Shown here: positions 1-64,000 of the stretch, one piece after another
Numbering within the stretch: the stretch's first letter is position 1
Layout: every line of letters starts with the position of its first letter
Position numbers and translations under genes: made by a program
The notes under the pieces: model-generated
Databases searched by the model: none
What the model was told of the DNA's origin: nothing
The model's input: the letters and a program-made list of their open reading frames with translations, nothing else
Source of the DNA: an uncultured bacterium
Lineage (GTDB): Bacteria; Krumholzibacteriota; Krumholzibacteriia; JACNKJ01
NCBI GenBank assembly: GCA_963695095.1
Contig: CAVOFT010000001.1
Coordinates: 960,001 to 1,024,000 of the forward strand
Direction of reading: 5' to 3'
Length of the DNA stretch: 64,000 bases

Positions 1-197
1 CCGCCCAAGGGCAGGCCGTTCGTGGGGCGCAAGGTCCAGGTGACGCGGCAGGGCTGGCCCACGGGGATGTGGTAGTCGGCGTCCGCGAAGGCACGGGTGA
101 CCGCCACCTCGCCGGCCTGGGGCCACTGGGCAGCCAGCGCCGGGGGCGCGAAGAGGGCCAGTATGAACAAGGCGGTCAGGATTCTGCGCAGGGCCAT
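1..197 (-). CDS. Secreted hypothetical protein, N-terminal part (continues beyond window start)
   Basis: Manual translation of reverse strand: MALRRILTALFILALFAPPALAAQWPQAGEVAVTRAF..., preceded by AAGGAG RBS; signal-peptide-like N-terminus; not in ORF track. Confidence 0.7.
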   Translation of the reverse strand, partial: MALRRILTALFILALFAPPALAAQWPQAGEVAVTRAFADADYHIPVGQPCRVTWTLRPTNGLPLG

Positions 198-390
198 GAC
201 GCTCCTTTATCCCGTGATGATCGCGACGCTGATGCGATGCGGGGCAGGCGTCCAGTGGCGGCAGGCGAGGCGCCGGCGGCCACTGACGGCCTCCTCCCAG
301 CACCTCCCCCAACGACAGGGAGCAAAGGGTGGACCACGATCCCCGGAATTGCAAGGCTTCATGTGCCCGCTTGGGGCCGTGAAGGGCGCT

Positions 391-419
391 TTGAGGCGGC
401 GGCGGGCCTGTGCTAAGCT
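391..419 (+). promoter_or_regulatory. Putative sigma-70 promoter for lonC operon
   Basis: TTGAGG-17 bp-TAAGCT with TG extended -10 motif. Confidence 0.45.
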
Positions 420-463
420 GCCGCCCGGCCACGGGAAAGCCGACCCCGCGGTCCGGAGGCCCC

Positions 464-2950
464 ATGCCCGAAAAGCCCGTTCGCCATCGCCTTGCCCCCG
501 AGCGGCTGCGCTGGACCTGCGATCCGGCCGACCTGCCCAAGGTGGGCGACGGCGCCCGCGCCTCCCTGGAGATCATCGGCCAGGACCGCGCTCTCGACGC
601 CCTGCGCATGGGCCTGGAGATCCGCCGGCCGGGCTACCACATCTTCGTGACGGGCACGGAGGGCACGGGCCGCACCACCACCATCCGCCGCGTGCTCGCC
701 GATCATCGGCGCCGCGGCGAGCTGCCCTGCGACCTCTGCTACGTGCACAACTTCCAGGTGGCCGAGCAGCCCCTGCTGCTGAGCTTTCCGGCCGGCGTCG
801 GCTGCGACTTCAAGTCCCGCATCGAGCGCATGACGAGCAGTCTGCGCCGCCACATCCCGCAGCTCTATCGCGGCGAGAACTTCCAGAAGAAGATGGCCGC
901 CGTCGAGCGCCGCTACAGCAAGGCCCAGAGCGACGGCGTGCAGGCCTTCGCCGAGCGGGCCCGACGCAGCGGCTTCAACCTGGTGGAAGTGCAGAGCGGG
1001 CCCTACATCCGGCCCGAGCTGCACGCCCGCGTCGGCGAGGAGGAGTACGACGTCGCCGAGCTGGGCCAGCTCGTGGAGGAGGGCCGCCTCGAGGCCCGCG
1101 CGGCCGCGCGCCTGGAGCGGCGCTACCACGTGCTCTCCAACGAGCTGCGCGCGCTGGTCCGCGCCAACTCCCGCCTGGACGAGGCCTTCCGCGAGGAGCG
1201 CGGCAACCTGGCCCAGGCGGTGATCCTCCCCCTCATCCACGACACCGTCGAGCTGCTCAAGACGCGCTTCGACGACCCCGCCGTGCACGCCTACCTCGAG
1301 CGGCTCGAGCAGGCCCTGGTGGGCGCGCCCTGGCTGCCCCGCGAAGCGAGCGGCGACGAGGACGACGACGAGGAGGCCGAGGACCGCGAGCAGAGCTTCG
1401 CCCGCTTCGGCGTCAATCTGCTCGTGGACAACGGCGAGCGACAGGAGGCGCCGGTCATCATCGAGACGGCGCCGACCTTCCAGAATCTCTTCGGCAACAT
1501 CGAGCCCGCCTTCTCCAGCCGCGGCGTGCCCAGCTTCGACTACCGCCAGATCAAGGCCGGCTCCCTGGTGCGCGCCCAGGGTGGCACCCTGGTGATCATG
1601 GCCCAGGACCTGCTGGAGGAGCCCCTGGTCTGGCCCACGCTCAAGCGCGGGCTGCGCAACCGCAAGCTCGAGATCCAGGCCTACGACCCGCAGAACCGCA
1701 TGGTGGTGGGCCCGCTCAAGCCCCAGCCCATCGATCTCGACCTCAAGGTGATCCTGGTCGGCGACTCGCGGCTCTACAACGCGCTGCTGCAGGGCGACCC
1801 CGACCTGCAGCGCGTCTTCCGCATCAAGGTGGACTTCGAGACCGACATGCCGCGCAACCGCGGCAACATGCGTCGCTATCTCAATTTCATCGACAAGGTC
1901 TGCCAGCAGGACGAGCTGCTCACGCTCACGCCCCGGGCCCGCGCCGGCGTGCTCGAGCAGGGCGCGCGTCTGGCCGGGCGGCAGGACCGCCTCTCGACGC
2001 GCTTCAGCAGCATCGTCGACCTGCTCATCGAGAGCGACTACTTCGCCCGCCGCGACGGCGCGCGCCTGGTGCACGTCGAGCACGTGGACCGCGCCCTGGC
2101 CGAGCGGGACCGCCGCCTGGGCACGCTGGAGGAGCAGTTCCACAAGATGGTGCGCGACGGCGGCCTGATGATCAGCACCAAGGGCAGCGCCGTGGGCCAG
2201 GTGAACGGCCTCTTCTTCGTGGAGCACTGGGACTACGCCTTCGGCCAGCCCGTGCGCATCACGGCGAGCTGCTCGCTCGGCGAGGGGGACATCCTCAGCA
2301 TCGAACGCGAAGTCGAGATGAGCGGCGCCTCCTTCGACAAGGGCCACATGACCCTCGAGGGCTTCCTGCGCCAGCGCTTCGCCCATGACAAGCCGCTTCG
2401 CCTGCACGCGACGCTCTCCTGTGAGCAGAATTACATGGGCATCGACGGCGACAGCGCCAGCGTCTCGGAGATCTTCGCCCTCATGAGCGCGCTGGCGGGG
2501 CTGCCCCTCAGCCAGTCCCTGGCCGTGACCGGCTCCGTCAACCAGTTCGGCGAGGTGCAGCCGGTGGGCGGCGTCATCCAGAAGGTGGAGGGCTTCTTCA
2601 AGATCTGCCGCGAGCGGGGGCTCAGCGGCGAGCAGGGCGTGATCATCCCGGCGGCGAACGCGAAGGATCTCATGCTGGACAAGGAGATCGTCGCCGCCGC
2701 CCGCGCCGGGAAGTGGCACATCTACGCGATCCGCACCGTCGACGAGGGCCTGGAGCTGCTGACCGGCGTGCCGGCGGGCAAGCGGCGGGCGAATGGCAGC
2801 TGGCCCACCGACAGCGTGAACGGGCGCGTCGATGCGCGCCTGCTCGAGATGGCGCTCACCTTACAGCATTTCAGCGACGACGCGCCCGGGGCGGCGCCCG
2901 TCCAGCCGCCGGAGGAGCGGCCGCGGCGGGCCGCGCGCAGCCCGCGCTAG
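464..2950 (+). CDS. Lon-like S16 protease, LonC type (AAA-like domain probably ATPase-inactive)
   Basis: IIGQDRAL N-terminal motif; Walker A GTEGTGRTT; no acidic Walker B; C-terminal Lon protease motifs IDGDSAS and GGVIQKVEG (Ser-Lys dyad); GGAGG RBS before ATG 464. Confidence 0.9.
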   Translation: MPEKPVRHRLAPERLRWTCDPADLPKVGDGARASLEIIGQDRALDALRMGLEIRRPGYHIFVTGTEGTGRTTTIRRVLADHRRRGELPCDLCYVHNFQVAEQPLLLSFPAGVGCDFKSRIERMTSSLRRHIPQLYRGENFQKKMAAVERRYSKAQSDGVQAFAERARRSGFNLVEVQSGPYIRPELHARVGEEEYDVAELGQLVEEGRLEARAAARLERRYHVLSNELRALVRANSRLDEAFREERGNLAQAVILPLIHDTVELLKTRFDDPAVHAYLERLEQALVGAPWLPREASGDEDDDEEAEDREQSFARFGVNLLVDNGERQEAPVIIETAPTFQNLFGNIEPAFSSRGVPSFDYRQIKAGSLVRAQGGTLVIMAQDLLEEPLVWPTLKRGLRNRKLEIQAYDPQNRMVVGPLKPQPIDLDLKVILVGDSRLYNALLQGDPDLQRVFRIKVDFETDMPRNRGNMRRYLNFIDKVCQQDELLTLTPRARAGVLEQGARLAGRQDRLSTRFSSIVDLLIESDYFARRDGARLVHVEHVDRALAERDRRLGTLEEQFHKMVRDGGLMISTKGSAVGQVNGLFFVEHWDYAFGQPVRITASCSLGEGDILSIEREVEMSGASFDKGHMTLEGFLRQRFAHDKPLRLHATLSCEQNYMGIDGDSASVSEIFALMSALAGLPLSQSLAVTGSVNQFGEVQPVGGVIQKVEGFFKICRERGLSGEQGVIIPAANAKDLMLDKEIVAAARAGKWHIYAIRTVDEGLELLTGVPAGKRRANGSWPTDSVNGRVDARLLEMALTLQHFSDDAPGAAPVQPPEERPRRAARSPR

Positions 2951-2959
2951 AGGAGGAAC

Positions 2960-4066
<1,107 letters not shown>

Positions 4067-4083
4067 GCGCGGCGGGAGCGGGA

Positions 4084-5049
4084 ATGGGCATCCTCCTGGG
4101 CCTCGATGTCGGCGGCACCAACGTGAAGGCCGTGCTTGCCGCCACGGACGGGAGCCGGCGCCGGCGGGCGCGCTGGGCCACGGCCGCCCTCGGCGACTCC
4201 CCGGCGGCGGCCCTGGCCGGCCTGGAGACGCGCATCCGCGCCCTGCTCGCCCGCGAGCATCTGGCGCCCGAGGCCCTCGCCGGCCTCGGCCTGGCCTGCG
4301 CCGGGCTCATCGACGGCGCCAGCGGGCGCCTGCTCGCAGCGCCGAACCTGCGCCGCTGGGAGGGCGCGCCGCTGGGCGACTGGCTGGCCGCGCGCTTCCC
4401 CTGCCCGGTCGCCATCGAGAACGACGTCAATGCCCTGGCTTACGGCGAGTGGCGCCTGGGCGCGGGCCGCGGCGCGCGGCACCTCGTCTGCCTGGCTCTG
4501 GGCACGGGGGTGGGCGGGGGCCTCATCCTCGACGGCGCGCTCTATCGCGGGCAGCGCGGACTGGCCGCGGAGCTGGGCCACATGGTCATCGCGCGCGATG
4601 GCCGGCGCTGCCCCTGCGGCAGTCGCGGCTGCCTGGAGGCTTACGCCGGGGCCCGCGCCATCACGGCGGCCGCGCGGCGCGCCCTGGCCCGCCGTGCGCC
4701 CGGGCACCGCGAGCTGGCCCGGCTGCTCGGCGGGGACGCGCCCGCGCCGCGGGCGCTCCACGCCGCCGCCCGCGCCGGCAGCGGCCTGGCCCGGGAACTG
4801 CTGGCCGAGGCCGGGCGTGCCCTCGGCGTGGGCATCGCCAGTTGCATCAACGCCTTCGCTCCAGACTGCATCGTCGTGGCCGGCGGCGTGGCCGGAGCCG
4901 GCAAGGCCCTGCTCGGCCCGGCGCGCGCCGAGGCCGCCGCACGGCTGATGGACCCCGAGCACCAGCGCCTCGACCTGCGCCTGCGCACCCTCGGCGACGA
5001 CGGCGCCGCCCTCGGCGCCGCCCTGCTGGCGGCGGAGCGAGACGCATGA
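4084..5049 (+). CDS. ROK family sugar kinase (glucokinase-like)
   Basis: GLDVGGT, ENDVN, LGTGVGGG, ELGH, CPCGSRGCLE motifs. Confidence 0.93.
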   Translation: MGILLGLDVGGTNVKAVLAATDGSRRRRARWATAALGDSPAAALAGLETRIRALLAREHLAPEALAGLGLACAGLIDGASGRLLAAPNLRRWEGAPLGDWLAARFPCPVAIENDVNALAYGEWRLGAGRGARHLVCLALGTGVGGGLILDGALYRGQRGLAAELGHMVIARDGRRCPCGSRGCLEAYAGARAITAAARRALARRAPGHRELARLLGGDAPAPRALHAAARAGSGLARELLAEAGRALGVGIASCINAFAPDCIVVAGGVAGAGKALLGPARAEAAARLMDPEHQRLDLRLRTLGDDGAALGAALLAAERDA

Positions 5050-8000
5050 AAGGCTCGCTCGCCGCGCTGCTGGGCGCGCTCGTCCTGGCAGGCGCGGCCG
5101 GCGCCGCCGGGCAGGAGCCGCGCGCGCGGGTCTTCAACTGGCGCGGCGACGACCTGGAGCACCAGCGCCGCGGCGAGGTGAGCATCACCCAGCTCACCAA
5201 CTTCTGGTGCCAGTCGGACAGCCTGGTGGTCACCGCCGAGCTCGCCGAGCGGCGCGTGGACGCGGCGGCGGCGACCGACGAGTTCTCCCTGCGCGGCAAC
5301 GTGGTGGCCGTCGAAGGCGCCACCCGCATCGTCGGCGAGACCGGCCACTACGACCGCCACCGCGACGTCGCCACCGTGAGCGGCGCCGTCACGATCAACG
5401 ACGCCGCCACGGTGATCCACTGCGCGGAGGCCGTCTACGAACGCGGCGCGCAGCTCATCCACCTGGTGGGCGATGTCGACATCGCCCAGGGGGAGAGCCG
5501 CCTCCGGGCCCAGCGGGTGATCTACCACCGCGCCACCGGCTTCGCCGAGGCCTTCGACGATGTGGAGCTCTCCGAGCAGGGCGGCGACACCGTTCTGCGC
5601 GGCCAGCACGGCAGCTACGACCGCGAGCGCGACCAGGCGGAGATGGACGCCTCTCCCCACCTGCTGCGCGCGAGCGCGGGCGACACCGTCCAGGTGACCG
5701 CCGCCCGCATGCGCCAGCTGCGCGCCGACAGCCTGGCCATCGCCGTGGGCGACGTGCGCTACCTGCGTGGCCCCACGGAGGCCCTATGCGACTCCGCGCT
5801 CTTCTACCAGGCGGAGGATCGCCTGCTGCTCTTCGGCGAGCCGCGCGTGCTGCGCAGCGGCAGCACCCTGGCGGGCGACACGCTGGAGCTCTTCTTCGCC
5901 GGCGGCGAGATCCAGCGCATGAACATCAATGGCCGGGCGCGCTTCCGCGACCGGCCCGCCGATACCCGCGTCTTCCCCGGCCAGCAGAGCGAAATCCGGG
6001 GCGATCGCTTCCGCATCCACTTCCGAAGCGGCGAGATCAGCAGCGTCGAAGTGCAGGGCTCACCCAGCAGCACCTACATTCCGCCGCTGGGCGCCGACGG
6101 GCGCGCCGCGATCAACGAGGCCGCAGGCGACTCCATGCTCCTGCGCTTCAGCGCCGACGATCTGGACGAGGTGCGCATCTTCGGCAGTGCGTCCGGACGC
6201 TACCGCTACCTCGACGACTGGCCGGCCCGCTGGGCCGTGGCGGACAGCGCCGCGCCAGCATCGCGGACAGCGCCGCCGCCAGCATCGCCGACAGCGCCGC
6301 CGCCAGCATCGCCGACAGCGCCGGCGCTGCCGCGCGCTTCGCGACGCTAGCGGCCGTGATCGAGTACAAGGCCGACGACATCATCTACCAGGCCGTGCAG
6401 GAGCGCGCCTACCTGGAAGGCGAGGCGGAGGTGGCCAGCCCCGACTTCACCCTGCAAGCGCGGGCCATTCGCTTCGATGCGCGCGATGACTTCCTCGACG
6501 CCCGCGGCGAGCCCGTGCTCATCGACGAGGGCGATCAGCTCTACGGCAGCCTGATGGAGTACGCGATCGACGAGAAGGTCGGCCTCGTGCACAGTGGCAC
6601 GACGCGCTACGGCGAGGGCTTCTACGCTGGCGAACGCCTGAAGAAGAAGCCCGACGGCCGTGTGAACGCCTACGCCTGCACCTACACCACCTGCGATCTC
6701 GCGGAGCCGCACTTCCACTTCAAGGTCGATCGCATGACGATCCAGACTCGCGACAAGATCGTCGGCGCGCCCGTTCGCTTCTACCTGGGGGACATCCCCC
6801 TCTTCTACCTGCCCTACCTGTTCAACGACCTCAAGCGCGGCCGGCGCTCGGGCTTCCTGCAGCCGGATTTCGAGTTCGGCATCACCCTGAGCGAGAACAA
6901 GCCGCAGCGCTTCGTGCGCGACCTCGGCTACTACTGGGCCGCCAGCGACTACTACGACCTCACCCTGCGCGGCAACTTCGAGGAGCGGCGGTCGCTGTTC
7001 GGCACCCTGGGCATGCGCTACTACCAGCGCTATTTCCTGGGCGGCTCGGTCAACAGCAACCTCAGCTACGACGCGCGCCGCGATCTGGTCAGCGACGCCT
7101 TCTCCTGGGGCCTGCACGGCACCCACAACCAGGAGCTGGACGAGCGGACGCGGCTGAACGCCAATATCGACTTCGTCAGCAGCGAGGCCCTGCGCGACAT
7201 CGACAACTACACGGTCGAGCAGACCATCAACCAGCGGCTCACCTCCAATGCCGCGCTGAGCCGCAAGTGGGACAACCTCTCGCTGAACAGCAGCTACAAG
7301 CGCACGCAGATTCTCAATCAAGAGGACGACGATCCGGCGACGGACAATCTCCTGGTCGAGGAGACGACGCCGGTGTCGCTGAGCGCGACGCCGCTGCCGC
7401 TGTTGCCCGGCCTGAGCGGGCGCGACGGCCTGCGCGGAGCGCTGGCGGGGCTCAAGCTGACGCCGCGGCTGTCCTACACGCGCAACAGCAAGCGCTACGA
7501 GACGCGCCGGCTGGTCACCGAGTCGGCGTCCACGGGCAGCAGCCTCGGCTTCAGCTTCAAGGTCGGCTTGTTCACGCTGAGGCCGGGCTTGAGCGCCTCG
7601 GAGAACTGGAATCGCAGCAGCGCGCCGGTGACGGTGACGGGACTGGCGCCCTTCGGCAAGCTGACGGGGTTCGCCGACGGCGTCAGTCCGCTCTCGCCGG
7701 CCGGCGAGAGCGCTGCGCTGGCGACGGTCACCGGCACCGCCGATCGGGACGGCGAATTCAGCCACCGCTGGACGGCGAGCACGGCCATCTCGACCAAGTT
7801 CTTCGGGCTCTTCTACCCGCAGATCGGCCGGCTGACCGGAATCCGCCACACGGTGTCGCCCGCCGCGACCTGGAACTATGCGGAGTCGCGCGGCAAGACC
7901 TTCGCCGTCGGCCGCAGCATCAGCCTGTCGCTCGACAACAGCCTCGATCTCAAGCTGGGCGAAGGGGAGACGGTCGAGCGCAAGACCGGAGTCGCCAACT

Positions 8001-8701
8001 GGAGCCTGAGCACCGGCTACGACCTGACCAAGCAGTCCACCGAGCAGCCCTGGAGCGCGCTGAGCAGCAGCTGGCAACTCAATCCCCTGCCCAACTTCAG
8101 CCTGGCGCTGCGCCAATCCTACGATCTCAACCACGGGGAGAAGCTCGGCACCACGCTCTCGGGCAATGTCTCCTTCAACGGCAGCTTCAGCTACGGCGGC
8201 ATCGAGCGCCGCGAGCAGATGCGCAACGTGGTGCTCCAGCGCGAGGGCGAGACGGCAGCCCCGAGCGAGCCGGCCGCCGCCGAGCCGGCGGGCTTCGATC
8301 CCAACGCGCCCCTGCACGAGGACGGCCCCCCGCTGCCGCGGCAGGAGCCGGGCGCCGCCGCCGCCGGCCCGGGCGGCAGCCAGCGCTGGAACCTGTCCAG
8401 CAGCTTCACGTTGAACCGCACTCGTAGCAGTTCGCCCAGCCCCACGGTCAATCTGGGTGGCCGGGTGGATCTTACGGACAATTGGAGCCTGGACTATCGA
8501 ACCAGCTTGAATCTCGCGGATGGGGTGCTCGGCACGCAGTCGATCCACCTGACGCGCAATCTGCACTGCTGGGAAGCCTCATTCTCGCGACTTGTCTTCC
8601 AGGGTAGGGAGCAGTACTATTTCCGCATCTACTTGAAGGCACATCCTGACGATATCAAGCTCGAATCGGGCGATCGCGGCGCGGGTTACGGAGGCTTCTA
8701 G
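5046..8701 (+). CDS. lptD: OstA/LptA-repeat plus LptD-type LPS assembly outer-membrane protein; one frameshift near 6250
   Basis: Signal peptide MKGSLAALL... (ATGA overlap with ROK stop); OstA-like beta-jellyroll repeats; YTTCDL..PHF and RRSGFL motifs; C-terminal RNLHCWE typical of FCB-type LptD; the two ORFs join if one base is restored in a 24-nt repeat. Confidence 0.85.
6240..6322 (+). repeat. 24-nt tandem repeat (about 3.5 copies) encoding an ADSAAASI linker
   Basis: gc(g/c)gacagcgccgccgccagcatc units; the first copy is 23 nt, which causes the frameshift. Confidence 0.9.
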
Positions 8702-8738
8702 GCACGCCGGCTGCTGCGCTCGACCGGAGAGGATCGCG

Positions 8739-9032
8739 ATGAACAAGGCTGAACTCATCGATCGCCTGGCTGCGGCCAGCGGTCTCGCCGTGAAGGACGC
8801 GCGGAGCGCCGTGGACCACCTGTTCGCCACGGATCCCCGCAACGGCGTCATTGCCAATGCCCTTGCCGGTGGCGAGAAGGTGCAGATCACCGGCTTCGGC
8901 ACCTTCGAACTGCGCCAGCGCAAGGCGCGCACCGGGCGCAACCCACGCACGGGCGAAGAAATCGCCATTGCCGCGAGCCGAGCGCCGGCGTTCTCGGCCG
9001 GCAAGAGCTTCAAGGAACGCTACAACGACTGA
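8739..9032 (+). CDS. hup: HU family DNA-binding protein
   Basis: MNKAELI...GFGTF...RTGRNPRTGE...PAFSAGKSFK. Confidence 0.95.
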   Translation: MNKAELIDRLAAASGLAVKDARSAVDHLFATDPRNGVIANALAGGEKVQITGFGTFELRQRKARTGRNPRTGEEIAIAASRAPAFSAGKSFKERYND

Positions 9033-9077
9033 CCCGATGCGCGGGTTGGAGATGCAAGCAAGGAGAGTGGAGTGACC

Positions 9078-10430
9078 ATGCATAGCCTGCGAAGCCGCCT
9101 CAGCGGGGGCGGACTTGTGCTGCTAGCCATCCTCAGTGCCGGCGGGCTGCGCGCGGCGCTTGCCGACGTGGACGTGGTGATCGGCTACGAGACGCGCGCC
9201 ATCGGCGAACTCGACGAGTGTGGCTGAAAGAGCAAGCAGAAAGGCGGCGCTGCCCGGCGGGCGGCGCTTATCGAGACCCTGCGTGAAGAGAACGAGCACG
9301 TGCTGATCCTCAGCGGGGGCGACAACATCTCCAATCAAGCGGATCGACAGTGGGAGCGGCAGTCGCGCCTGCTGATGGATCTCCTGGGCGACATGGGCCT
9401 CGACGCGACGGCCGTGCAGGCCCAGGACCTGCTGCTGGGCCTGGACGTCCTGCAGGGTTTCGGCGCGCAGGAAGGCTACGCGCTGCTCTGTGGCAACCTC
9501 ATGGACGGCAGCGGCAAGGCGGTGTTTCCGAGCTACCGGATCTTCGAACTCGGCGGCAAGAAACTCGGCGTGCTGGCGGTGACGGACCCTCGGCTTCAGC
9601 ACGGGGTGCAGAAGATGCCGGCCGGGCTCACCTTCGCCGATCCCGGGCCGGTGATGGAGGCCGGCGTGCGCGCGCTGCGCGAGCATGAGGGCTGCGCGGC
9701 CGTTGTGCTGCTCTACGGCGGCCGGCGCGAGCAGGCGCTCGAGGCCTGCAAGACCTTGACTGGCGTCGACCTGATCTTCTTCGGCAACTCGACGATCAGC
9801 CAGCGGGTGCCGACCGAGACGGAGTCGGGCGTGCCCGTCTACACGGCGGGAAATCGGGGCAAGGACTTCGGGGAGATCCAGCTGACGCTGAAGGATGATG
9901 GGTCGGTGGCGCTGTCACCGATGCAGATCCACGAGCTGGACAAGAACTACCCGGAGCAGCCGGAGGTGGCGGCGCGCGTGGCGGCCCTGAAGGCGGAGCT
10001 GGATGCGGAGAAGCAGCGAACGCAGCTGATCGAGCAGCTGGCGCGGCAGACCAGCGAGACGGAGGTGACGGAGGCCTTTCTCGGCTCGGAGACCTGCAAG
10101 CGCTGCCACGAGGCGGAGTACACGTCGTTCATGGCCACCGCGCACGCCCAGGCGCTGGCGAGCCTGGAGCACGACTTCCAGGACAACAACCCGGACTGCG
10201 TGAGCTGCCATGTGACGGGCTGGCAGCAGCCGGGAGGCTACGGACTGGATGCGGTGAACCGGAACAAGCTGAAGGGCGTCCAGTGCGAGGCCTGCCACGG
10301 CTATGGAACGACGCACGCGCGGAACCAGCCGGCAGCGAGCGAACCGGCCGCGATGTGCCTGCGTTGCCATGATGCGGCCAACAGCCCCGAGTTCAACTAC
10401 AAGCGCTACTGGGAGAAGATCAAGCACTAG
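9078..10430 (+). CDS. UshA-like (seleno)protein fused to a tetraheme cytochrome c554-like domain; Sec predicted at TGA 9225-9227
   Basis: ATG 9078 and signal peptide are in frame with ORF 9300-10430 across one TGA in ELDECG-U-KSKQKGGAARR; GGDN motif; four CxxCH motifs; hairpin after TGA. Confidence 0.85.
9246..9268 (+). promoter_or_regulatory. Putative bacterial SECIS hairpin
   Basis: GGCGCUGCCC-GGC-GGGCGGCGCU stem-loop; loop starts with G about 28 nt after the UGA. Confidence 0.65.
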
Positions 10431-10441
10431 GGGAGAGGGCC

Positions 10442-11137
10442 GTGCGCGCTGTCTGCGGGGTCCTGACGGCCTTGCTGTTCCTCGGTCTCATCGATGCCCG
10501 GCAGAGCGAGGCGAGCGGCCCGCTCCCGCCGGGCTTCTTCATGGAGTACCGCGTCGAGTCCTTCAGCGAAGGCCGCCGCAGCGAGGAGCGCTTTCGCCTC
10601 GTCGTGCGGGAGGCCCTCGACGCCGATCGCCGCTTGCTCGAACTTAGCCTGGATAGCGGCAGCGCCTACCGCGCCGTCTATCAGGCAGGTGGGGGGGGGC
10701 AGGGCCCCTTTGCCGTGGAGCGCTTCGAACGCGTCGAGGGCCTGCAGGACGGCCAGTGGCAGCCGCTGGTCCCGGCGGAGATCGAGCTGCTCACCCTCCT
10801 GGCCGACATGCAGGACCGCATCGAGCGCGGCCACGCCGAGGCGGACAGCAGCATCTCGGTGGGCGGTCGCGCCTGGCCTGCCCAGCGCTACAGCCTGACC
10901 GACAGCAGCGCCACCGTCCAGCGCAGCGCCAGCGTGACGCTCACCCGGCAAGTGCTGGCCCGTGGCACGGCCTGGGTCGCCGCCGATCTCCCCTTCGGCG
11001 GCTGGATTCGCTTCGAGGAGGAGCGGCAAGCGCGCAAGATCTCGGAGCTCGGCGGTCGCCGCTTCGTCGGCGAGCTGGAGACCAGCCGCGAGCTCTGGAC
11101 CCTCGTGGCGCTGAGTCCGGCTGCTCTCAACAAGTAA
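10442..11137 (+). CDS. Secreted hypothetical protein
   Basis: GTG start after GGAGAG; hydrophobic signal peptide; host-like codon usage. Confidence 0.65.
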   Translation: MRAVCGVLTALLFLGLIDARQSEASGPLPPGFFMEYRVESFSEGRRSEERFRLVVREALDADRRLLELSLDSGSAYRAVYQAGGGGQGPFAVERFERVEGLQDGQWQPLVPAEIELLTLLADMQDRIERGHAEADSSISVGGRAWPAQRYSLTDSSATVQRSASVTLTRQVLARGTAWVAADLPFGGWIRFEEERQARKISELGGRRFVGELETSRELWTLVALSPAALNK

Positions 11138-11248
11138 AGCGGGTGGTGGGGGTGGCGAGCGGGAAGCCCGCCGGCAGGCCAGGCAGAGCTGGCCGCAGCC
11201 GCCCCGCCGAGCAGCCGCCCGGGGCCCTGCAAGCCGCCGCCAATCCCC

Positions 11249-11277
11249 TTGACAAGTTCTTGACGATTCGCTAGGGT
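11249..11277 (+). promoter_or_regulatory. Putative sigma-70 promoter
   Basis: TTGACA-17 bp-TAGGGT. Confidence 0.55.
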
Positions 11278-11399
11278 GGCTACAAGCTGTAGGGGCCCTA
11301 TCGTTCCAATTGAGGGGTCGCCTACCATATCTAGGGTGAGATCTAGGGTGAGAGAAATCACCCCGTGACGAGTCATTACTCAAAGGGAAGGGTGAGCCA

Positions 11400-11612
11400 A
11401 TGAGTAATACGAATCCGGGCGTTGCCACGTCGACCTTTTTGGAACGTGAGCTGGATTCAAACAAGAAATACGTCAAGTTCCACAAGCTGCTTGCCAAGGC
11501 CGAAAAGGAGGGCCGGATCGACGGACGCTATGCCTGTCCGGTATGTGGCATGCGCTTCATGGTCTGGGATGAAGCGGACACCTGCTGCAAGCAACTGCCG
11601 GGCATGAAGTAG
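11400..11612 (+). CDS. Small Cys-rich putative zinc-binding protein
   Basis: YACPVCGM...DTCC. Confidence 0.7.
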   Translation: MSNTNPGVATSTFLERELDSNKKYVKFHKLLAKAEKEGRIDGRYACPVCGMRFMVWDEADTCCKQLPGMK

Positions 11613-11639
11613 GTCGGCGATCGCGGAGAAGGGATTTCC

Positions 11640-12020
11640 ATGAAGCAGTACTGCTCCGTTTGCAAGGACCACCTCGACATGGCGGTGGTGGAAGAGGGCG
11701 GAGAGGACGAGGTTACCTGGCTGAAGTGTCCCCGCTGCAAGGGAATCCTGCCTCACATGAAGCTCGATGGCGAGGAGGAACCCGTTCCGGTCCCCGCCGC
11801 GGCGGCCTTCACGCTCGAGGGCATCGATACCACGAGCGTGCACGAGTACGAGCCGTCGCGGTTCTACGAAGTGGGCGATGTCATCTACCACCGGTCGTGG
11901 AATGACTACGGCCGTGTCGTGGAGAAGCTGATCCTGCCCGGGGATCGCCATGCGATCAGAGTGCAGTTCCTCAATCAGGGCGACGTCAACCTGCTCGAAG
12001 ATGTCAGTCACGGAGGCTGA
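11640..12020 (+). CDS. Zinc-ribbon protein with C-terminal SH3/Tudor-like domain
   Basis: CSVC...CPRC ribbon, then YEVGDVIYHRSWNDYGRV. Confidence 0.75.
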   Translation: MKQYCSVCKDHLDMAVVEEGGEDEVTWLKCPRCKGILPHMKLDGEEEPVPVPAAAAFTLEGIDTTSVHEYEPSRFYEVGDVIYHRSWNDYGRVVEKLILPGDRHAIRVQFLNQGDVNLLEDVSHGG

Positions 12021-12864
12021 GCGGCGTTCTTGCTGGCGCCTCTCAGCCTCCGTTCTGCTTCTGCTGGCCGCCGTTCCGGCGGGCGCCGGCTTTCTCCACG
12101 GTGAGGGTGTCCTGGACAGTCAGGCCGCGCTGCCCGCAGGGCAGCGCCGACTGGAATTCGGCTCCACCTACTATGGCGCCGGGCCCTGGGCGGGCCACCG
12201 GCATCTGCTGCGCGTGGCCGGCAGCCGCGGCGAGCTGGTCCAGTGGAGCCTCTCCCTGCCCTGGCTCTATTCCTCTCTCGGCAACGGCGGCCGCTCCGGC
12301 CGCGACAATCTGCTCACGGGCGCCACTCTGCGCATGGCCGCCGGCGAGCGAGGCCGCCTGCGGCTGGGAGGGGAGTTCTGGCTACCCCTGGCCTCGGCAT
12401 CGCTCGCTCCGCTGGCGGAGCGCCGCGCCTTCCTGCGCCTGGCTCTGCTCGGGGAGCTGACGGCCGCGGGCGGCCTCGAGGCGGGGCTCAGTTACTGCCG
12501 CGAGCTGCGGGGCATCGGTCCGGAGGCGGAGGGTCCCTGGCCGGCGTCCCTGGACCTTGACCTGCGCCTGGGTCGGCGTCCGACGTCGGGCCTTCGCGCC
12601 TGCCTGCTCGGAGGAAGCGCCTGGCAGCCCGAGGGCGAACTCGGGATGGGCTGGCTGGGGGCAGGCCTGGCTTACGCCTGGGACGGCCAGTGGCTCGCCG
12701 AATTGACGGGCGCCGCGTATCTCGGCGCCGCAGACGAGCCCACCCGTGCGGACTACCGGGTGCGCCTGGGCCTGCGCTGGGATGCCGAGCTTCCCAGCGC
12801 CACGCCTGCCCGGGGCGGCGCGGCCGCCGGCGAGGCGGCGGCGCCCAGCCCTAGTGGCTGCTGA
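12001..12864 (+). CDS. Hypothetical secreted or outer-membrane protein
   Basis: Signal-like segment VLLLLAAVPAGA; amphipathic beta-strand pattern; start uncertain. Confidence 0.55.
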   Translation: MSVTEAERRSCWRLSASVLLLLAAVPAGAGFLHGEGVLDSQAALPAGQRRLEFGSTYYGAGPWAGHRHLLRVAGSRGELVQWSLSLPWLYSSLGNGGRSGRDNLLTGATLRMAAGERGRLRLGGEFWLPLASASLAPLAERRAFLRLALLGELTAAGGLEAGLSYCRELRGIGPEAEGPWPASLDLDLRLGRRPTSGLRACLLGGSAWQPEGELGMGWLGAGLAYAWDGQWLAELTGAAYLGAADEPTRADYRVRLGLRWDAELPSATPARGGAAAGEAAAPSPSGC

Positions 12865-13606
12865 GCAGCTTCAGCTCGTACTTGCCGTACTTGAAGCGGC
12901 TGCCGTCGCCGGCGATCGCCAGGCGCGTCTTCTCGTCCGGCCTCACGATCACTTCCTCGACGAGCAACTCCGATGAGAAGAGCTGCGATTGCTTCTCGCC
13001 CTGGACGATCTCGTCCAGCTCATTGCCGACCACCACGAGGACCCGGTGCGGGCCCGCGGGCAGTTCCATCACTGCGGGCGGGAACTCGTGGTCGTTGCGC
13101 AGGAGGGTCCAGCCGCGATCGAAGTAGTCCTTCTCGATGGTGTCATCCTTGTCCGCGGAAGCCAGGACGCCGTCCACGAAGACCTTGAAGTGCAGGGTGT
13201 TCAACTGCAGCATCCGCTCCCGCTCGGAGGGGCGCTTGAAGCGCGCCGACGAGCGCGGCGAATCGCCAATCAGGACGACCTCGAGCGTGCCGATGCCGGC
13301 CGGGGGAGGCGCAGCGGCTGCCGTCGGTGCAGCGGGCGTCGCCTGGGCGCCGGCGGCGCCTTCGCTCAGATAGATGGCCTTGATCTTCGCGCGGGGGATG
13401 CGCAGGGAGTCGGCGAAGTCGGTCTGGAGCACGAGCAGCGAGTCATCCATGGACACGAGATGCCCCTGCAGCACGGAGCCGTCGAGCAGTGTGACCTGGT
13501 GCAGGGTCTCGCCGCCGGCGAGCGCTGGCATGCCGAGCAGCAGGGCCAGCAGCAGCGCCCAGGCGCCACGGCTGGCGGACGGTGAAATGAGCGGTGATTG
13601 CATCAT
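12851..13606 (-). CDS. Secreted hypothetical protein
   Basis: GAGG RBS; signal peptide; N-terminal VTLLDGSVLQG motif; Ala/Pro linker. Confidence 0.7.
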   Translation of the reverse strand: MMQSPLISPSASRGAWALLLALLLGMPALAGGETLHQVTLLDGSVLQGHLVSMDDSLLVLQTDFADSLRIPRAKIKAIYLSEGAAGAQATPAAPTAAAAPPPAGIGTLEVVLIGDSPRSSARFKRPSERERMLQLNTLHFKVFVDGVLASADKDDTIEKDYFDRGWTLLRNDHEFPPAVMELPAGPHRVLVVVGNELDEIVQGEKQSQLFSSELLVEEVIVRPDEKTRLAIAGDGSRFKYGKYELKLLSSH

Positions 13607-13732
13607 CGGGATACCTCGGTGGTGATCGTCGGATGCCAGCGGATGGCTTGCATCCGCTGCCTGCCTGTGGCAGCCTGCCGGCAGTCTAGGCGGCCGCCGC
13701 CGCCGGCACAAACACTTTCCCGGGAGTCAGGT

Positions 13733-16462
13733 ATGCGCTTCATGGCCACCCGCGCGCGCCAGTTGTCCGCCCTGATGACGCTCGCCGTGCTCGCTGCCTG
13801 GCCGCTGCGCGCCGCTGCCATGGATCTCGAGCAGGTTCGGCTGGCCAACGGCCTCGACCTCTTGCTCAAGGAGTCGCACGGCGGCCCGATGGTGGCCTCG
13901 ATCGTGACGGTGGGCGCTGGCGCTCGCTTCGAAGATGAACAGAGCTATGGCGCCAGCCACTTCCTCGAGCACATGGTCTTCAACGGCACCGCCACGCGCA
14001 GCCGGGAGGACATCAACGAGGGCATCAAGGCCTACGGCGGCTACATCAACGCCTTCACCCGCCGCGAGTACACCTGCTACGTGCTCCTCATTCCTCGCGC
14101 CTATCTGGGCGAAGGCCTGGCGATACAGGCCGACATGCTCTTCGGTTCCCAGCTGCCCGCCGCCGAGTTCGAGAAGGAGAAGCGGGTGGTCATCGAGGAG
14201 ATGAACAAGGACTACGACAGCGGCAGCTACCGCGGCGAGCTGCACCGCAACGCCACCCTCCTGGCCGGTACCCCCTACGCGCATCCCATTCTCGGCACCG
14301 TCGACACGATCGAGCGCCTGCGTCGCGAGGACGTGCTCGCCTACTACCGGGAGCGCTACCAGCCGGGGAATTGTCGGCTCTTCCTGGTCGGCGACTTCGA
14401 GCGGGCGCCCGCGCTCGCCCTGCTCGACTCGCTCTACGGCCAGGTGCCGGGCCGGCCGCCGGTACCCCTCGAGCCGGTTGAGCTGCGCTGGCCGGACGCG
14501 CCCGCCCTGCACAGCTACCGGGCGGAGGAGGGCAGTCCCCGCCTGGATCTGGTCTGGCGGCTGCCCGCCATCACCAGCGGCGATGCCGCTGCCCACGCCG
14601 CGCTGGCCGAGATGCTGATGGATGAGCACCGCTCGCCGCTCAATGGCAGTGACGGAGGCGATGACGGACCCGCACTGGATCTGGGCATCGGGCTGGAGTA
14701 CTTCGCCGACTTCAGCCTCCTCACGCTCACGCTGGATACGGGCGATGAGGAGCCGGCGCCCCTGCTTGCTCGGCTCAGCGAGCAGCTGGCGGCACTGGGC
14801 ACCTGGGTGCCGGATCCGGCCTGGACCGCCGAGCAGGTCAACCGCCTGCGCGTCGACGACATCTTGCTGCAGGACACCTATCACTACTATGCGATGATGA
14901 AGTCGGCCGAGCTCCATCTCGGCGGCTTCCCCTTCCTGGCCGGCTACCGCGATGCGGTGGCGGCGCTCGACCCCGCCGCGCTTCGCGGCGCCCTGGAGAG
15001 CGGAGTGCTGGCCGGCCCGCCGCAGGTGCTCTGGAGCGCCCAGTCCGCGGACTCGGCGGCCACCCTGCTGCCGGGCGGCCTGTCGGCTGCGGCCTTCCGG
15101 GTCGAGCCCGGCGATGCCGTGCTTCGCCTGGACGCGGCGGCGCGGGCCAAGCCGGCCAAGCGCGGGCCGGCGGATGCGGCCGCCGCGCCCGGCGAGGAGC
15201 GCTTGCTTCTGGCTAACGGGCTGACCGTGCTGCTGCGCTCGGATCCCTCGAGCGAGGTCTGCGCGGCCCACTTGCTCGTGCGCGGGCGCTCGGCCAGCGA
15301 ACCTGCAGGCCGCGAGGGCATGGTGGCCCTGGCTCACGAGCTGCTGCCGGCCGGCACTCGCCGCCACGACGAGGCGGCGCTGGCGGCGGCGCTCTCGGGT
15401 CTGGGCGCGCGGCTCAAGGTGGGGGACAATCCCTGGATTCCCTTCGACGACTACTACACGCGCGAGGACTTCTCCTTTGTGCGCCTGGAGGCCCTGGACG
15501 AAACCGCAGATGCCGCCTTGGCTCTGCTGGCCGAGCTGGTCGGGGAGGCGAGCTATCCCGACGCAGCCGTGGAGCGAGAAAAGGGCAAGCTGATCGGCGC
15601 ACTGCGCATGGGCAGCCCCCGTCCGAGCGAGGTGGCGCGGCAGGCGCTGGGGGAGCAGCTCTTCGCCGGCGGGCCGCGCGGGCGATCCTTGCGGGGGACA
15701 CCGGCTTCGATCGCCGAGATCACCGCAGAGAAATTGCGCAGCTTCCATCCGCGCTACTTCGCGCCCGAGCGGATGATCCTCTCCGTGGTGTCGGGGCTGC
15801 CCCTGCCGACCCTGCGCCACAGCGTGGAGGCGCGCTTCGGCGGCCTGCCCGCGGCGCCGGGCATTCCGCTCGGAGCAACCTCACTGGGGGCGGGGCCGGC
15901 CGAGATCGAGCGGCCCCTGGAGAAGGCGCAAGTCGCCCTGCTCGCGGCGCGCAGCTTGCCGCCGGCGCCCGCGCTGCCGGACGAAGTCGAGGTGCTCGTC
16001 GACGTGCTCTCGGCGCGCCTCGCTCTGGAGCTGCGCGAGACCCAGGGCCTGGCCTACTCCGTGGGGGCCGGGCTCAGCTCCGTGCCGGGGCTGGCCGCTG
16101 GGGAGCCTGGCTTCAGCCTGATCACGCTGCAGATCGCCACGGCGGTGGAGAATCGAGAGCAGGCTCGCCTGGGAATGCAGGCCGAGCTGGAGCGGATGGC
16201 CACGGCCCCGCCCAGCCGGGAGGAGGTGTTCCGGGCGGTCAACGGGCGCTGGGGACGGGAGCTGATGCGCGATCTGTCCCGAATCCACCAGGCCTACCGC
16301 ATCGGTCTGCGCGAGCATCTGGGCCTGGCGCCCTTCGGCCAGGATGAGGAGCGGGTGGCTCGGCAGCGTGCCGCCACTCCGGCAGATCTTGCCCAGCTGG
16401 CGCGGCAGTTCTTGCTGCAAGATGACTGGATCTGGGCCTTTGCGGGTGGCGGATTGCAGTGA
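13733..16462 (+). CDS. M16 family zinc metallopeptidase (pitrilysin-like, two halves)
   Basis: GASHFLEHMVFNGT (HxxEH), INAFT, ELRETQGLAYSV; signal peptide. Confidence 0.93.
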   Translation: MRFMATRARQLSALMTLAVLAAWPLRAAAMDLEQVRLANGLDLLLKESHGGPMVASIVTVGAGARFEDEQSYGASHFLEHMVFNGTATRSREDINEGIKAYGGYINAFTRREYTCYVLLIPRAYLGEGLAIQADMLFGSQLPAAEFEKEKRVVIEEMNKDYDSGSYRGELHRNATLLAGTPYAHPILGTVDTIERLRREDVLAYYRERYQPGNCRLFLVGDFERAPALALLDSLYGQVPGRPPVPLEPVELRWPDAPALHSYRAEEGSPRLDLVWRLPAITSGDAAAHAALAEMLMDEHRSPLNGSDGGDDGPALDLGIGLEYFADFSLLTLTLDTGDEEPAPLLARLSEQLAALGTWVPDPAWTAEQVNRLRVDDILLQDTYHYYAMMKSAELHLGGFPFLAGYRDAVAALDPAALRGALESGVLAGPPQVLWSAQSADSAATLLPGGLSAAAFRVEPGDAVLRLDAAARAKPAKRGPADAAAAPGEERLLLANGLTVLLRSDPSSEVCAAHLLVRGRSASEPAGREGMVALAHELLPAGTRRHDEAALAAALSGLGARLKVGDNPWIPFDDYYTREDFSFVRLEALDETADAALALLAELVGEASYPDAAVEREKGKLIGALRMGSPRPSEVARQALGEQLFAGGPRGRSLRGTPASIAEITAEKLRSFHPRYFAPERMILSVVSGLPLPTLRHSVEARFGGLPAAPGIPLGATSLGAGPAEIERPLEKAQVALLAARSLPPAPALPDEVEVLVDVLSARLALELRETQGLAYSVGAGLSSVPGLAAGEPGFSLITLQIATAVENREQARLGMQAELERMATAPPSREEVFRAVNGRWGRELMRDLSRIHQAYRIGLREHLGLAPFGQDEERVARQRAATPADLAQLARQFLLQDDWIWAFAGGGLQ

Positions 16463-16662
16463 AATCCTCTATATCGGACTCGACCTGTTAGGGAATTCCC
16501 AGCCTTTATTTGCCGAAATCATAGCAGAAATTGGAGAGATACCCTCCTATACCGTAACCGTTTCGCAATAGACGGGCGAATCGAGAAACCTAAGTCCTGT
16601 AATATTCGCGAGTTGCAAACCCATCGGGAACTCCCAGTGGGGGCCGGGGTTTTGCATTCCGC

Positions 16663-16691
16663 TTGACTCGAGAGGGTCGATCCGCGATAAT
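16663..16691 (+). promoter_or_regulatory. Sigma-70 promoter of the sigma factor gene
   Basis: TTGACT-17 bp-GATAAT. Confidence 0.7.
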
Positions 16692-16703
16692 GCTGGCGCT
16701 GAG

Positions 16704-16721
16704 TTGTGACAATCTTCACAA
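16704..16721. promoter_or_regulatory. Rex/CRP-type operator palindrome
   Basis: TTGTGAC-AATC-TTCACAA; one mismatch to TTGTGAA-N4-TTCACAA and a perfect TGTGA-N6-TCACA. Confidence 0.65.
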
Positions 16722-16782
16722 CGAGCCACGATAAACCGGAATGTCAAGCGGCCCCCCTTCGGGGTCCGCGATGAGGCGAGAA

Positions 16783-17634
16783 ATGGCTGGAGCCTATCAG
16801 AATCAGGCCGAGAGCGAGACGCTCAACGCCTACCTGCAGTCGATCGGTGACTTTCAGAGTCTCTCCCGCGAGCAGGAAGCCGCCGTCACGGTGCGCATCC
16901 GCGAGGGAGACGAGAAAGCCCTGGAGGAGATGATCACCGCGAACCTGAAGTTCGTGGTTTCCATCGCCAAGCAGTACGTCGGCCAGGGACTGAGCCTGCT
17001 GGACCTGATCAACGAGGGCAATCTCGGCCTGATCAAGGCCGCCTATCGCTTCAATGAGAAGAAGGGCTTCAAGTTCATCTCCTACGCCGTCTGGTGGATT
17101 CGCCAGTCGATCATGCAGGCCATCGTGGAGCAGGGCAACATCGTGCGCCTGCCCATGAACAAGGCCAACATCCTCTACCAGATCCGCAAGCGGAACCGGG
17201 CGCTCTGGGAGCAGCTCGGACGCCAGCCGACCAAGGGCGAGTTGGCCAAGGCGCTGGGCATCACCGAGGCGGTCATCAACGAGATCGAACTGGCCACGAA
17301 CACCTACCGCTCGCTGGACGAGCCCGTGGGCAACGAGGAGGACCACATCCTCCTCAACACGCTCGAGGACGAGGATCAGATCAGTCCCGCCGAGCAGCTC
17401 GACATGAACGAGTTCCACTCGTTGATCGTGGCCGCCCTGGATTCCCTCAGCCCGCGCGAGGCGATGATCCTGCGCAACTACTACGGCCTGGGCGACCGCG
17501 AGCCGATGACGCTCGAGGAGATCGGCAAGGACCTGAACATCAGCCGCGAGCGCGTGCGGCAGGTGAAGGTGAAGGCCCTCAGCCGCATCCGCAACAGCCA
17601 GGTGGGTCGCCGCCTGGCCGAGCACGCGGCCTGA
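16783..17634 (+). CDS. RNA polymerase sigma-70 factor, RpoD/SigA family without region 1.1
   Basis: [47 protein letters not shown]; start could be 16741, 16771 or 16783. Confidence 0.93.
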
Positions 17635-17661
17635 GCGGTAGCCGGCAGCCAGTTTCCAGGC

Positions 17662-17696
17662 AAGACCCCCCTCCCGTGAGGGGGGTTTCGCTTTTT
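17662..17696 (+). terminator. Rho-independent terminator
   Basis: acccccctc-ccgt-gaggggggt stem followed by ttcgcttttt. Confidence 0.75.
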
Positions 17697-17789
17697 GCGT
17701 CGGCAACGAGGCCGCGCTTGTCCTTTTGCCGAAGCTGTGGCATCTAAGGCAGCAAGTCCCCCAACAAACCCTCAGGGAAGGAGAAGCTC

Positions 17790-18146
17790 ATGAAGCGCGC
17801 TCTGCTCATTCTCGGCCTCATCCTGGTGGCGGCCTTCGCCATCAGTGGCTGCGGCAAGAAGGCCGAAGCCACGGTGCCCTGCGACGGCGGCTGCGGCATG
17901 GAGTTGACCAAGGCGGATGCCAAGGTGATCGATGGCAAGTCCTACTGCGCGGGCTGTGCGGCACACCTGGCCGATGAACTGGCCAAGGAAGCGGCGACCG
18001 AGGCAGCGCCCGAGGCCGCGCCTGCTGCTGACATGGTCAAGTGCGCAGGCGGCTGCGGCATGGAGCTGGCAAAGGCCGACGCCACCGAAATCGACGGCAA
18101 GTCCTACTGCGCGAGCTGCGCCGCTCACGTCGGGCACGACCACTAG
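17790..18146 (+). CDS. Lipoprotein with two tandem Cys-rich (TRASH/YHS-like) metal-binding repeats
   Basis: Lipobox ISGC; two copies of CxGGCGMELxKADAxxIDGKSYCAxCAAH; His-rich tail. Confidence 0.8.
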   Translation: MKRALLILGLILVAAFAISGCGKKAEATVPCDGGCGMELTKADAKVIDGKSYCAGCAAHLADELAKEAATEAAPEAAPAADMVKCAGGCGMELAKADATEIDGKSYCASCAAHVGHDH

Positions 18147-18193
18147 CCGCCCTAATCATCTGCTAGTGTGAAGCTTGCGGGGCCCGGGGTGGA

Positions 18194-18222
18194 TTGACAC
18201 CCCCGGGCCCCCTTCTTATCAT
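18194..18222 (+). promoter_or_regulatory. Sigma-70 promoter of pdxST
   Basis: TTGACA-17 bp-TATCAT, embedded in a GC-rich inverted repeat. Confidence 0.7.
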
Positions 18223-18311
18223 AAAGCCGGTCAGCGTGCTGCCGCCCTTCCGACCCATTGCCGGTCCCGCGGCACCGCGCGGCGACCTCCTTCCACACTG
18301 GGGGCAAGTCC

Positions 18312-19193
18312 ATGCCAGTCAGCACCTTCGAGGAGAAGATCGGCCTCGCCGAGATGCTCAAGGGCGGCGTGATCATGGATGTGACCACCGCCGAGCAGGC
18401 CAAGATCGCCGAGGATGCCGGCGCCGCTGCCGTGATGGCCCTGGAGCGCATCCCCTCGGACATTCGCGCCGACGGCGGTATCGCCCGCATGAGCGACCCG
18501 CAGATGATCAAGGCCATCCAGGCTGCGGTGAGCATCCCGGTGATGGCCAAGTGCCGCATCGGCCACATCGCCGAGGCGCGCATTCTCGAGGCCCTCGAGG
18601 TCGACTTCATCGACGAGAGCGAAGTGCTCACGCCGGCCGACGAGGCCAATCACGTCTGGAAGCACGACTTCAAGGTGCCCTTCGTCTGCGGCTGCCGCGA
18701 CCTGGGCGAGGCCCTGCGCCGCATCGGCGAGGGCGCGGCGATGATCCGCACCAAGGGCGAGGCCGGCACCGGCAACATCGTGGAGGCGGTGCGCCACCTG
18801 CGCGCCGTGGTGGGGGGCATCCGCCGCCTCACGCAGCTCGATGCCGGCGAGCTGATGGCCGAGGCCAAGGCGCTCGGCGCGCCCTTCCACCTCGTGCAGG
18901 AGACGGCCCAGACGGGCCGCCTGCCCGTGCCCAACTTCTCGGCGGGCGGCGTCGCCACGCCGGCGGATGCGGCGCTGATGCGCATGCTGGGCGCCGAGGC
19001 CATCTTCGTCGGCTCGGGCATCTTCAAGTCGACGGATCCGCCGCGCATGGCCAAGGCCATCGTCGAGGCCGCCACGCACTGGCAGGACGCCGCGAGGCTG
19101 GCCGCGATCTCGGCGGGCCTGGGCCGGGCCATGAAGGGTCTCGACATGGCCGAGATCCCAGCCGAGCAGATCATGCAGACGCGCGGCAACTAG
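18312..19193 (+). CDS. pdxS: Pyridoxal 5'-phosphate synthase lyase subunit
   Basis: [43 protein letters not shown]. Confidence 0.97.
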
Positions 19194-19194
19194 C

Positions 19195-19865
19195 ATGGAC
19201 AGCGGCGAGCCGAACGCGCGCCGCGCGCCGCGCGGCGAGACCACCAGCCCCCAGCCGCGCCTGCACCCCGTACCGACCGTGGGCGTGCTCGCCCTGCAGG
19301 GCGCCGTCGAGAAGCACCTGCGCATGCTCGAGCGCGTGGGCGCCGCCGCCCGCGAAGTCCGGCTGCCCGCCGAGCTGGCGGGTCTGGACGCCCTCGTGCT
19401 GCCCGGCGGCGAATCCACCACGATGAGCCACCTGCTCGCCTCCAGCGGTCTGCAGGGAGCCGCTCGGCGCCTTCATGGCCGACGAAACCGGTGCTCGCCA
19501 CCTGCGCGGGGATGATCCTGCTGGCGCGCGAGGCGGCGGGTCTGCCCTGGCCGCCCTACGGCCTCCTGGACATCGACGTCGCTCGCAATGCCTGGGGCCG
19601 CCAGATCTACAGCTTCCAGGAGGAGATCGACTGGGCGCTGCCGACGCCGGCCGGCGAGCCGGGGCCGGCGCGGCTGAAGGCCATCTTCATCCGCGCCCCG
19701 CGCGTGACGCGCACGGGCGAGGGCGTGCAGGTGCTGGCTCGCCTCCAGGGCGAGCCGGTGGCCCTGCGCCAGGGCCGCCTGCTGGCCCTCAGCTTCCACC
19801 CGGAGTTGACAGCGGATCCGCGCGTCCACGCCTGGTTTCTGCGCGAGTTCCTCGGTACCCGCTAG
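19195..19865 (+). CDS. pdxT: Pyridoxal 5'-phosphate synthase glutaminase subunit; frameshifted at about 19455-19485
   Basis: GVLALQGA, PGGESTT, ATCAGMI, FIRAP, FHPEL motifs split across frames. Confidence 0.9.
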
Positions 19866-19951
19866 GCCCCTGGCGCAAACGTTGCTAACCAATTAGACTG
19901 CTTGCTGGAAGCCGCCGGTAGCCATCGCGGCGGAGGGGGAGTGCGAAGGCG

Positions 19952-20170
19952 ATGCCCTTCTACGACTACGAGTGCCGCGCCTGCGGCGAGAAGTTCACGG
20001 CCCTGCTCAGCATGAGTGCCCGCGACGAGCTGGAGCCCAGCCTGCCCTGCCCCGAGTGCGGGGCCAAGGGCCCGCGACGCCTGCTGTCGACCTTCGCCAC
20101 GAGCTCGAGCGACGCAGGAAGCGGCGGAGCGCCCAGCCATAGCTGCGGGGGCGGTGGCTGAAGGGTCTAG
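19952..20170 (+). CDS. FmdB family zinc-ribbon protein, probable selenoprotein (TGA 20159-20161 as Sec, stop at TAG 20168-20170)
   Basis: MPFYDYECRACG...CPECG; C-terminus SCGGGG-TGA-RV-TAG; hairpin follows. Confidence 0.8.
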
Positions 20171-20173
20171 CTC

Positions 20174-20190
20174 GGGAGGCGGCGCCTCCC
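20174..20190 (+). promoter_or_regulatory. Putative SECIS hairpin for the FmdB protein
   Basis: GGGAGGC-GGC-GCCUCCC; loop begins 19 nt after the UGA. Confidence 0.55.
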
Positions 20191-20202
20191 TGCAGGGATC
20201 GC

Positions 20203-20234
20203 AAGAAGAAGGGGAGCGGCGGCGCCGCTCCCCT
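20203..20234 (-). terminator. Terminator for the cyclophilin genes
   Basis: aggggagcggc-ggc-gccgctcccct stem with a ttcttctt tract on the minus strand. Confidence 0.6.
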
Positions 20235-20261
20235 CGCTGTTGCTAGCACTGGCGGATGCCG

Positions 20262-20921
20262 CTATTTCTTGGCGGCGGCCTTGTCCTCGGCCTGCATGGC
20301 GGCCTTCGTGGCCTCCACCTTCTCGGTGGGCCAGTCCTCGACCTTCACGGACACGATCTTCTGGTCCTCGTCGGGCCGGTCGCTGCTGTTGCGCGGCGTG
20401 TTGACGATGGCGTCCACCACCTCGATGCCGTCGATGGTCTCGCCGAAGATGCTGTACTTGCCGTCCAGGAAGGGCGCGTCGCCGTGCATGACGAAGAACT
20501 GGCTGCCGGCGCTATCCGGCTCGCGGGAGCGGGCCATCGACAGGGTGCCCCGCAGGTGTTTGCGGTCGCTGAATTCCGCCGGCAAGTTCGTGTCAGCGCC
20601 CTTGTAGCTGTAGCCGCCCATGCCGTCGTTGGCGGGATCCTTGTCCTTGCTGTTGGGATCGCCGCCCTGGATCATGAAGCCGGGGATGACGCGGTGGAAG
20701 AGGCAGCCGGCGTAGAGCCCGCTCTTGCTGTGCGCGATGAAGTTCTTCACGTGCTCGGGCGCGATATCCGGGAAGAAGCGCAGGACGATGTCGCCCCGAT
20801 TGGTCGTCAGGGTGACCACGGTCTCGGTCTTCTCGCTGGCGCCGGCGACGGCGCTCAGGCCGGTGAGCAGGGCAGCGATGAGCAGGAGCGGGAGTGCGAG
20901 CGAGCGAGCGAAGCGGATCAT
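20262..20921 (-). CDS. Cyclophilin-type peptidyl-prolyl isomerase, exported
   Basis: FHRVIPGFMIQGGDP, SAGSQFF, LDGKYSIFG; N-terminal signal peptide. Confidence 0.93.
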   Translation of the reverse strand: MIRFARSLALPLLLIAALLTGLSAVAGASEKTETVVTLTTNRGDIVLRFFPDIAPEHVKNFIAHSKSGLYAGCLFHRVIPGFMIQGGDPNSKDKDPANDGMGGYSYKGADTNLPAEFSDRKHLRGTLSMARSREPDSAGSQFFVMHGDAPFLDGKYSIFGETIDGIEVVDAIVNTPRNSSDRPDEDQKIVSVKVEDWPTEKVEATKAAMQAEDKAAAKK

Positions 20922-21064
20922 GATTCGCCTTTCCGTTGGGGTCGCGAGCTGAGCGCTGTCAATGCCAGGGCGCGCCAGGCGGTTCCTGCCGCGCTGCCGA
21001 ATCGAGGGCGATGGGGCGGGCCGCCGGAGGCCCGCCGGGGGAGCGGCCGGGCGGCGCCGCGGGC

Positions 21065-21619
21065 TCACTTCGCCTCTCGCCCCGTCAAGGCGGCCGCCAG
21101 GCGAGACGCTTCCCACTGCTCCACGCGCACGCTTTCGATACGCTGGTCCTCGTGGGGGCGGTCGCTGCCGTCCCGGGGCGAATTCACGATGGCGTCCACC
21201 ACGTCCAGGCCGGCGATGGCCTCCCCGAAGACGCTGTACTGACCGTCCAGGAAGGGCGCGTCGGCGTGCATGATGAAGAACTGGCTGCCGGCGCTGTCCG
21301 GATCCTGGGCGCGCGCCATGGACAGGATGCCCCGCTTGTGCTTGCGCGGGTTGAACTCGGCCGGCAGCTTGGTGCCCGGGCCCTTGTAGCTATGACCGCC
21401 GGTGCCGGGCGAGCCCTTGCCGTCGGGCTTCGTGTTCGGGTCGCCGCCCTGGATCATGAAGCCGGGGATGACCCGGTGGAAGGTGCAGCCGGCGTAGAGG
21501 CCGCTCTCGCTGTGGGCGATGAAGTTCTTCACGTGCTCGGGCGCACTGTCCGGAAAGAAGCGCACCACGATATCGCCCCGCGTGGTGGCTAGGGTGACGA
21601 CGGTCTCGGTCTCGGCCAT
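21065..21619 (-). CDS. Cyclophilin-type peptidyl-prolyl isomerase, cytoplasmic
   Basis: Same motifs; AGGAG RBS; no signal peptide. Confidence 0.93.
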   Translation of the reverse strand: MAETETVVTLATTRGDIVVRFFPDSAPEHVKNFIAHSESGLYAGCTFHRVIPGFMIQGGDPNTKPDGKGSPGTGGHSYKGPGTKLPAEFNPRKHKRGILSMARAQDPDSAGSQFFIMHADAPFLDGQYSVFGEAIAGLDVVDAIVNSPRDGSDRPHEDQRIESVRVEQWEASRLAAALTGREAK

Positions 21620-21854
21620 GTCCTTCTCCTGCTTGGGATTGGCGCAAATACAGGCCGGGAGGCTAGCATCCGCGGCGCGCCGGGTCAAGCCGGCAGGCCC
21701 GTGGCCGAAGCACCTTGCAGTCGCGTCGCTTGCGAAGTAGCCTCCGCCCACCGGCAGGCGCCGGGCTGCGGGCTGCCGAGAGGCTCGCCGCAAGACGGGG
21801 AGGAAGGGGCGCCGTGGGTGATGCCCGCGCGCTCAAGGCCAAGGGGGGATCGAG

Positions 21855-22220
21855 ATGGACGAGACGCCGAGCTATCTCTCGAAGAGCACCGTGAAGAGCT
21901 TCTGGCAGGAGTACCGAGTCTACGCCAACCGCGTCGAGTTCGAGACGCGCTTCGGCCGGATGACCGTGCCCTTTGAGCACGTCGAGGGCATCGAGGTCTC
22001 CGAGTCCGAGGTCAAGGGGCTGCTCAGGGGCGACCTGCATCTGAAGGGATTCCGACCGGCCCTGAAGCTGGATTGGGCCAATTTCCTGGAGCATGTCGTG
22101 CTCGACAAGAACGAAGGCTGGGTTCACCGGCTGCTGTTCACGCCGGACGACCCCGTCGCCTTCAAGGCGGCGGTGGAGGCGGCGCTGTCGCGCTATCGAC
22201 GGACGCAGGCCAAGCAATAG
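21855..22220 (+). CDS. Hypothetical protein (possible PH-like beta fold)
   Basis: Clean ORF with host codon usage and RBS; ends just before metG. Confidence 0.7.
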   Translation: MDETPSYLSKSTVKSFWQEYRVYANRVEFETRFGRMTVPFEHVEGIEVSESEVKGLLRGDLHLKGFRPALKLDWANFLEHVVLDKNEGWVHRLLFTPDDPVAFKAAVEAALSRYRRTQAKQ

Positions 22221-22231
22221 AGGGGAATTCC

Positions 22232-23771
22232 GTGCCGCGCTTCTACGTGACGACGCCGATCTACTACGTCAACGACGAGCCCCACCTGGGCCATGCCTAC
22301 ACCACGGTGCTGGCCGACGTGCTGGCGCGCTACCATCGCCTGCTCGGCGACGCGACGCTCTTTCTCACCGGCACCGACGAGCACGGCCAGAAGGTGCAGC
22401 AGGCGGCCGAGAAGCGGGGGGTGAGCCCCCAGCAGCACTGCGACGAGCTGAGCCCGCGCTTCGCCGAGGTCTGGAAGCGCCTGGGCATCAGCAACGACTT
22501 CTACATCCGCACCACGATGCCCGAGCACAAGGCCGTGGTCCAGCGACTGCTCGCCGCGCTCTGGGACAAGGGCGAGATCTACGCCGCCGACTACGAAGGC
22601 TGGTACGACGTCTCCGAGGAGCGCTTCTACACCGAGAAGGAGCTGGTGGACGGCAAGAGCCCGGCCGGCAACGCCGTGGTCGCCATCCGCGAGAAGAACT
22701 ACTTCTTCCGCATGAGCAAGTACCAGCAGGCGCTGGTCGACCACATCGAGGGCAACCCGCAGCTTCATCGTGCCCGAGAAGCGGGCCAACGAGGTGCTCG
22801 GCTTCCTGCGCCAGCCCCTGGGCGACCTCTGCATCAGCCGGCCCAAGGCGCGCTTGAGCTGGGGGATCACGCTGCCCTTCGACGAAGACTACGTCTGCTA
22901 CGTCTGGTTCGACGCTCTGCTCAATTACTACAGCGCGCTCGGCTTCGGCTTTGCCGGCGACCAGACTGCCGCGTTCTGGCCGGCCGACCTGCACCTGATC
23001 GGCAAGGACATCCTCACCACGCACGCCGTCTACTGGCCGACGATGCTGATGGGCGCCGGCCTGCCGCTGCCCAAGACCATCCTCGCTCACGGCTGGTGGC
23101 TCTTCGGCAGCGAGGGCGAGAAGATGAGCAAGTCCAAGGGCAACGTGGTCAAGCCCCTGGAGACGATGGACGTCTACGGCCGCGACGTGCTGCGCTACTT
23201 CCTCATGCGCGAGATGACGCCGGGGATGGACTCGAGCTTCAGCGAGGGGCTCATCGTCGAGCGCAACAACGGCGAGCTGGCCAACGACATCGGCAACGGG
23301 CTCAACCGCGTCACCAAGCTGGTGGAGACGCACTTCGCCGGCCAGCTGCCCGCGGGCGCTGGCTACGGCGAGGCCGAGCGCGCGCTGAAGCGGCTGGCTG
23401 CCGAGGTGGCGGGCGAGGTGCGCGAGCAGATCGCGCTCTTCCATCCAAACGGGGCCATCCTCGCCGCGCGCCGCCTCTCGGGCGGCGTGAACCGCTACCT
23501 CGAGGAGAAGGCGCCCTGGAAGCGCATCAAGGAAGAGGGCGGCCGCGAGGCGACGGCCGTGACGCTCTACCACGCCGCCGAGGCCCTGCGCATCGTGGGC
23601 AGCCTGCTCTATCCGGTGATGCCCGAGCGCTGCGGTGAGCTGCTGCGCCGCCTCGGCGCGGCCCCCGAGCCCGCGCCTTACGCCGAGAGCCTCGCCTGGG
23701 GCGGGCTGGTGCCTGGGGCGCCGGTCATTTCGGGCGAGCCGCTCTTCCCCCGCTTCGACCCGATCGACTAG
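22232..23771 (+). CDS. metG: Methionine--tRNA ligase, short form; frameshift near 22760
   Basis: FYVTTPIYYVN..HLGH, GTDEHGQK, YVWFDAL, GKDI, KMSKS; no C-terminal tRNA-binding domain. Confidence 0.95.
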
Positions 23772-23836
23772 CGGCGGCAGCCAAGAGAAAGGAGGTGAGG
23801 ACATGGATAGAGCCCGGCCATGAAAGGAGGGCGGCC

Positions 23837-24256
23837 ATGTCCCGCTCACAGAACCCCCATTCCCGCGCCTATCTGCGCCATCAGCGCCGGCGCAGCCTGC
23901 TCCGCCGCTGGCGGCGGTGGCGGCTGCGCTGGTTCCCCGGTGTGCAGCCGCCGAAGAGCATCGAGCAGCTCGATGCCTGGCAAGTCAGGCGCCTGCACCG
24001 CTTCGCGCGGACGCCGATTCTCTGTCCCTGTCACCTCTGTCGGCACTGCAATCCCCGTCGCCGCTACGGCGAGGAGACGCTGCGCGAGGCCTGGGCGGAC
24101 ATCAAGCTCTGGGAAGAGCTCCTCGATGCCGAGACTCCAGACCTGATGCCGCGCCGCCGCTTCAGCTTCCCTCAGGGTCTCACGCGGCAGTTGAGTCGGA
24201 GCCGCCGCTGGCGCCAGCGCGATGACGAGCGGGGAGCGGGGGAATCGCTTGGCTAG
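23837..24256 (+). CDS. Arg-rich hypothetical protein with CxCxxC(xxC)NPRR motif
   Basis: AGGAGG RBS; RAYLRHQR...CPCHLCRHCNPRRRYGEETLRE. Confidence 0.6.
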   Translation: MSRSQNPHSRAYLRHQRRRSLLRRWRRWRLRWFPGVQPPKSIEQLDAWQVRRLHRFARTPILCPCHLCRHCNPRRRYGEETLREAWADIKLWEELLDAETPDLMPRRRFSFPQGLTRQLSRSRRWRQRDDERGAGESLG

Positions 24257-24423
24257 CCGGCGCTCAGGCGTCGGCAACGCCGGCCGAGGTGGCGACGATC
24301 GTCAGTTGGGACTTGCTCTCGTAGCGCAGCGGGCTAGAATCGGAGCTTGTCGCAGCGCCGGGCCCCTCCCGCCCGCCCGGCCGCGGCCCCACCCAGCCTT
24401 GCGCCTGTCCCCAGGAGGAGACC

Positions 24424-27303
<2,880 letters not shown>

Positions 27304-27349
27304 GGCCGGTCGCCCGCCTGGCGGGGCAAGCGCCGGTGCTAGCCTGCGC

Positions 27350-27535
27350 TCAGGCGGGGATGTAGCAGTTGACGCCGAGCTTCACGGGCTTGCCGTCGAG
27401 TTCGCCGACGGTGACGTTGCCCTGCGTGCTGCCGATCACCTGGGACTTGCCCGAGGCCGAGGCCGTGCGAGGCGCATCCAGCTTAATGGTGATCGTCAGC
27501 AGGTTGCCGACTAGCTTGGTCTCGATGTTCTGCAT
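27350..27535 (-). CDS. Small hypothetical protein (61 aa)
   Basis: MQNIETKLVGNLLTITIKL...SASGKSQVIGSTQGN...KLGVNCY; GGAAGG RBS right after terC. Confidence 0.75.
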   Translation of the reverse strand: MQNIETKLVGNLLTITIKLDAPRTASASGKSQVIGSTQGNVTVGELDGKPVKLGVNCYIPA

Positions 27536-27549
27536 GGCGAGCCTTCCGG

Positions 27550-28638
27550 TCAGGGATGGGTGTTGGGGGGCGCGTGCTGCCCGCCGGCTGCCGGCTGCCG
27601 GCGCAGGGAGGCGAGCACGCCCGTCGCCAGGATGAGCAGCACCACGGCGAGCAGGTAGAGGTTGAAGCCCTCGCCGAGGGCCGCCTTCAGCCACTTCGCC
27701 ACCATCATCTTCACGCCGACCACCATTAGCACGATCGCGAGCGCAAGCTTGAGGTAGTGGAAGCGGTGGATCAGTCCCGCCAGCGCGAAGTAGAGCGAGC
27801 GCAGGCCGAGGATGGCGAACACGTTGGAGGTGAAGACGAGGAAGGGATCGGCCGTGATCGCGAAGATGGCCGGGATCGAGTCGACGGCGAAGATGAGGTC
27901 CGTGACCTCGACCATGATCAGCGCCAGGGCCAGCGGGGTCAGCATCCACTTGCCGACCGCGGTGCGCTCGACGGTCTCGTCGCGCTCGGCGGCGCCGCCC
28001 GGCAGGGCCGCCTCATGGGAAGCCTTGCTGCCCGCCCGCAGCAGGAAGCGCTGGCCGTGGAAGCCGTCGGTGACCGGGAAGAGCCGCCGCGCCAGCTTCA
28101 CCACCGGATTGCGGCTGAGGTCGCCGCCCGTCTCCTTGGCCGCGAGCATCTTGAGGCCGGTGAGCACGAGGAAGCCGCCGAAAAGGTAGAGGATCCAGTG
28201 GAAGCGATCGATCAGCGCGCTGCCGATGGCGATCATCGCCCCTCGCATGACGAGTGCGCCCAGGATGCCCCAGAAGAGCACGCGGTGCTGGTAGAGCGCG
28301 GGTACGCCGAAGAAGCCGAAGATCATCACGATGACGAAGATGTTGTCGATGCTCAGCGATTTCTCGACCACGTAGCCCGTGAGGTACTTGACCGCGGCGC
28401 TGGCGCCGTCGTTGGCGAGGCCGTCCACGGCGTCCACGCCCCTGCCCAGTCCGAACCACTGCGCTTCGTAACCGAAGTAGATGAAGACGGAGAACGCCAG
28501 GCCGAGGGAGATCCAGACCGCCGACCAGCCCAGCGCCTCGCGCACGCTGACCACGTGGGCGTGGCGGTGGAAGACGCCGAGGTCCAGGGCGAGCAGCAAG
28601 AGCACGAAGCCGACGAAGGCAGCCCAGACAATCAGCAT
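27550..28638 (-). CDS. TerC/Alx family membrane protein
   Basis: VEKSLSIDN, QHRVLFWG, DLIFAVDSIPA, SNVFAILGLR. Confidence 0.93.
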   Translation of the reverse strand: MLIVWAAFVGFVLLLLALDLGVFHRHAHVVSVREALGWSAVWISLGLAFSVFIYFGYEAQWFGLGRGVDAVDGLANDGASAAVKYLTGYVVEKSLSIDNIFVIVMIFGFFGVPALYQHRVLFWGILGALVMRGAMIAIGSALIDRFHWILYLFGGFLVLTGLKMLAAKETGGDLSRNPVVKLARRLFPVTDGFHGQRFLLRAGSKASHEAALPGGAAERDETVERTAVGKWMLTPLALALIMVEVTDLIFAVDSIPAIFAITADPFLVFTSNVFAILGLRSLYFALAGLIHRFHYLKLALAIVLMVVGVKMMVAKWLKAALGEGFNLYLLAVVLLILATGVLASLRRQPAAGGQHAPPNTHP

Positions 28639-28775
28639 CGAGAAGGCACCTCCAGGTCCAGCCCCAGCGGAGCGCGTGCATCGCCGGGGGGGAAGCGCTA
28701 TGATCGGCCAGTCCGGGCCTGAGCGCCAGTCCGATCGTCACTGTCCCCTCCGCCCAGAGCATCCAGGAGATCATC

Positions 28776-31700
28776 ATGCGGAATCGCCGCTTCGCCTTCG
28801 CGCTTGGCTTCGGCCTCGCCCTCGCCGCCGTGGCGCCTGCCGCCGCCCAGGTTGCGGGCCTCGACTCGCTCGCGAGCGCCGCCCTCCTGCGCGGGCTCGA
28901 GCTCCTCGAGTTGCGCCCCGAGGAGCTGGGCTTCGACAAGTTTTACGCCCCGGACGACACCTTCCGGCTCGCTGCCGTCGAAGCGGTCATGGCCGACCCG
29001 CTCTCCCTGCCCGCCTGGCAGGACGCCCTCGTTGCCGACCTCACGGCGGCCCAGGGCGATCCCGCGGCGCTGCTCGCACGGCTCGGCAACCTGCTAGCGG
29101 TGGAGCCGCCGGTTCAACCGGCCGGACTCCCCGCGCCGGGCGCCTTTCCGCTGCCGAGGCCCGCAGTCAGCGCCTGGCTGCCCGCCCCCGGGGGCGGCTC
29201 AGCGGCGGCCCCAGCAGCCGGCGCCCGCGCGGAGAAGCGCCGCGGCGCCCGCGCCCAGCGCAAGCAGCTCGAGCGCGCCGTCGATGCCTTCGTGGATTCG
29301 TTGCGCGCTGCCGAGCGCGATCTGGAGCGCGCCTTCGCCGGCCTCTCGGCCAGCGATCGCGATAGCCTGCTGCTCATCGCGCCCGCCTTCTGGGCCGGCT
29401 GGGACAGCGAGGATCCCACGGCGCTTGCCCTCCGCGGCGCGCTGCACCGCGAGTGCGGCGTCGCCGCCGACACCGTGGGCCTCGCCATCGACGAGAACCT
29501 GATCCTCGATCTCGCCGCCCGCGTGGACCGCGCGGCGCTGATCGGCGCCGCCCAGCGCTTCCAGGCGGCGCTGGCCGCCCTGCTGGCCGCGGGTGATCCG
29601 GCCGCGCCGCTGCCCGCTCGCAAGCACATGGAGGGCGTCACCGGCACCATCGTCGGCGCCCGCGAGACGCCCTGGGGTTTGCTCGTCCTCGGTGGCCCCG
29701 AACCCAATCGCTACGAGCCGGCTGCGCTCGCGCGGATCGCCTTCCTCATCGAGCCCGGTGGCAACGATGTCTACGAGGGCCGCGCGGCCTCGGCCCTGGG
29801 CGGTCTGACGCGGTCCTTCGGCGCCCTGGTGGATCTGGCCGGCAACGACCTCTACGACGCAGGCGCGGGCGCCTTCGCCCTCGGCGGCGCCCTGCTCGGC
29901 GTGGCGGCCCTGGTCGACGCCGCCGGCGACGACGTCTACCGCGGCGGCGACGGCACCCTGGGCGCGGGCTTTTTCGGCGTCGGCCTGCTCGCCGACCTCG
30001 CCGGCGCGGACAGCTTCACGGGCGGCGACTTCTGCCAGGGCGCGGGCGCCGTCGGCCTCGGCCTGCTGGTCTCGACCAGCGGCGAGGCGGCGCCGCCCGG
30101 CCCGCCGCCCACGCCGGACCCGGCCTTCGCCGCCGGCCTGCGCAAGGTGCCGCCCACTGCGGCCCTGCCGGTCCGCTACGACGACAACGACGACTACCGC
30201 GCCGCCCGCTACGCCCAGGGCTTCGCCTCGACGCTGGGCGTGGGCCTCCTGCTCGACGCCCACGGCAACGAGGGCTACCGTACGGGCGGCCGCCACCTCT
30301 TCGGCTATCACCTGCCCAACGACTTCCAGTCGCTGGCCCAGGGCTTTTCGATCGGCATGCGGGCGCGGGCGGCCGGCGGCATCGGCATCCTCATCGACGA
30401 GGAGGGCAACGACGCCTACATCGGCGAGGCCTATGCGCAGGGCGTGGGCTACTGGTACTCGCTGGGGCTGCTCCACGATGGCGGCGGCAACGACGCCTAC
30501 CACGCCGTGCACTACGCGCAGGGCGCCGGCGTGCACCTCGCGATCGGCTCGCTGCGCGATCGCGGCGGCGACGACATCTACGCCTGCCGCTGGGGCGTCA
30601 CGCAAGGCGTCGCGCACGACCTTGGGCTGGGCATGCTGCTGGACGAGGGCGGCAACGACTACTACCTCGTCAACAACGGCCAGGGCGAGAGCATCACCAA
30701 CTCCGTGGGCCTGTTCATCGACGCGGGCGGCAACGACTTCTACGCCACCTTCGCCGGCGGCCAGGGGCGCGGCCTGCGCGCCCGCGAGTTCGCCGGCCCC
30801 GGCATCTTTCTCGACCTCGAGGGCAAGGACGTCTACGGCCCCGGCTCGCCGGGCGCCGATGGCGGCGTCTGGGTGCAGGACGCCTTCGGCGTCGGCGTGG
30901 ACCTGGCCCGCGAGCTGACCCTGCCCGAGGAGGCGCCGCCCGCTGCTGTCCCCACGCGCGAGGACTCGCTGCGCAGCCTGGACGCCCTCTTCGCCGACGC
31001 CTCGCTCTGGGAAGTGCTCGCCACGCGCGAGCGGGTGCGCAAGGCGCGGGCCGTGCTGATCGCGCGCGGGGATGAAGCCATCGACTACCTCGTCGCCAAG
31101 CAGCTGCCGCACCGCGACGCCTCCGCCCGCGACGCCATCGCCGAGATCGCGCGGGCCCACCCCGACCGCTTTGCCCAGCTGGCCGGCGCGCGCGTGGCTG
31201 CGGGAGACGCCACCCTGCGCGAATCGATCGCCCTGCTGCTCGGCCGCGCCCGTGGCCGGGCGGGGGCGCCGATCCTGGCCCTCATGCTGGCCGACTCGAC
31301 CAATGCGAAGTTCCGCCATGGGATCATCACGGCCCTGGGCGAGGTCGGGGACGCGGCGACCGCGCCCGCCATTCGCCCCTACCTCGGCGACCCCGCCGAG
31401 CGCACGCGCATTCGCGCCGTGGCCGCGCTGGCTGCCCTCGAGGACGAGGCGGCGCTGCCGGAGCTCGTCGCCCGCTTCGCGGATCCGGCGCTCACCGTGC
31501 GGAATGCCGTGGCGCTGGGCCTGGAGCGCTTCGGGGCGCCCGCCGTGGCTCCGCTGGTGGAGAGCCTCGCGGGTGGAGCGGAGGCCGACCACCCTGCGCT
31601 CCGCCTGCGCACGCTGGGCCGCCTGGCGCTGGCGCTCGCGGCTACGGAGGACGCCGCCGCGCGGGCCGCCCTGGCACAGGCGCTCGGCGCGTTGCAGGCG

Positions 31701-31796
31701 GCGCGGGAGAATGCCGGGGCCAGCGAAGCCGCGCGGCTGGCCGCTCACGACGCCCTGCGGGCCCTGCAGCCGGCGGCCGCCCGGGGTGGCCAGTAG
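28776..31796 (+). CDS. Large secreted protein with about 12 DxxGND/DxY repeats and C-terminal HEAT-like repeats
   Basis: Signal peptide; repeats such as DLAGNDLY, DEEGNDAY, DAGGNDFY; ALGEVGD and VRNAVALGL HEAT-like helices. Confidence 0.8.
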   Translation: MRNRRFAFALGFGLALAAVAPAAAQVAGLDSLASAALLRGLELLELRPEELGFDKFYAPDDTFRLAAVEAVMADPLSLPAWQDALVADLTAAQGDPAALLARLGNLLAVEPPVQPAGLPAPGAFPLPRPAVSAWLPAPGGGSAAAPAAGARAEKRRGARAQRKQLERAVDAFVDSLRAAERDLERAFAGLSASDRDSLLLIAPAFWAGWDSEDPTALALRGALHRECGVAADTVGLAIDENLILDLAARVDRAALIGAAQRFQAALAALLAAGDPAAPLPARKHMEGVTGTIVGARETPWGLLVLGGPEPNRYEPAALARIAFLIEPGGNDVYEGRAASALGGLTRSFGALVDLAGNDLYDAGAGAFALGGALLGVAALVDAAGDDVYRGGDGTLGAGFFGVGLLADLAGADSFTGGDFCQGAGAVGLGLLVSTSGEAAPPGPPPTPDPAFAAGLRKVPPTAALPVRYDDNDDYRAARYAQGFASTLGVGLLLDAHGNEGYRTGGRHLFGYHLPNDFQSLAQGFSIGMRARAAGGIGILIDEEGNDAYIGEAYAQGVGYWYSLGLLHDGGGNDAYHAVHYAQGAGVHLAIGSLRDRGGDDIYACRWGVTQGVAHDLGLGMLLDEGGNDYYLVNNGQGESITNSVGLFIDAGGNDFYATFAGGQGRGLRAREFAGPGIFLDLEGKDVYGPGSPGADGGVWVQDAFGVGVDLARELTLPEEAPPAAVPTREDSLRSLDALFADASLWEVLATRERVRKARAVLIARGDEAIDYLVAKQLPHRDASARDAIAEIARAHPDRFAQLAGARVAAGDATLRESIALLLGRARGRAGAPILALMLADSTNAKFRHGIITALGEVGDAATAPAIRPYLGDPAERTRIRAVAALAALEDEAALPELVARFADPALTVRNAVALGLERFGAPAVAPLVESLAGGAEADHPALRLRTLGRLALALAATEDAAARAALAQALGALQAARENAGASEAARLAAHDALRALQPAAARGGQ

Positions 31797-31821
31797 AAAG
31801 CCGGATCCCTTCGGATCCGGC
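31796..31821 (-). terminator. Terminator hairpin between convergent genes
   Basis: gccggatcc-cttc-ggatccggc with a U-tract on the minus strand. Confidence 0.7.
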
Positions 31822-31902
31822 CACCACAGGAAACTCCCCTCGGCGCCGCGCAAAGGAGACCTTGGCTGAAACCATGCTCCGGTGGTAGGCGACTCGGGAA
31901 CG
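31796..31902 (-). ncRNA. Candidate small RNA of about 105 nt
   Basis: Minus-strand TGGACA-17 bp-CACACT promoter (31936-31908), then a pairable segment ending in the terminator; no family recognised. Confidence 0.3.
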
Positions 31903-31966
31903 GAGAAAGTGTGACAGGTGGCGCCGGCCCTGTCCAGTGCGGCGCTCCACCCGGGTCCGACAAGCC

Positions 31967-33286
31967 CTACTCGGCGACGGCAGGGGCGGGCCCGGCCAGG
32001 TGCCGCAGGCGCAGCAGGATGAGCAGGGTCTCGACCGTCTCGCTGCCCATGAGCAGCAGCGTGCCCAGGAGCGCGCCGTTCCAGGCGGGGCGATCCGCCA
32101 CCAGCGCGAAGCCCACGACCACCACCAGGATCAGCTTCACGAGACTGGCGACGCCAATGCTCGCCGTGCGTTCCTGCGCCATCAGGTAGCCCGAGCTGAT
32201 CGTGCGCAGGCCCAGCGTGATCGGCTGGTAGGGGATCCAGAGCATGGCGGCCGCGACGGCGGCGTAGAGCGGTCCCGCCGGCGGCAGCGAGAAGAGCCGC
32301 TCCAGGCAGATGCCGAGCAGGGGCGTCCACACGCAGGCGGCCACGCTGAGCACGAAGAGCACGATGGTGGCCAGGCCGAAGCGCATCAGCACCGGCAGGT
32401 CCTCGCGGCGCTTGCCGAGCACGGCGGCGGTGCTGGCGAAGGCCCAGAGCGGCGAGGCCGCCAGCAGGAGCAGGGGGAAGACGAGGCCGAAGCCGGCCAG
32501 GGCGAGGTCGGGCGCCGCCGTGCGGCCGACGATGGCGTTGAGCACGGGTCGCATCGCCGACCAGGTCACCGCGTTGACCATCAGGGGTCCCGTGAAGGCC
32601 CAGAGCCGCCGCCAGGCGACGGGCGCGTCGAACTCGGGGCCGTCCACGCCCGGCGCCTGCCGGCGCAGGAGCTGGCGGCCCCGCCAGCCCATGGCGAGGG
32701 TCTCGACGGCGATGGCGATCGTCAGCGCGGCGGCGCTGATGAAGGCGCCCGAGAGCCGTCCGGCGCCGGCCGCCCCCAGCAGCAGGGCGGCCAGGGCGGC
32801 CAGGCGCAGCAGCGTGGCCACGCCGATCGCCCGCGTGTCGCGCTGGCGCATCACGATCCCCTGGAAGTGGGCGCGCAGGGCGAGCAGGATGGGGATCGGC
32901 CACTGGGCGAGGGCCACCTGCTGGGCCAGGCGCGATGCGGCCGGACTGGCGCCCATCGAGCGCTCGATCAGCGTCGCTCCCCCGGGAGCGAGGCCCAGGG
33001 CGAGCTCGAGGAGGGCGAGTGCCGCAGCGAGGGCGAGCTGCTTGCCGAGCAGGCTGCGGCGGGCCAGCGGTCCGACCCCGAGCACGGCGTTGGTCTGCAC
33101 GAAGGGATAGAGCGGCGAGTTGAGGAAGACCAGCAGGCCGAAGCCCACGGCGTAGGCGGCGAGCTGCGTGGCGGGATCCTCGCAGCGCCCCAGCGCCATG
33201 TTGATGAGCGGGCCGGCCAGGGTCAGCATCTGGCTGGTCAGGACGAGCGGCCAGTAGAAGTCGAAGATCTGCCGCTGCCTGAGCAT
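31967..33286 (-). CDS. MATE/MOP superfamily membrane transporter
   Basis: About 12 hydrophobic segments with internal duplication; LAAYAV and LAGFGLV motifs. Confidence 0.75.
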   Translation of the reverse strand: MLRQRQIFDFYWPLVLTSQMLTLAGPLINMALGRCEDPATQLAAYAVGFGLLVFLNSPLYPFVQTNAVLGVGPLARRSLLGKQLALAAALALLELALGLAPGGATLIERSMGASPAASRLAQQVALAQWPIPILLALRAHFQGIVMRQRDTRAIGVATLLRLAALAALLLGAAGAGRLSGAFISAAALTIAIAVETLAMGWRGRQLLRRQAPGVDGPEFDAPVAWRRLWAFTGPLMVNAVTWSAMRPVLNAIVGRTAAPDLALAGFGLVFPLLLLAASPLWAFASTAAVLGKRREDLPVLMRFGLATIVLFVLSVAACVWTPLLGICLERLFSLPPAGPLYAAVAAAMLWIPYQPITLGLRTISSGYLMAQERTASIGVASLVKLILVVVVGFALVADRPAWNGALLGTLLLMGSETVETLLILLRLRHLAGPAPAVAE

Positions 33287-33329
33287 GCTGCCTCGCGCGG
33301 GCCTGTGGGGAGGTGGCGCCCGCCGGGGG

Positions 33330-34554
33330 CTATTCGTAGCGCAGGGACTCGATGGGGTCAAGCCGGCTGGCCTTGACGGCCGGATAGAGGCCGAAGCCGA
33401 TGCCGGTGCCGGCGGAGACGACGAGCGCCCCGATCACGTAGGGCACCGGCACCGTGGCCGGCAGATGCATGGCGACGTGCAGGATCCAGCCGATGAAGAG
33501 ACCGAGGGCGACGCCGATGGCGCCGCCAAGGCCGGTCAGCGCGGCCGCCTCGACGAGGAAGAGCTGCAGGATGTCCCGCCGGGTAGCGCCCACGGCCATG
33601 CGCAGACCGATCTCGCGGGTACGCTCTTGCACGCTGACCAGCATGATCGTGATGACGCCGATGCCGCCCACCATGAGGCCGATCGAGGCGAGTGCCACCC
33701 CGACCAGCGTCAGGGGACCCGTCACCTTGCGCGTGAAGTCCACGGCCATGTTCTGCGAGCTGATGGCGAAGTCGTTCTCCTTGCCTGGACCCAGCTTGTG
33801 GCGCACGCGCATCAGGCCCTCGACATCTTCCTTGGCGCGCTCGAGCTGGTCGTTGCCTTCCGGGGTGATGAGGATGTTGATTTCATCGGCATAGGAGAAG
33901 TGCTTGAGGAAGGTGGGCAGGGGCATGATCAGGTAGTTCTGCGCCAGGGACCCGAAGATGCTCTCCCGCTTGGCGAAGATGCCCACCACCGTGAACTCCT
34001 GATCCTCGTCGACGCGGATCTGGCGCCCGATCGGATCGAGCCCGCCGAAGAGGTCCAGCGCCGGCTGGCGCGCGATGACGCAGACGCTGGCCGCGCTCGC
34101 GTACTCCACGCTGTTGAAGAAGCGCCCCGTCTCGACGAAGTCGTTCTCCGCCTCCTGGTACTCCAGGCCGGTGCCCGCCACCTGCATCAGGCTGGCCTTT
34201 TCCGGCCCGTGGCGGGCCACCGTGCCCGTGCCCGCGCGGGGATCGACCTGGCGCACGCTGGCGAGCGCGGCGATCGCCTCGGCGTCGTCGCGGGTCAGCT
34301 GGGGCCGGCTCATCCAGTCCTCGGTCTCGCCGAAGGGATCGTTGCGCGTCAGGTAGATCTGCGTGATGTCCGTGCTCAGGATCTCGTTCTCGAGCCGGCC
34401 CTTGAAGCCCTGGATCACCGAGACCTCGGCCATCAGCGTGGTCACGCCCAGGGCGACGCCGAGGATCACGAGCGCCGAGCGGCCCTTGTTCGCGCGCAGG
34501 TTGCGGCCCGCCATGAAGAAGTTCTCGCCCAGGGCCACCAGTCGCGCGTGGGGA

Positions 34555-34562
<8 letters not shown>
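33330..34562 (-). CDS. ABC transporter permease (MacB/FtsX type)
   Basis: VGGIGVITIMLVSVQERTREIGLR; YPAVKASRLDPIESLRYE. Confidence 0.93.
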
Positions 34563-35792
<1,230 letters not shown>

Positions 35793-35801
35793 GGGGAGCT
35801 C

Positions 35802-37098
35802 CTAGTCGGTTTCCACCTCGACGCGCACGCCGCTGCTGCCGCTCGCGGCGGCCTCGTCCTTGGCGGCGACGGCCTTGATGCGCTCGCCGTGGTGCAGGGT
35901 GCGCACGGCGCGCATGGGACCGGTGACGACCTGCTCGCCCTCGGCGAGGCCCTCGATGAGCTCGAAGTGCTTGTCGCCGGCGATGCCCGTGGTGACGGCG
36001 CGGAAGAGCGCGCGCCCGTCCACCTCCACGAAGACGCCTTCGAGCTCCTTGACGTCGTCGGCGAAGGCGAAGGGGGCCACCTTCACTCCTGCCTTCGCCA
36101 GCTGCGGCCCGAAGCGCTTCTCGTCGTCCTCCAGGGCCTTGCGCGTGCGCAGGATGAGGGCCTGAATGGGAATCGACAGCACGCTGTCGCGCTGAGCGGT
36201 GGTGATCTCGGCCGTGGCCGACAGGCCGGGCCGGAGGCCCGTGAGTCCCTCGGCCAGGGTGATCACGACGCGGAAATCGACGCCCTGGTTGCCGCTCTCG
36301 TTGCGCGGGCTGTTGGCGATCTCGGTCACGCGGCCCGGGGAAGATGGAGTCGGGGAAGGCGTCGATCTCGACCTTCGCCGCCTGGCCGATGGCCACCTGG
36401 GGGATCTCGGTCTCGTCGACGTCCACCTCGACCTCCATCACCGAGAGGTCGGCGATGACCATCAGCACCTGGATGCTGAGGGTGCTCTGGATGGCGATCT
36501 CGCCGGGATCGGCGTTGCGGCGCACGACGACGCCGGCCATCGGCGCGCGGATGGAGGTCTTGGCGAGCTGGTCGCGCTGCTGCTCGAGAATGGCCGCTGC
36601 CTGGTCCACGTTGCGCTCGGCCGAGACGAGGCGGGCCTCGGCCAGCTTGAAGGCGGCGCGCCGCGCTTCGAAGTCGCGGTCGCTCAGGGTCGCCGAGGCG
36701 TGCAGGGCCTGGCTGCGCTCCCATTCGAGCGCTTGCTGCTCGAGGCTGGCGCGGGCCTCCTCGAGGCTTGCCTGCGCCGATAGGTGCTGGGCCTCGGCGC
36801 TGCGGGTGGCCTCGCGGAACTGCGTGGGATCGATGCTGATCAGGAGGTCGCCCACGCGCACGGTGTCTCCCTCTTCAGCCGCCACGGCGACGATCTTGCC
36901 CGTGACATCGGCGCTCACGTCCACGGAGACCTTCGGCTGGACCTTGCCCGAGGCGCTGACCAGCTCGGTGAGATCGCGCGCCGCCACGGGCTCGACCTGC
37001 ACCTCGATGGCCTTGCCCCTTTGTTGCTTCAGATTGAGCAGGATGAAGACGGCGATGACGGCCAGGATCCCCAGCCCGATGAACAGCTTCTTCTTCAT
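35802..37098 (-). CDS. Efflux periplasmic adaptor (MacA/HlyD family); frameshift near 36340
   Basis: N-terminal anchor; VSASGKVQP, EGDTV..GDLL, IRAPMAGVV, VDETEI, GLAEGEQVVTGP. Confidence 0.9.
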
Positions 37099-37303
37099 CT
37101 CGGTCCTTCCGCGCTGCCCGGCTGGCGCCGGCACGAGGGCAGCATACGAAGCTCCGGCGGCAAGTTACAGGAAAAAGGGGGTGGCCGGCGCCTGCAAAGG
37201 TCTTCGACCGGCGGCAACTGCCATGCTAGCCTTGCTCGAGGAGAGCTGCGGATTCCGGACGGGTCCGCGAGCGATCGCCGTGACTTGCACTGGAGGTGAG
37301 GAC

Positions 37304-37549
37304 ATGAGTCCCCTGCGCGTCGGCCTCATCCTGGCTTTGATCGGCAGCCTGATCCTGGGCGTGTTTGCCGGCTGGATCTTCCATCGTCTCTTCCTGGCTC
37401 ATGTCCCGGAGCAGTGTCTCTCCGGCTTCCAGGCGAGCGCCACGCCGATCACCTTCGTCGGCACCGGACTCGTGTTCGGCCTCGCCATCTGCATCTGGGC
37501 GCTCTTCGTGGCCTGGCTGGCGCCCGGTTTTCGTCGTCCCAAGTCCTAG
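37304..37549 (+). CDS. Small two-TM membrane protein
   Basis: GGAGGTGA RBS; MSPLRVGLILALIGS...; two hydrophobic segments. Confidence 0.7.
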   Translation: MSPLRVGLILALIGSLILGVFAGWIFHRLFLAHVPEQCLSGFQASATPITFVGTGLVFGLAICIWALFVAWLAPGFRRPKS

Positions 37550-37648
37550 GGATTCGCCGAGCGCCGGTGCGAAACGCGGGCTTTGCCTGGCGATGCCTGC
37601 AATAGCGTGCTAGAATCACAGCGTGACCCCGCAGATTCGGGAGGTGTG

Positions 37649-39073
37649 ATGATGATGAAGCACGGATACTCGGCTCTGGCGTTCGCCATGCTCCTGCTCC
37701 TTGTCGGCGTCGCTCCCCTCGGCGCCACTCTGCAATTCTATCTGGTCTCCGACGGGCTGCGCGACGCCACCGAGTGCCGCGTGGCCGCCTCTGGCGATGC
37801 CGTGCTGATGACCTGGGTGGAGGCCGACAGCATCTGGACGCGGAGCTGGATGAATGGAGTGCTGGCCCCAGCCGTCAACCACGGTCCGGGCGCAAGGCCC
37901 GACGTGGCCATCAGCGGCCGCGCCATCCTGGCTTTCGAACAGCAGGGCGCCATCATCGTGAATGAGGAGAGATCGCAGGGCTGGACCCAGGAGGCCGTCT
38001 ACGCCTTCGCGCTGGATGTTCGCCTGCCGCGGCTGACCGCCTGGGACAAGGATGGCTGGTTCGCCAACGGCGTCTTCCTCTGCTTCCAGACCGATTACGG
38101 CACGGTTCGCCTTGCCGGTCGCGTCCAGGGCCAGTGGCAGGAGGCCGAAAACGTCTTCGACGGGGCGATGCCCGGCATGCCCATGTTCGCCCAGGCGGTG
38201 CCGGTACCCGACGGGCGGGGCTGGCGTCCGCGCGTCTACGCCATGTTGGAGGATCATCTGGTCTACTGCGATCGCGTGGGTGAGGTCTGGCAGGCGCCCG
38301 TGGGGGTGCACCAAGACGAGTTCATCTACGGCGGCGAGTTCGCCGTGGCGGAGGGGCTGGACAACGAGCAGCACGTGCTCAGCAACGGACCGCAGCCCAC
38401 CTGTCCCTGCAATGTGATCCACTACACGCACGGCGGCCTTGCGGGCGCCCTGGAGCGATCCGGAGGATCTCACCGTCGGAGTTCGACTACTACACCTGGC
38501 CGCAGGATCCGGCCATCGCCGTCGACGCCGCCGGCCGCGTGCACGCGGTCTGGTTCCAGCAGCACTACAGCATGAACATGCTGCCCACCTGGCGCGGGTT
38601 CTACTACCAGGTGCTCGACGGCGGCGTGTGGACGGACTACAGCGAGCAACTTCTGCTGCATGCGCGGCGAGCACGCGGACATGGACCTGCGCTACCGCTA
38701 CACGCCGGCCATGGTGTTCACGCAAGCCTACGACGCGCCGAGCCAGGTGGTGCTGGCCCTGGATCCGGATGCCACGGCAGTGCCGAATGCGCCCGCGGCG
38801 AGCTTCGCGCTCAGCGCCCAGCCCAATCCCTTCAACCCGAAGACCACCCTGCGCTTCGCGCTCGCCGCGCCGGCCGCGGTGGAACTGGCCATCTGCGACG
38901 TCAGCGGCCGGCGCCTGCGCACGCTGTGCACGGGGCTGCTGCCGGCCGGGGGGCAGCGTCTGGACTGGGACGGCCGCGACGACGCGGGCCGCGAGTTGCC
39001 CAGCGGGGTCTACCTGGCGCAGATCGTCGGCGGCAGCCAGCGGGCCATGGCCAAGCTAGTGCTCCTGCGCTGA
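37649..39073 (+). CDS. Secreted protein with C-terminal FlgD-like Ig domain; several frameshifts at 38440-38660
   Basis: Signal peptide; C-terminus PNPFNPKT...WDGRDDAGRELPSGVYL...KLVLLR. Confidence 0.75.
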
Positions 39074-39083
39074 TCGCCGCCCC

Positions 39084-39112
39084 TTGACAAGTCCACCCGC
39101 GGCCCCCAGCAT
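39084..39112 (+). promoter_or_regulatory. Putative promoter of the lipid operon
   Basis: TTGACA-17 bp-CAGCAT. Confidence 0.5.
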
Positions 39113-39139
39113 CGCGTGCCTGGGTGCCGGGGGTGGCCG

Positions 39140-39905
39140 ATGTCCGGAAATCGCTTCGCACTGCTCACGCCGCTCGCACTGCTGGCCGCGCTGGCCGTGG
39201 CGAAGTGGCTCTCCTTCACCGCCGCGGCCTGGCTGATGGCCCTGGTCAGCTTCGCCGGCCTGCGCGAGTACCTCTCCCTCGCCGACCTGCGCGCCGAAGA
39301 TCGCTGGGCGATGCTCGCGGCCTATCTCGCCATCCCGCTGCAGTTCTGGCTGGTTGCAGCGGACTGGTACGGCTTCTTCATCGTCGCCGTGCCGGTCTAC
39401 GTTTTCGTGCTCCTGCCCTTCCTCGTGGCGCTGGGGGGCAGCCCCCGCGGCAGCGTCTTCTCGGTGGGCGCGCTCGATCTCGGCCTCTTCCTCTTCGTCT
39501 ACTGCCTGGGGCACCTGGCCTACCTGGCGCGCAGCGCGCCCGGACTCGCCCTGCTGCTGCTCCTCGCCGTCTACCTCACGGACCTGCTCGAGCGCGCCGT
39601 GCGCCGCGCAGGGGGCGGCCCCGTGCTCAGCTACATCGCCGCCGCGCCGCCCTGCTTCCTGCTCGCCATGGCGATCGGCTTGCCTGCGGGCCTCACGCGT
39701 CCGCAGGGTCTCGCCTGCGCGCTCATGCTTCCCCATCCTCGTGCTGAAGGGCAACTTCACCCTGCGGGCCTTGGAAGCCGATCTCGGCATCGACCCGGAG
39801 GCGCTCGAGCCCGGCCGCGGCCGCATCATCGACGGCCTGCGCCCGCTGCTCTTCGCCGCGCCGGTGGGCTTCCACCTGCTCCGCTTCGCCACGGACATCT
39901 TCTGA
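39140..39905 (+). CDS. Phosphatidate cytidylyltransferase-like (YnbB/CdsA family) membrane protein, motif-degenerate; frameshift near 39730
   Basis: LVSFAGLREY, IPLQF..WYGFF..VPVY, C-terminal FAAPVGFH. Confidence 0.7.
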
Positions 39906-39912
39906 GGCCGCC

Positions 39913-41310
39913 ATGGACGGGCGCTGCGCATTCCACGTGCTCGTCCTCAGGCCGCTGCTGCGCGCGCTCTTCGGTCTGCACGCCCAGGGGACGGCGCAGC
40001 TCGCCGCGCTGCCGCAGTTCGTCCTCATCGCCAACCACAACAGCCACCTCGATGCGCTGCTCCTGCTCAGCGCGCTGCCCCGCGAACGGCTCGCGCGCAC
40101 GCGCCCCGTGGCCGCGGCCGATCACTTCGGCCGTTCGCGGCGCCTGGCCCGGCTCATGGACCGCCTGCTCGCGCCCGTCTGGGTGGATCGCGCCGCCCCC
40201 GCTGCCGAGAGCGTGGCCGCGATGGAGCGGGCGCTGGCCGCCGGCGATAGCCTGATCCTCTTCCCCGAGGGCACGCGCGGCGCGCCGGGAGTGCTCGCGC
40301 CCTTTCGCAGCGGCATCGGCTGGCTGCTCGAGAAGCACCCCGACTTGCCCGTGATCCCCGCGGCGATCAGCGGCCCCGAGCGGGCGTTGCCCCGCGGCGC
40401 GGCGCTGCCCCTGCCCGTCTGGAATCGCGTGGTGCTCGGTCCAGCGCGACGCCTCACCGGTCCGCCGCGAGAGCTGGCCTTCAGTCTGCGCAGCGAGGTG
40501 GCCGAGCTGATGGGCGCCGAGCGCGCGCGCCGGCAGACGCGCTGCACGCCCCGCCGCGCGACGCGCGTGCTCGCGGTGCTCGGCATCGACGGCTCGGGCA
40601 AGAGCACCCTGGCACGGCGGCTGGCCCTCGAGCTGTCCATGGGGGGGACCAGCGCCTTGGTCGGCGACGAGCTGCAGCTCATCGCCGGCGGCGAGGCGCG
40701 GCCCTTGCAGCCCCTGCCCGCCGAGCGCCTGCGCCAGCACCTGAGTCGCCGCGCCAAGGCCGCGCGCAGCCTGGGCGGCTACAAGCTGCCCAAGCTGGCC
40801 GAGCTGCTGCTGCGCGAAGACCTGCTGCGCGAGAGCCGCCGCTGGTACGACCCGGACTGGGTGCTGCTCGACGGTTCGCCGCTCCTGAACCTGGCCGCCT
40901 GGCTCGCGCTCTATCGCGAGGGCGACCTCGATGCGGACTTCGCCGCCGCCGCGCTCTTGCAGCTCGCTGGCCGCGGCAGCGCCGGCGCGCGGCGCCGCTA
41001 CCGCGAACTGCGCCGCCTGCGGGCGCTGGTGCCCTTTCACCTCGAGCTGCCGGCGGCGGCCGTCTTCATCGCTCTGCCGCCGGAGATCGCAGTGGCGCGC
41101 ATCGCCGCTCGCGGCGAGGCGCGGCAGGTGCACGAGACGGTGGCGAAGCTCGCGCTCCTGCAGCGCTCCTACACGGCGGTCTGCGAGGCGGCGGAGGCGC
41201 AACTGAGCCTCGCCGTGCTGCGCCTGGACGCCACGCAGCCGATCGACGCGCTCACGGACGAGGCGGCGCGCTTCGCGCGCGCCCTCGGGGAGGGGAAGCA
41301 TGGTCAGTAG
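39913..41310 (+). CDS. Lysophospholipid acyltransferase (PlsC family) fused to a thymidylate/NMP-kinase-like P-loop domain
   Basis: NHNSHLD and FPEGTR, then VLGIDGSGKST and PEIAVARI..RG..HE. Confidence 0.85.
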   Translation: MDGRCAFHVLVLRPLLRALFGLHAQGTAQLAALPQFVLIANHNSHLDALLLLSALPRERLARTRPVAAADHFGRSRRLARLMDRLLAPVWVDRAAPAAESVAAMERALAAGDSLILFPEGTRGAPGVLAPFRSGIGWLLEKHPDLPVIPAAISGPERALPRGAALPLPVWNRVVLGPARRLTGPPRELAFSLRSEVAELMGAERARRQTRCTPRRATRVLAVLGIDGSGKSTLARRLALELSMGGTSALVGDELQLIAGGEARPLQPLPAERLRQHLSRRAKAARSLGGYKLPKLAELLLREDLLRESRRWYDPDWVLLDGSPLLNLAAWLALYREGDLDADFAAAALLQLAGRGSAGARRRYRELRRLRALVPFHLELPAAAVFIALPPEIAVARIAARGEARQVHETVAKLALLQRSYTAVCEAAEAQLSLAVLRLDATQPIDALTDEAARFARALGEGKHGQ

Positions 41311-42340
41311 GGAGGCCCGCATCGAGGTGATCGCCACGGCGGTCTCGGGTTCCATCGCCGACTGGAGCAAGGTCCAGCGCATCGAGCCGCTGTTTCGCGA
41401 GGCCGGCTGGACGGGGGTGCGCCTGTCCGCCATCGAGGGCCACCGCGAGGCCCGCGCGCGGGCAGCCGAACTCGTTGCCGATGGCGCGCGCATCCTGATC
41501 TCCGCCGGCGGTTCGGGCACCTTCGCCGCCGTGCTCGCCGGCATCCTCGATGCTCAGCCGCCGCTGGCGGAGATCCGCCTCGGCTTCCTGCGCAAGGGCT
41601 CGGCCGATCTCATCGGCAAGGTGCTCGGCATGCCCGACGAGATCGAGGCCGCCGTGCGGGTCTTCTCGACCGCCATCGAGCGCGATCAGGTAGAGCCCTG
41701 CGATCTCCTGCGCGTGGAAGCGATCGGCACCGGTCTGCCCGTGAAGCACTTCGTCGGCTACGGCGGCGCGGGCCTCTTCGGCCGCATCCCGCACTTCACC
41801 GAGAATCGCTTCATGAAGTGGTACAAGGGCGTGCTGAGTCAGGTCTTCGGGGACCTGGGGCCCTTCACGACGGGCATGGCGCTGGCTGTCGGCGAGCGCC
41901 TGCTCAAGGCGCCGCTGGCGCGAGCGCCCGGCTGGCGCCTCACGGTGGACGGCGACGAGGCCGCCAGCGGCCGCTTCCAGGCATTGATCCTCGTGAACGG
42001 CTACCTCGGGCCTCAGCTCGCCTACAGCGAGGATCGCCTCGGCTCGGGCCGCTTTCACTGCTACGCGCTGCGCGACCGCGGCGGCCTGGCCCTGCTGCGC
42101 CAGGCGGCGGCCGCGAGGAGCGGCGCCATCCGTCGCGATCCCACGCGCTGGGGCATGGAGCACTACCCGGCTGCCAGGAGCCTCGAAATCGCCTGCGATC
42201 GCCCCTTCCCGCTGAACGTGGACGGCTCCACGTTGCTCTGCCGCGAGCGGGCACTCATCGAGCGCGTGGGTTCGATTCCGCTACTCAGCGCGCCGCCGGC
42301 TGCGGGCGGGCCGAGCACGGCTCGCGCCTACAGCGCGTAG
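41300..42340 (+). CDS. Diacylglycerol/lipid kinase family protein, divergent
   Basis: SAGGSGT (canonical GGDGT), KGSAD, ILVNG, PLNVDG. Confidence 0.7.
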   Translation: MVSREARIEVIATAVSGSIADWSKVQRIEPLFREAGWTGVRLSAIEGHREARARAAELVADGARILISAGGSGTFAAVLAGILDAQPPLAEIRLGFLRKGSADLIGKVLGMPDEIEAAVRVFSTAIERDQVEPCDLLRVEAIGTGLPVKHFVGYGGAGLFGRIPHFTENRFMKWYKGVLSQVFGDLGPFTTGMALAVGERLLKAPLARAPGWRLTVDGDEAASGRFQALILVNGYLGPQLAYSEDRLGSGRFHCYALRDRGGLALLRQAAAARSGAIRRDPTRWGMEHYPAARSLEIACDRPFPLNVDGSTLLCRERALIERVGSIPLLSAPPAAGGPSTARAYSA

Positions 42341-43665
42341 TCCTTGATCTTCTTGTAGAGCGTGGATTCGGCGATGTCGAGGCTCTTGGCAGCGCGCCGC
42401 CGGCTGCCGCCGCACTGCGCCAGCCGCCGCGCGATGGCCTCGCGCTCGACCTCGGCCAGGGTGAGCCCGCCGTCGAGGAAGTCCGTGGCCACCCCGCGCG
42501 CTTCCGGCAGCAGGATGTCGTCGGCGGCGATCTGCGCGCCCTCGGCGTAGAAGACGGCCTGCTCGACCACGTGCCGCAGCTCGCGAATGTTGCCCGGCCA
42601 GCGGTGGGCCCTGAGCTTCGCGAGCGCCGCGGGCGCGAAGCGCAGGCCGCGCCCCTCGGGGTCGGCGCGCAGGAAGTGCTCGGCGAGCAGGGGGATGTCC
42701 TCGGGGATCTCGCGCAGGGCCGGCGTCTGCAGGGCGATGATGTTCAGGCGATGAAAGAGATCCTCGCGGAAGCGTCCCGCCGCGATTTCCTGCTCGAGCA
42801 CGCGGTTCGTGGCCGCCACGATGCGCAGGTCCACGCGGATCGGCGAGTTGCTGCCCAGGCGCTCGAACTCGCGCGTCTCGAGCACGCGCAGCAGGCGCGA
42901 TTGCAGCTCGAGGTCCATCTCGCCGATCTCGTCGAGGAAGAGCGTGCCGCCGTCGGCGGCCTCGAACTTGCCGGGGCGATCGCCCACCGCGCCCGTGAAG
43001 GCCCCGCGCACGTGCCCGAAGAGCTCGCTGCTCAGAAGCTCGCGGTTCAGCGCCGCGCAGTTGATGGCCACGAAGGGCCGCTTTGCCCGCGGCCCATGGC
43101 GGTGGATGGCCCGCGCCACCAGCTCCTTGCCCGTGCCCGTCTCGCCGCGGATGAGCACCGTCTTCGCCGAGGGCCCCAGCTTGCGGCACTTGCTGCGCAG
43201 CAGCTCCACGGCGGCGCTGGAGCCCACCAGCTCCTCGCTGGCGGGCTCGAGGGCGACCTCGAGGCTGCGCGTCCGGCGCAGGAGCTGGCGGCGGCTGAGG
43301 GCCTGCTCCACGGCGAGCTCGAGCCGCGGGCCGAGCCCTCCGCGGGCGGGCTTTTCGAGAAAATCCAGCGCGCCGAGCTTGAGCGCCTCCACTGCCGCCT
43401 CCACGCTGCCGAAGGCGGTGATGAGCAGCGCGCTCACCTCGAGGCCCTCCTCGCCGAGCTTGCGCAGGAGGCCGAGGCCATCCAGGCGCGGCATGTTCAG
43501 ATCGGTGACGAGCAAGTCGAAGGGTTCGGCCTTCAGGCGGGCGAGGGCGTCCAGGCCGTCCACCGCCGTCTCCACGCGGTAGCCGCGCTCGACGAGCAGC
43601 TCCGCCATGTACTCGCGGTTGAGCTCCTCGTCGTCGACGAGCAGGATGCGGGGCGCTTCGGCCAT
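42328..43665 (-). CDS. Sigma-54-dependent response regulator (NtrC family)
   Basis: Receiver LVDDE/TDLNMP/KP; GETGTGKE, GAFTGA, LDEIGE, WPGNIREL; Fis-type HTH. Confidence 0.95.
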   Translation of the reverse strand: MAEAPRILLVDDEELNREYMAELLVERGYRVETAVDGLDALARLKAEPFDLLVTDLNMPRLDGLGLLRKLGEEGLEVSALLITAFGSVEAAVEALKLGALDFLEKPARGGLGPRLELAVEQALSRRQLLRRTRSLEVALEPASEELVGSSAAVELLRSKCRKLGPSAKTVLIRGETGTGKELVARAIHRHGPRAKRPFVAINCAALNRELLSSELFGHVRGAFTGAVGDRPGKFEAADGGTLFLDEIGEMDLELQSRLLRVLETREFERLGSNSPIRVDLRIVAATNRVLEQEIAAGRFREDLFHRLNIIALQTPALREIPEDIPLLAEHFLRADPEGRGLRFAPAALAKLRAHRWPGNIRELRHVVEQAVFYAEGAQIAADDILLPEARGVATDFLDGGLTLAEVEREAIARRLAQCGGSRRRAAKSLDIAESTLYKKIKDYAL

Positions 43666-43713
43666 GGCCTCACCTTTCGCCTCGGCGGAGTGTAGCGCAT
43701 GCGCGCGCCGCTG

Positions 43714-45357
43714 TCAGGAGCCCAGCTCCTGGAGAGCGAGCGGCAAGCCCAGGCGAAAGCAGGCCCCACCCGCCGGGCGGTTTTCCGCGCTCAGGCTGCC
43801 GTGGTGCTCGGCCACGAGATGCCGGCAGATCGCCAGCCCCAGCCCGCTGCCCCCGGACTTCGTCGTGAAGAAGTCCGCGAAGACGCGCTCGAGATCGGCC
43901 GCCGGAATGCCCGGGCCCTCGTCTTCCACCAGCACCTCCACCCAGTCGGGCTCGCTCGCCAGGCGGCAGAGGGTCCGCGCCGTGAGCCGGACGCTGCCGC
44001 GCCGCTCGCTCATGGCCTGGGCCGCATTGACGAGCAGGTTGCCGACCACCTGCTCGAGGGCCTCGGCGTCCCCCAGGACGATCAGCCCGCGCGGATAGTC
44101 GCGCTCCAGGCGCAGGCCCGCCTCCTGGAAGCGCGCGGCGCTGTCCACGGCCGCCGCCGTGAGCACGCGCGCGAGATCGATGGCCTCGCGCCGGCCGCCG
44201 CCGGGCCGCGCGAAGCGCAGCAGGCTGTTCATGCGGCCCTCGGCCTTGTCGATGCCGGCCAGCACGCGCTCCAGGCGCGCGCGCAGGTCCTCGTCGGCAA
44301 GGCCGCCGGCAGCGAGCTTGGCGAGCAGGTTCTCGGTGGTGCCGCGCACGTTGTAGAGCGGGTTCTTGAGCTCATGGGCGAGACGCCCGACCAGGGTGCC
44401 CAGCAGGGCCAGCTTCTCGGCCCGCGCCCGCGCGGCCTGGAGCTGCTCGGCTTCGATGACGCGCGCGGCCTGGGCGGCCACGGTCTCGAGCAACTCGCGA
44501 TCCGCCGCGGCGAAGGGGCCGGTGCCCGCCGTCCGCCGGTCCACGTAGAGCGCGCCGAGGCGCCGCTGGTCGGCGGCCAGCAGCAGCGGCACGCAGACCA
44601 GGCTCTGCACTTGCTGCGAGTGGAGGCTGGCCGCCGCTTCGAAGCGGGGATCGGCCATGGCCGTCTCCAGCGCGACCGGGCGGCCGCTCTCCAGCGCTTC
44701 CCGGAGCACGGTCTGACTCACCTGGCCGATCGCGCCCGCGTCCAGCGGGGGACTGGCCTCGCCGGCCGCCCCCGCCGCCTGCCAGGCGGCCTGGGCTTCG
44801 GGCCGCCAGCGGCCGCTCTCGGCGTCGAAGAGCAGGATGAAGCCGCGCTCGGCGCCGACGGCCTCGCCGGCCAGGCGGATCACGCCGGCGAGGATGGCGT
44901 CGAGATCGTGGCCGCCGGCGAAGAGATCGAGGATGCGCAGGAGCACGCGGTAGTGCCGCTCCTGCACCCCCGGCGTTGCCGGCGCCGACGCCGACTGGGC
45001 GACCGGATGGCTGAGCAGCGTGGCCTCATCGGCGGCGCTCTCGAGGTCGCTGGCGACCACGCGCAGTTCCAGGCGGCCGAGCAGGAGGCGATCGCCGGGT
45101 GCCAGCGGCGCCGCTGCGTCCAGCTTCTCGCCGTTGCGCTGGGTGCCGAAGCGGCTGCCGAGGTCTTCCACCCACCAGCGCTCGCCGTCCCAGACCAGGC
45201 GCGCGTGGCGGCGGCTCACGCTGCGCTCCTCCAGCGGCAGGGCGCAGCCGGCCTCCCGGCCGAGCACGAACTCCTGCCGGGCTCCCGAGCCGCAGGGCCC
45301 GAAGCTGGCAGCGCGCTGCTGGCCGCCGAGCGCGAAATGCAGGACGAGGGGTGTCAT
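43714..45357 (-). CDS. Cytoplasmic FHA-GAF histidine kinase
   Basis: FHA LGR..SRRHA..EDLGS; GAF CVPL..GALYVD; AHELKNPL, NAAQA, DEGPGI, GSGLGLAIC; no TM segment. Confidence 0.92.
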   Translation of the reverse strand: MTPLVLHFALGGQQRAASFGPCGSGARQEFVLGREAGCALPLEERSVSRRHARLVWDGERWWVEDLGSRFGTQRNGEKLDAAAPLAPGDRLLLGRLELRVVASDLESAADEATLLSHPVAQSASAPATPGVQERHYRVLLRILDLFAGGHDLDAILAGVIRLAGEAVGAERGFILLFDAESGRWRPEAQAAWQAAGAAGEASPPLDAGAIGQVSQTVLREALESGRPVALETAMADPRFEAAASLHSQQVQSLVCVPLLLAADQRRLGALYVDRRTAGTGPFAAADRELLETVAAQAARVIEAEQLQAARARAEKLALLGTLVGRLAHELKNPLYNVRGTTENLLAKLAAGGLADEDLRARLERVLAGIDKAEGRMNSLLRFARPGGGRREAIDLARVLTAAAVDSAARFQEAGLRLERDYPRGLIVLGDAEALEQVVGNLLVNAAQAMSERRGSVRLTARTLCRLASEPDWVEVLVEDEGPGIPAADLERVFADFFTTKSGGSGLGLAICRHLVAEHHGSLSAENRPAGGACFRLGLPLALQELGS

Positions 45358-45394
45358 GGCTGTGCAGGATCCTAGGGGCTGGCGGGCGGCCTGT

Positions 45395-45487
45395 CCAGGG
45401 GGCCGCCGCCTGCCCAGCGGCCTCTACCTCGTCCAGTTGCGCGGCGAGCGCGGGGCGGTGAGCGCCAAGGCCCTCCTCCGGCGCTGA
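45395..45487 (+). pseudogene. Orphan remnant of a FlgD-like C-terminal domain
   Basis: GRRLPSGLYLVQLRGERGAVSAKALLRR* resembles the tails of the genes ending at 39073 and 49240 but has no gene body. Confidence 0.6.
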
Positions 45488-45542
45488 TCCAGCGGCTTGC
45501 AAGGCCGCCCGGCGCCCCCTATGCTTGGCGCCGAGGAGTGGC

Positions 45543-48500
45543 ATGCCCGAATTCATGGGTCCCTACCAGCTCAAGCGCTTGCTCGGCGAGGGCGGCATGG
45601 GCCAGGTCTACGAGGGCCTGGACCGCCGCAGCGGCGAGCGCGTGGCCGTGAAGCTGCTGCGGGGGGGCGCGCTGGCCATGGCGCGCGAAAAGGAGCTCTT
45701 TGCCCGCGAGGCCCGCGTGGGCATGGAGTTGGCCCATCCGGGTCTCGTGCGCGTCCTGGCCGTCGAGATCCAGGACGGCGTCCAGCCCTACCTGGCCATG
45801 GAATACCTGCCCGGGCCCACGCTCAAGGGCGTGCTCGCGGCGGGGCCGCTGGCGCCGCTCACGGCCCTGGATCTGGCCGGGGCCGTGCTCGAGGCGCTGG
45901 CCTTCGTCCACGAGCGGGGCATCATCCACCGCGACATCAAGTCCGGCAACATCATGCTGGACTTCGAGGGCCGCCCCCGCCTGATGGACTTCGGCCTCAC
46001 GACCTTTTCGGACGAGACGAGCCTGTCCCGCAGCGGCATCGTCTTCGGTTCGCCGCACTACATGTCGCCCGAACAGGGCCTGGGCGAGACGCTCGACGCG
46101 CGCAGCGATCTGTTCTCCCTCTGCATCACGCTCTTCGAGCTGCTCACGGGGCGCCTGCCCTTCCGCGGCGGCACGCCGCTGGCGGTGGTCTACGCGATCC
46201 TGAACGAAGAGCCGCAGCCCCTGCGGCGCCTGCGACCGGAGCTGCCCGAGGAGCTGGAGTGGGTCTTCGCGCGCGGTCTGGCCAAGCGGCGTGAGGACCG
46301 CTACCAGACGGCGGGCGCCCTGGCCGCGGACCTGCGCCAGGTCGAGCGACTGCTGCGCGGCGAGAGCGACGCGGGCGCTCTGCGCCTGGCCGCTGCGCCT
46401 CGGCGGCGCACGGTGGGCGAGGAGCTCTTCCCCCTGCCCCTGGCCGGCCGCGACGGCGAACTGGCCGCGCTGCAGGCGGTTTTTCGCGGCGAGGGCCCGC
46501 CGCTGCACTTCCTCGCCGGCGAGGCGGGCGCGGGCAAGACGCGGCTGGTGCGCGAGGTGCTCAACCGGCTGGGCTCGGCCGCGCCGTCCCTGCTCGTGGG
46601 TCGCACGCAGCCGGGTCGCGAGCACTTCCCCTATCAGCCCTGGCTGGAGGCCCTGCGCCCGGCGCTCGAAGCGCGCGAGCTCACCCACCCCGAGTCCCTG
46701 GCCCGGTTCCTGGGCGAGAGCGGCCAGGCCCGCGCGCGGATGCTGCATCCCTTCCTGGCCGGCGAGGGCGGCGGGCGCCTCGAGAACCGCGAGCAGCTCT
46801 TCGAAGGCCTGCGCAGCCTGCTCGCCGCGCTCTGCGCCGAGGAGCCCTGCGTCATCTGGCTCGAGGACCTGCACCGCAGCGACCAGGCGAGCCTGGACCT
46901 GCTCGCCTTTCTCGCCCGCGGCCGGGCGGGCGAGCTGCCGCCCATGCTGCTCAGCTACCGGCCCGAGGAGCTGCGCGAGGACGAAGGTCTGGCGCCTCTG
47001 CTCCGCGAGTTGAAGCTCGAGGGCCGGGCGGCCGTCCTGGAGCTGAAGCGCCTGGACGCGGCGGCCGTGGCCGAACTGGTGCGGGCCGTGCTGCCGGGCG
47101 TGGCCGATGCCGGGCGCGCGGCCCAGCGCCTGTGGGCGGAGAGCGACGGCAATCCCTTCATCCTGCGCGAACTGCTGCAGTTTCTCGACGGGCGGGCGCG
47201 AGGCCTCGCCGCCGCTCCCGAGGGCCGCACCCTGGCCCCCGGCGCCCTGCCCGCCAGCGTGCTGGACCCGGATCCCGAGCACTGGGAGCTGCCCCTGCCC
47301 GAGCGCATCCTCGATCTCGTGCAGCACCGCCTCGCCGGCCTGGGCCCCGAAGAGCGCGAGTTGCTCGAATTGGCGGCCGTGGAGGGCGAGGCCTTCAGCG
47401 CGGAAGTGCTGGCCGCCGTGCTCGAGCAGCGGCGGCTCTCCGTGCTGCGCCGTCTGCAGGAGCTCGAGCGGCGCACGCGCCTGGTGCAGGCGCGCGAAGG
47501 GCGCTTCCTCTTCGATCATGCCATCGTGCGCCGGGCCCTCTACGACGGTCTGGGCGATGCCCTGCGCCGCGAGTACCACCGCGAGGTGGGCGATTACCTC
47601 GAGCGCAGCGGCGGCGAGCAGGCGGCCAATGCCGCGGCCGTCGCGCGCCACTACGACGGCGCCGGCGAGCCGCGGCGGGCCCTGCCCTTCCATCTCGAGG
47701 CGGGACGCCACGCGCGCGCGCTCTACGCGCCCCGCGAAGCGAGGGGGCATCTGGAGCAGGCCCGCGAGGAGGCCGATCTCTGGTGGCTGGAGGAGCCCGA
47801 GGGCAAGGCCCGCGAGCTGCGCGTGCAGATCCTGCGCGAGCTGGGTCTCCTCGAGCAGACCGCGGGCCGCTACGAGCAGGCCGAGATTCTCTTCAGTGGC
47901 GCCGCCGGACTGCTGATCCCGATGCTCGAGGAGGCAAGCCGGGCCGAACTCGAGCGCCTGCGCGGCGAGTGCCTCTATCACGGCGGGCAGCCGGAGGCCG
48001 CGGCGCGGGCTTTTGCGAGCGCCCTGGCGCACTGCCCGGCCGACGATCGGGCGGAGCACGCCCGCATCCTGCGCAGCCGCGCCTACATCCAGGCCCGGGC
48101 CAACGACTGGGAGGAGGCCCTGGCCTCCTGCCGGGCGGCGCTGCTGCTCAGCGAGGGCGTGCCCGCCGATCGCCTGGCCGTGCGCCACACGATGGGCACC
48201 ATCCACCTGCAGCGCGGCGAGCTGGAGGCGGCCCGTGAAATCTTCGCGGAGGTGATCGCCGAGGCCGGCAGCGACGAACTGCAGTACCTGCGCACCGCGG
48301 CCCTGGCCAATCTCGGCACCGTGCTCTGGCGTCTGGGCGAGGGCGAGGAGGCCATTCGCTGCCTCGAGGAGAGCCTCGGCCTGCGCCGGCAGCTGGGTCT
48401 CGTGATCGAGTACGCGCAGATCCTGATGAACCTGGCCATCATCCGCACGAAGACGGGCGAACTGGACGCAGCGCGCCGCCTGCTGGCCGAGTCCAGCGAA

Positions 48501-49262
48501 TTGAAGGCGCGCATCGGCGATGCGGTGGGCCTGGCCTCGGCCGAGAACAGCCTGGGCAATCTGGAGCTGCGCGCCGGCCATCTGCCGGATGCCCTGCCGC
48601 ACTTCCAGCGCGCGGCCGCGCTTCACCGCAGCGCTCAGAATCGCGCCCGCGCCGCCGTGGCCCTGCACAATCTCGGCGAGTCGCTCGTGGAACTCGGTCA
48701 GCTCGACGACGCCGAGGCTCCGCTCGCCGAGTCGCGCGCCATCCGCGAGGAGCTGGGCCTGGAGGCCGCCCTCAGCTCCAGCCTGCGCGCGGGCGCCAGG
48801 CTGATGGCGGCGCGCGGCGACGCCGAGGCCGCACTGGCCGCCTTCGCGGCGGCGGCGGCCCAGGCCGAGCGGGCGGCGAGCCCCGACGAGGGGCTCAAGG
48901 TGGCCTGCGACCGCCTGGACTTCTTGCTGGACACCGGCGAGGTGGCCGCGGCCGCCGAGCAGCTCGCCGCCCTGCGCCGGGAACGGGAGGTCTGGCCCCC
49001 GCCCGGCCTCGAATTCGAGCTGGCGATGCTCGAGAGCCGCCTGGCGCGCGCACAGGGCGCGGCGCCGGAGCAGGCCTTCGCCGAATTGCTGGCCACGATC
49101 AGCGGGGAGAAAGAGCCATTTCAGCGGCTGCTGCTCCTCGGCGAGCGCCTCAAGGGCGCTCCCGTCGAGGAGGAGCCGCAGCTGGCCGCCGAGCTGGCGG
49201 CCCTGCGCTCCCGACCCGAGTTCGCCTGGCTGGCGGGGACTACTTCATCATCACGAGCTTGA
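45543..49262 (+). CDS. Ser/Thr protein kinase - STAND-type AAA ATPase - TPR protein
   Basis: GEGGMGQVY, VAVK, HRDIKSGN, DFG, YMSPEQ; GEAGAGKT, WLEDLH, SDGNPF; multiple TPRs (LANLG, NSLGN, HNLGE). Confidence 0.93.
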   Translation: MPEFMGPYQLKRLLGEGGMGQVYEGLDRRSGERVAVKLLRGGALAMAREKELFAREARVGMELAHPGLVRVLAVEIQDGVQPYLAMEYLPGPTLKGVLAAGPLAPLTALDLAGAVLEALAFVHERGIIHRDIKSGNIMLDFEGRPRLMDFGLTTFSDETSLSRSGIVFGSPHYMSPEQGLGETLDARSDLFSLCITLFELLTGRLPFRGGTPLAVVYAILNEEPQPLRRLRPELPEELEWVFARGLAKRREDRYQTAGALAADLRQVERLLRGESDAGALRLAAAPRRRTVGEELFPLPLAGRDGELAALQAVFRGEGPPLHFLAGEAGAGKTRLVREVLNRLGSAAPSLLVGRTQPGREHFPYQPWLEALRPALEARELTHPESLARFLGESGQARARMLHPFLAGEGGGRLENREQLFEGLRSLLAALCAEEPCVIWLEDLHRSDQASLDLLAFLARGRAGELPPMLLSYRPEELREDEGLAPLLRELKLEGRAAVLELKRLDAAAVAELVRAVLPGVADAGRAAQRLWAESDGNPFILRELLQFLDGRARGLAAAPEGRTLAPGALPASVLDPDPEHWELPLPERILDLVQHRLAGLGPEERELLELAAVEGEAFSAEVLAAVLEQRRLSVLRRLQELERRTRLVQAREGRFLFDHAIVRRALYDGLGDALRREYHREVGDYLERSGGEQAANAAAVARHYDGAGEPRRALPFHLEAGRHARALYAPREARGHLEQAREEADLWWLEEPEGKARELRVQILRELGLLEQTAGRYEQAEILFSGAAGLLIPMLEEASRAELERLRGECLYHGGQPEAAARAFASALAHCPADDRAEHARILRSRAYIQARANDWEEALASCRAALLLSEGVPADRLAVRHTMGTIHLQRGELEAAREIFAEVIAEAGSDELQYLRTAALANLGTVLWRLGEGEEAIRCLEESLGLRRQLGLVIEYAQILMNLAIIRTKTGELDAARRLLAESSELKARIGDAVGLASAENSLGNLELRAGHLPDALPHFQRAAALHRSAQNRARAAVALHNLGESLVELGQLDDAEAPLAESRAIREELGLEAALSSSLRAGARLMAARGDAEAALAAFAAAAAQAERAASPDEGLKVACDRLDFLLDTGEVAAAAEQLAALRREREVWPPPGLEFELAMLESRLARAQGAAPEQAFAELLATISGEKEPFQRLLLLGERLKGAPVEEEPQLAAELAALRSRPEFAWLAGTTSSSRA

Positions 49263-50946
49263 CGGCCCGGCTGCCCCGGCCATCGGTCAGACGCAGCAAG
49301 TAGACTCCGCTGGGCAGGCGCTGGCCGCTTTCGTCGCGACCGTCCCACTCCAGGCTGAAGGGCCCGGCGGGCTGATCACCCGCGATGAGCAGACGCTGGC
49401 GGCGACCCTGCAGGTCGTAGACGCCCAGCTCCACGCCGCCGGCCGCTAGCAGCTCGCCGCTGATCCGCGTGCTCGGATTGAAGGGATTGGGCTGCACCCG
49501 CAAGCTGCCGAGGAGCAGGGGCGTCTCGCCGACGCCGGTGGTGAAGCGGGTGATCAGGCAGCCGCCGATGGCGATGTCGTCCACCCAGCCCTCGACGGGC
49601 TCGGCGGCGGGGTGGCCCAGGCCGCGCGCGCGCAGGCGCAGCTCCTCGATCGCCAGCGCGTAGCCGCTGAAGGTGGCCCCGTCCACGAAGTTGCCGAGCT
49701 GATCCTTGATCTCGATGCCGATGAGCGCCGAGGGCGTGTACTGCGAGACCTGCACGCGCCGGATCTCGTTGATGGAGAGGTTCGGGAAGCGCTGATCGAG
49801 AACGAGGTGGCCGTCGTGCAGGAACTTGAAGCGGAGATCGTAGGTCTGGTCGCCGAAGGTGCTGGGAATGGCGAGCACGCGCAGCACATCGAGGCCGCCG
49901 GCCAGCTCGAGCAGCACCATCTCGCTCTGCGCGCCGGGCGCGCTCACCAGGTGGCTGAAGCGGATCGACCAGCTATCGCAGCCGCCGCCCTCGGGCATCA
50001 GCGGCATGGCGAGCACCGCGTCGCAGGTCGCCTCGCCATGGGCGGCGAAGCGGATGGCGTGCAGGATCGGATCCCAGTCCAGCTCATGCGGGGGGCAGAT
50101 GGAGACGGGCTCGAGATCCTCGAGGCCGTCCATGAAGTCCATGATGTCGTCGCCCTCGAAGCCCAGCCACTCGGAGTAGCCGCCCGTGAAGTCCGCGCGG
50201 GCGTAGGGATCGGCGATGGCCTCCATCATGACCGACTGGAAGTGCAGCGGGGCGGGCAGGTAGCGATTCGTGGAGACGGGTCCCGAGCTGCTGTCGCTGA
50301 GGCTGCCGGTGAGGAGACTGATCACGTCCGGGGCCGGAACGAGGAGGTCGCCCCGGGCAGGATCGGGATCGGGCAGGTTGCTGGTGTCCAGGCCGGTCCA
50401 GCCCATCTCGGGGAAGTAGCCGAGGTCGTCCGTCGGCTTGATGCCGACCACGTGGACGTCGACTGCGTAGTCCTCCACCCCGAGCTCGTGGTAGAGGAAG
50501 TCCCTGAGGTCGGGCGGGGCGAGCGCATTGACGATGCCCTGGCCGACCAGCATCAGCTTGCCGCCGAGGGCGCGGTAGTCGCGCAGGAGCATGCGCTCGG
50601 CGATGCTCAGCGGGATGCTGTCCGCGCTGGCGCAGTTCCAGATGACGTAGGGATAGGCGGCCAGGTCTTCGAGCGTCGGCAGGTTGCGCGGACCCTCGTC
50701 CGGCTGGATCTCGAAGACATCGAAGTCGTAGCCGAGGATGTCGAAGACCTCGAAGAAGTAGGTCTCGTAGTGGGGGTCGGCGTCCCCGGGCCCGCGCTCG
50801 ATGGGATCCCAGTCGTCATCGACGAAGGCCACCTTCTTTTCGCGGGCGAGGGCGCCGGGGGCGATGAGCGCGAGCGCGAGAAGCGCGGTGAGGATGAGCG
50901 CGACCGGCAGGCCGAGCGAATGCCGGCCAAGGCGGGGCTGGCGCAT
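49240..50946 (-). CDS. Secreted protein with C-terminal FlgD-like Ig domain
   Basis: Signal peptide; FVDDD N-terminal domain; PNPFNPST...WDGRDESGQRLPSGVYL...KLVMMK. Confidence 0.85.
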   Translation of the reverse strand: MRQPRLGRHSLGLPVALILTALLALALIAPGALAREKKVAFVDDDWDPIERGPGDADPHYETYFFEVFDILGYDFDVFEIQPDEGPRNLPTLEDLAAYPYVIWNCASADSIPLSIAERMLLRDYRALGGKLMLVGQGIVNALAPPDLRDFLYHELGVEDYAVDVHVVGIKPTDDLGYFPEMGWTGLDTSNLPDPDPARGDLLVPAPDVISLLTGSLSDSSSGPVSTNRYLPAPLHFQSVMMEAIADPYARADFTGGYSEWLGFEGDDIMDFMDGLEDLEPVSICPPHELDWDPILHAIRFAAHGEATCDAVLAMPLMPEGGGCDSWSIRFSHLVSAPGAQSEMVLLELAGGLDVLRVLAIPSTFGDQTYDLRFKFLHDGHLVLDQRFPNLSINEIRRVQVSQYTPSALIGIEIKDQLGNFVDGATFSGYALAIEELRLRARGLGHPAAEPVEGWVDDIAIGGCLITRFTTGVGETPLLLGSLRVQPNPFNPSTRISGELLAAGGVELGVYDLQGRRQRLLIAGDQPAGPFSLEWDGRDESGQRLPSGVYLLRLTDGRGSRAVKLVMMK

Positions 50947-51123
50947 GGCGTTCTCCCTGTCTGGCAAGTGATGCAACTATAGCAGATTTTATCATCTGCG
51001 CTCCACCAGCGTCAATGCGGGTCAGTCTGGGAACGGGTCAAGATGAGGGTAGCTGAGCGCCCCGCCGAGTGGATCCGGCTCCCAACGCACAGCCCCTGAG
51101 CGCCTCGGCCCAAGTCGATTTTA

Positions 51124-51153
51124 CTTGACAGTCAAGAGAGTCGTCGCCATTCT
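51124..51153 (+). promoter_or_regulatory. Putative promoter with a palindrome over the -35 box
   Basis: TTGACA-17 bp-CATTCT; CTTGAC-A-GTCAAG palindrome. Confidence 0.5.
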
Positions 51154-51265
51154 CCGTGGTGTCAGCTATGATATCCGCAGGAGCTGCTTGTATCTACCGG
51201 GGGAAGAAGTCCAGGAGGATGCGAATCCTCAGGGGGTGTAGTACACAGGTAGAAGGGAGCTTGCC

Positions 51266-51715
51266 ATGCGATATCGTCCAGTTCTCGTCGGCTTGCTGGC
51301 AATCTCGAGTTTCGCTTTCAGCGCGCCTGCCGCCTGCCTCGCCGATACGTTCCGCTGGATCGCCGGCACCGAGGCGGGGATTCTCGACGAGGTCAGCTAT
51401 ACGAGCGAGACCCAGTTTCAAGTACATGCCAGCCTGATTCCGGATCAGCAGCCGGCTTGGGTTTTCAGCAGCGAACCGCTCCATGAATGCTACGGGGCTC
51501 AGATCCAAGATGCTCAGGTTCTGCAGAGCATCGCGGCCGCGGTCTTTCCCGGATTGGCTACGAAGCCGGATTGGATCATCCTTCTCGTCGAAGGTGAGCA
51601 GGTTCACGTCGAGCTCGATCCCGTGACGCCGTGGGCGTCCTTGTTCGCCCTGTACCGAGACGAAAACCATCCTCCGCAGGAGGTCAGCTTCTCCTATATC
51701 AAGTCGCTCTACTAG
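51266..51715 (+). CDS. Secreted hypothetical protein with an SFSxIKSLY C-terminal motif
   Basis: Signal peptide; ends EVSFSYIKSLY; lower GC. Confidence 0.75.
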   Translation: MRYRPVLVGLLAISSFAFSAPAACLADTFRWIAGTEAGILDEVSYTSETQFQVHASLIPDQQPAWVFSSEPLHECYGAQIQDAQVLQSIAAAVFPGLATKPDWIILLVEGEQVHVELDPVTPWASLFALYRDENHPPQEVSFSYIKSLY

Positions 51716-51859
51716 GCACCACGCTCTCTGGGGGTGGTGGCTGGGCCGCCCCTAGGGGCGAGCGATGCACACGCACTCCTGAGCCCTGTTTCGTGCAGTT
51801 GGGTTTCGGGATCAGCATGGCAGCCGCTGGCGCTCCTGCGGCTGGGGGAGGAGACAGAG

Positions 51860-53164
51860 ATGAACCGGGTAAGCCTCCGAGGTCGACGTCGCGCGAGGCT
51901 GGGTACTCTCCTTTGCGTGACCCTGGTAGTTGCGCTAGGCCCGAGCAAGGCGGTCGGCGCGCGGTTGTTGGACAAGGTAGCGCCCTACCGAGACGATGCG
52001 GCCGCCTACTACAAGCTCCTAGATGCGGAGCTGGCTTCGGGGAACTGGAGCGAAGCGCAACTCGTCGAGGCCTTCGAGGAGACGCGGGATTACATCGACA
52101 CCCCTGAGCTGCGACACCTTGCGGCTACCCGGCCCCGGCTGGTGTCACGACTCCTCGAACTGATGCCGACCTACGAAGCCCTGGCTGCGCGCATCGAGGC
52201 GGATTGGGCCGTCAATCACCGGGAGCTGATGTATGACGCGCTGATCGCCTTCCTCAAGGATCGTGGTCCGGAGATCTCCGACGCGGACTTCCAACAGGCG
52301 TTTTCGCGGCTGTACGAGGCAAGTGTCCAGGACTTCGGCCGGCATTGGGAGGAAGATGCAGCGCTCGCTATGGAGGCAGGTGCGAATACTCTGTGGGGCG
52401 TGCAGCGCATGCCGGCATTGGGGCACAAGTTGGACCAAGTTACTCGTGACCGGGTCTACACACTGGTGCTCGATAATTGGGGGCGCATCAGGAGCATTCA
52501 TGTCCGCACCACAGTCGCCAGGTGTCTTCGGAAGCTGAACCGAGGGCGCGCAGTCGAGGACTTTACAGCGATGCTCTTGGCTCCAGATTGGAAGGCGATG
52601 ACTGCAGGAGCTACGAATCCAATGGTGTCCGCGATCTGCAAGAGCAAGGATGCACTCGCCCGGTATCAGCGGATCGCGCATCATACGCGCGATCCTGAGG
52701 TCTTTCGGTACATTGTCATCGCGCGGGAACACAGAGCGACCTTCTCCGAGCTGAGAATCCTCTTCGATGTGCAGAGCGATCTCTCTCAGATCGAAGGGGT
52801 GCCGTTCCAAGAGCCGAATCTTGACCGCTGCTGGTCTTCGATCGCTGATTCCTTGGCGGTGGACGCAAGCTGTACCATGCGACGGCACTTCAACAAGCTA
52901 GCCATGCGCATGGGCCCTGACAGGGCATTCGAGTTCCTCGTTCAGCACCCAGACCTTCCCTGTCCGGAATTGAAGTCCGCTCTCATCGATGTTGTGATCA
53001 GGAAGGCCCCGACGCGCCCGTTCTCCGGCCTCAAGCCTGGATCCTCCTTAATCGAAAGGAAGGAGGCGCTTGAAGCGATGGGGCTGACCCCTGCTCAAGC
53101 CCGGCTCTTGGAATCATACCTGAAGGCGGTGAATCTCCTGGAGGTGCAACATGAGAAGCCATGA
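51860..53164 (+). CDS. Secreted alpha-helical hypothetical protein
   Basis: GGAGG RBS; signal-like N-terminus; atypical codon usage. Confidence 0.65.
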   Translation: MNRVSLRGRRRARLGTLLCVTLVVALGPSKAVGARLLDKVAPYRDDAAAYYKLLDAELASGNWSEAQLVEAFEETRDYIDTPELRHLAATRPRLVSRLLELMPTYEALAARIEADWAVNHRELMYDALIAFLKDRGPEISDADFQQAFSRLYEASVQDFGRHWEEDAALAMEAGANTLWGVQRMPALGHKLDQVTRDRVYTLVLDNWGRIRSIHVRTTVARCLRKLNRGRAVEDFTAMLLAPDWKAMTAGATNPMVSAICKSKDALARYQRIAHHTRDPEVFRYIVIAREHRATFSELRILFDVQSDLSQIEGVPFQEPNLDRCWSSIADSLAVDASCTMRRHFNKLAMRMGPDRAFEFLVQHPDLPCPELKSALIDVVIRKAPTRPFSGLKPGSSLIERKEALEAMGLTPAQARLLESYLKAVNLLEVQHEKP

Positions 53165-53537
53165 CTCGATCTCCAGAGGGCGCCAGGGTATCGGCAGCGG
53201 TGGCGGCGCAAGGCGATGGCTGTACTTGCTTCCCCTCGCCTTGGTTCTAGCCCAGGCGAGTCCAGTCAATGCCCAGTTCGAATTGGGCGACGCAGTCTAC
53301 AACAGCATCGAAGTGGGGTGCTTCACCTTGTGCTATGACCACGCCGGCATCGTTGTTGGCGTGAAGCCCGACGAGTACGGCTTGCCGGAAGTGCGGATCG
53401 TGGAGGGTACGATTCCTGCGGCCCGAGAAGTGTCCCTGGGAGAATTCGGCATGGAATGGGGCCCATATACGCGGGCCAGCTACGACTTTGGAGTTCGCCG
53501 ATCCGCGGCTGAGAATGCTCTCGATCTGCGAGGGTGA
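53151..53537 (+). pseudogene. Secreted protein truncated by IS256; possibly permuted NlpC/P60 (YiiX-like) N-terminus
   Basis: GGAGG RBS; signal peptide; LGDAVY...DHAGIVVG...IVEG; the stop codon is formed at the IS junction. Confidence 0.55.
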
Positions 53538-54853
53538 GTCTGTAAGGTTTTCTGTGTAACTGGCCTTGGGCTACACTCTATCGGAGGAGAGCGACCATGG
53601 CCAAACCAGATCCTGTGGACAAGCTGATCGACGAGCTGATCCTGGGCAAGCAGCCCGAGGAGATCCTCGGCAAGGACGGCGTGCTCAAGCAGCTCACGAA
53701 GCGGCTTGTCGAGCGCGCCCTCGAAGGCGAGATGACCCACCACCTGGGCTACGCGCCGCATGCCCCCGAGGGCCGGGGCAGCGGCAATTCACGCAACGGC
53801 AAGACGAGCAAGACCCTGCTGGCCGAGAGCGGGGAACTGGAGATCACCGTGCCCCGCGACCGCAGCGGCGAGTTCGAGCCGGTGCTCGTCCCCAAGCGCC
53901 AGCGCCGGCTCGCCGGCTTCGACGACAAGGTGATCGCGCTCTACGCACGGGGCCTGACGACGCGCGAGATCCAGGCTCACCTCGAGGAGCTCTACGGCGT
54001 CGAGGTCTCGCCGCAACTGATCTCGGCGGTAACCGACGCGGTGCTGGACGAGGTCGCAGCCTGGCAGAACCGGCCGCTGGATCCGGTCTATCCGATCGTC
54101 TACTTGGATGCGATCCATCTCAAGCTGCGCAGCGAGGGCCGCGTGCAAAACCAGGCGGTCTACCTGGCGCTGGGGATCACGCTCGAGGGGAGGAAGGAGC
54201 TGCTCGGCCTGTGGATCGGCGAGAGCGAAGGGGCCAAGTTCTGGCTGGGCGTGATCACGGAGCTGCGAAACCGTGGGCTGCAGGACATCCTGATCGCCTG
54301 CGTGGATGGGCTGAAGGGCTTCCCCGAAGCGATCGAGACGGTCTACCCGCGGACGCAGGTGCAACTGTGCATCATCCACATGGTGCGCCATTCGCTCAAG
54401 TACGTGGGCTGGAAGGAGCGCAAGGCGGTGGCGGCGGATCTGCGGACGATCTACACGGCGGCCACGGCCGAGGCCGGGGAGCAGGCGCTGACGGCCTTCG
54501 AGGCGAAGTGGGGAGCGCGCTACCCGTCGATCGGCAAGAGCTGGCGGGCCAACTGGGCGAACCTGATCCCGTTCTACAGCTACCCGCCGGCAATCCGGAA
54601 GGTGATCTACACGACGAACGCGATCGAGTCGATGCAGGCGAGCCTGCGCAAGCTGCTGCGGCATCGGGGTGCTTTCCCGAACGCGGAGAGCGTGCGCAAG
54701 GTGCTATACTTGGCGCTGCAGCGGATCGCAAAGGGCTGGAAGCGGCCGGTCCTGGACTGGGTCGCGGCCCTGAATCACTTCAGCGTGGTGTTTGAGGGGA
54801 GAATCTAGCGGTGATCGGAGATGGGTCAGTTACACAGAATTCTGGACACACTC
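53536..54853 (+). mobile_element. IS256 family insertion sequence
   Basis: Imperfect terminal IRs GAGTCTGTAAGGTTTTCTGTGTAACTG and GAGTGTGTCCAGAATTCTGTGTAACTG (reverse complement); no flanking direct repeat. Confidence 0.93.
53597..54808 (+). CDS. IS256 family transposase
   Basis: RNG..K, VPRDR, YLDAI, DGLKGF, QLCIIH, YTTNAIES. Confidence 0.96.
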   Translation: MAKPDPVDKLIDELILGKQPEEILGKDGVLKQLTKRLVERALEGEMTHHLGYAPHAPEGRGSGNSRNGKTSKTLLAESGELEITVPRDRSGEFEPVLVPKRQRRLAGFDDKVIALYARGLTTREIQAHLEELYGVEVSPQLISAVTDAVLDEVAAWQNRPLDPVYPIVYLDAIHLKLRSEGRVQNQAVYLALGITLEGRKELLGLWIGESEGAKFWLGVITELRNRGLQDILIACVDGLKGFPEAIETVYPRTQVQLCIIHMVRHSLKYVGWKERKAVAADLRTIYTAATAEAGEQALTAFEAKWGARYPSIGKSWRANWANLIPFYSYPPAIRKVIYTTNAIESMQASLRKLLRHRGAFPNAESVRKVLYLALQRIAKGWKRPVLDWVAALNHFSVVFEGRI

Positions 54854-54970
54854 GCTCTCGCGGTTGCGGCGTCAGGTGCCCCGCTTCGGGCTGGTGAGGC
54901 GGGCTCGTCTGCGCTAGAGTGGCGAGCATCCCCCCGCGGGGAGCGATGACTACTCAGGAGCAGCCCAGCC

Positions 54971-57022
54971 ATGGCCCGTGCACTTTCGTCCCTCGCGACG
55001 CTCTTCGGATCGGCAAGCGGCGTCGTGCTGTTGGTTCTAACCAGCGCAGCGGCCTTCACGCTGCGTCTGGTCTATCTGCTGCCCCTGCGCGGCCAGGCGC
55101 TCTTCGACGAGCCGCACCGGGACTCGATCGAGTACGTCGATCGCGCGCGCGGCATCCTGGCCGGCGACTTCTGGGGCCGCGGCGTCTACTTCCACTCGGC
55201 GCCGCTGTACCCCTACTTCCTTGCCTTGGTGATGGGCCCGACCGGGGCCACCGGTCTCTGGTGGGTGCGCGTCGTGCAGGCCTTGCTGTCGGGGCTCACC
55301 GCCGGTCTGTTGGCGCTCACGGGCCGCCGCCTTTTCGGCCGCGCAGCCGGTGTCGCGACCGCCGCGCTCGCGGTGCTCTACGCCCCCTTCCTCTTCTATA
55401 GTGGCGAGCTGCTCGAGATCACGCTGACCCTCTTCTTCCTCGCCCTGCTGGCCTGGATCCTGGCGCGCGAGCAGCTCGCCGCGCGGCATCTCGTCGCGGC
55501 GGGGCTCTGCCTCGGTCTCGCCGCGCTCGGCAAGCCGAACCTGCTGATCTTGGCTCCCGTGGTGCTGGTGGCGCTGGGCTTCCTGCGGCCGCTGGCGCGG
55601 CCCGCGCGCTGGCCCTGGCGGCGAGGCCTGCTCTTCGCCGCAGGCATCGTCGTGGTCGTGGCGCCCTTCACCCTGCGCAACAAGCTGGTGGGCGACGACT
55701 GGGTGCTCATTAGCAGCAACGGTGGCATCAACCTGTTCATCGGCAACAACCCGCAGGCGACGGGCGGCTTCCAGGTGCCCACCGCCATGCAGTACGACCT
55801 CGAGCACTCGAGCCAGCGCGTCGCTGCGGAGGCCCTCGGCCACGCGGCGAAGCCCTCCGAGGCGAGCCGCTTCTGGGCGAGTCGAGCTTGGGCCTTCCTG
55901 ACCGAGCGGCCGGGGCAGGCGCTGAAGCTCGTCGTGCGCAAGGCGGGCCTGCTCATCGGCAGCTACGAGATTCCCAACCACTTCAACATCTACTTCTTTC
56001 GCGAGAACTTCGCGCCCGTGCTGCGCTGGCCGCTGGTCTGGTACACGCTGGCCCTGCCCTTCGGCGTGCTCGGCCTCGTCGCCGGACTGCGGCGCGGCCG
56101 CCGCAGCCGCCTGGCCGCGGCCTGCCTGCTGGCGATCGCCGCCACCGTGCTGCTCTTCTTCGTCACCAGCCGCTACCGGCTACCCCTGCTCATCTGGCTG
56201 CTGCCCTTTGCCGGCTACGGCCTGACGCTACTTGTGACGGCGCTGCGCGAGCGGCGCTGGCGCTTGATCGGCTTCTTGCTTGCGTTGCTCCTGGCGACCG
56301 GCGCGCTCATGCATCTGCCGCTGGTCAGGGCGAAGGACTTCCACGACGACTGGGAGACGCTGGCCTTCTACTGGGGCCGCCAGGGCGACTGGGACCGCGC
56401 GGCCTTCTACAACCAGCAGGCCCTGCGTGAGAACATGCGCTCGGCGGCGGCCTGGCAGAACCTGGGCTATGCCTACACGCAGCGAGGCCGCGACCTTGCG
56501 GACTGGGATCGCGCGGAGGAGTGCTTCTACAAGGCCATCGAGCTGGATCCCACCCTTGCGCATGCTTACGGCAATCTCGCCTTCGTCTATTTCACCTGGG
56601 ATCGGCCCGAGCTGTTTGCCGCCTGCCTGGATCGCGCGCTCCTGCTCGATCCGGCGCTCGCAGAGACCCTGGCAGAGATGGTCCGCTTCCGGGGCGCCAA
56701 GCTGAGTGGCTGGCGCGAGCGGGCCGAGCAGCAGCTCAGCGGCATCCGCGAGCGCCGGGCGGCGGCTCCCAACGATCCCTGGTTGATGATGGAGGAGGGC
56801 CGCATCCTGGGCATCCGCCTGGAGGATTACGCGGCCAGCCTGCAGATACTGAGCGGGATTCCCATGGCGACGCTGGCCGCGGACTCCGCGCTCACCGATC
56901 GCGTGTCGATGCTGCGCCAGCGCATCGAGCGGGCCGAGCGCTATGCGCCGCTGTTGAGCCGGCCCCTGCCGGGTGAGCGGCGCGCGCCGCTGCGTCCGCC
57001 GCTCAGCCTGCCGGCGCCCTGA
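54971..57022 (+). CDS. GT-C (ArnT/PMT, GT39-like) glycosyltransferase with C-terminal TPRs
   Basis: DSIEY, APLYPYFLA, multiple TMs, NGGINLFIGNNP, SRYRLP; TPRs AWQNLG and AYGNLA. Confidence 0.85.
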   Translation: MARALSSLATLFGSASGVVLLVLTSAAAFTLRLVYLLPLRGQALFDEPHRDSIEYVDRARGILAGDFWGRGVYFHSAPLYPYFLALVMGPTGATGLWWVRVVQALLSGLTAGLLALTGRRLFGRAAGVATAALAVLYAPFLFYSGELLEITLTLFFLALLAWILAREQLAARHLVAAGLCLGLAALGKPNLLILAPVVLVALGFLRPLARPARWPWRRGLLFAAGIVVVVAPFTLRNKLVGDDWVLISSNGGINLFIGNNPQATGGFQVPTAMQYDLEHSSQRVAAEALGHAAKPSEASRFWASRAWAFLTERPGQALKLVVRKAGLLIGSYEIPNHFNIYFFRENFAPVLRWPLVWYTLALPFGVLGLVAGLRRGRRSRLAAACLLAIAATVLLFFVTSRYRLPLLIWLLPFAGYGLTLLVTALRERRWRLIGFLLALLLATGALMHLPLVRAKDFHDDWETLAFYWGRQGDWDRAAFYNQQALRENMRSAAAWQNLGYAYTQRGRDLADWDRAEECFYKAIELDPTLAHAYGNLAFVYFTWDRPELFAACLDRALLLDPALAETLAEMVRFRGAKLSGWRERAEQQLSGIRERRAAAPNDPWLMMEEGRILGIRLEDYAASLQILSGIPMATLAADSALTDRVSMLRQRIERAERYAPLLSRPLPGERRAPLRPPLSLPAP

Positions 57023-57023
57023 G

Positions 57024-57575
57024 CTAGTCGGCGGCCTCGCTGCAGCGCTCGCTCTGGAAGCGGTAGAGGCGGCTGGCGGGATCCTGCCAGGCGGTGGGCG
57101 GCAAGAAGGCCTTTCCGCAGACTTCCGCGAGGAAGCGCTCCCTGTCCCAGCCCAGCTCGATAGGCACCTCCGGCAGCAGCAGCCCGCGCTGCCTTCCCCG
57201 CTCGATGATCAGGCCGTCCTCACCGAGGTGCAGATCGGCCACGTCCGCCAGCGGCTCGGGCGCGGTGAGCAGGCTGACGCCGATGTGCAGCGAGGGCAGC
57301 TCGCCCGCTTGCACGGGGGGGAAACGCGGGTCGCTGCCCGCGGCCTGCACTGCCATCTTCCGGAGGGTGGCGTCGAGGGAGTCCTGTCGCTCGAGCGTGC
57401 CGATGCAGCCGCGCAGGGCCTCGCCCTGCCGCAGCGTGACGAAGAGGCCGTCGACGGGGCGGTCCGCTTCCGGAGCCAGCGCCGGGCCGCCCTCCCGCCA
57501 GCTGGCGTCAGCGCACCAGCGCTCGAGGGTCCAGCGCGCCAGGGCCAGCAGCTGCGCGGCCAGTGGGGCTTCCAT
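57024..57575 (-). CDS. amrA: AmmeMemoRadiSam system protein A (AMMECR1 family)
   Basis: GLFVTL...LRGCIGT, DPRFPPV, GLLLPEV. Confidence 0.92.
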   Translation of the reverse strand: MEAPLAAQLLALARWTLERWCADASWREGGPALAPEADRPVDGLFVTLRQGEALRGCIGTLERQDSLDATLRKMAVQAAGSDPRFPPVQAGELPSLHIGVSLLTAPEPLADVADLHLGEDGLIIERGRQRGLLLPEVPIELGWDRERFLAEVCGKAFLPPTAWQDPASRLYRFQSERCSEAAD

Positions 57576-58076
57576 TCCGCACTCCTCCTTGGGCCGGCCA
57601 GGTCAGCCGGCCAGCCCAGGCTAGCATGGGGCCGCGATCCCGGCAGGGAGAAAGGCCGCGGCGGGAAGCGCGGAGCCGCTTCGGCCCCGACTCGCAACAG
57701 CCGGCGCGGCGCTGGGGGATTCCGCGCAGAGCGGGTGCGCTCACCCAGGGGGCCATCGAGGCGCGCGGGGGCGGGGGCCTTCCTCTCGCCCCGTCGCGCG
57801 GCGAACCGGGTGGCCGATCTCTGGGTGAACGCGCGCAGCTCGCGGCGGCAGGGCCGACGAAATGCCGGTCAGTCACGATTTTCCCCGCGATTCACCGGCC
57901 CCGATGATGCGGATTCCAACGCTATAATCCATTGTGGTTGTTGTGTTAGGTGCATCCAACGCAGGCTGCAAGGCCACGAACCCGCCCCTGGGGGCCGGTC
58001 CAGGCCGCGGCGCCTGGCATGGGATCCAGCCATGCACTGCCCTCCGTGAACTGAACAAACACAAGGAGTGGCAGTG

Positions 58077-58223
58077 ATGAAGAGCCTGACCCTTACTCTC
58101 TGGATCGTACTTGTCTCCCTGATCGGCTTCGGGTCCCTCAGAACGGCGAACGGGGTCGCCGCGGCGGTGCAGTTCGACGAGATTACCCAGCCGAGTGACG
58201 ACGCGGGCAAACCCAATCCCTAA
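58077..58223 (+). CDS. Small secreted peptide, 48 aa (not in ORF track)
   Basis: AAGGAG RBS; MKSLTLTLWIVLVSLIGFGSLRTANGVAAAVQFDEITQPSDDAGKPNP*; followed by a terminator. Confidence 0.7.
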   Translation: MKSLTLTLWIVLVSLIGFGSLRTANGVAAAVQFDEITQPSDDAGKPNP

Positions 58224-58267
58224 TCCCTTCATCACGCCGAGTTCAGTTCCTCCTCTCCTGTCGCGCT

Positions 58268-58293
58268 GGGCCCCGTCTTGACGGGGCCCTTTT
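58268..58293 (+). terminator. Rho-independent terminator after the peptide gene
   Basis: gggccccgtc-tt-gacggggccc-tttt; its apex also reads TTGACG-18 bp-TAGGCT, a possible promoter for the kinase. Confidence 0.7.
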
Positions 58294-58335
58294 CGCACGG
58301 CTAGGCTCGCAGCAACCGCCTCCCCGGAGCTAGCC

Positions 58336-61300
58336 ATGGCCGCAGCCGCGCCCACACCGCCCCGCGATCGCCTCATTGCGGAAGGGGCCACGGCACGAGT
58401 CTTCGTCTCGAGAGATTCGACTGGACGGCCGGCGGCACTCAAGCTGAGCCGCAGCGCTGCCTGCGATGCGGCCCTGATCGCTGAAGCGGACGCAGCGACG
58501 CGTTTCAGCCACCCCGCACTACTTCCCATCCTGGGGCATGGCATTGATCGAGATGGCCGCACCTGGCTGCTTCTCCCTCTGCTATCCGGCAAGACGCTGG
58601 AAGATTGGGGTCCTTCGCCGGCTGCGCTGCTCGATGGCCTCGGACCCATCGCGGACGCTCTCGACTACATTCACCATCTCGGCTACGGGCACGCGGATCT
58701 CAAGCCAAGCAACCTGTTGCTGGCGCAGGAGGGCCACGAGGCCAGGCTGCTCTTGGCGGACCTTGGGCTCATCAGTGAGCTGGGCAAGCCCGCACCGGGC
58801 GGAACACCAGCCTACCTCTCTCCAGCACGGCTGGATGGCAACTCCCTCTCCTGGCGCGACGATCTGCATGCTCTTGCGGTCCTCGTCTACGAGCGCATTG
58901 CAGGGCAGATGCCTTGGCATGCCGTGGAGGGGGAGGCCCTCCTGCAGGATATCCGACTCGGGCGGGTGCGCTCCCTGCGTTCACGTCGACCCGATCTGCC
59001 AGGCACGATGGAGTCCCTTCTTGTGGCCACGCTTCAGGGAAAGGACGGGACGCACAGTGTCGCAGATTGGTTGGATCACTTGAGGGCAGAGCTCGGCCTC
59101 AGGCCCCTGCCCCGCAGGCTCTTCCTCCGCCCCGCGGCGAGCCAAGAGGAGGACATTTCCAGCCGTGAGCGCTTGGCTGCATGGTTGCGTACCCACCTGT
59201 ACTCATCGACCAGTCCTGCTGTCGGCGTTGGTCGTGAGGAATTGCGCAGCCTGGAGGAGCTGGCTCGTGGTGATGCAAGACGCCTTCGCAACCTGCTCGA
59301 TCATCTCCTCGCAGAACAGCATCTTCAGGATCAATCCGGCCAAGCAATCTTTGCAGGCGATCCGACCGAATTGCTCGATCGCCTTCGGGCGCAAGTCCCC
59401 GCTGCCTCCGACGAACCGACACAGTCTGGCCATCAGTGGGAGCGACTGCTCACCGCGCTGCCCATGGCCTTCTCAAGGGGGGATCTGCTGTCGGATGCCG
59501 AATCCAAGATCGAAGGGCTGGAGACGACCATATTCGACCTCCTGGAGCGTGGTCTATTGAGCGAGGCCGAAGAGGGACGCTTCGAGGCGCAGGGCATCGT
59601 GGACCTCCATGCCGCTGCAAGCAGCTCGCTTCCCCTTCCACGTGCGCTCTTCGCATCCCAATGGCAGGCTGCCGAATCCCGTCCCGGAGCACGGCTCCAG
59701 CTTCTCGCCCTCGCCCATGCGACGAATGCGCACTGCCTCATTGACTCGATTCCGCAGAACGCAATGCTCGATGTGGTTGAACGAGCTCCCGGCTGAGGTC
59801 TGCGATGCAGTGCGGGCTTTTCTAAGCGGACGGCCGACCGGCACACCTGGAACGAGGCTGTTGGGACTGCTTGATGTCGTGCGCCTTGTGCGGACGGACC
59901 AGCTTGCTGGTGCAATCGATCGCTTCTGGACCATCGATGAGACTCTGAACACCGCCACCAGCGCGGCATTGAACCGTTACCTGGTATACCAGTTGAGCGA
60001 TTCAGGTCGCGTTCAGGACGCCCGCTCCTTTCTGATGCGGTGGCGTGCGCGGCGGGATGACGAGATCAAGGGGACGCCGACAGAGATCCAGATCGCGGCC
60101 CGTGAGCTGAACATCCTTGGCACCTACGGTGCCCATGCAGAGGCGAGAGACTCGCCGCCACCTATCAACGGCGCTTCGCTGGACGCGAGGGTGCTTGGAT
60201 TCTTAATATCGCGCTTGCCAGCCTTGCGGAAGATCGCGGCGACCGGGCAGAAGCCCTGCGTCAGTCGGAGGCGGCGCTGGGCCAGATGAAGCCCGGTCCT
60301 GAGACCGCACAGCTCGAACTCGATCTTCTCGTCTACATGGCTACGACGGTCATCTCCGCGAGCGATCGGTCGCGCTGGCGATTGCTCGATGGCATATTCG
60401 ATCGCGCCTCAGAGCTGGCAGCGACTCTGGACATTCCCACCTACTCTCATCGGCTAGAAGCCGCCGTCGTTCTCAGAGCCCTTTACCGTGGGGACCTTGC
60501 AGAAGCCCGGAGCCAGACAGAGCGTCTGCGGAGATCTGCTGAACGAACCGGCGAACTGAAGCGAGCGCTGTACATCGAAACCAATCTCGCTATCATTGCC
60601 CGCGAGTCCGGAGACTATGTCGAACTGCGGCGCACTTGTTCCAGGCTAGAAGATCTCATCCAAGGCCAAGAGTCGGTCCGGCAGCATCTCAGCTACAGGG
60701 ATGAGATTGCTTGGCTCGAGCTCGCAGCAGGGGAGCTCGACGCTGCAGAACGGACGACAGAACTGGGCCTTTCTGCCACTGCGGACTCGGAGCTTCACCT
60801 CTTCCGAGGGCTCTTCCTCGGCATCAGTGGCCGCCTGCGCCACCTGGCCGGGGACAAGCCGGAGGCGATAGCGGCTTTCCGTGCAGCAATCGATGCCTTC
60901 GAAAGTACCTATGCACTGAGATATCGCAATGAACACCAACTTGAGCTAATCGCCGTCGATCCTGCGGCAGACCCCGATGGCGCCCTGATCGCCGCCGTGA
61001 TCGACCACGAAGACGCCGTCGGCGAGCGCCGCCTCCTGCCGCGCGCCTGGCAGCTCGAAGCACGCCGGCTCCGGCGGGCGGGGGCCATCCACGATGCGGC
61101 ACTGGCGCTCGAAGAGGCCTTCCGCATCGCCGGCACCTTGGTGAGCCCGGAGCATCGCTGGCCTTTGCACGTGGAGGCGGCTGAGCTGGCGCTCGCGGCC
61201 GGCGAGCGCGGCGCAGCGCGCGCCGAGCTGGAGCGCGCCGTCGAGATCCTCCACGACCTCTCCCTGCAGTTCATCGAGGCGGCGGTGCGCGAGCGCTTCC

Positions 61301-61356
61301 TGGCGCGGCCGGACCGGCGCGCGGTCCTCACGCGCCTGCGGGCCCTGGACGCCTAG
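58336..61356 (+). CDS. Protein kinase - degenerate helical region - TPR-like protein; frameshifts near 59775 and 60148
   Basis: AEGATARV, ALK, HADLKPSN, ADLG, GTPAYLSPA; three ORFs join into one frame; TPR-like helices at the C-terminus. Confidence 0.75.
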
Positions 61357-61455
61357 CAGATGTCTTGAGGATTCGCGGGTCCTCGATTATCATGCCGCCG
61401 ATCGCGCAGCGGCGGCGGGGCCGTACGGCGGCGCGAGCGACCCCAAAGGAGGATC

Positions 61456-62508
61456 ATGGCTCAGAGCACCAAGGACATCCTCGGCGGCGACCCCGAGGGC
61501 CTGCTCACGCACATCTGCAAGACCATCCCCAAGGACCAGCTCCATCTGCCTGGCGCCGACTTCGTCGATCGCATCTTCGCGCCCAGCGATCGCAACAACC
61601 GTGTGATCGGCAATCTGGAATGGCTCTTTCAGCATGGCCGCCTGGCCGGAACCGGCTATCTGTCCATCCTGCCCGTCGATCAGGGCATCGAACACACGGC
61701 GGGCGCCTCCTTCGCGCCGAACCCGATCTACTTTGACCCCGAGAGCATCGTCAAGCTCGCCATCGAAGGCGGCTGCAACGCGGTGGCCTCCACGCTCGGC
61801 GTGCTGGGCGCCGTCGCCCGCCGCTATGCCCACAAGATCCCCTTCGTGGTCAAGTTCAACCACAACGAGCTGCTCACCTATCCGACCAAGTACGATCAGC
61901 GCCTCTTCGCCAGCGTCGAGCAGGCCTACGACATGGGGGCGGCCGCTGTCGGCGCCACCATCTACTTCGGCTCGGAGGAGTCAGGGCGGCAGATCGAGGA
62001 AGTCTCCGAGGCCTTTGCGCACGCACATGAGCTCGGCCTGGCCACCATCCTCTGGTGCTATCTGCGCAACAACGCCTTCAACAAGGGCGGCACCGACTAC
62101 CATGTCGCCGCAGATACCACCGCGCAGGCCAACCATCTCGGCGTCACGATTCAGGCCGACATCATCAAGCAGAAGCTGCCGGAGAACAACGGCGGCTTCA
62201 AGGCGATCGGCTTCGGCAAGAGCCACCCGGCCATGTACGGCCAGCTCTGCACGGACAACCCCATCGACCTCTGCCGCTGGCAGGTGGCGAACTGCTACAT
62301 GGGTCGCATGGGGCTGATCAACTCGGGCGGCGCTTCGGGCGACAACGACTTCGCCGAGGCCGTGCGCACGGCCGTCATCAACAAGCGCGCCGGCGGCATG
62401 GGGCTGATCTCGGGCCGCAAGGCGTTCCAGCGGCCCATGGCCGAGGGCGCCAAGCTGCTGCACGCCATCCAGGACGTCTACCTGGACAAGAGCGTCACCG
62501 TAGCCTAG
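61456..62508 (+). CDS. fbaB: Class I fructose-bisphosphate aldolase (DhnA type)
   Basis: [38 protein letters not shown]. Confidence 0.96.
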
Positions 62509-62633
62509 TCGGCCACCGTCGGTTCGCTTATCAGTGCCCGTCGCTTCTTGGCGGCGGGCATTCCAGTGCTAAGCGGTGCCGCGCCTCCTGTATACTCCCA
62601 TGGTTCGTTCCTGACAAAGGAGGGGGTAGCTAG

Positions 62634-63533
62634 ATGCCTACAGCTTGGGGACAAGTCCTGACGGTGGTGCACAGCTGGACCTACGTTGCACTAGGGTCTG
62701 CCCTCGGCGTTGGCGCGCTGATGCTCTTCCTTGGCGCAACTGGCTGGAAGACGCGCTTGCTCGCTCTGGGGGCGTTTTTTGGAATCCTGACCGGCCTGTT
62801 TGCGCCGATCCTGCCTTGGCTCGGACGGAGCATTGACTTCCAACCAGGCCCGATTGAGGCATTCTCAAGGGCAATCATCTTCCCTCTCTTCTATTCGGTG
62901 CCTGCAGTATCGCCGCTCGTGATACTGGCTTTCATTCTGTTGTCGACGCTCATACTCGGCAAGGTCTTCTGCGGCTGGGTCTGCCCGATTGGCGTCATCC
63001 AGGAGATCATCGCAGCGGTTCGCCCACATCCGCCGCGGCGCCTGACGCTGAAGGTCTCTCAGGCCGCGCGTGCAGGCCTGTTGTTGGCTTTCGTCGTTCT
63101 CGTACTATGGAAGCGGAGAATCCTCTTCGATTGGATAGATCCCTATCCAGTGCTGCGCGGAGACCGTCGTTCCGATATCGGGGCCTACATCGCGGCGGGA
63201 GTCCTCCTCCTGCTCTCCGCGATGGTCTATCGACCCTTCTGCGGCTTGGCCTGCCCAGTCGGGCTAGTGACCTCGGTTCTGGGCAAAATCAGTTTGTTTT
63301 CCATCCGCCTGACCCCTCACTGTGATCGCTGTGGAGACTGCCTGGGTGAGCGCGTCTGTCCCGGCTTCCGCGCTGCTGTGCAGGCGGAGCCGATCAGGAC
63401 GGAGTGTTTCGCCTGCGGCTCTTGCATTAGGGCCTGTCCGCACGGCGCCGTGCGCTACGCGCGACGGTCCTGGAATCAACCAGCGGTCCGACGCTTTCGG
63501 GGTCGTGGCGTCGCTGCGGGTGGGGGGATATGA
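62634..63533 (+). CDS. Membrane 4Fe-4S binding protein (NapH/YccM-like)
   Basis: FCGWVCP, FCGLACP, CDRCGDC, CFACGSCIRACP; TM segments. Confidence 0.85.
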   Translation: MPTAWGQVLTVVHSWTYVALGSALGVGALMLFLGATGWKTRLLALGAFFGILTGLFAPILPWLGRSIDFQPGPIEAFSRAIIFPLFYSVPAVSPLVILAFILLSTLILGKVFCGWVCPIGVIQEIIAAVRPHPPRRLTLKVSQAARAGLLLAFVVLVLWKRRILFDWIDPYPVLRGDRRSDIGAYIAAGVLLLLSAMVYRPFCGLACPVGLVTSVLGKISLFSIRLTPHCDRCGDCLGERVCPGFRAAVQAEPIRTECFACGSCIRACPHGAVRYARRSWNQPAVRRFRGRGVAAGGGI

Positions 63534-63537
63534 GGGT

Positions 63538-63999
63538 TTAGGGCGCGCTGCCGACGTCAGGGACCACCCGCCAGATCGTGCCCGCGAGGTCCGCATAGTA
63601 GATGGCGCCATCTGGGCCGGTAGCGAGCGAAACGACCAGCCCAGCGTTCTCGAGTAGTGTACCGGTGCGGACGATTGACTTCCCATCAGCATCGACCACG
63701 AGGTAGCGGATCCAGCCGCGGACATAGTCAGCGATCACGAGTGCATCATCCATCCCCGGATAGCGCCCGCCCCGGTAGACCATGCCGCAGATCACGGCAG
63801 CTCCGGTGCCAGCATGGGGATAGGAGTACAGGGGCGCCACGTGCGAGTTGCAATCGCAGGAGTCGAGCAGCGGATCGTCGCAGGGGCCTGAGCAGGGCGG
63901 GTATCCGAAATCGGCGCCGGGGTGGGCGAGATGGACATCCTCCCATGCTGTCATCTGATTGTTGCCTCCGACCTCGGCTATCCAGAAGCGGTGACTCTC
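63538..63999 (-). CDS. PQQ-dependent sugar (glucose/sorbosone) dehydrogenase family, C-terminal part
   Basis: FWIAEVGGN..WEDV..GADFGYP, PLYSYPH, YRG..YP, IADY, GPDGAIY; runs off the window end. Confidence 0.8.
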   Translation of the reverse strand, partial: ESHRFWIAEVGGNNQMTAWEDVHLAHPGADFGYPPCSGPCDDPLLDSCDCNSHVAPLYSYPHAGTGAAVICGMVYRGGRYPGMDDALVIADYVRGWIRYLVVDADGKSIVRTGTLLENAGLVVSLATGPDGAIYYADLAGTIWRVVPDVGSAP

Positions 64000-64000
64000 C

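Follow-up and report, generated by a model that had tools for sequence, protein, structure and literature searches.

We conclude, with a probability of about 85%, that positions 9078-10430 (+ strand) of the window (the whole 64,000-nt stretch of DNA analysed) are a single gene whose exported product is a selenoprotein belonging to the known UshA-like Cys-x-Sec family, with a SECIS element predicted to direct selenocysteine insertion at residue 50 (Sec50). Translated with TGA as selenocysteine, the full ORF gives 450 residues and ends at the stop TAG 10428-10430. Judged from the sequence, the in-frame TGA almost certainly encodes selenocysteine in an exported protein with four haems, whose gene has been called too short. 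The window's database protein (P0002, 376 aa) matches with 100% identity and covers 83% of the query; its ORF contains the four CxxCH motifs, yet no signal peptide. For annotation, this would mean that the entry on record lacks the export signal and covers 376 residues of a predicted exported selenoprotein of 450.

The reading frame opens at ATG 9078, 5 nt after Shine-Dalgarno-like sequence read by eye (AAGGAG 9060-9065 and GGAG 9069-9072; together 9060-9072, + strand). The N-terminus, MHSLRSRLSGGGLVLLAILSAGGLRAALA with predicted cleavage before DVD, has by inspection the basic n-region, hydrophobic core and A-L-A site of a Sec-type signal peptide (residues 1-29; 9078-9164, + strand), and the structure model places a low-pLDDT helix there (residues 11-25). 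The Cys48-Gly49-Sec50 codons TGT GGC TGA occupy 9219-9227 (+ strand), and the frame around the TGA (ELDECG-TGA-KSKQKGGAARR, with the TGA at 9225-9227) is continuous with the listed ORF that runs from GTG 9300 to 10430. That GTG (9300-9302, + strand) lies inside the fold, downstream of the signal peptide, and residues 30-80 belong to the fold with a pLDDT of at least 89 in the model. The original prediction had described a signal peptide from ATG 9078 reading in frame through the TGA into the called ORF, which translation confirmed, and a gene truncated by gene callers, which agrees with the 376 aa on record against 450 residues.

Comparison across genomes supports decoding of the TGA as selenocysteine. 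It falls in a single alignment column in 21/21 TGA-type sequences, which are conserved in protein sequence on both sides of it, and the relatives without TGA carry Cys there (12/12). Homologs with neither residue, which had been named as grounds for doubt, are thus absent from the 33 aligned sequences. C48, G49, U50, G56, G57, R61 and A62 are invariant in all 33 (21 TGA, 12 Cys; position 50 being C or U). Two loci, L033 and L037, had been dropped from the locus set as having no full ORF with at least three CxxCH motifs. A Cys-type protein (P0006, CGC) is 97% identical (415/429) to its TGA-type ortholog from the same genus (L039), with 11 of the 14 mismatches falling in residues 22-60, which surround the Sec/SECIS stretch.

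These observations bear on the alternative that the TGA is a real stop, so that the locus would either hold two genes, one for a 51-residue leader peptide and one for a 376-residue cytochrome, or be a pseudogene or the result of a sequencing error. The protein collection does read the locus this way (P0002, 376 aa), but the shared TGA column, the conserved flanks and the Cys-type homologs, including P0006 at 97% identity to L039, all argue against it, as do the covarying hairpin and the complete Sec machinery set out below. Moreover, a c-type cytochrome made from the short ORF would lack an export signal and would start inside a beta-alpha unit of the fold. We consider a real stop very improbable. 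Reads with TGC or TGT had been a further stated concern; the TGA is kept across genomes and is therefore not a read error. DNA contigs about 90–95% alike also span the TGA (X1 record 2, 9126-9472; X2 record 9, 8852-10040), with no difference listed at 9225-9227, but 116 differences are not displayed and these contigs therefore do not prove that the TGA is kept. Matches to sequencing runs had small shares (0.05–0.11 of sampled words), and all compared sequences were contigs.

The genome encodes tRNA-Sec (selC; 71.9 bits; ARAGORN tRNA-SeC, anticodon TCA), and profile searches recovered selA (429.8 bits), selB (362.1 bits summed) and selD (342.4 bits); all four score above their cut-offs. Missing Sec machinery, which had been held to count against the selenoprotein, is thus not the situation in this genome. 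The selD gene of the same genome itself carries one in-frame TGA. Next to the selenoprotein gene, the TGA at 9030-9032 that ends the HU gene is an ordinary stop.

We propose that SelB and tRNA-Sec would decode UGA 9225-9227 as Sec, directed by a hairpin within the coding sequence (9246-9268, + strand). This hairpin has a 10-bp stem (nine G-C/G-U pairs and a closing G-U) and a GGC loop at 9256-9258, with 28 nt between TGA and loop, and so bears out the predicted 10-bp hairpin with a G-starting loop about 28 nt downstream. That bacterial SECIS geometry is already described, as the prediction also held, can be read from Fig. 2 of PMC13188914, which gives for bSECIS elements a loop of 3–9 nt, an upper stem of 4–16 bp, G in the first two loop positions, a distance of 16–37 nt from the UGA and an MFE of at most -7.5 kcal/mol. 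The present element lies within these bounds (a 3-nt loop, GGC, on a 10-bp stem, with 28 nt spacing and -18.9 kcal/mol). An Rfam scan of 9000-9500 returned no SECIS family, its four matches (E 0.38 to 7.3) being far below gathering scores.

Against shuffled sequence, the energy of the hairpin at 9246-9268 gives z -2.83 (3/200 shuffles fold as well). Its 85-nt context has no excess stability over shuffles (z -0.06, 94/200), a point in favour of a real stop when energy alone is considered; being indistinguishable from shuffles, it was not used as evidence. Because the DNA is GC-rich and the energy signal weak, the SECIS case is carried by the cross-genome comparison. Among 22 sequences, 85.9% of cells pair at the hairpin site, against 75.8 ± 1.4% in shuffles (0/500) and 40.9–55.0% with slid partners. 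Compensatory changes were found at 4 pairs changed on both sides, among them pair 27-39 (CG 8, GC 8, GU 2, UA 2), pair 24-42 (GC 14, CG 5, AU 1) and pair 30-36 (CG 20, UA 2). MFE folds of Cys-type loci contained the stem at this site in 0/6 cases. Since the stem shares sequence with the conserved Ala-Arg-Arg-Ala codons, the conservation of the hairpin reflects protein constraint in part. We conclude on the comparative evidence that the predicted read-through TGA and its hairpin are more than chance.

The protein is a member of a catalogued selenoprotein family. It matches NF041198 ("UshA_like_PCGU", UshA-like (seleno)protein) at 1.5e-73 and 248.2 bits, which misses the curated cut-off of 275 bits; the genome search recovered the match in two pieces (123.9 and 114.1 bits). 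The matched profile positions, 18-269 (N-domain) and 353-519 (haem tail), show that the NCBIfam model includes the haem fusion. The motif that defines membership, Cys-Gly-Sec/Cys before GG-x-x-RRA near the N-terminus, is present, and the protein shares with the family the position of Cys-Gly-Sec, the UshA-type N-domain, the c554-like tail with four CxxCH motifs, the coexistence of Sec and Cys forms and a SECIS hairpin inside the GG-x-ARRA codons. The family has 329 cluster representatives at E up to 1e-30. Family 2 of the UshA-like selenoproteins (NF049981, CxxU) scored 31.9 bits against a cut-off of 140, and the motif here is CxU.

The clade of the window, apparently Krumholzibacteria, differs from the rest of NF041198 in its sub-cut-off score and in having E-C-G-U instead of P-C-G-U: Cys is preceded by E here but by P in 49/68 motif-bearing proteins among the 150 best representatives. 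NF041198 scored above its cut-off in only 9/41 genomes searched, and no such match was among those listed for the window's own genome and 11 genomes of the same family. Annotation based on the cut-off would therefore be expected to miss the gene. That UshA-like CxU selenoproteins were already known, as the original prediction stated, holds for NF041198, which is the same family as "COG0737, UshA-like, CxU" in the GOS selenoproteome of 2008 (PMC2398784) and also appears in reviews (PMC9312934, PMC13188914). Catalogued since 2008, the family is listed in the relevant parts of these three sources without mention of a haem domain and with no function assigned. A literature search, supplements aside, returned no paper combining selenocysteine, multiheme and nucleotidase; the terms Krumholzibacteri and selenocysteine returned only PMC8674449, which is apparently unrelated. 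Since the family is already catalogued, the finding is mainly an annotation fix. New here are the sub-cut-off clade, the retention of 1/9 motif positions and the conserved partner gene.

The N-terminal part of the mature protein (residues 30-291; 9165-9950, + strand) was identified by Foldseek as a degenerate metallophosphoesterase domain of the UshA/5'-nucleotidase type, and is followed by a long linker helix (residues 295-326 by DSSP on the model; 9960-10055, + strand). Best matches were 5'-nucleotidases, with UshA and CD73 on top (E 2.2e-21, TMq 0.52–0.57). Both the N-domain fold and the linker helix resemble E. coli UshA and CD73 (PDB 1ush, 2ush, 4h1s and further entries; Foldseek E ~1e-20), whereas the present protein has a tetrahaem domain instead of their C-terminal substrate-binding domain and an added CGU loop. 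Of active-site motifs I–V, the window's clade keeps 1/9 scored positions, solely the motif II Asp; the others are replaced (D to R, H to I, N to A, H to Q, E to D, H to G, H to N, H to T). BLASTP against a canonical 5'-nucleotidase and a profile-anchored alignment agree in placing QAQD opposite GNHE, the replacement that the prediction had reported. Other clades of the family retain the Asp residues of motifs I and II, the motif IV His and the first motif V His, in contrast to their loss here. Elsewhere in the same genome, a canonical 5'-nucleotidase (L023) carries all five motifs.

The UshA fold could suggest a phosphoesterase, a nucleotidase or a SoxB-like thiosulfohydrolase with a dimetal centre, to which the haem domain would be accessory, and weak SoxB matches (TIGR04486, 6e-13; PDB 4uwq, 1.5e-6) point the same way. 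With the motif II Asp alone kept among nine scored positions, a SoxB score of 47.9 bits against a cut-off of 550, and no Pfam Metallophos or 5'-nucleotidase C-terminal domain (PF02872) in a scan at E up to 1, such an enzyme is highly improbable. The search for a function of the haem-fused selenoprotein is narrowed by the clade's loss of nearly all active-site motif residues and its retention of Cys-Gly-Sec and four haems.

The C-terminal domain (10081-10427, + strand) is of the tetrahaem cytochrome c554 type (Pfam PF13435, 59.7 bits against a gathering cut-off of 20.8; PDB 1bvb, 2.4e-10). Its CxxCH motifs lie on the + strand at 10095-10109, 10197-10211, 10284-10298 and 10356-10370; that four such motifs, starting at 10095, 10197, 10284 and 10356, close the protein had been noticed correctly. 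Their Cys and His are all invariant in the 33 aligned sequences. Outside the motifs, only three His of the haem domain show full or almost full conservation (H356, H413 and H450), which leaves one of the four haems without a conserved His as sixth ligand. The spacing of the four motifs and a His in a conserved TAHA stretch are as in cytochrome c554, but the domain here has about 115 residues, against 211 in the 1bvb chain, and is a fused module, whereas c554 is a free electron carrier. In P0043, P0054 and similar proteins, an AhpC/Redoxin thiol-peroxidase domain is joined directly to this c554-type module. As here, a Cys-based redox domain precedes the haem module in these fusions, although their N-domain has another fold and no Sec was seen. 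They offer the closest analogy for a possible working mode and are themselves apparently uncharacterised.

The mature protein would reside in the periplasm, with a metallophosphoesterase fold bearing the CGU loop, a linker helix and a c554-like domain holding four covalently bound haems. Outside the haem domain, C48 and U50 are the only invariant side chains fit for ligand or redox roles. Because of this, of the single motif position kept and of the analogy with the AhpC/Redoxin fusions, we tentatively suggest that the Cys/Sec pair may form a selenenylsulfide/selenol-thiol redox centre exchanging electrons with the four haems, a reading that we hold at somewhat below even odds. The protein would then be a haem-wired periplasmic oxidoreductase, acting with a secreted LolA-like protein encoded 11 nt downstream.

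A rather unlikely alternative is that Cys48 and Sec50 are ligands of a metal ion or haem, with catalysis at a Se/S-ligated metal or haem site. Cys-ligated haems occur in sulfur-oxidising cytochromes, and the haem without a conserved His as sixth ligand (only H356, H413 and H450 being available) could accept one; cytochrome c554, however, has a five-coordinate haem, for which no extra ligand would be required. The CGU loop occupies the place of motif I of the dimetal site, where the Asp and His of other clades could still hold a metal beside it. Yet the window's clade keeps CGU without those Asp and His, so a metal site built on these residues is not universal in the family.

Directly upstream lies a gene for an HU/IHF-type DNA-binding protein (8739-9032, + strand; PF00216, 9.2e-29), and such a gene is upstream in 6/8 scanned TGA-type loci of other families. 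The neighbour scan covered 105/114 stop-to-stop frames of at least 100 aa in 9 loci taken with flanks of 1.5 kb (leaving out the 9 frames from L030, which nearly duplicate L027); it recovered HU (PF00216) only, with no sulfur, selenium or electron-transfer neighbour, and none of the neighbouring genes indicates a substrate. Between 8500 and 11500, 0 promoter-like and 2 terminator-like sites were found against 1.4 expected, which is uninformative; none lies on the + strand between the HU gene, the selenoprotein gene and the gene that follows it. One contig from an RNA library (X4 record 20, 8976-9191, 3 differences) reaches from the last part of the HU gene into the first part of the selenoprotein gene, which by itself does not prove a single transcript.

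The following gene (10442-11137, + strand) starts 11 nt after the selenoprotein stop and encodes a 231-aa secreted protein, hereafter the partner. The partner had no Pfam or NCBIfam match, and in the ESM Atlas its matches were limited to clusters named "hypothetical protein" and one CT021 cluster (0.92). Foldseek returned 3buu (8.5e-5), LolA, LprG, RseB and CT021 with a TM of only 0.24–0.35, and VIA gave an ependymin-like protein, 2yzy, RseB, CT021 and a LolA-type carrier at Z 9.1–8.1, where noise is stated as about 7–8. These structural matches weakly suggest a LolA/RseB/ependymin-like fold. It is conceivable, though unlikely, that selenoprotein and LolA/RseB-like partner together make up an undescribed two-part periplasmic selenium enzyme whose dimetal site is lost in the window's clade. 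The partner's role would be to hold a substrate that is hydrophobic or dissolves poorly, such as elemental sulfur or selenium, polysulfide or a lipid peroxide; redox chemistry would take place at the Cys-Gly-Sec loop, possibly beside the haem without a conserved sixth His ligand, and electrons would pass through the four haems. The search for a function is narrowed further by the retention of this same secreted partner downstream of TGA-type genes of the class: a homolog is present in 20/23 TGA-type loci, and its two subfamilies are related (hhalign 96.7%).

The gene at window positions 9078–10430 (+) forms a single reading frame when the TGA at 9225–9227 is translated. As originally predicted, the ATG at 9078, preceded by AAGGAG (9060–9065) and GGAG (9069–9072, 5 nt from the ATG), opens a predicted Sec-type signal peptide (residues 1–29, MHSLRSRLSGGGLVLLAILSAGGLRAALA, with an A-L-A cleavage site, recognized by inspection). 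The frame then passes through GELDEC48-G49-(TGA)50-KSKQKGGAARRAALIETL into the 376-aa ORF of the plain ORF list (GTG 9300 to 10430, +), and the four CxxCH motifs (residues 340, 374, 403 and 427) do close the protein before the TAG at 10428–10430. The window's own protein record for this gene is 376 aa, and most close homologs in the protein search have 350–385 aa. That the TGA is a true stop, or the mark of a pseudogene or an error, is highly improbable. TGA acts as a normal stop codon in this organism, not generally as a sense codon, since the adjoining HU/IHF-type DNA-binding protein gene ends with one (9030–9032). A true stop here would yield a c-type cytochrome of 376 aa without export signal, beginning inside the fold. 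An AlphaFold model (pLDDT 87.9, pTM 0.80), computed from a 33-sequence protein alignment (A2), places residues 30–80 in well-ordered strands and one helix belonging to the domain.

The genome holds all four components of the decoding machinery, selA, selB, selC and selD, that the original prediction required. The tRNA-Sec scored 71.9 bits, over the cut-off, and was called tRNA-SeC with anticodon TCA by ARAGORN; selA scored 429.8 bits, selB 336.8 bits (362.1 with a second piece) and selD 342.4 bits. The last contains one in-frame TGA (L018, G000:C1:69142-70107, −), and SelD is probably itself a selenoprotein in this organism. The UshA-like family model NF041198 has matches in 41/41 genomes (the window's own and 40 relatives), and in the 150 of 264 matches listed, one or more N-domain matches with one TGA occur in every genome but G035 (40/41).

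Homologs were taken from 20 fetched loci and 12 more from the NF041198 genome search, translated with TGA as U. L033 and L037 (no complete ORF) were left out, L030 and L046 were omitted from the protein alignment as near-duplicates, and L049 and L050 repeat L035 and L036. In A2, 21 TGA-type sequences share one TGA column and the other 12 have Cys there, so that every sequence carries Cys or TGA at residue 50. C48, G49, C/U50, G56, G57, R61, A62 and every haem Cys and His are invariant. One public protein of 450 aa, P0006, carries CGC and is identical at 415/429 positions to a TGA-type ortholog of the same genus (L039, 388-1737). Eleven of the 14 differences fall in residues 22–60, which include the Sec codon and hairpin, and three in the other 390 residues. 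This pattern fits a switch from Sec to Cys, apparently recent, that would have released the SECIS constraint; recombination could also account for it. Three same-family genomes contain a second TGA-type paralog (L041, L046 and L047, at G004:C1, G009:C3 and G011:C20), with the motif CGU-PTK and a Cys-containing insert before the C-terminus.

The predicted 10-bp hairpin with a G-starting loop about 28 nt downstream was recovered at 9246–9268 (+), with loop GGC and 28 nt between UGA and loop, in agreement with all four consensus bacterial SECIS criteria quoted in PMC13188914. Its folding energy is −18.9 kcal/mol (z −2.83), a level reached by 3/200 shuffles; the surrounding 85 nt are not more stable than shuffled sequences (z −0.06, 94/200), and an Rfam scan of the hairpin region returned nothing. 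Covariation was assessed on 22 distinct sequences in a gap-free nucleotide alignment starting at the TGA (A1; helix columns 22–31 with 35–44). Pairing reached 85.9% of cells, against 75.8 ± 1.4 in shuffles (0/500 reach the observed value) and 40.9–55.0% for slid partners. Four of the ten pairs change on both sides, three are invariant, two change on one side only and one departs through unpaired cells only. The stem coincides with conserved Ala-Arg-Arg-Ala codons, so protein constraint explains some of the pairing; compensatory pairs lie at wobble or variable positions (27–39, CG8/GC8/GU2/UA2; 24–42, GC14/CG5/AU1; 30–36, CG20/UA2). The comparative pairing argues for the hairpin more strongly than its fold energy does. 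All six Cys-type loci, which encode Gly-Arg-Arg-Ala, lack a stem there in MFE folds. The observation behind the original prediction is confirmed, and its interpretation of the TGA as a selenocysteine codon is supported.

The protein matches NF041198 ("UshA_like_PCGU, UshA-like (seleno)protein") in NCBIfam with 248.2 bits (E 1.5e-73), short of the curated 275-bit cut-off. It covers this 519-position profile over the N-domain (18–269) and over 353–519, so the haem tail belongs to the known family model. The only Pfam matches were to Cytochrome_C554 (59.7 bits) and haem families related to it, and none was to Metallophos. PDB sequence matches were cytochrome c554 (1bvb, 2.4e-10), which the haem domain resembles, and SoxB (4uwq, 1.5e-6). 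The closest Foldseek matches of the model are 5'-nucleotidases (5h7w, 2.2e-21; E. coli UshA 1ush/2ush, ~1e-20; TMq 0.52–0.57); unlike UshA, the protein lacks most active-site motif residues. BLASTP against the canonical 5'-nucleotidase P0089 aligns AVQAQDLLLG with MLGNHEFDDG, bearing out the proposed replacement of GNHE by QAQD. When the genome's own canonical 5'-nucleotidase (L023; NDLHAH, DAGD, GNHE, SHCG, GGHSH) was added to A2 as anchor, only the motif II Asp was kept among nine scored motif positions; the changes at the others are D→R, H→I, N→A, H→Q, E→D, H→G, H→N and H→T. Because these positions are lost, the protein is, judged by sequence, not a phosphoesterase. Ten further sequences (L039–L048, P0006) group with it and share the pattern, while other clades of the family retain the motif I and motif II Asp, the motif IV His and the first motif V His. 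By alignment, the whole family conserves Cys-Gly-Sec/Cys plus the haem domain.

The protein is therefore a divergent member of an already catalogued family, and the main value of this analysis is a corrected gene model. "COG0737, UshA-like" is a CxU family in the GOS selenoproteome table (PMC2398784), where its row reads 76, 20 and 92, taken here as Sec sequences, samples and Cys homologs; it also appears in tables of the reviews PMC9312934 and PMC13188914, the latter with NF041198. The family entries in these three sources make no mention of a haem domain or function, and a literature search, supplements aside, returned no paper combining selenocysteine, multiheme and nucleotidase. The family comprises 329 cluster representatives at E up to 1e-30. 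Among the best 150 of these, 68 carry C-x-C then GGxxRR (49 as PCGC), and at least seven start inside GG-x-ARR and others immediately beyond it, the pattern expected of truncation at a Sec codon. Three larger proteins of ~1190–1210 aa (P0094, P0096, P0126) are fusions with an UshA-like unit, matched in two stretches and best in the C-terminal 400 residues; P0126 has a C-D-C motif at its start. For this uncharacterised family, two functional leads emerge: a conserved secreted partner, and a clade that keeps the Cys-Gly-Sec loop and the haems after losing nearly all motif residues.

The sequence shows signals for Sec decoding and probably for export, together with four haem-attachment motifs; its UshA fold lacks most conserved active-site residues and carries an invariant CGU loop where motif I would lie. 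We tentatively propose, with a probability of about 0.4, that Cys48 and Sec50 form a selenenylsulfide/selenol–thiol couple that would exchange electrons with the four haems. The main alternative, which seems less likely, is that this Cys and Sec ligate a metal or a haem. In its favour, the haem domain has just three invariant or nearly invariant His outside the motifs (H356, H413, H450), so that one haem lacks a conserved sixth His. For the redox couple, the best analogy is the AhpC/Redoxin-c554 architecture: in P0043 and P0054 the same c554-type module directly follows an AhpC/Redoxin thiol-peroxidase domain in place of the UshA-like one. P0043, P0049, P0054 and P0055 are proteins of ~660–690 aa that join AhpC/Redoxin domains to a c554-like haem module (architecture checked in P0043 and P0054 only), and such fusions may represent another type of haem-wired thiol enzyme.

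The putative partner gene (10442–11137, +) begins 11 nt after the stop and encodes a 231-aa secreted protein with no Pfam or NCBIfam family match. Each of the 10 same-family genomes examined has a homolog immediately downstream of a UshA-like gene (L059–L068); in G004, G009 and G011 this homolog adjoins an additional UshA-like copy and not the one initially sampled. A related protein family is downstream in L027–L032, L034, L038 and L055–L058, and the two groups are homologous (hhalign probability 96.7%, E 4.2e-10, 236 columns). Overall, a putative partner of ~230–260 aa follows 20/23 TGA-type loci, the three misses (L041, L046, L047) being one paralog group with a flank of only ~285 nt. None of six Cys-type loci has it; in L035, L036 and L053 a different gene, for a conserved lipoprotein, follows instead. 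Gene order kept among the closest relatives counts little because they are kin; its retention across families at only ~30% protein identity carries more weight. The partner model (pLDDT 87.8) resembles open barrels of the LolA, LolB, LprG, RseB, CT021 and ependymin type, a weak match (Foldseek E 8.5e-5, TM 0.24–0.35; VIA Z 9.1–8.1 against a stated noise of 7–8). Beyond the partner lie two small ORFs (11400–11612 and 11640–12020, +) with paired CxxC motifs and a zinc-ribbon look; neither has a family hit, except for a sub-threshold Phage_tail_3 match on the second (17.7 against 24.2 bits).

The selenoprotein gene is directly preceded by the HU gene (8739–9032, +), and an LptD-like gene is also found on the upstream side. 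An HU gene is upstream in 6/8 TGA-type loci scanned from other families (L027, L028, L031, L032, L034, L038), L029 being uninformative as an over-long ORF call overlaps its upstream frame, and in 0/2 Cys-type loci. An RNA-library contig (run X4, record 20) covers 8976–9191 with 3 differences in 216 nt and bridges the HU end and the selenoprotein start, a weak hint of co-transcription from a library that may also hold DNA.

What the first reader, a model, noticed from the sequence alone, without database searches (positions are those of the whole stretch)
57900..61356. Uncalled secreted peptide paired with a kinase-TPR protein: candidate peptide-signalling module
Seen: a 48-aa ORF with AAGGAG RBS, an upstream TATAAT (57923), a basic-hydrophobic signal ending near VAAA and an acidic tail (VQFDEITQPSDDAGKPNP). 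It has its own terminator, whose apex doubles as a possible -35 for the next gene, a kinase of about 1000 aa with TPR-like helices. Both lie in one lower-GC patch. Known: propeptide plus TPR receptor is the logic of Rap-Phr and other RRNPP systems. Inference: an analogous system with a kinase output in a diderm candidate phylum. I know of no description of it.
Basis: partly seen in the sequence, partly recalled or inferred. Interest (0 to 1): 0.8.

Follow-up and report, generated by a model that had tools for sequence, protein, structure and literature searches.

The report
Hypervariable exported peptide beside kinase-TPR gene
A tiny gene for an exported peptide whose last few residues differ between near-identical strains always sits in front of a large cytoplasmic kinase with a repeat-domain tail, which looks like peptide cell-to-cell signalling of the Gram-positive kind in an uncultured double-membraned bacterium, though binding is not shown.

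Summary
The small ORF (58077-58223, 48 aa) is a real gene. A counterpart with a strong ribosome-binding site lies just upstream of the kinase in all 13 related loci examined. In 208 genomes of the phylum, peptide and kinase occur in the same 11; one relative lacks both.

New here:
1. The only invariant upstream columns are GG-N9-TGC, a sigma-54 -24/-12 signature.
2. The terminator hairpin is conserved, and its TTGACGG plus a TAnnnT-like box 17-18 nt later look like the kinase's own promoter.
3. The peptide's last 7-9 residues are a recombining hypervariable cassette on a G-x-L-x-P skeleton. Two near-identical contigs differ at 27 of about 1350 bases, 21 of them in 56 nt there.

The "1000-aa kinase" is one frame of 939-1094 aa in relatives. 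In this window it is split by a +1 and a -1 indel, probably assembly errors, because housekeeping genes nearby are broken the same way. The protein is an active-looking Hanks kinase, two winged-helix-like domains and a long TPR solenoid, with no membrane segment.

An RRNPP-like reading fits, but peptide-TPR binding is untested, and the pair is not an RRNPP member. The scan noted similar sigma-54-driven peptides beside kinase/TPR regulators on other DNA.

The parts
58020..58036 (+). Sigma-54-type -24/-12 element TGGGATCCAGCCATGCA (GG at 58022-58023, GC at 58034-58035), 42 nt before the peptide ATG
   Evidence: GG and TGC are the only invariant columns in the 260 nt upstream across 11 genomes. 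GG-N9-TGC(A/T) is present in 13 of 13 loci, 31-45 nt before the ATG. The genome has rpoN and at least 18 strong Sigma54_activat genes. Promoter function is inferred.
58063..58068 (+). Shine-Dalgarno AAGGAG of the peptide gene
   Evidence: AAGGAG, GGAGG or GGGAGG lies 5-10 nt before the ATG in 11 of 11 genomes.
58077..58223 (+). Small ORF, 48 aa plus stop: pre-peptide with an N-terminal Lys, a hydrophobic helix of about 19 residues, an A-x-A-like site (VAAA) and an acidic tail
   Evidence: Present in 13 of 13 loci. 31 database clusters of 46-94 aa. G009/G004 differ at 16 synonymous and 11 non-synonymous codons.
58194..58220 (+). Hypervariable C-terminal nonapeptide SDDAGKPNP (residues 40-48), after an invariant Pro39, with Gly44 and Pro48 fixed
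   Evidence: Among 14 same-type peptides, column entropy is 1.16 bits here against 0.37 for residues 1-33; there are 11 distinct tails, and heads and tails are reshuffled. The G000/G001 and G000/G002 identity profiles dip at the tail. The equivalent cassette in L079/L080 holds 21 of 27 differences.
58268..58293 (+). Intrinsic-terminator-like hairpin (9-10 bp G+C stem, CUUG/UU apex) plus TTTT
   Evidence: A hairpin with a T-run is present in 13 of 13 loci. Outer stem pairs change on both sides in G007 and G003. The 12-nt core is unique in the 3.64-Mb genome.
58278..58307 (+). Sigma-70-type promoter candidate for the kinase gene: -35 TTGACG (58278-58283), 18-nt spacer, -10 TAGGCT (58302-58307)
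   Evidence: TTGACGG is invariant in 13 of 13 loci, even where the left arm changes (L079, L080). A TAnnnT-like or AATACT box follows 17-18 nt later. Other places in the genome read TTGAC(A/G)-N17-TAGnnT. Function is inferred.
58336..59787 (+). Kinase-TPR gene, part 1 (frame 1): Hanks kinase domain (residues about 1-255) and two winged-helix-like domains; GGAG Shine-Dalgarno at 58326-58329. An extra base near 59788 leads to a stop at 59794-59796
   Evidence: Pkinase E = 5.8e-19 over residues 12-206. K36, E50, D121, N126 and D142 are invariant in 10 orthologues. Indel placed against G001. Domains taken from the AlphaFold2 model of the G001 orthologue.
59789..60150 (+). Kinase-TPR gene, part 2: homology continues in frame 2 (start of the TPR solenoid)
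   Evidence: tblastn with the G001 protein: residues 503-623 match 59789-60151 in another frame. The A2 profile matches C1:1019780-1020151 at E = 5e-41.
60151..61356 (+). Kinase-TPR gene, part 3 (back in frame 1): rest of the TPR solenoid and the conserved C-terminal motif, stop at 61354-61356
   Evidence: 79% identical to G001 over 356 aa.

Best explanation
This is a lineage-specific two-gene signalling module.

Gene 1 is read from a sigma-54-type promoter and ends at its own terminator. It encodes a 46-58 aa pre-peptide that the Sec machinery exports, probably with cleavage after an A-x-A-like site. The last 7-9 residues, on a fixed skeleton (Pro, then x-x-x-x-Gly-x-Leu/Pro-x-Pro at the C-terminus), form an allelic cassette that is swapped by recombination between strains. 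In other words, it behaves as a specificity determinant.

Gene 2 has its own sigma-70-type promoter, whose -35 box sits in the terminator hairpin. It encodes a soluble, catalytically intact-looking Hanks Ser/Thr kinase, followed by two winged-helix-like domains and a TPR solenoid of about 570 residues.

The most likely mechanism is inferred, not shown. The released peptide, or its C-terminal fragment, accumulates outside the cell, is taken up again (Opp-type binding proteins are encoded), and binds the TPR solenoid. This switches the kinase, so the output is protein phosphorylation rather than DNA binding or phosphatase activity.

Shown: both genes are real, they are strictly paired, the regulatory elements are conserved, the tail is hypervariable and recombining, and the large protein has the stated domain make-up. 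Inferred: export and cleavage, promoter function, re-import, peptide-TPR binding, and what the kinase phosphorylates.
For: - Pairing. The small ORF lies directly upstream of the orthologue in 13 of 13 loci (10 relatives, the window, and metagenome loci L079 and L080). The peptide profile A3 and the TPR profile A2 give strong hits in the same 11 of 208 phylum genomes. G010 has neither between the same flanking genes.
- It is translated. A Shine-Dalgarno sequence is present in 11 of 11 genomes. G009/G004 differ at 16 synonymous and 11 non-synonymous codons. There are 31 protein clusters of conserved length.
- Export-type head. K/R lies within the first 4 residues in 12 of 13 peptides, the hydrophobic peak is KD15 1.8-2.7, and the tails carry net charge -1 to -6.
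- Specificity-like tail. L079 and L080 differ at 27 of about 1350 aligned bases, 21 of them inside 56 nt covering codons 35-49 and 10 nt beyond. Among 14 same-type peptides there are 11 tails; entropy is 1.16 against 0.37 bits; three tails sit on heads differing at 5-7 sites, and three heads carry two tails. P39, G44 and P48 are fixed.
- Regulatory anatomy is conserved in 13 of 13 loci. rpoN and at least 18 enhancer-binding proteins are present.
- Receptor-like partner. The catalytic residues are invariant. There is no conserved hydrophobic segment. The AlphaFold2 model has mean pLDDT 87 and a TPR solenoid over residues 436-1007. Profile hits to TPR proteins include NprR and Rap, weakly.
- Two SBP_bac_5 genes are present.
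- The kinase-TPR evolves fast: 48-80% identity in the first TPR half among proteins whose peptide heads are nearly identical. The pairing there rests on contig length only.
- Unchecked scan notes describe the same theme on other DNA.
Against: - No test shows contact between the peptide and the TPR domain.
- The tail is predicted to be outside the cytoplasm while the kinase is inside, so an uptake step must be assumed in a double-membraned cell.
- All instances come from one bacterial family with conserved gene order, so co-occurrence amounts to roughly one gain and one loss.
- L080 ends after kinase residue 321, so I could not see whether the TPR differs where the tail differs. The first 321 residues are almost unchanged.
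- No two available kinases share a tail allele, so co-variation could not be tested.
- No hypervariable hotspot stood out in the TPR region in three close pairs. Only the second winged-helix region is consistently variable.
- Foldseek's best matches for the non-kinase part are generic TPR scaffolds (APC5, IFT-A, STAND-TPR 6mfv), not RRNPP receptors.
- The adjacent protein has no sigma-54 activator domain, so any feedback onto the peptide promoter needs an unidentified partner.
- In three genus-g3 peptides no A-x-A-like site is evident in two of the three (by eye).
- In this window the kinase frame is broken.
Confidence: 0.4

Rival explanations
1. The peptide is an exported or membrane-anchored envelope peptide under diversifying selection, for example kin recognition or interaction with a periplasmic or surface partner. 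The kinase-TPR is not its direct receptor. The two are linked only by inherited gene order, or indirectly through a membrane relay, as PknG is coupled to GlnX/GlnH.
For: Predicted N-in/C-out topology puts the tail outside the cell, while the kinase has no membrane segment. The hydrophobic stretch of about 19 residues is long enough for a signal anchor. All loci share gene order within one family. The two genes have separate promoter-like elements with a terminator between them. PknG, a soluble kinase with a TPR domain, receives its signal through a membrane protein (PMC8546545; search listing and start of the abstract only).
Against: The pair is never separated in 13 loci and is lost together in G010. 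The overlap of terminator and promoter is conserved to the base. No GlnX/GlnH-like or other membrane partner is encoded next to it; the neighbours are AMMECR1 or a GDPD-like gene upstream, and aldolase, a Fer4 protein or NrnA downstream. A long TPR solenoid beside a small peptide with a variable C-terminus is the layout of known peptide receptors.
Confidence: 0.3
2. This is a conflict or defence module. The fast-evolving, lower-GC kinase is an anti-phage or anti-competitor sensor, and the peptide is an accessory or toxin-like product.
For: The kinase domain matches PADLOC PD-T4-6 and mad6 kinase models (E to 5e-29, residues 12-252). The patch is lower in GC. The kinase-TPR diverges fast. Hypervariability is common at conflict loci.
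Against: The PADLOC matches cover only the generic kinase domain, and no other defence gene is adjacent. The locus sits at a fixed chromosomal position with conserved flanks rather than in a variable island. No immunity or transport gene accompanies the peptide.
Confidence: 0.08
3. The small ORF is a cis-acting leader or arrest peptide (SecM, MifM, VemP or TnaC style), whose translation or export status controls expression of the kinase gene.
For: It has an N-terminal export signal. The C-terminal residue is Pro before the stop in 11 of 13 peptides; that Pro-stop slows termination is recalled knowledge, not a call result. A conserved hairpin lies between the two genes.
Against: The hairpin starts 27-54 nt after the stop codon, out of reach of a ribosome at the stop. 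It is followed by a T-run and does not cover the kinase's Shine-Dalgarno sequence. The kinase has its own conserved -35/-10-like boxes. The residues before the final Pro are the most variable part of the peptide, the opposite of an arrest motif. The downstream gene is not a secretion component.
Confidence: 0.04
4. The peptide is a precursor of a modified peptide or bacteriocin (RiPP), and the kinase modifies it, as class III/IV lanthipeptide synthetases do.
For: A small peptide gene lies next to a kinase. There are weak NCBIfam matches of the kinase domain to LanKC and LanL models (E = 2e-4 to 2e-14, far below their cut-offs).
Against: The kinase domain is N-terminal, with no lyase or cyclase domain. 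Cys is present in 1 of 13 aligned peptides and in the G002-type variants among the further clusters. Two g3 tails have no Ser or Thr in the last 20 residues. A Sec-type head is unlike RiPP leaders. No transporter or immunity gene is adjacent.
Confidence: 0.04

Closest known systems
RRNPP(A) peptide quorum-sensing pairs of Bacillota (Rap-Phr, NprR-NprX, PlcR-PapR, AimR-AimP)
   Same: A small gene (here 46-58 aa) for a pre-peptide with a basic N-terminus and a long hydrophobic core lies directly beside a cytoplasmic TPR protein. The informative part is at the peptide's C-terminal end, and variable positions sit between fixed anchor residues. That Phr and AimP peptides have this layout is recalled, not from a call. 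The five-point signature is taken from PMC10075063 (passages).
   Different: The partner is 939-1094 aa, not 250-500. It carries a Hanks kinase and two winged-helix-like domains instead of an HTH or phosphatase output. The organism is labelled Krumholzibacteria or Latescibacteria in relatives' records, not Bacillota, and would need uptake across two membranes. The peptide promoter is sigma-54-type. There is no detectable specific homology to RRNPP receptors: NprR E about 1e-3 and RapH 0.015 among generic TPR hits, and none among the Foldseek top matches.
Pherotype (specificity-group) loci such as comQXP of Bacillus and agr of Staphylococcus
   Same: Divergent signal alleles sit in otherwise near-identical backgrounds, and the same allele appears on different backgrounds, which means recombination.
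   Different: Those systems use membrane histidine kinases and modified peptides. That comparison is recalled, not from a call. Here receptor co-diversification could not be tested.
PknG with GlnX/GlnH (Actinobacteria)
   Same: A soluble Hanks kinase with a C-terminal TPR domain that couples an extracytoplasmic signal to phosphorylation (PMC8546545; search listing and start of the abstract only).
   Different: No GlnX- or GlnH-like genes are adjacent. The TPR region is far longer. Winged-helix-like domains are present. A small peptide gene takes the place of a membrane sensor.
PknK / MalT-type STAND regulators (kinase or NTPase, then winged helix, then MalT-like TPR)
   Same: The domain order is kinase, winged helix, long TPR. 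There are weak TPR_MalT matches (18 bits against a cut-off of 45). Feature look-alikes of residues 256-1007 include WHD_MalT plus TPR_MalT clusters, which is a lead only. Foldseek matches a STAND-TPR protein, 6mfv.
   Different: No P-loop or NB-ARC or AAA_16 domain was found in 5 of 5 orthologues scanned. There is no LuxR HTH.
Scan notes on other genomes: sigma-54-driven small fast-evolving secreted peptides beside kinase/STAND/TPR/sigma-54-activator giants (e1-935384, e1-5230541, e1-3376150, e1-4359981, e1-5002188)
   Same: A -24/-12 promoter drives a tiny, fast-evolving exported peptide next to a large cytoplasmic kinase/TPR sensor, in a lower-GC block (unchecked AI notes).
   Different: Here the partner has no GAF, AAA+ sigma-54-activator or HTH_8 part, so it cannot itself fire the peptide promoter. 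No sequence look-alikes were indexed.

Membership tests
RRNPP quorum-sensing system (signature of PMC10075063) | Propeptide is small (10-100 aa) | tested here: met
   46-58 aa in 13 of 13 loci. 30 of 31 database clusters are 46-58 aa; the 94-aa one is an upstream-extended call.
RRNPP quorum-sensing system (signature of PMC10075063) | [quoted passage not shown] | tested here: inconclusive
   No signal-peptide predictor was available. K/R lies in the first 4 residues in 12 of 13 peptides, and the hydrophobic peak is KD15 1.8-2.7. By eye, an A/S/V-x-A site is present in about 10 of 13. A signal anchor is not excluded.
RRNPP quorum-sensing system (signature of PMC10075063) | Receptor is 250-500 aa long | tested here: not met
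   939-1094 aa in 10 orthologues.
RRNPP quorum-sensing system (signature of PMC10075063) | Receptor carries TPRs, C-terminal, that recognise the peptide | tested here: inconclusive
   A helical-repeat solenoid covers residues 436-1007 of the model. A Pfam TPR family is over its cut-off in 1 of 5 orthologues (TPR_12, 30.8 against 30.1). Peptide recognition was not tested.
RRNPP quorum-sensing system (signature of PMC10075063) | Propeptide and receptor genes are direct neighbours | tested here: met
   13 of 13 loci. In the window, 112 nt separate the peptide stop from the kinase ATG.
RRNPP quorum-sensing system (signature of PMC10075063) | Receptor is homologous to Rap/NprR/PlcR/PrgX/Rgg/AimR | tested here: not met
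   Only weak, generic TPR-level matches: NprR E = 2e-4 to 1e-3, RapH 0.015, RapI 0.025, all below Pins and kinesin light chain. No RRNPP chain appears among the listed Foldseek matches. Pfam RNPP_C was not hit.
Hanks-type (eukaryotic-like) Ser/Thr protein kinase | Pkinase domain with the catalytic Lys, alpha-C Glu, HxD-x4-N catalytic loop and DxG Mg-binding motif | tested here: met
   Pkinase E = 5.8e-19 in the window copy. K36, E50, H119, D121, K123, N126, D142 and G144 are invariant in 10 of 10. It is non-RD (HAD or HGD) with DLG. Foldseek matches kinases with TM-score up to 0.78 on the target. Activity was not tested.
STAND kinase (PknK/MalT-like) | P-loop NTPase (NB-ARC or AAA_16) between the effector and the winged-helix/TPR sensor | tested here: not met
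   No NTPase family at E <= 0.1 in 5 of 5 orthologues. TPR_MalT scores only 18 bits against 45.
PknG-GlnX-GlnH module | glnX (membrane) and glnH (binding protein) genes adjacent to the kinase | tested here: not met
   Neighbours are a PMT_2-TPR glycosyltransferase, AMMECR1 or a GDPD-like gene, DeoC aldolase, a Fer4_5 protein or NrnA.
Secretion-monitor arrest peptides (SecM/MifM/VemP) | Conserved C-terminal arrest motif, with a stalled ribosome opening a hairpin that hides the downstream Shine-Dalgarno sequence of a secretion gene | tested here: not met
   The tail is the most variable part. The hairpin lies 27-54 nt after the stop and is followed by a T-run. The downstream gene is a kinase with its own promoter-like boxes.
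Sigma-54-dependent promoter | GG at -24 and GC at -12, exactly 10 nt apart, in TGGCAC-N5-TTGCW context, plus an enhancer-binding protein | tested here: inconclusive
   GG-N10-GC is invariant in 13 of 13 loci, and the -12 box reads (C/A/G)TGC(A/T). The -24 box reads GGGAAC or GGGCGG, not TGGCAC. rpoN and the activators are present. The transcription start and the activator are unknown.

The most novel reading that the evidence does not exclude
This would be a peptide 'dialect' signalling system in a double-membraned candidate phylum. A sigma-54-driven, Sec-exported pheromone has a C-terminal 7-9-residue cassette that exists as recombining specificity alleles. After uptake it is read by a cytoplasmic kinase-winged-helix-TPR receptor, so the quorum signal is converted directly into Ser/Thr phosphorylation. 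Together with the related loci the scan noted in Eisenbacteria, Zixibacteria and Ignavibacteria, this would mean that RRNPP-style intracellular peptide sensing arose independently, or is far older, outside Bacillota.
Probability: 0.33. Interest if true: 0.85.

Novelty: new variant of a known kind. Interest (0 to 1): 0.68.

Why it matters
Intracellular sensing of secreted peptides by TPR receptors is treated as a trait of Bacillota and their mobile elements. The RRNPP detection paper restricts itself to gram-positive bacteria (PMC10075063, passages read).

A conserved pair in an uncultured FCB-type lineage, with strain-level recombining signal alleles and a kinase output, would widen both the taxonomic range and the output repertoire of peptide communication. 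It also gives a compact, testable system: a 9-residue synthetic peptide against one soluble protein.

Even if the kinase is not the receptor, three findings are new and concrete:
- the hypervariable cassette in an otherwise frozen small gene;
- the base-perfect overlap of terminator and promoter;
- a new kinase, winged-helix, TPR architecture known from only about 16 full-length sequence clusters among 1.84 billion representatives.

The frame breaks also warn that this assembly carries indel errors.

Tried and rejected
- Complex prediction, peptide alignment against residues 256-1007 of the G001 orthologue: no verdict, score 0.01 against a mark of 0.32, controls not run. I count this as neither for nor against binding.
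- The look-up of sequencing runs on 57900-60300: none was listed and no RNA holder was listed. The frameshifts and expression therefore could not be checked against reads, and read laying was not used.
- Rfam scan of 57000-61800 at E <= 1: no match.
- Consensus promoter/terminator scan of 57400-58500: 0 sites. The hairpin has only 4 T, and TAGGCT matches TATAAT at 3 of 6.
- Own-genome paralogues: none for the peptide, the middle part or the TPR part; about 9 other kinase domains.
- 'Kinase-TPR paralogues with small ORFs': the best non-family A2 hits in the phylum (20 regions fetched) are generic TPR proteins. Only 1 of 20 (G002:C5) has a kinase domain, so I did not pursue this.
- Pfam on 30 non-family representatives: TPR_12-rich CHAT, STAND and other proteins, with 1 kinase. 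No specific superfamily link.
- Genome-contig scan: 5 loci, all already held. Metagenome scan: 3 true relatives among 45 confirmed loci.
Not testable.
- Sliding identity along the kinase in three close pairs: no TPR hotspot.
- Canonical sigma-54 reading of the upstream TGGCAC: wrong spacing to the conserved TGC. The register GG(G/A)AAC-N5-CTGCA fits instead.
- ECF-type reading (GGAAC-N17-CGAA): rejected, because AAC is not kept in G000, G003 or genus g3, while GG and TGC are.
- timed out and was rerun on a smaller database. One search had a malformed search term and was rephrased. One search found the Atlas busy and was repeated.
- Foldseek with the whole model returned only kinases, so the non-kinase part was folded separately.

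Full report
**1. What is at the coordinates**

The window is G000:C1:960001-1024000 of a 3.64-Mb, 70.5% G+C, two-contig genome.

The small ORF and its surroundings read as follows (unless stated):
- The ORF runs from ATG 58077 to TAA 58221-58223 and encodes 48 aa.
- AAGGAG lies at 58063-58068.
- The peptide starts MK, continues with about 19 hydrophobic residues, then RTANGVAAA, then the acidic tail VQFDEITQPSDDAGKPNP.
- A hairpin of 9-10 bp G+C stem lies at 58268-58289 and is followed by TTTT. The 80-nt RNA context folds at -27.7 kcal/mol, z = -2.9, with 0 of 200 shuffles as stable.
- TTGACG sits at 58278-58283 and TAGGCT at 58302-58307.
- GGAG lies at 58326-58329, and the kinase ATG is at 58336.
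- G+C is 0.60-0.665 over about 57800-60800, against 0.70-0.775 just upstream.

Frame 1 stops at 59794-59796, and a second frame-1 ORF begins at 60286.

**2. The large gene and its frame breaks**

Relatives hold a single open frame. A search of 41 genomes, G000 included, with the C-terminal 356 aa found it in 10 of 11 same-family genomes, as open frames of 951-1157 aa.

Aligned to G001 (74% nucleotide identity), the window copy differs in three places:
- one extra base near 59788 (CCC against CC);
- one missing base near 60150;
- a 3-nt indel near 60855.

tblastn with the G001 protein follows the window in three pieces: 58282-59793, 59789-60151 in another frame, and 60151-61350.

I asked whether such breaks are peculiar to this gene. 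Among 35 relatives' ORFs with a coding-type GC3 pattern, 9 matched G000 in more than one frame. This count comes from G001 and G002, so several genes are counted twice, and the kinase itself fell below the GC3 filter. Four sites just beyond the window (window-style coordinates about 81762, 83011, 84293 and 89410) break conserved genes that are 79-90% identical. The first three break against both relatives. The fourth was seen against G001 only. I inspected all four. One of them reads like quinolinate synthase, judged by eye. An SBP_bac_5 gene is also split, at C1:3320833.

Indel errors in the assembly are therefore the more likely cause; I put it at about 0.75. No public reads could be listed to settle it.

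**3. What the large protein is**

- Pfam finds Pkinase (E = 5.8e-19, residues 12-206) and only weak TPR signal.
- In an alignment of 10 orthologues of 939-1094 aa, K36, E50, H119, D121, K123, N126, D142 and G144 are invariant. This is an intact-looking non-RD kinase with a DLG motif.
- No conserved hydrophobic segment exists. The highest 19-residue hydrophobicity is 1.1-1.8, at different places in different orthologues. The protein should be cytoplasmic.
- The AlphaFold2 model of the G001 orthologue has mean pLDDT 87.1. It shows the kinase at residues 1-255, two helix-helix-strand-strand units that I read as winged-helix-like at 277-355 and 364-420, and an unbroken helical-repeat solenoid at 436-1007.
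- Foldseek with the whole model returns kinases.
- Foldseek with residues 262-1007 returns generic TPR scaffolds such as APC5, IFT-A and TTC7, and a STAND-TPR protein, 6mfv.
- A profile search of PDB sequences gives Pins/LGN and kinesin light chain first. NprR (2e-4 to 1e-3) and Rap (0.015-0.025) score weakly.
- No P-loop domain is detected in 5 of 5 orthologues. Language-model look-alikes include WHD_MalT plus TPR_MalT clusters, which I treat as a lead only.
- PADLOC matches cover the kinase domain alone.

The family is small:
- In 1.84 billion representatives, about 16 full-length clusters and 6 fragments match end to end. After that, only multi-stretch generic TPR proteins match.
- In 208 genomes of the phylum, end-to-end matches above 680 bits occur in 10 genomes, and G000 matches in pieces. 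All 11 lie in family f1.

**4. The small gene is real and tied to the kinase**

In each of the 10 relatives, a 46-58 aa ORF lies directly upstream of the kinase, with a Shine-Dalgarno sequence 5-10 nt before its ATG. Two metagenome loci, L079 and L080, have it too. That makes 13 of 13 loci.

The peptide profile gives strong hits (E <= 8e-9), one per genome, in exactly the 11 genomes that hold the kinase. In the other 197 there are only four marginal hits (E about 2e-3 to 7e-3), all inside long frames. G010 is 96% complete. It has the same flanking genes, GDPD-like and NrnA-like, about 300 nt apart, with neither the peptide nor the kinase between them.

G009 and G004 differ at 16 synonymous and 11 non-synonymous codons, which fits selection on the protein. 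G000 and G001 differ at 5 and 16, with most changes in the tail.

The gene has been called before. 31 protein clusters exist, and some are named 'hypothetical protein' in NCBI records labelled Latescibacteria or Krumholzibacteria. An earlier scan note also calls this genome Krumholzibacteriota-type (unchecked).

All these instances come from one bacterial family with conserved gene order. The co-occurrence therefore reflects roughly one gain and one loss, not many independent events.

**5. Conserved control elements**

- *Upstream.* In the 260 nt upstream of the ATG, the only invariant columns across 11 genomes are GG and, nine columns later, TGC. All 13 loci carry GG-N9-TGC(A/T), with the GC 31-45 nt before the ATG. 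This is the -24/-12 spacing of sigma-54 promoters; the consensus is recalled. The genome encodes rpoN and at least 18 strong sigma-54 activator domains.
- *Downstream.* TTGACGG and the right arm of the hairpin are invariant in 13 of 13 loci. The outer stem pairs change on both sides in G007 and G003. In L079 and L080 the left arm has changed while TTGAC is kept.
- *The -10-like box.* TAGGCT, TAAGCT, TAGTAT, TAACCT, GATGCT or AATACT follows 17-18 nt later. Elsewhere in the genome, GTCTTGAC(A/G) is followed at about 17 nt by TAGnnT or TAGTAT in several places.
- The 12-nt hairpin core is unique in the genome.

My reading, which is inferred, is a terminator for the peptide gene whose apex and right arm double as the -35 box of a separate sigma-70-type promoter for the kinase.

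**6. The hypervariable tail**

This is the main new observation.

L079 and L080 are nearly identical over about 1350 aligned bases, with 27 differences. Of those, 21 fall within 56 nt that cover codons 35-49 of the peptide and 10 nt past the stop. At the background rate (6 differences in about 1290 nt), fewer than one difference is expected in 56 nt.

G006 is about 12% diverged from L079 and L080 elsewhere, yet it is identical to them over the Shine-Dalgarno sequence and the first 34 codons, and differs again in the tail. The G000/G001 and G000/G002 identity profiles also dip to 14 and 12 of 30 at the tail.

Among 14 peptides of the window's type:
- Mean column entropy is 0.37 bits for residues 1-33 and 1.16 for residues 40-48.
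- P39, G44 and P48 never change.
- There are 11 distinct tails.
- Three tails, including the window's SDDAGKPNP, occur on heads that differ at 5-7 positions.
- Three heads carry two different tails.

Heads and tails have therefore been reshuffled by recombination. Across genera the C-terminus keeps a G-x-L-x-P or P-G-P/P-G-L form.

Divergent alleles of a short C-terminal stretch, held on anchor residues and exchanged between backgrounds, is the behaviour of specificity determinants in peptide signalling. That comparison with pherotypes rests on recalled knowledge.

**7. How it most likely works, and the rivals**

The head has K/R within the first 4 residues in 12 of 13 peptides, a strongly hydrophobic segment (KD15 1.8-2.7), an A-x-A-like site in about 10 of 13 by eye, and an acidic tail. 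By the positive-inside rule this predicts export of the tail. Cleavage is plausible but untested, since no signal-peptide predictor was available.

The partner is cytoplasmic, so direct sensing needs re-uptake. Two Opp-type binding-protein genes exist, which makes uptake possible but does not show it.

I commit to an RRNPP-like scheme with a kinase output, at 0.4.

- The chief rival (0.3) is that the peptide acts in the envelope and the kinase is linked only by inherited gene order or through a relay, as PknG is.
- A leader or arrest-peptide role is unlikely. The hairpin lies 27-54 nt beyond the stop and is followed by a T-run, the kinase has its own promoter-like boxes, and the supposed arrest region is the most variable part.
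- A lanthipeptide-type role is unlikely. There is no lyase or cyclase domain, Cys is present in only 1 of the 13 aligned peptides, and two tails have no Ser or Thr.
- A defence role rests only on generic kinase matches.

**8. What could not be tested**

- Tail/TPR co-variation. L080 ends at kinase residue 321.
- No TPR hotspot stood out in three close pairs.
- The kinase-TPR proteins do diverge fast: 48-80% identity in the first TPR half and 33-58% in the winged-helix part, among proteins whose peptide heads are nearly identical.

**9. Comparison with what is known**

Against the five-point RRNPP signature of PMC10075063 (passages read):
- small propeptide: met;
- adjacency: met;
- TPRs: present structurally, but weak by HMM;
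- Sec export: not testable here;
- receptor length of 250-500 aa: not met.

There is no specific homology, and the organism is not a Bacillota member. So the pair may work like an RRNPP system but is not a member of that family.

Three answered literature searches gave no description of a secreted-peptide and Hanks-kinase-TPR pair:
- RRNPP / Hanks-type / tetratricopeptide;
- Krumholzibacteriota / Krumholzibacteria;
- signaling peptide / Gram-negative / Hanks / TPR domain / sigma-54.

I saw only listings and the starts of abstracts, apart from the passages of PMC10075063.

The scan itself has noted sigma-54-driven, fast-evolving secreted peptides beside kinase/TPR/sigma-54-activator giants in other candidate phyla (unchecked). 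The present pair looks like a leaner relative of that theme, without the activator part.

**10. Verdict**

- The module is real, conserved and undescribed as far as these searches reach.
- Its peptide carries a striking recombining specificity-like cassette.
- The receptor role of the kinase-TPR remains an inference.

Noticed in passing
G000:C1 about 1041762, 1043011, 1044293, 1049410 (17.8-25.4 kb beyond the window end) and C1:3320833: Conserved, high-GC3 genes are split between reading frames. One reads like quinolinate synthase by eye, and another is an SBP_bac_5 peptide-binding protein. The first three sites are split relative to both G001 and G002; the 1049410 site was seen against G001 only. 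The two-contig assembly seems to carry roughly one indel per 9 kb in this stretch, so any 'pseudogene' in it needs read support.
   Followed up: partly
window 58020-58036, and the same place in 12 related loci: A -24/-12 (sigma-54-type) element is the only invariant feature upstream of the peptide gene. The genome holds rpoN and at least 18 enhancer-binding proteins, two of them within 25 kb (window 42730-43230 on the minus strand, and about 3 kb past the window end). Which one acts here is unknown.
   Followed up: partly
L014 (G006), L079, L080: Shine-Dalgarno sequence plus the first 34 codons of the peptide gene: 112 nt are identical between G006 and the two metagenome contigs, with not even a synonymous change, although flanking DNA differs by about 12%. 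This points to recent gene conversion or to a constraint at the nucleotide level.
   Followed up: no
L015-L018 (genera g3 and g4), alignment A1 columns about 265-380: Orthologues in two genera carry about 100 extra residues between the kinase and the first winged-helix-like domain. By eye this looks like a decayed nucleotide-binding fold (a GG-R-R-E stretch, then hydrophobic residues ending in D). Pfam finds no NTPase there. It could be a relic of a STAND ancestor.
   Followed up: no
window 54971-57022 (+) and 57024-57575 (-): A PMT_2-type glycosyltransferase with C-terminal TPRs is kept one or two genes upstream of the module in all family members looked at. The gene between them is AMMECR1 in some genera and a GDPD-like gene in genus g3. 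No functional link was examined.
   Followed up: no
window 57576-58019: About 440 nt of very G+C-rich (up to 0.775) non-coding-looking DNA lies between AMMECR1 and the peptide promoter. It is poorly conserved in relatives and has no Rfam match.
   Followed up: partly
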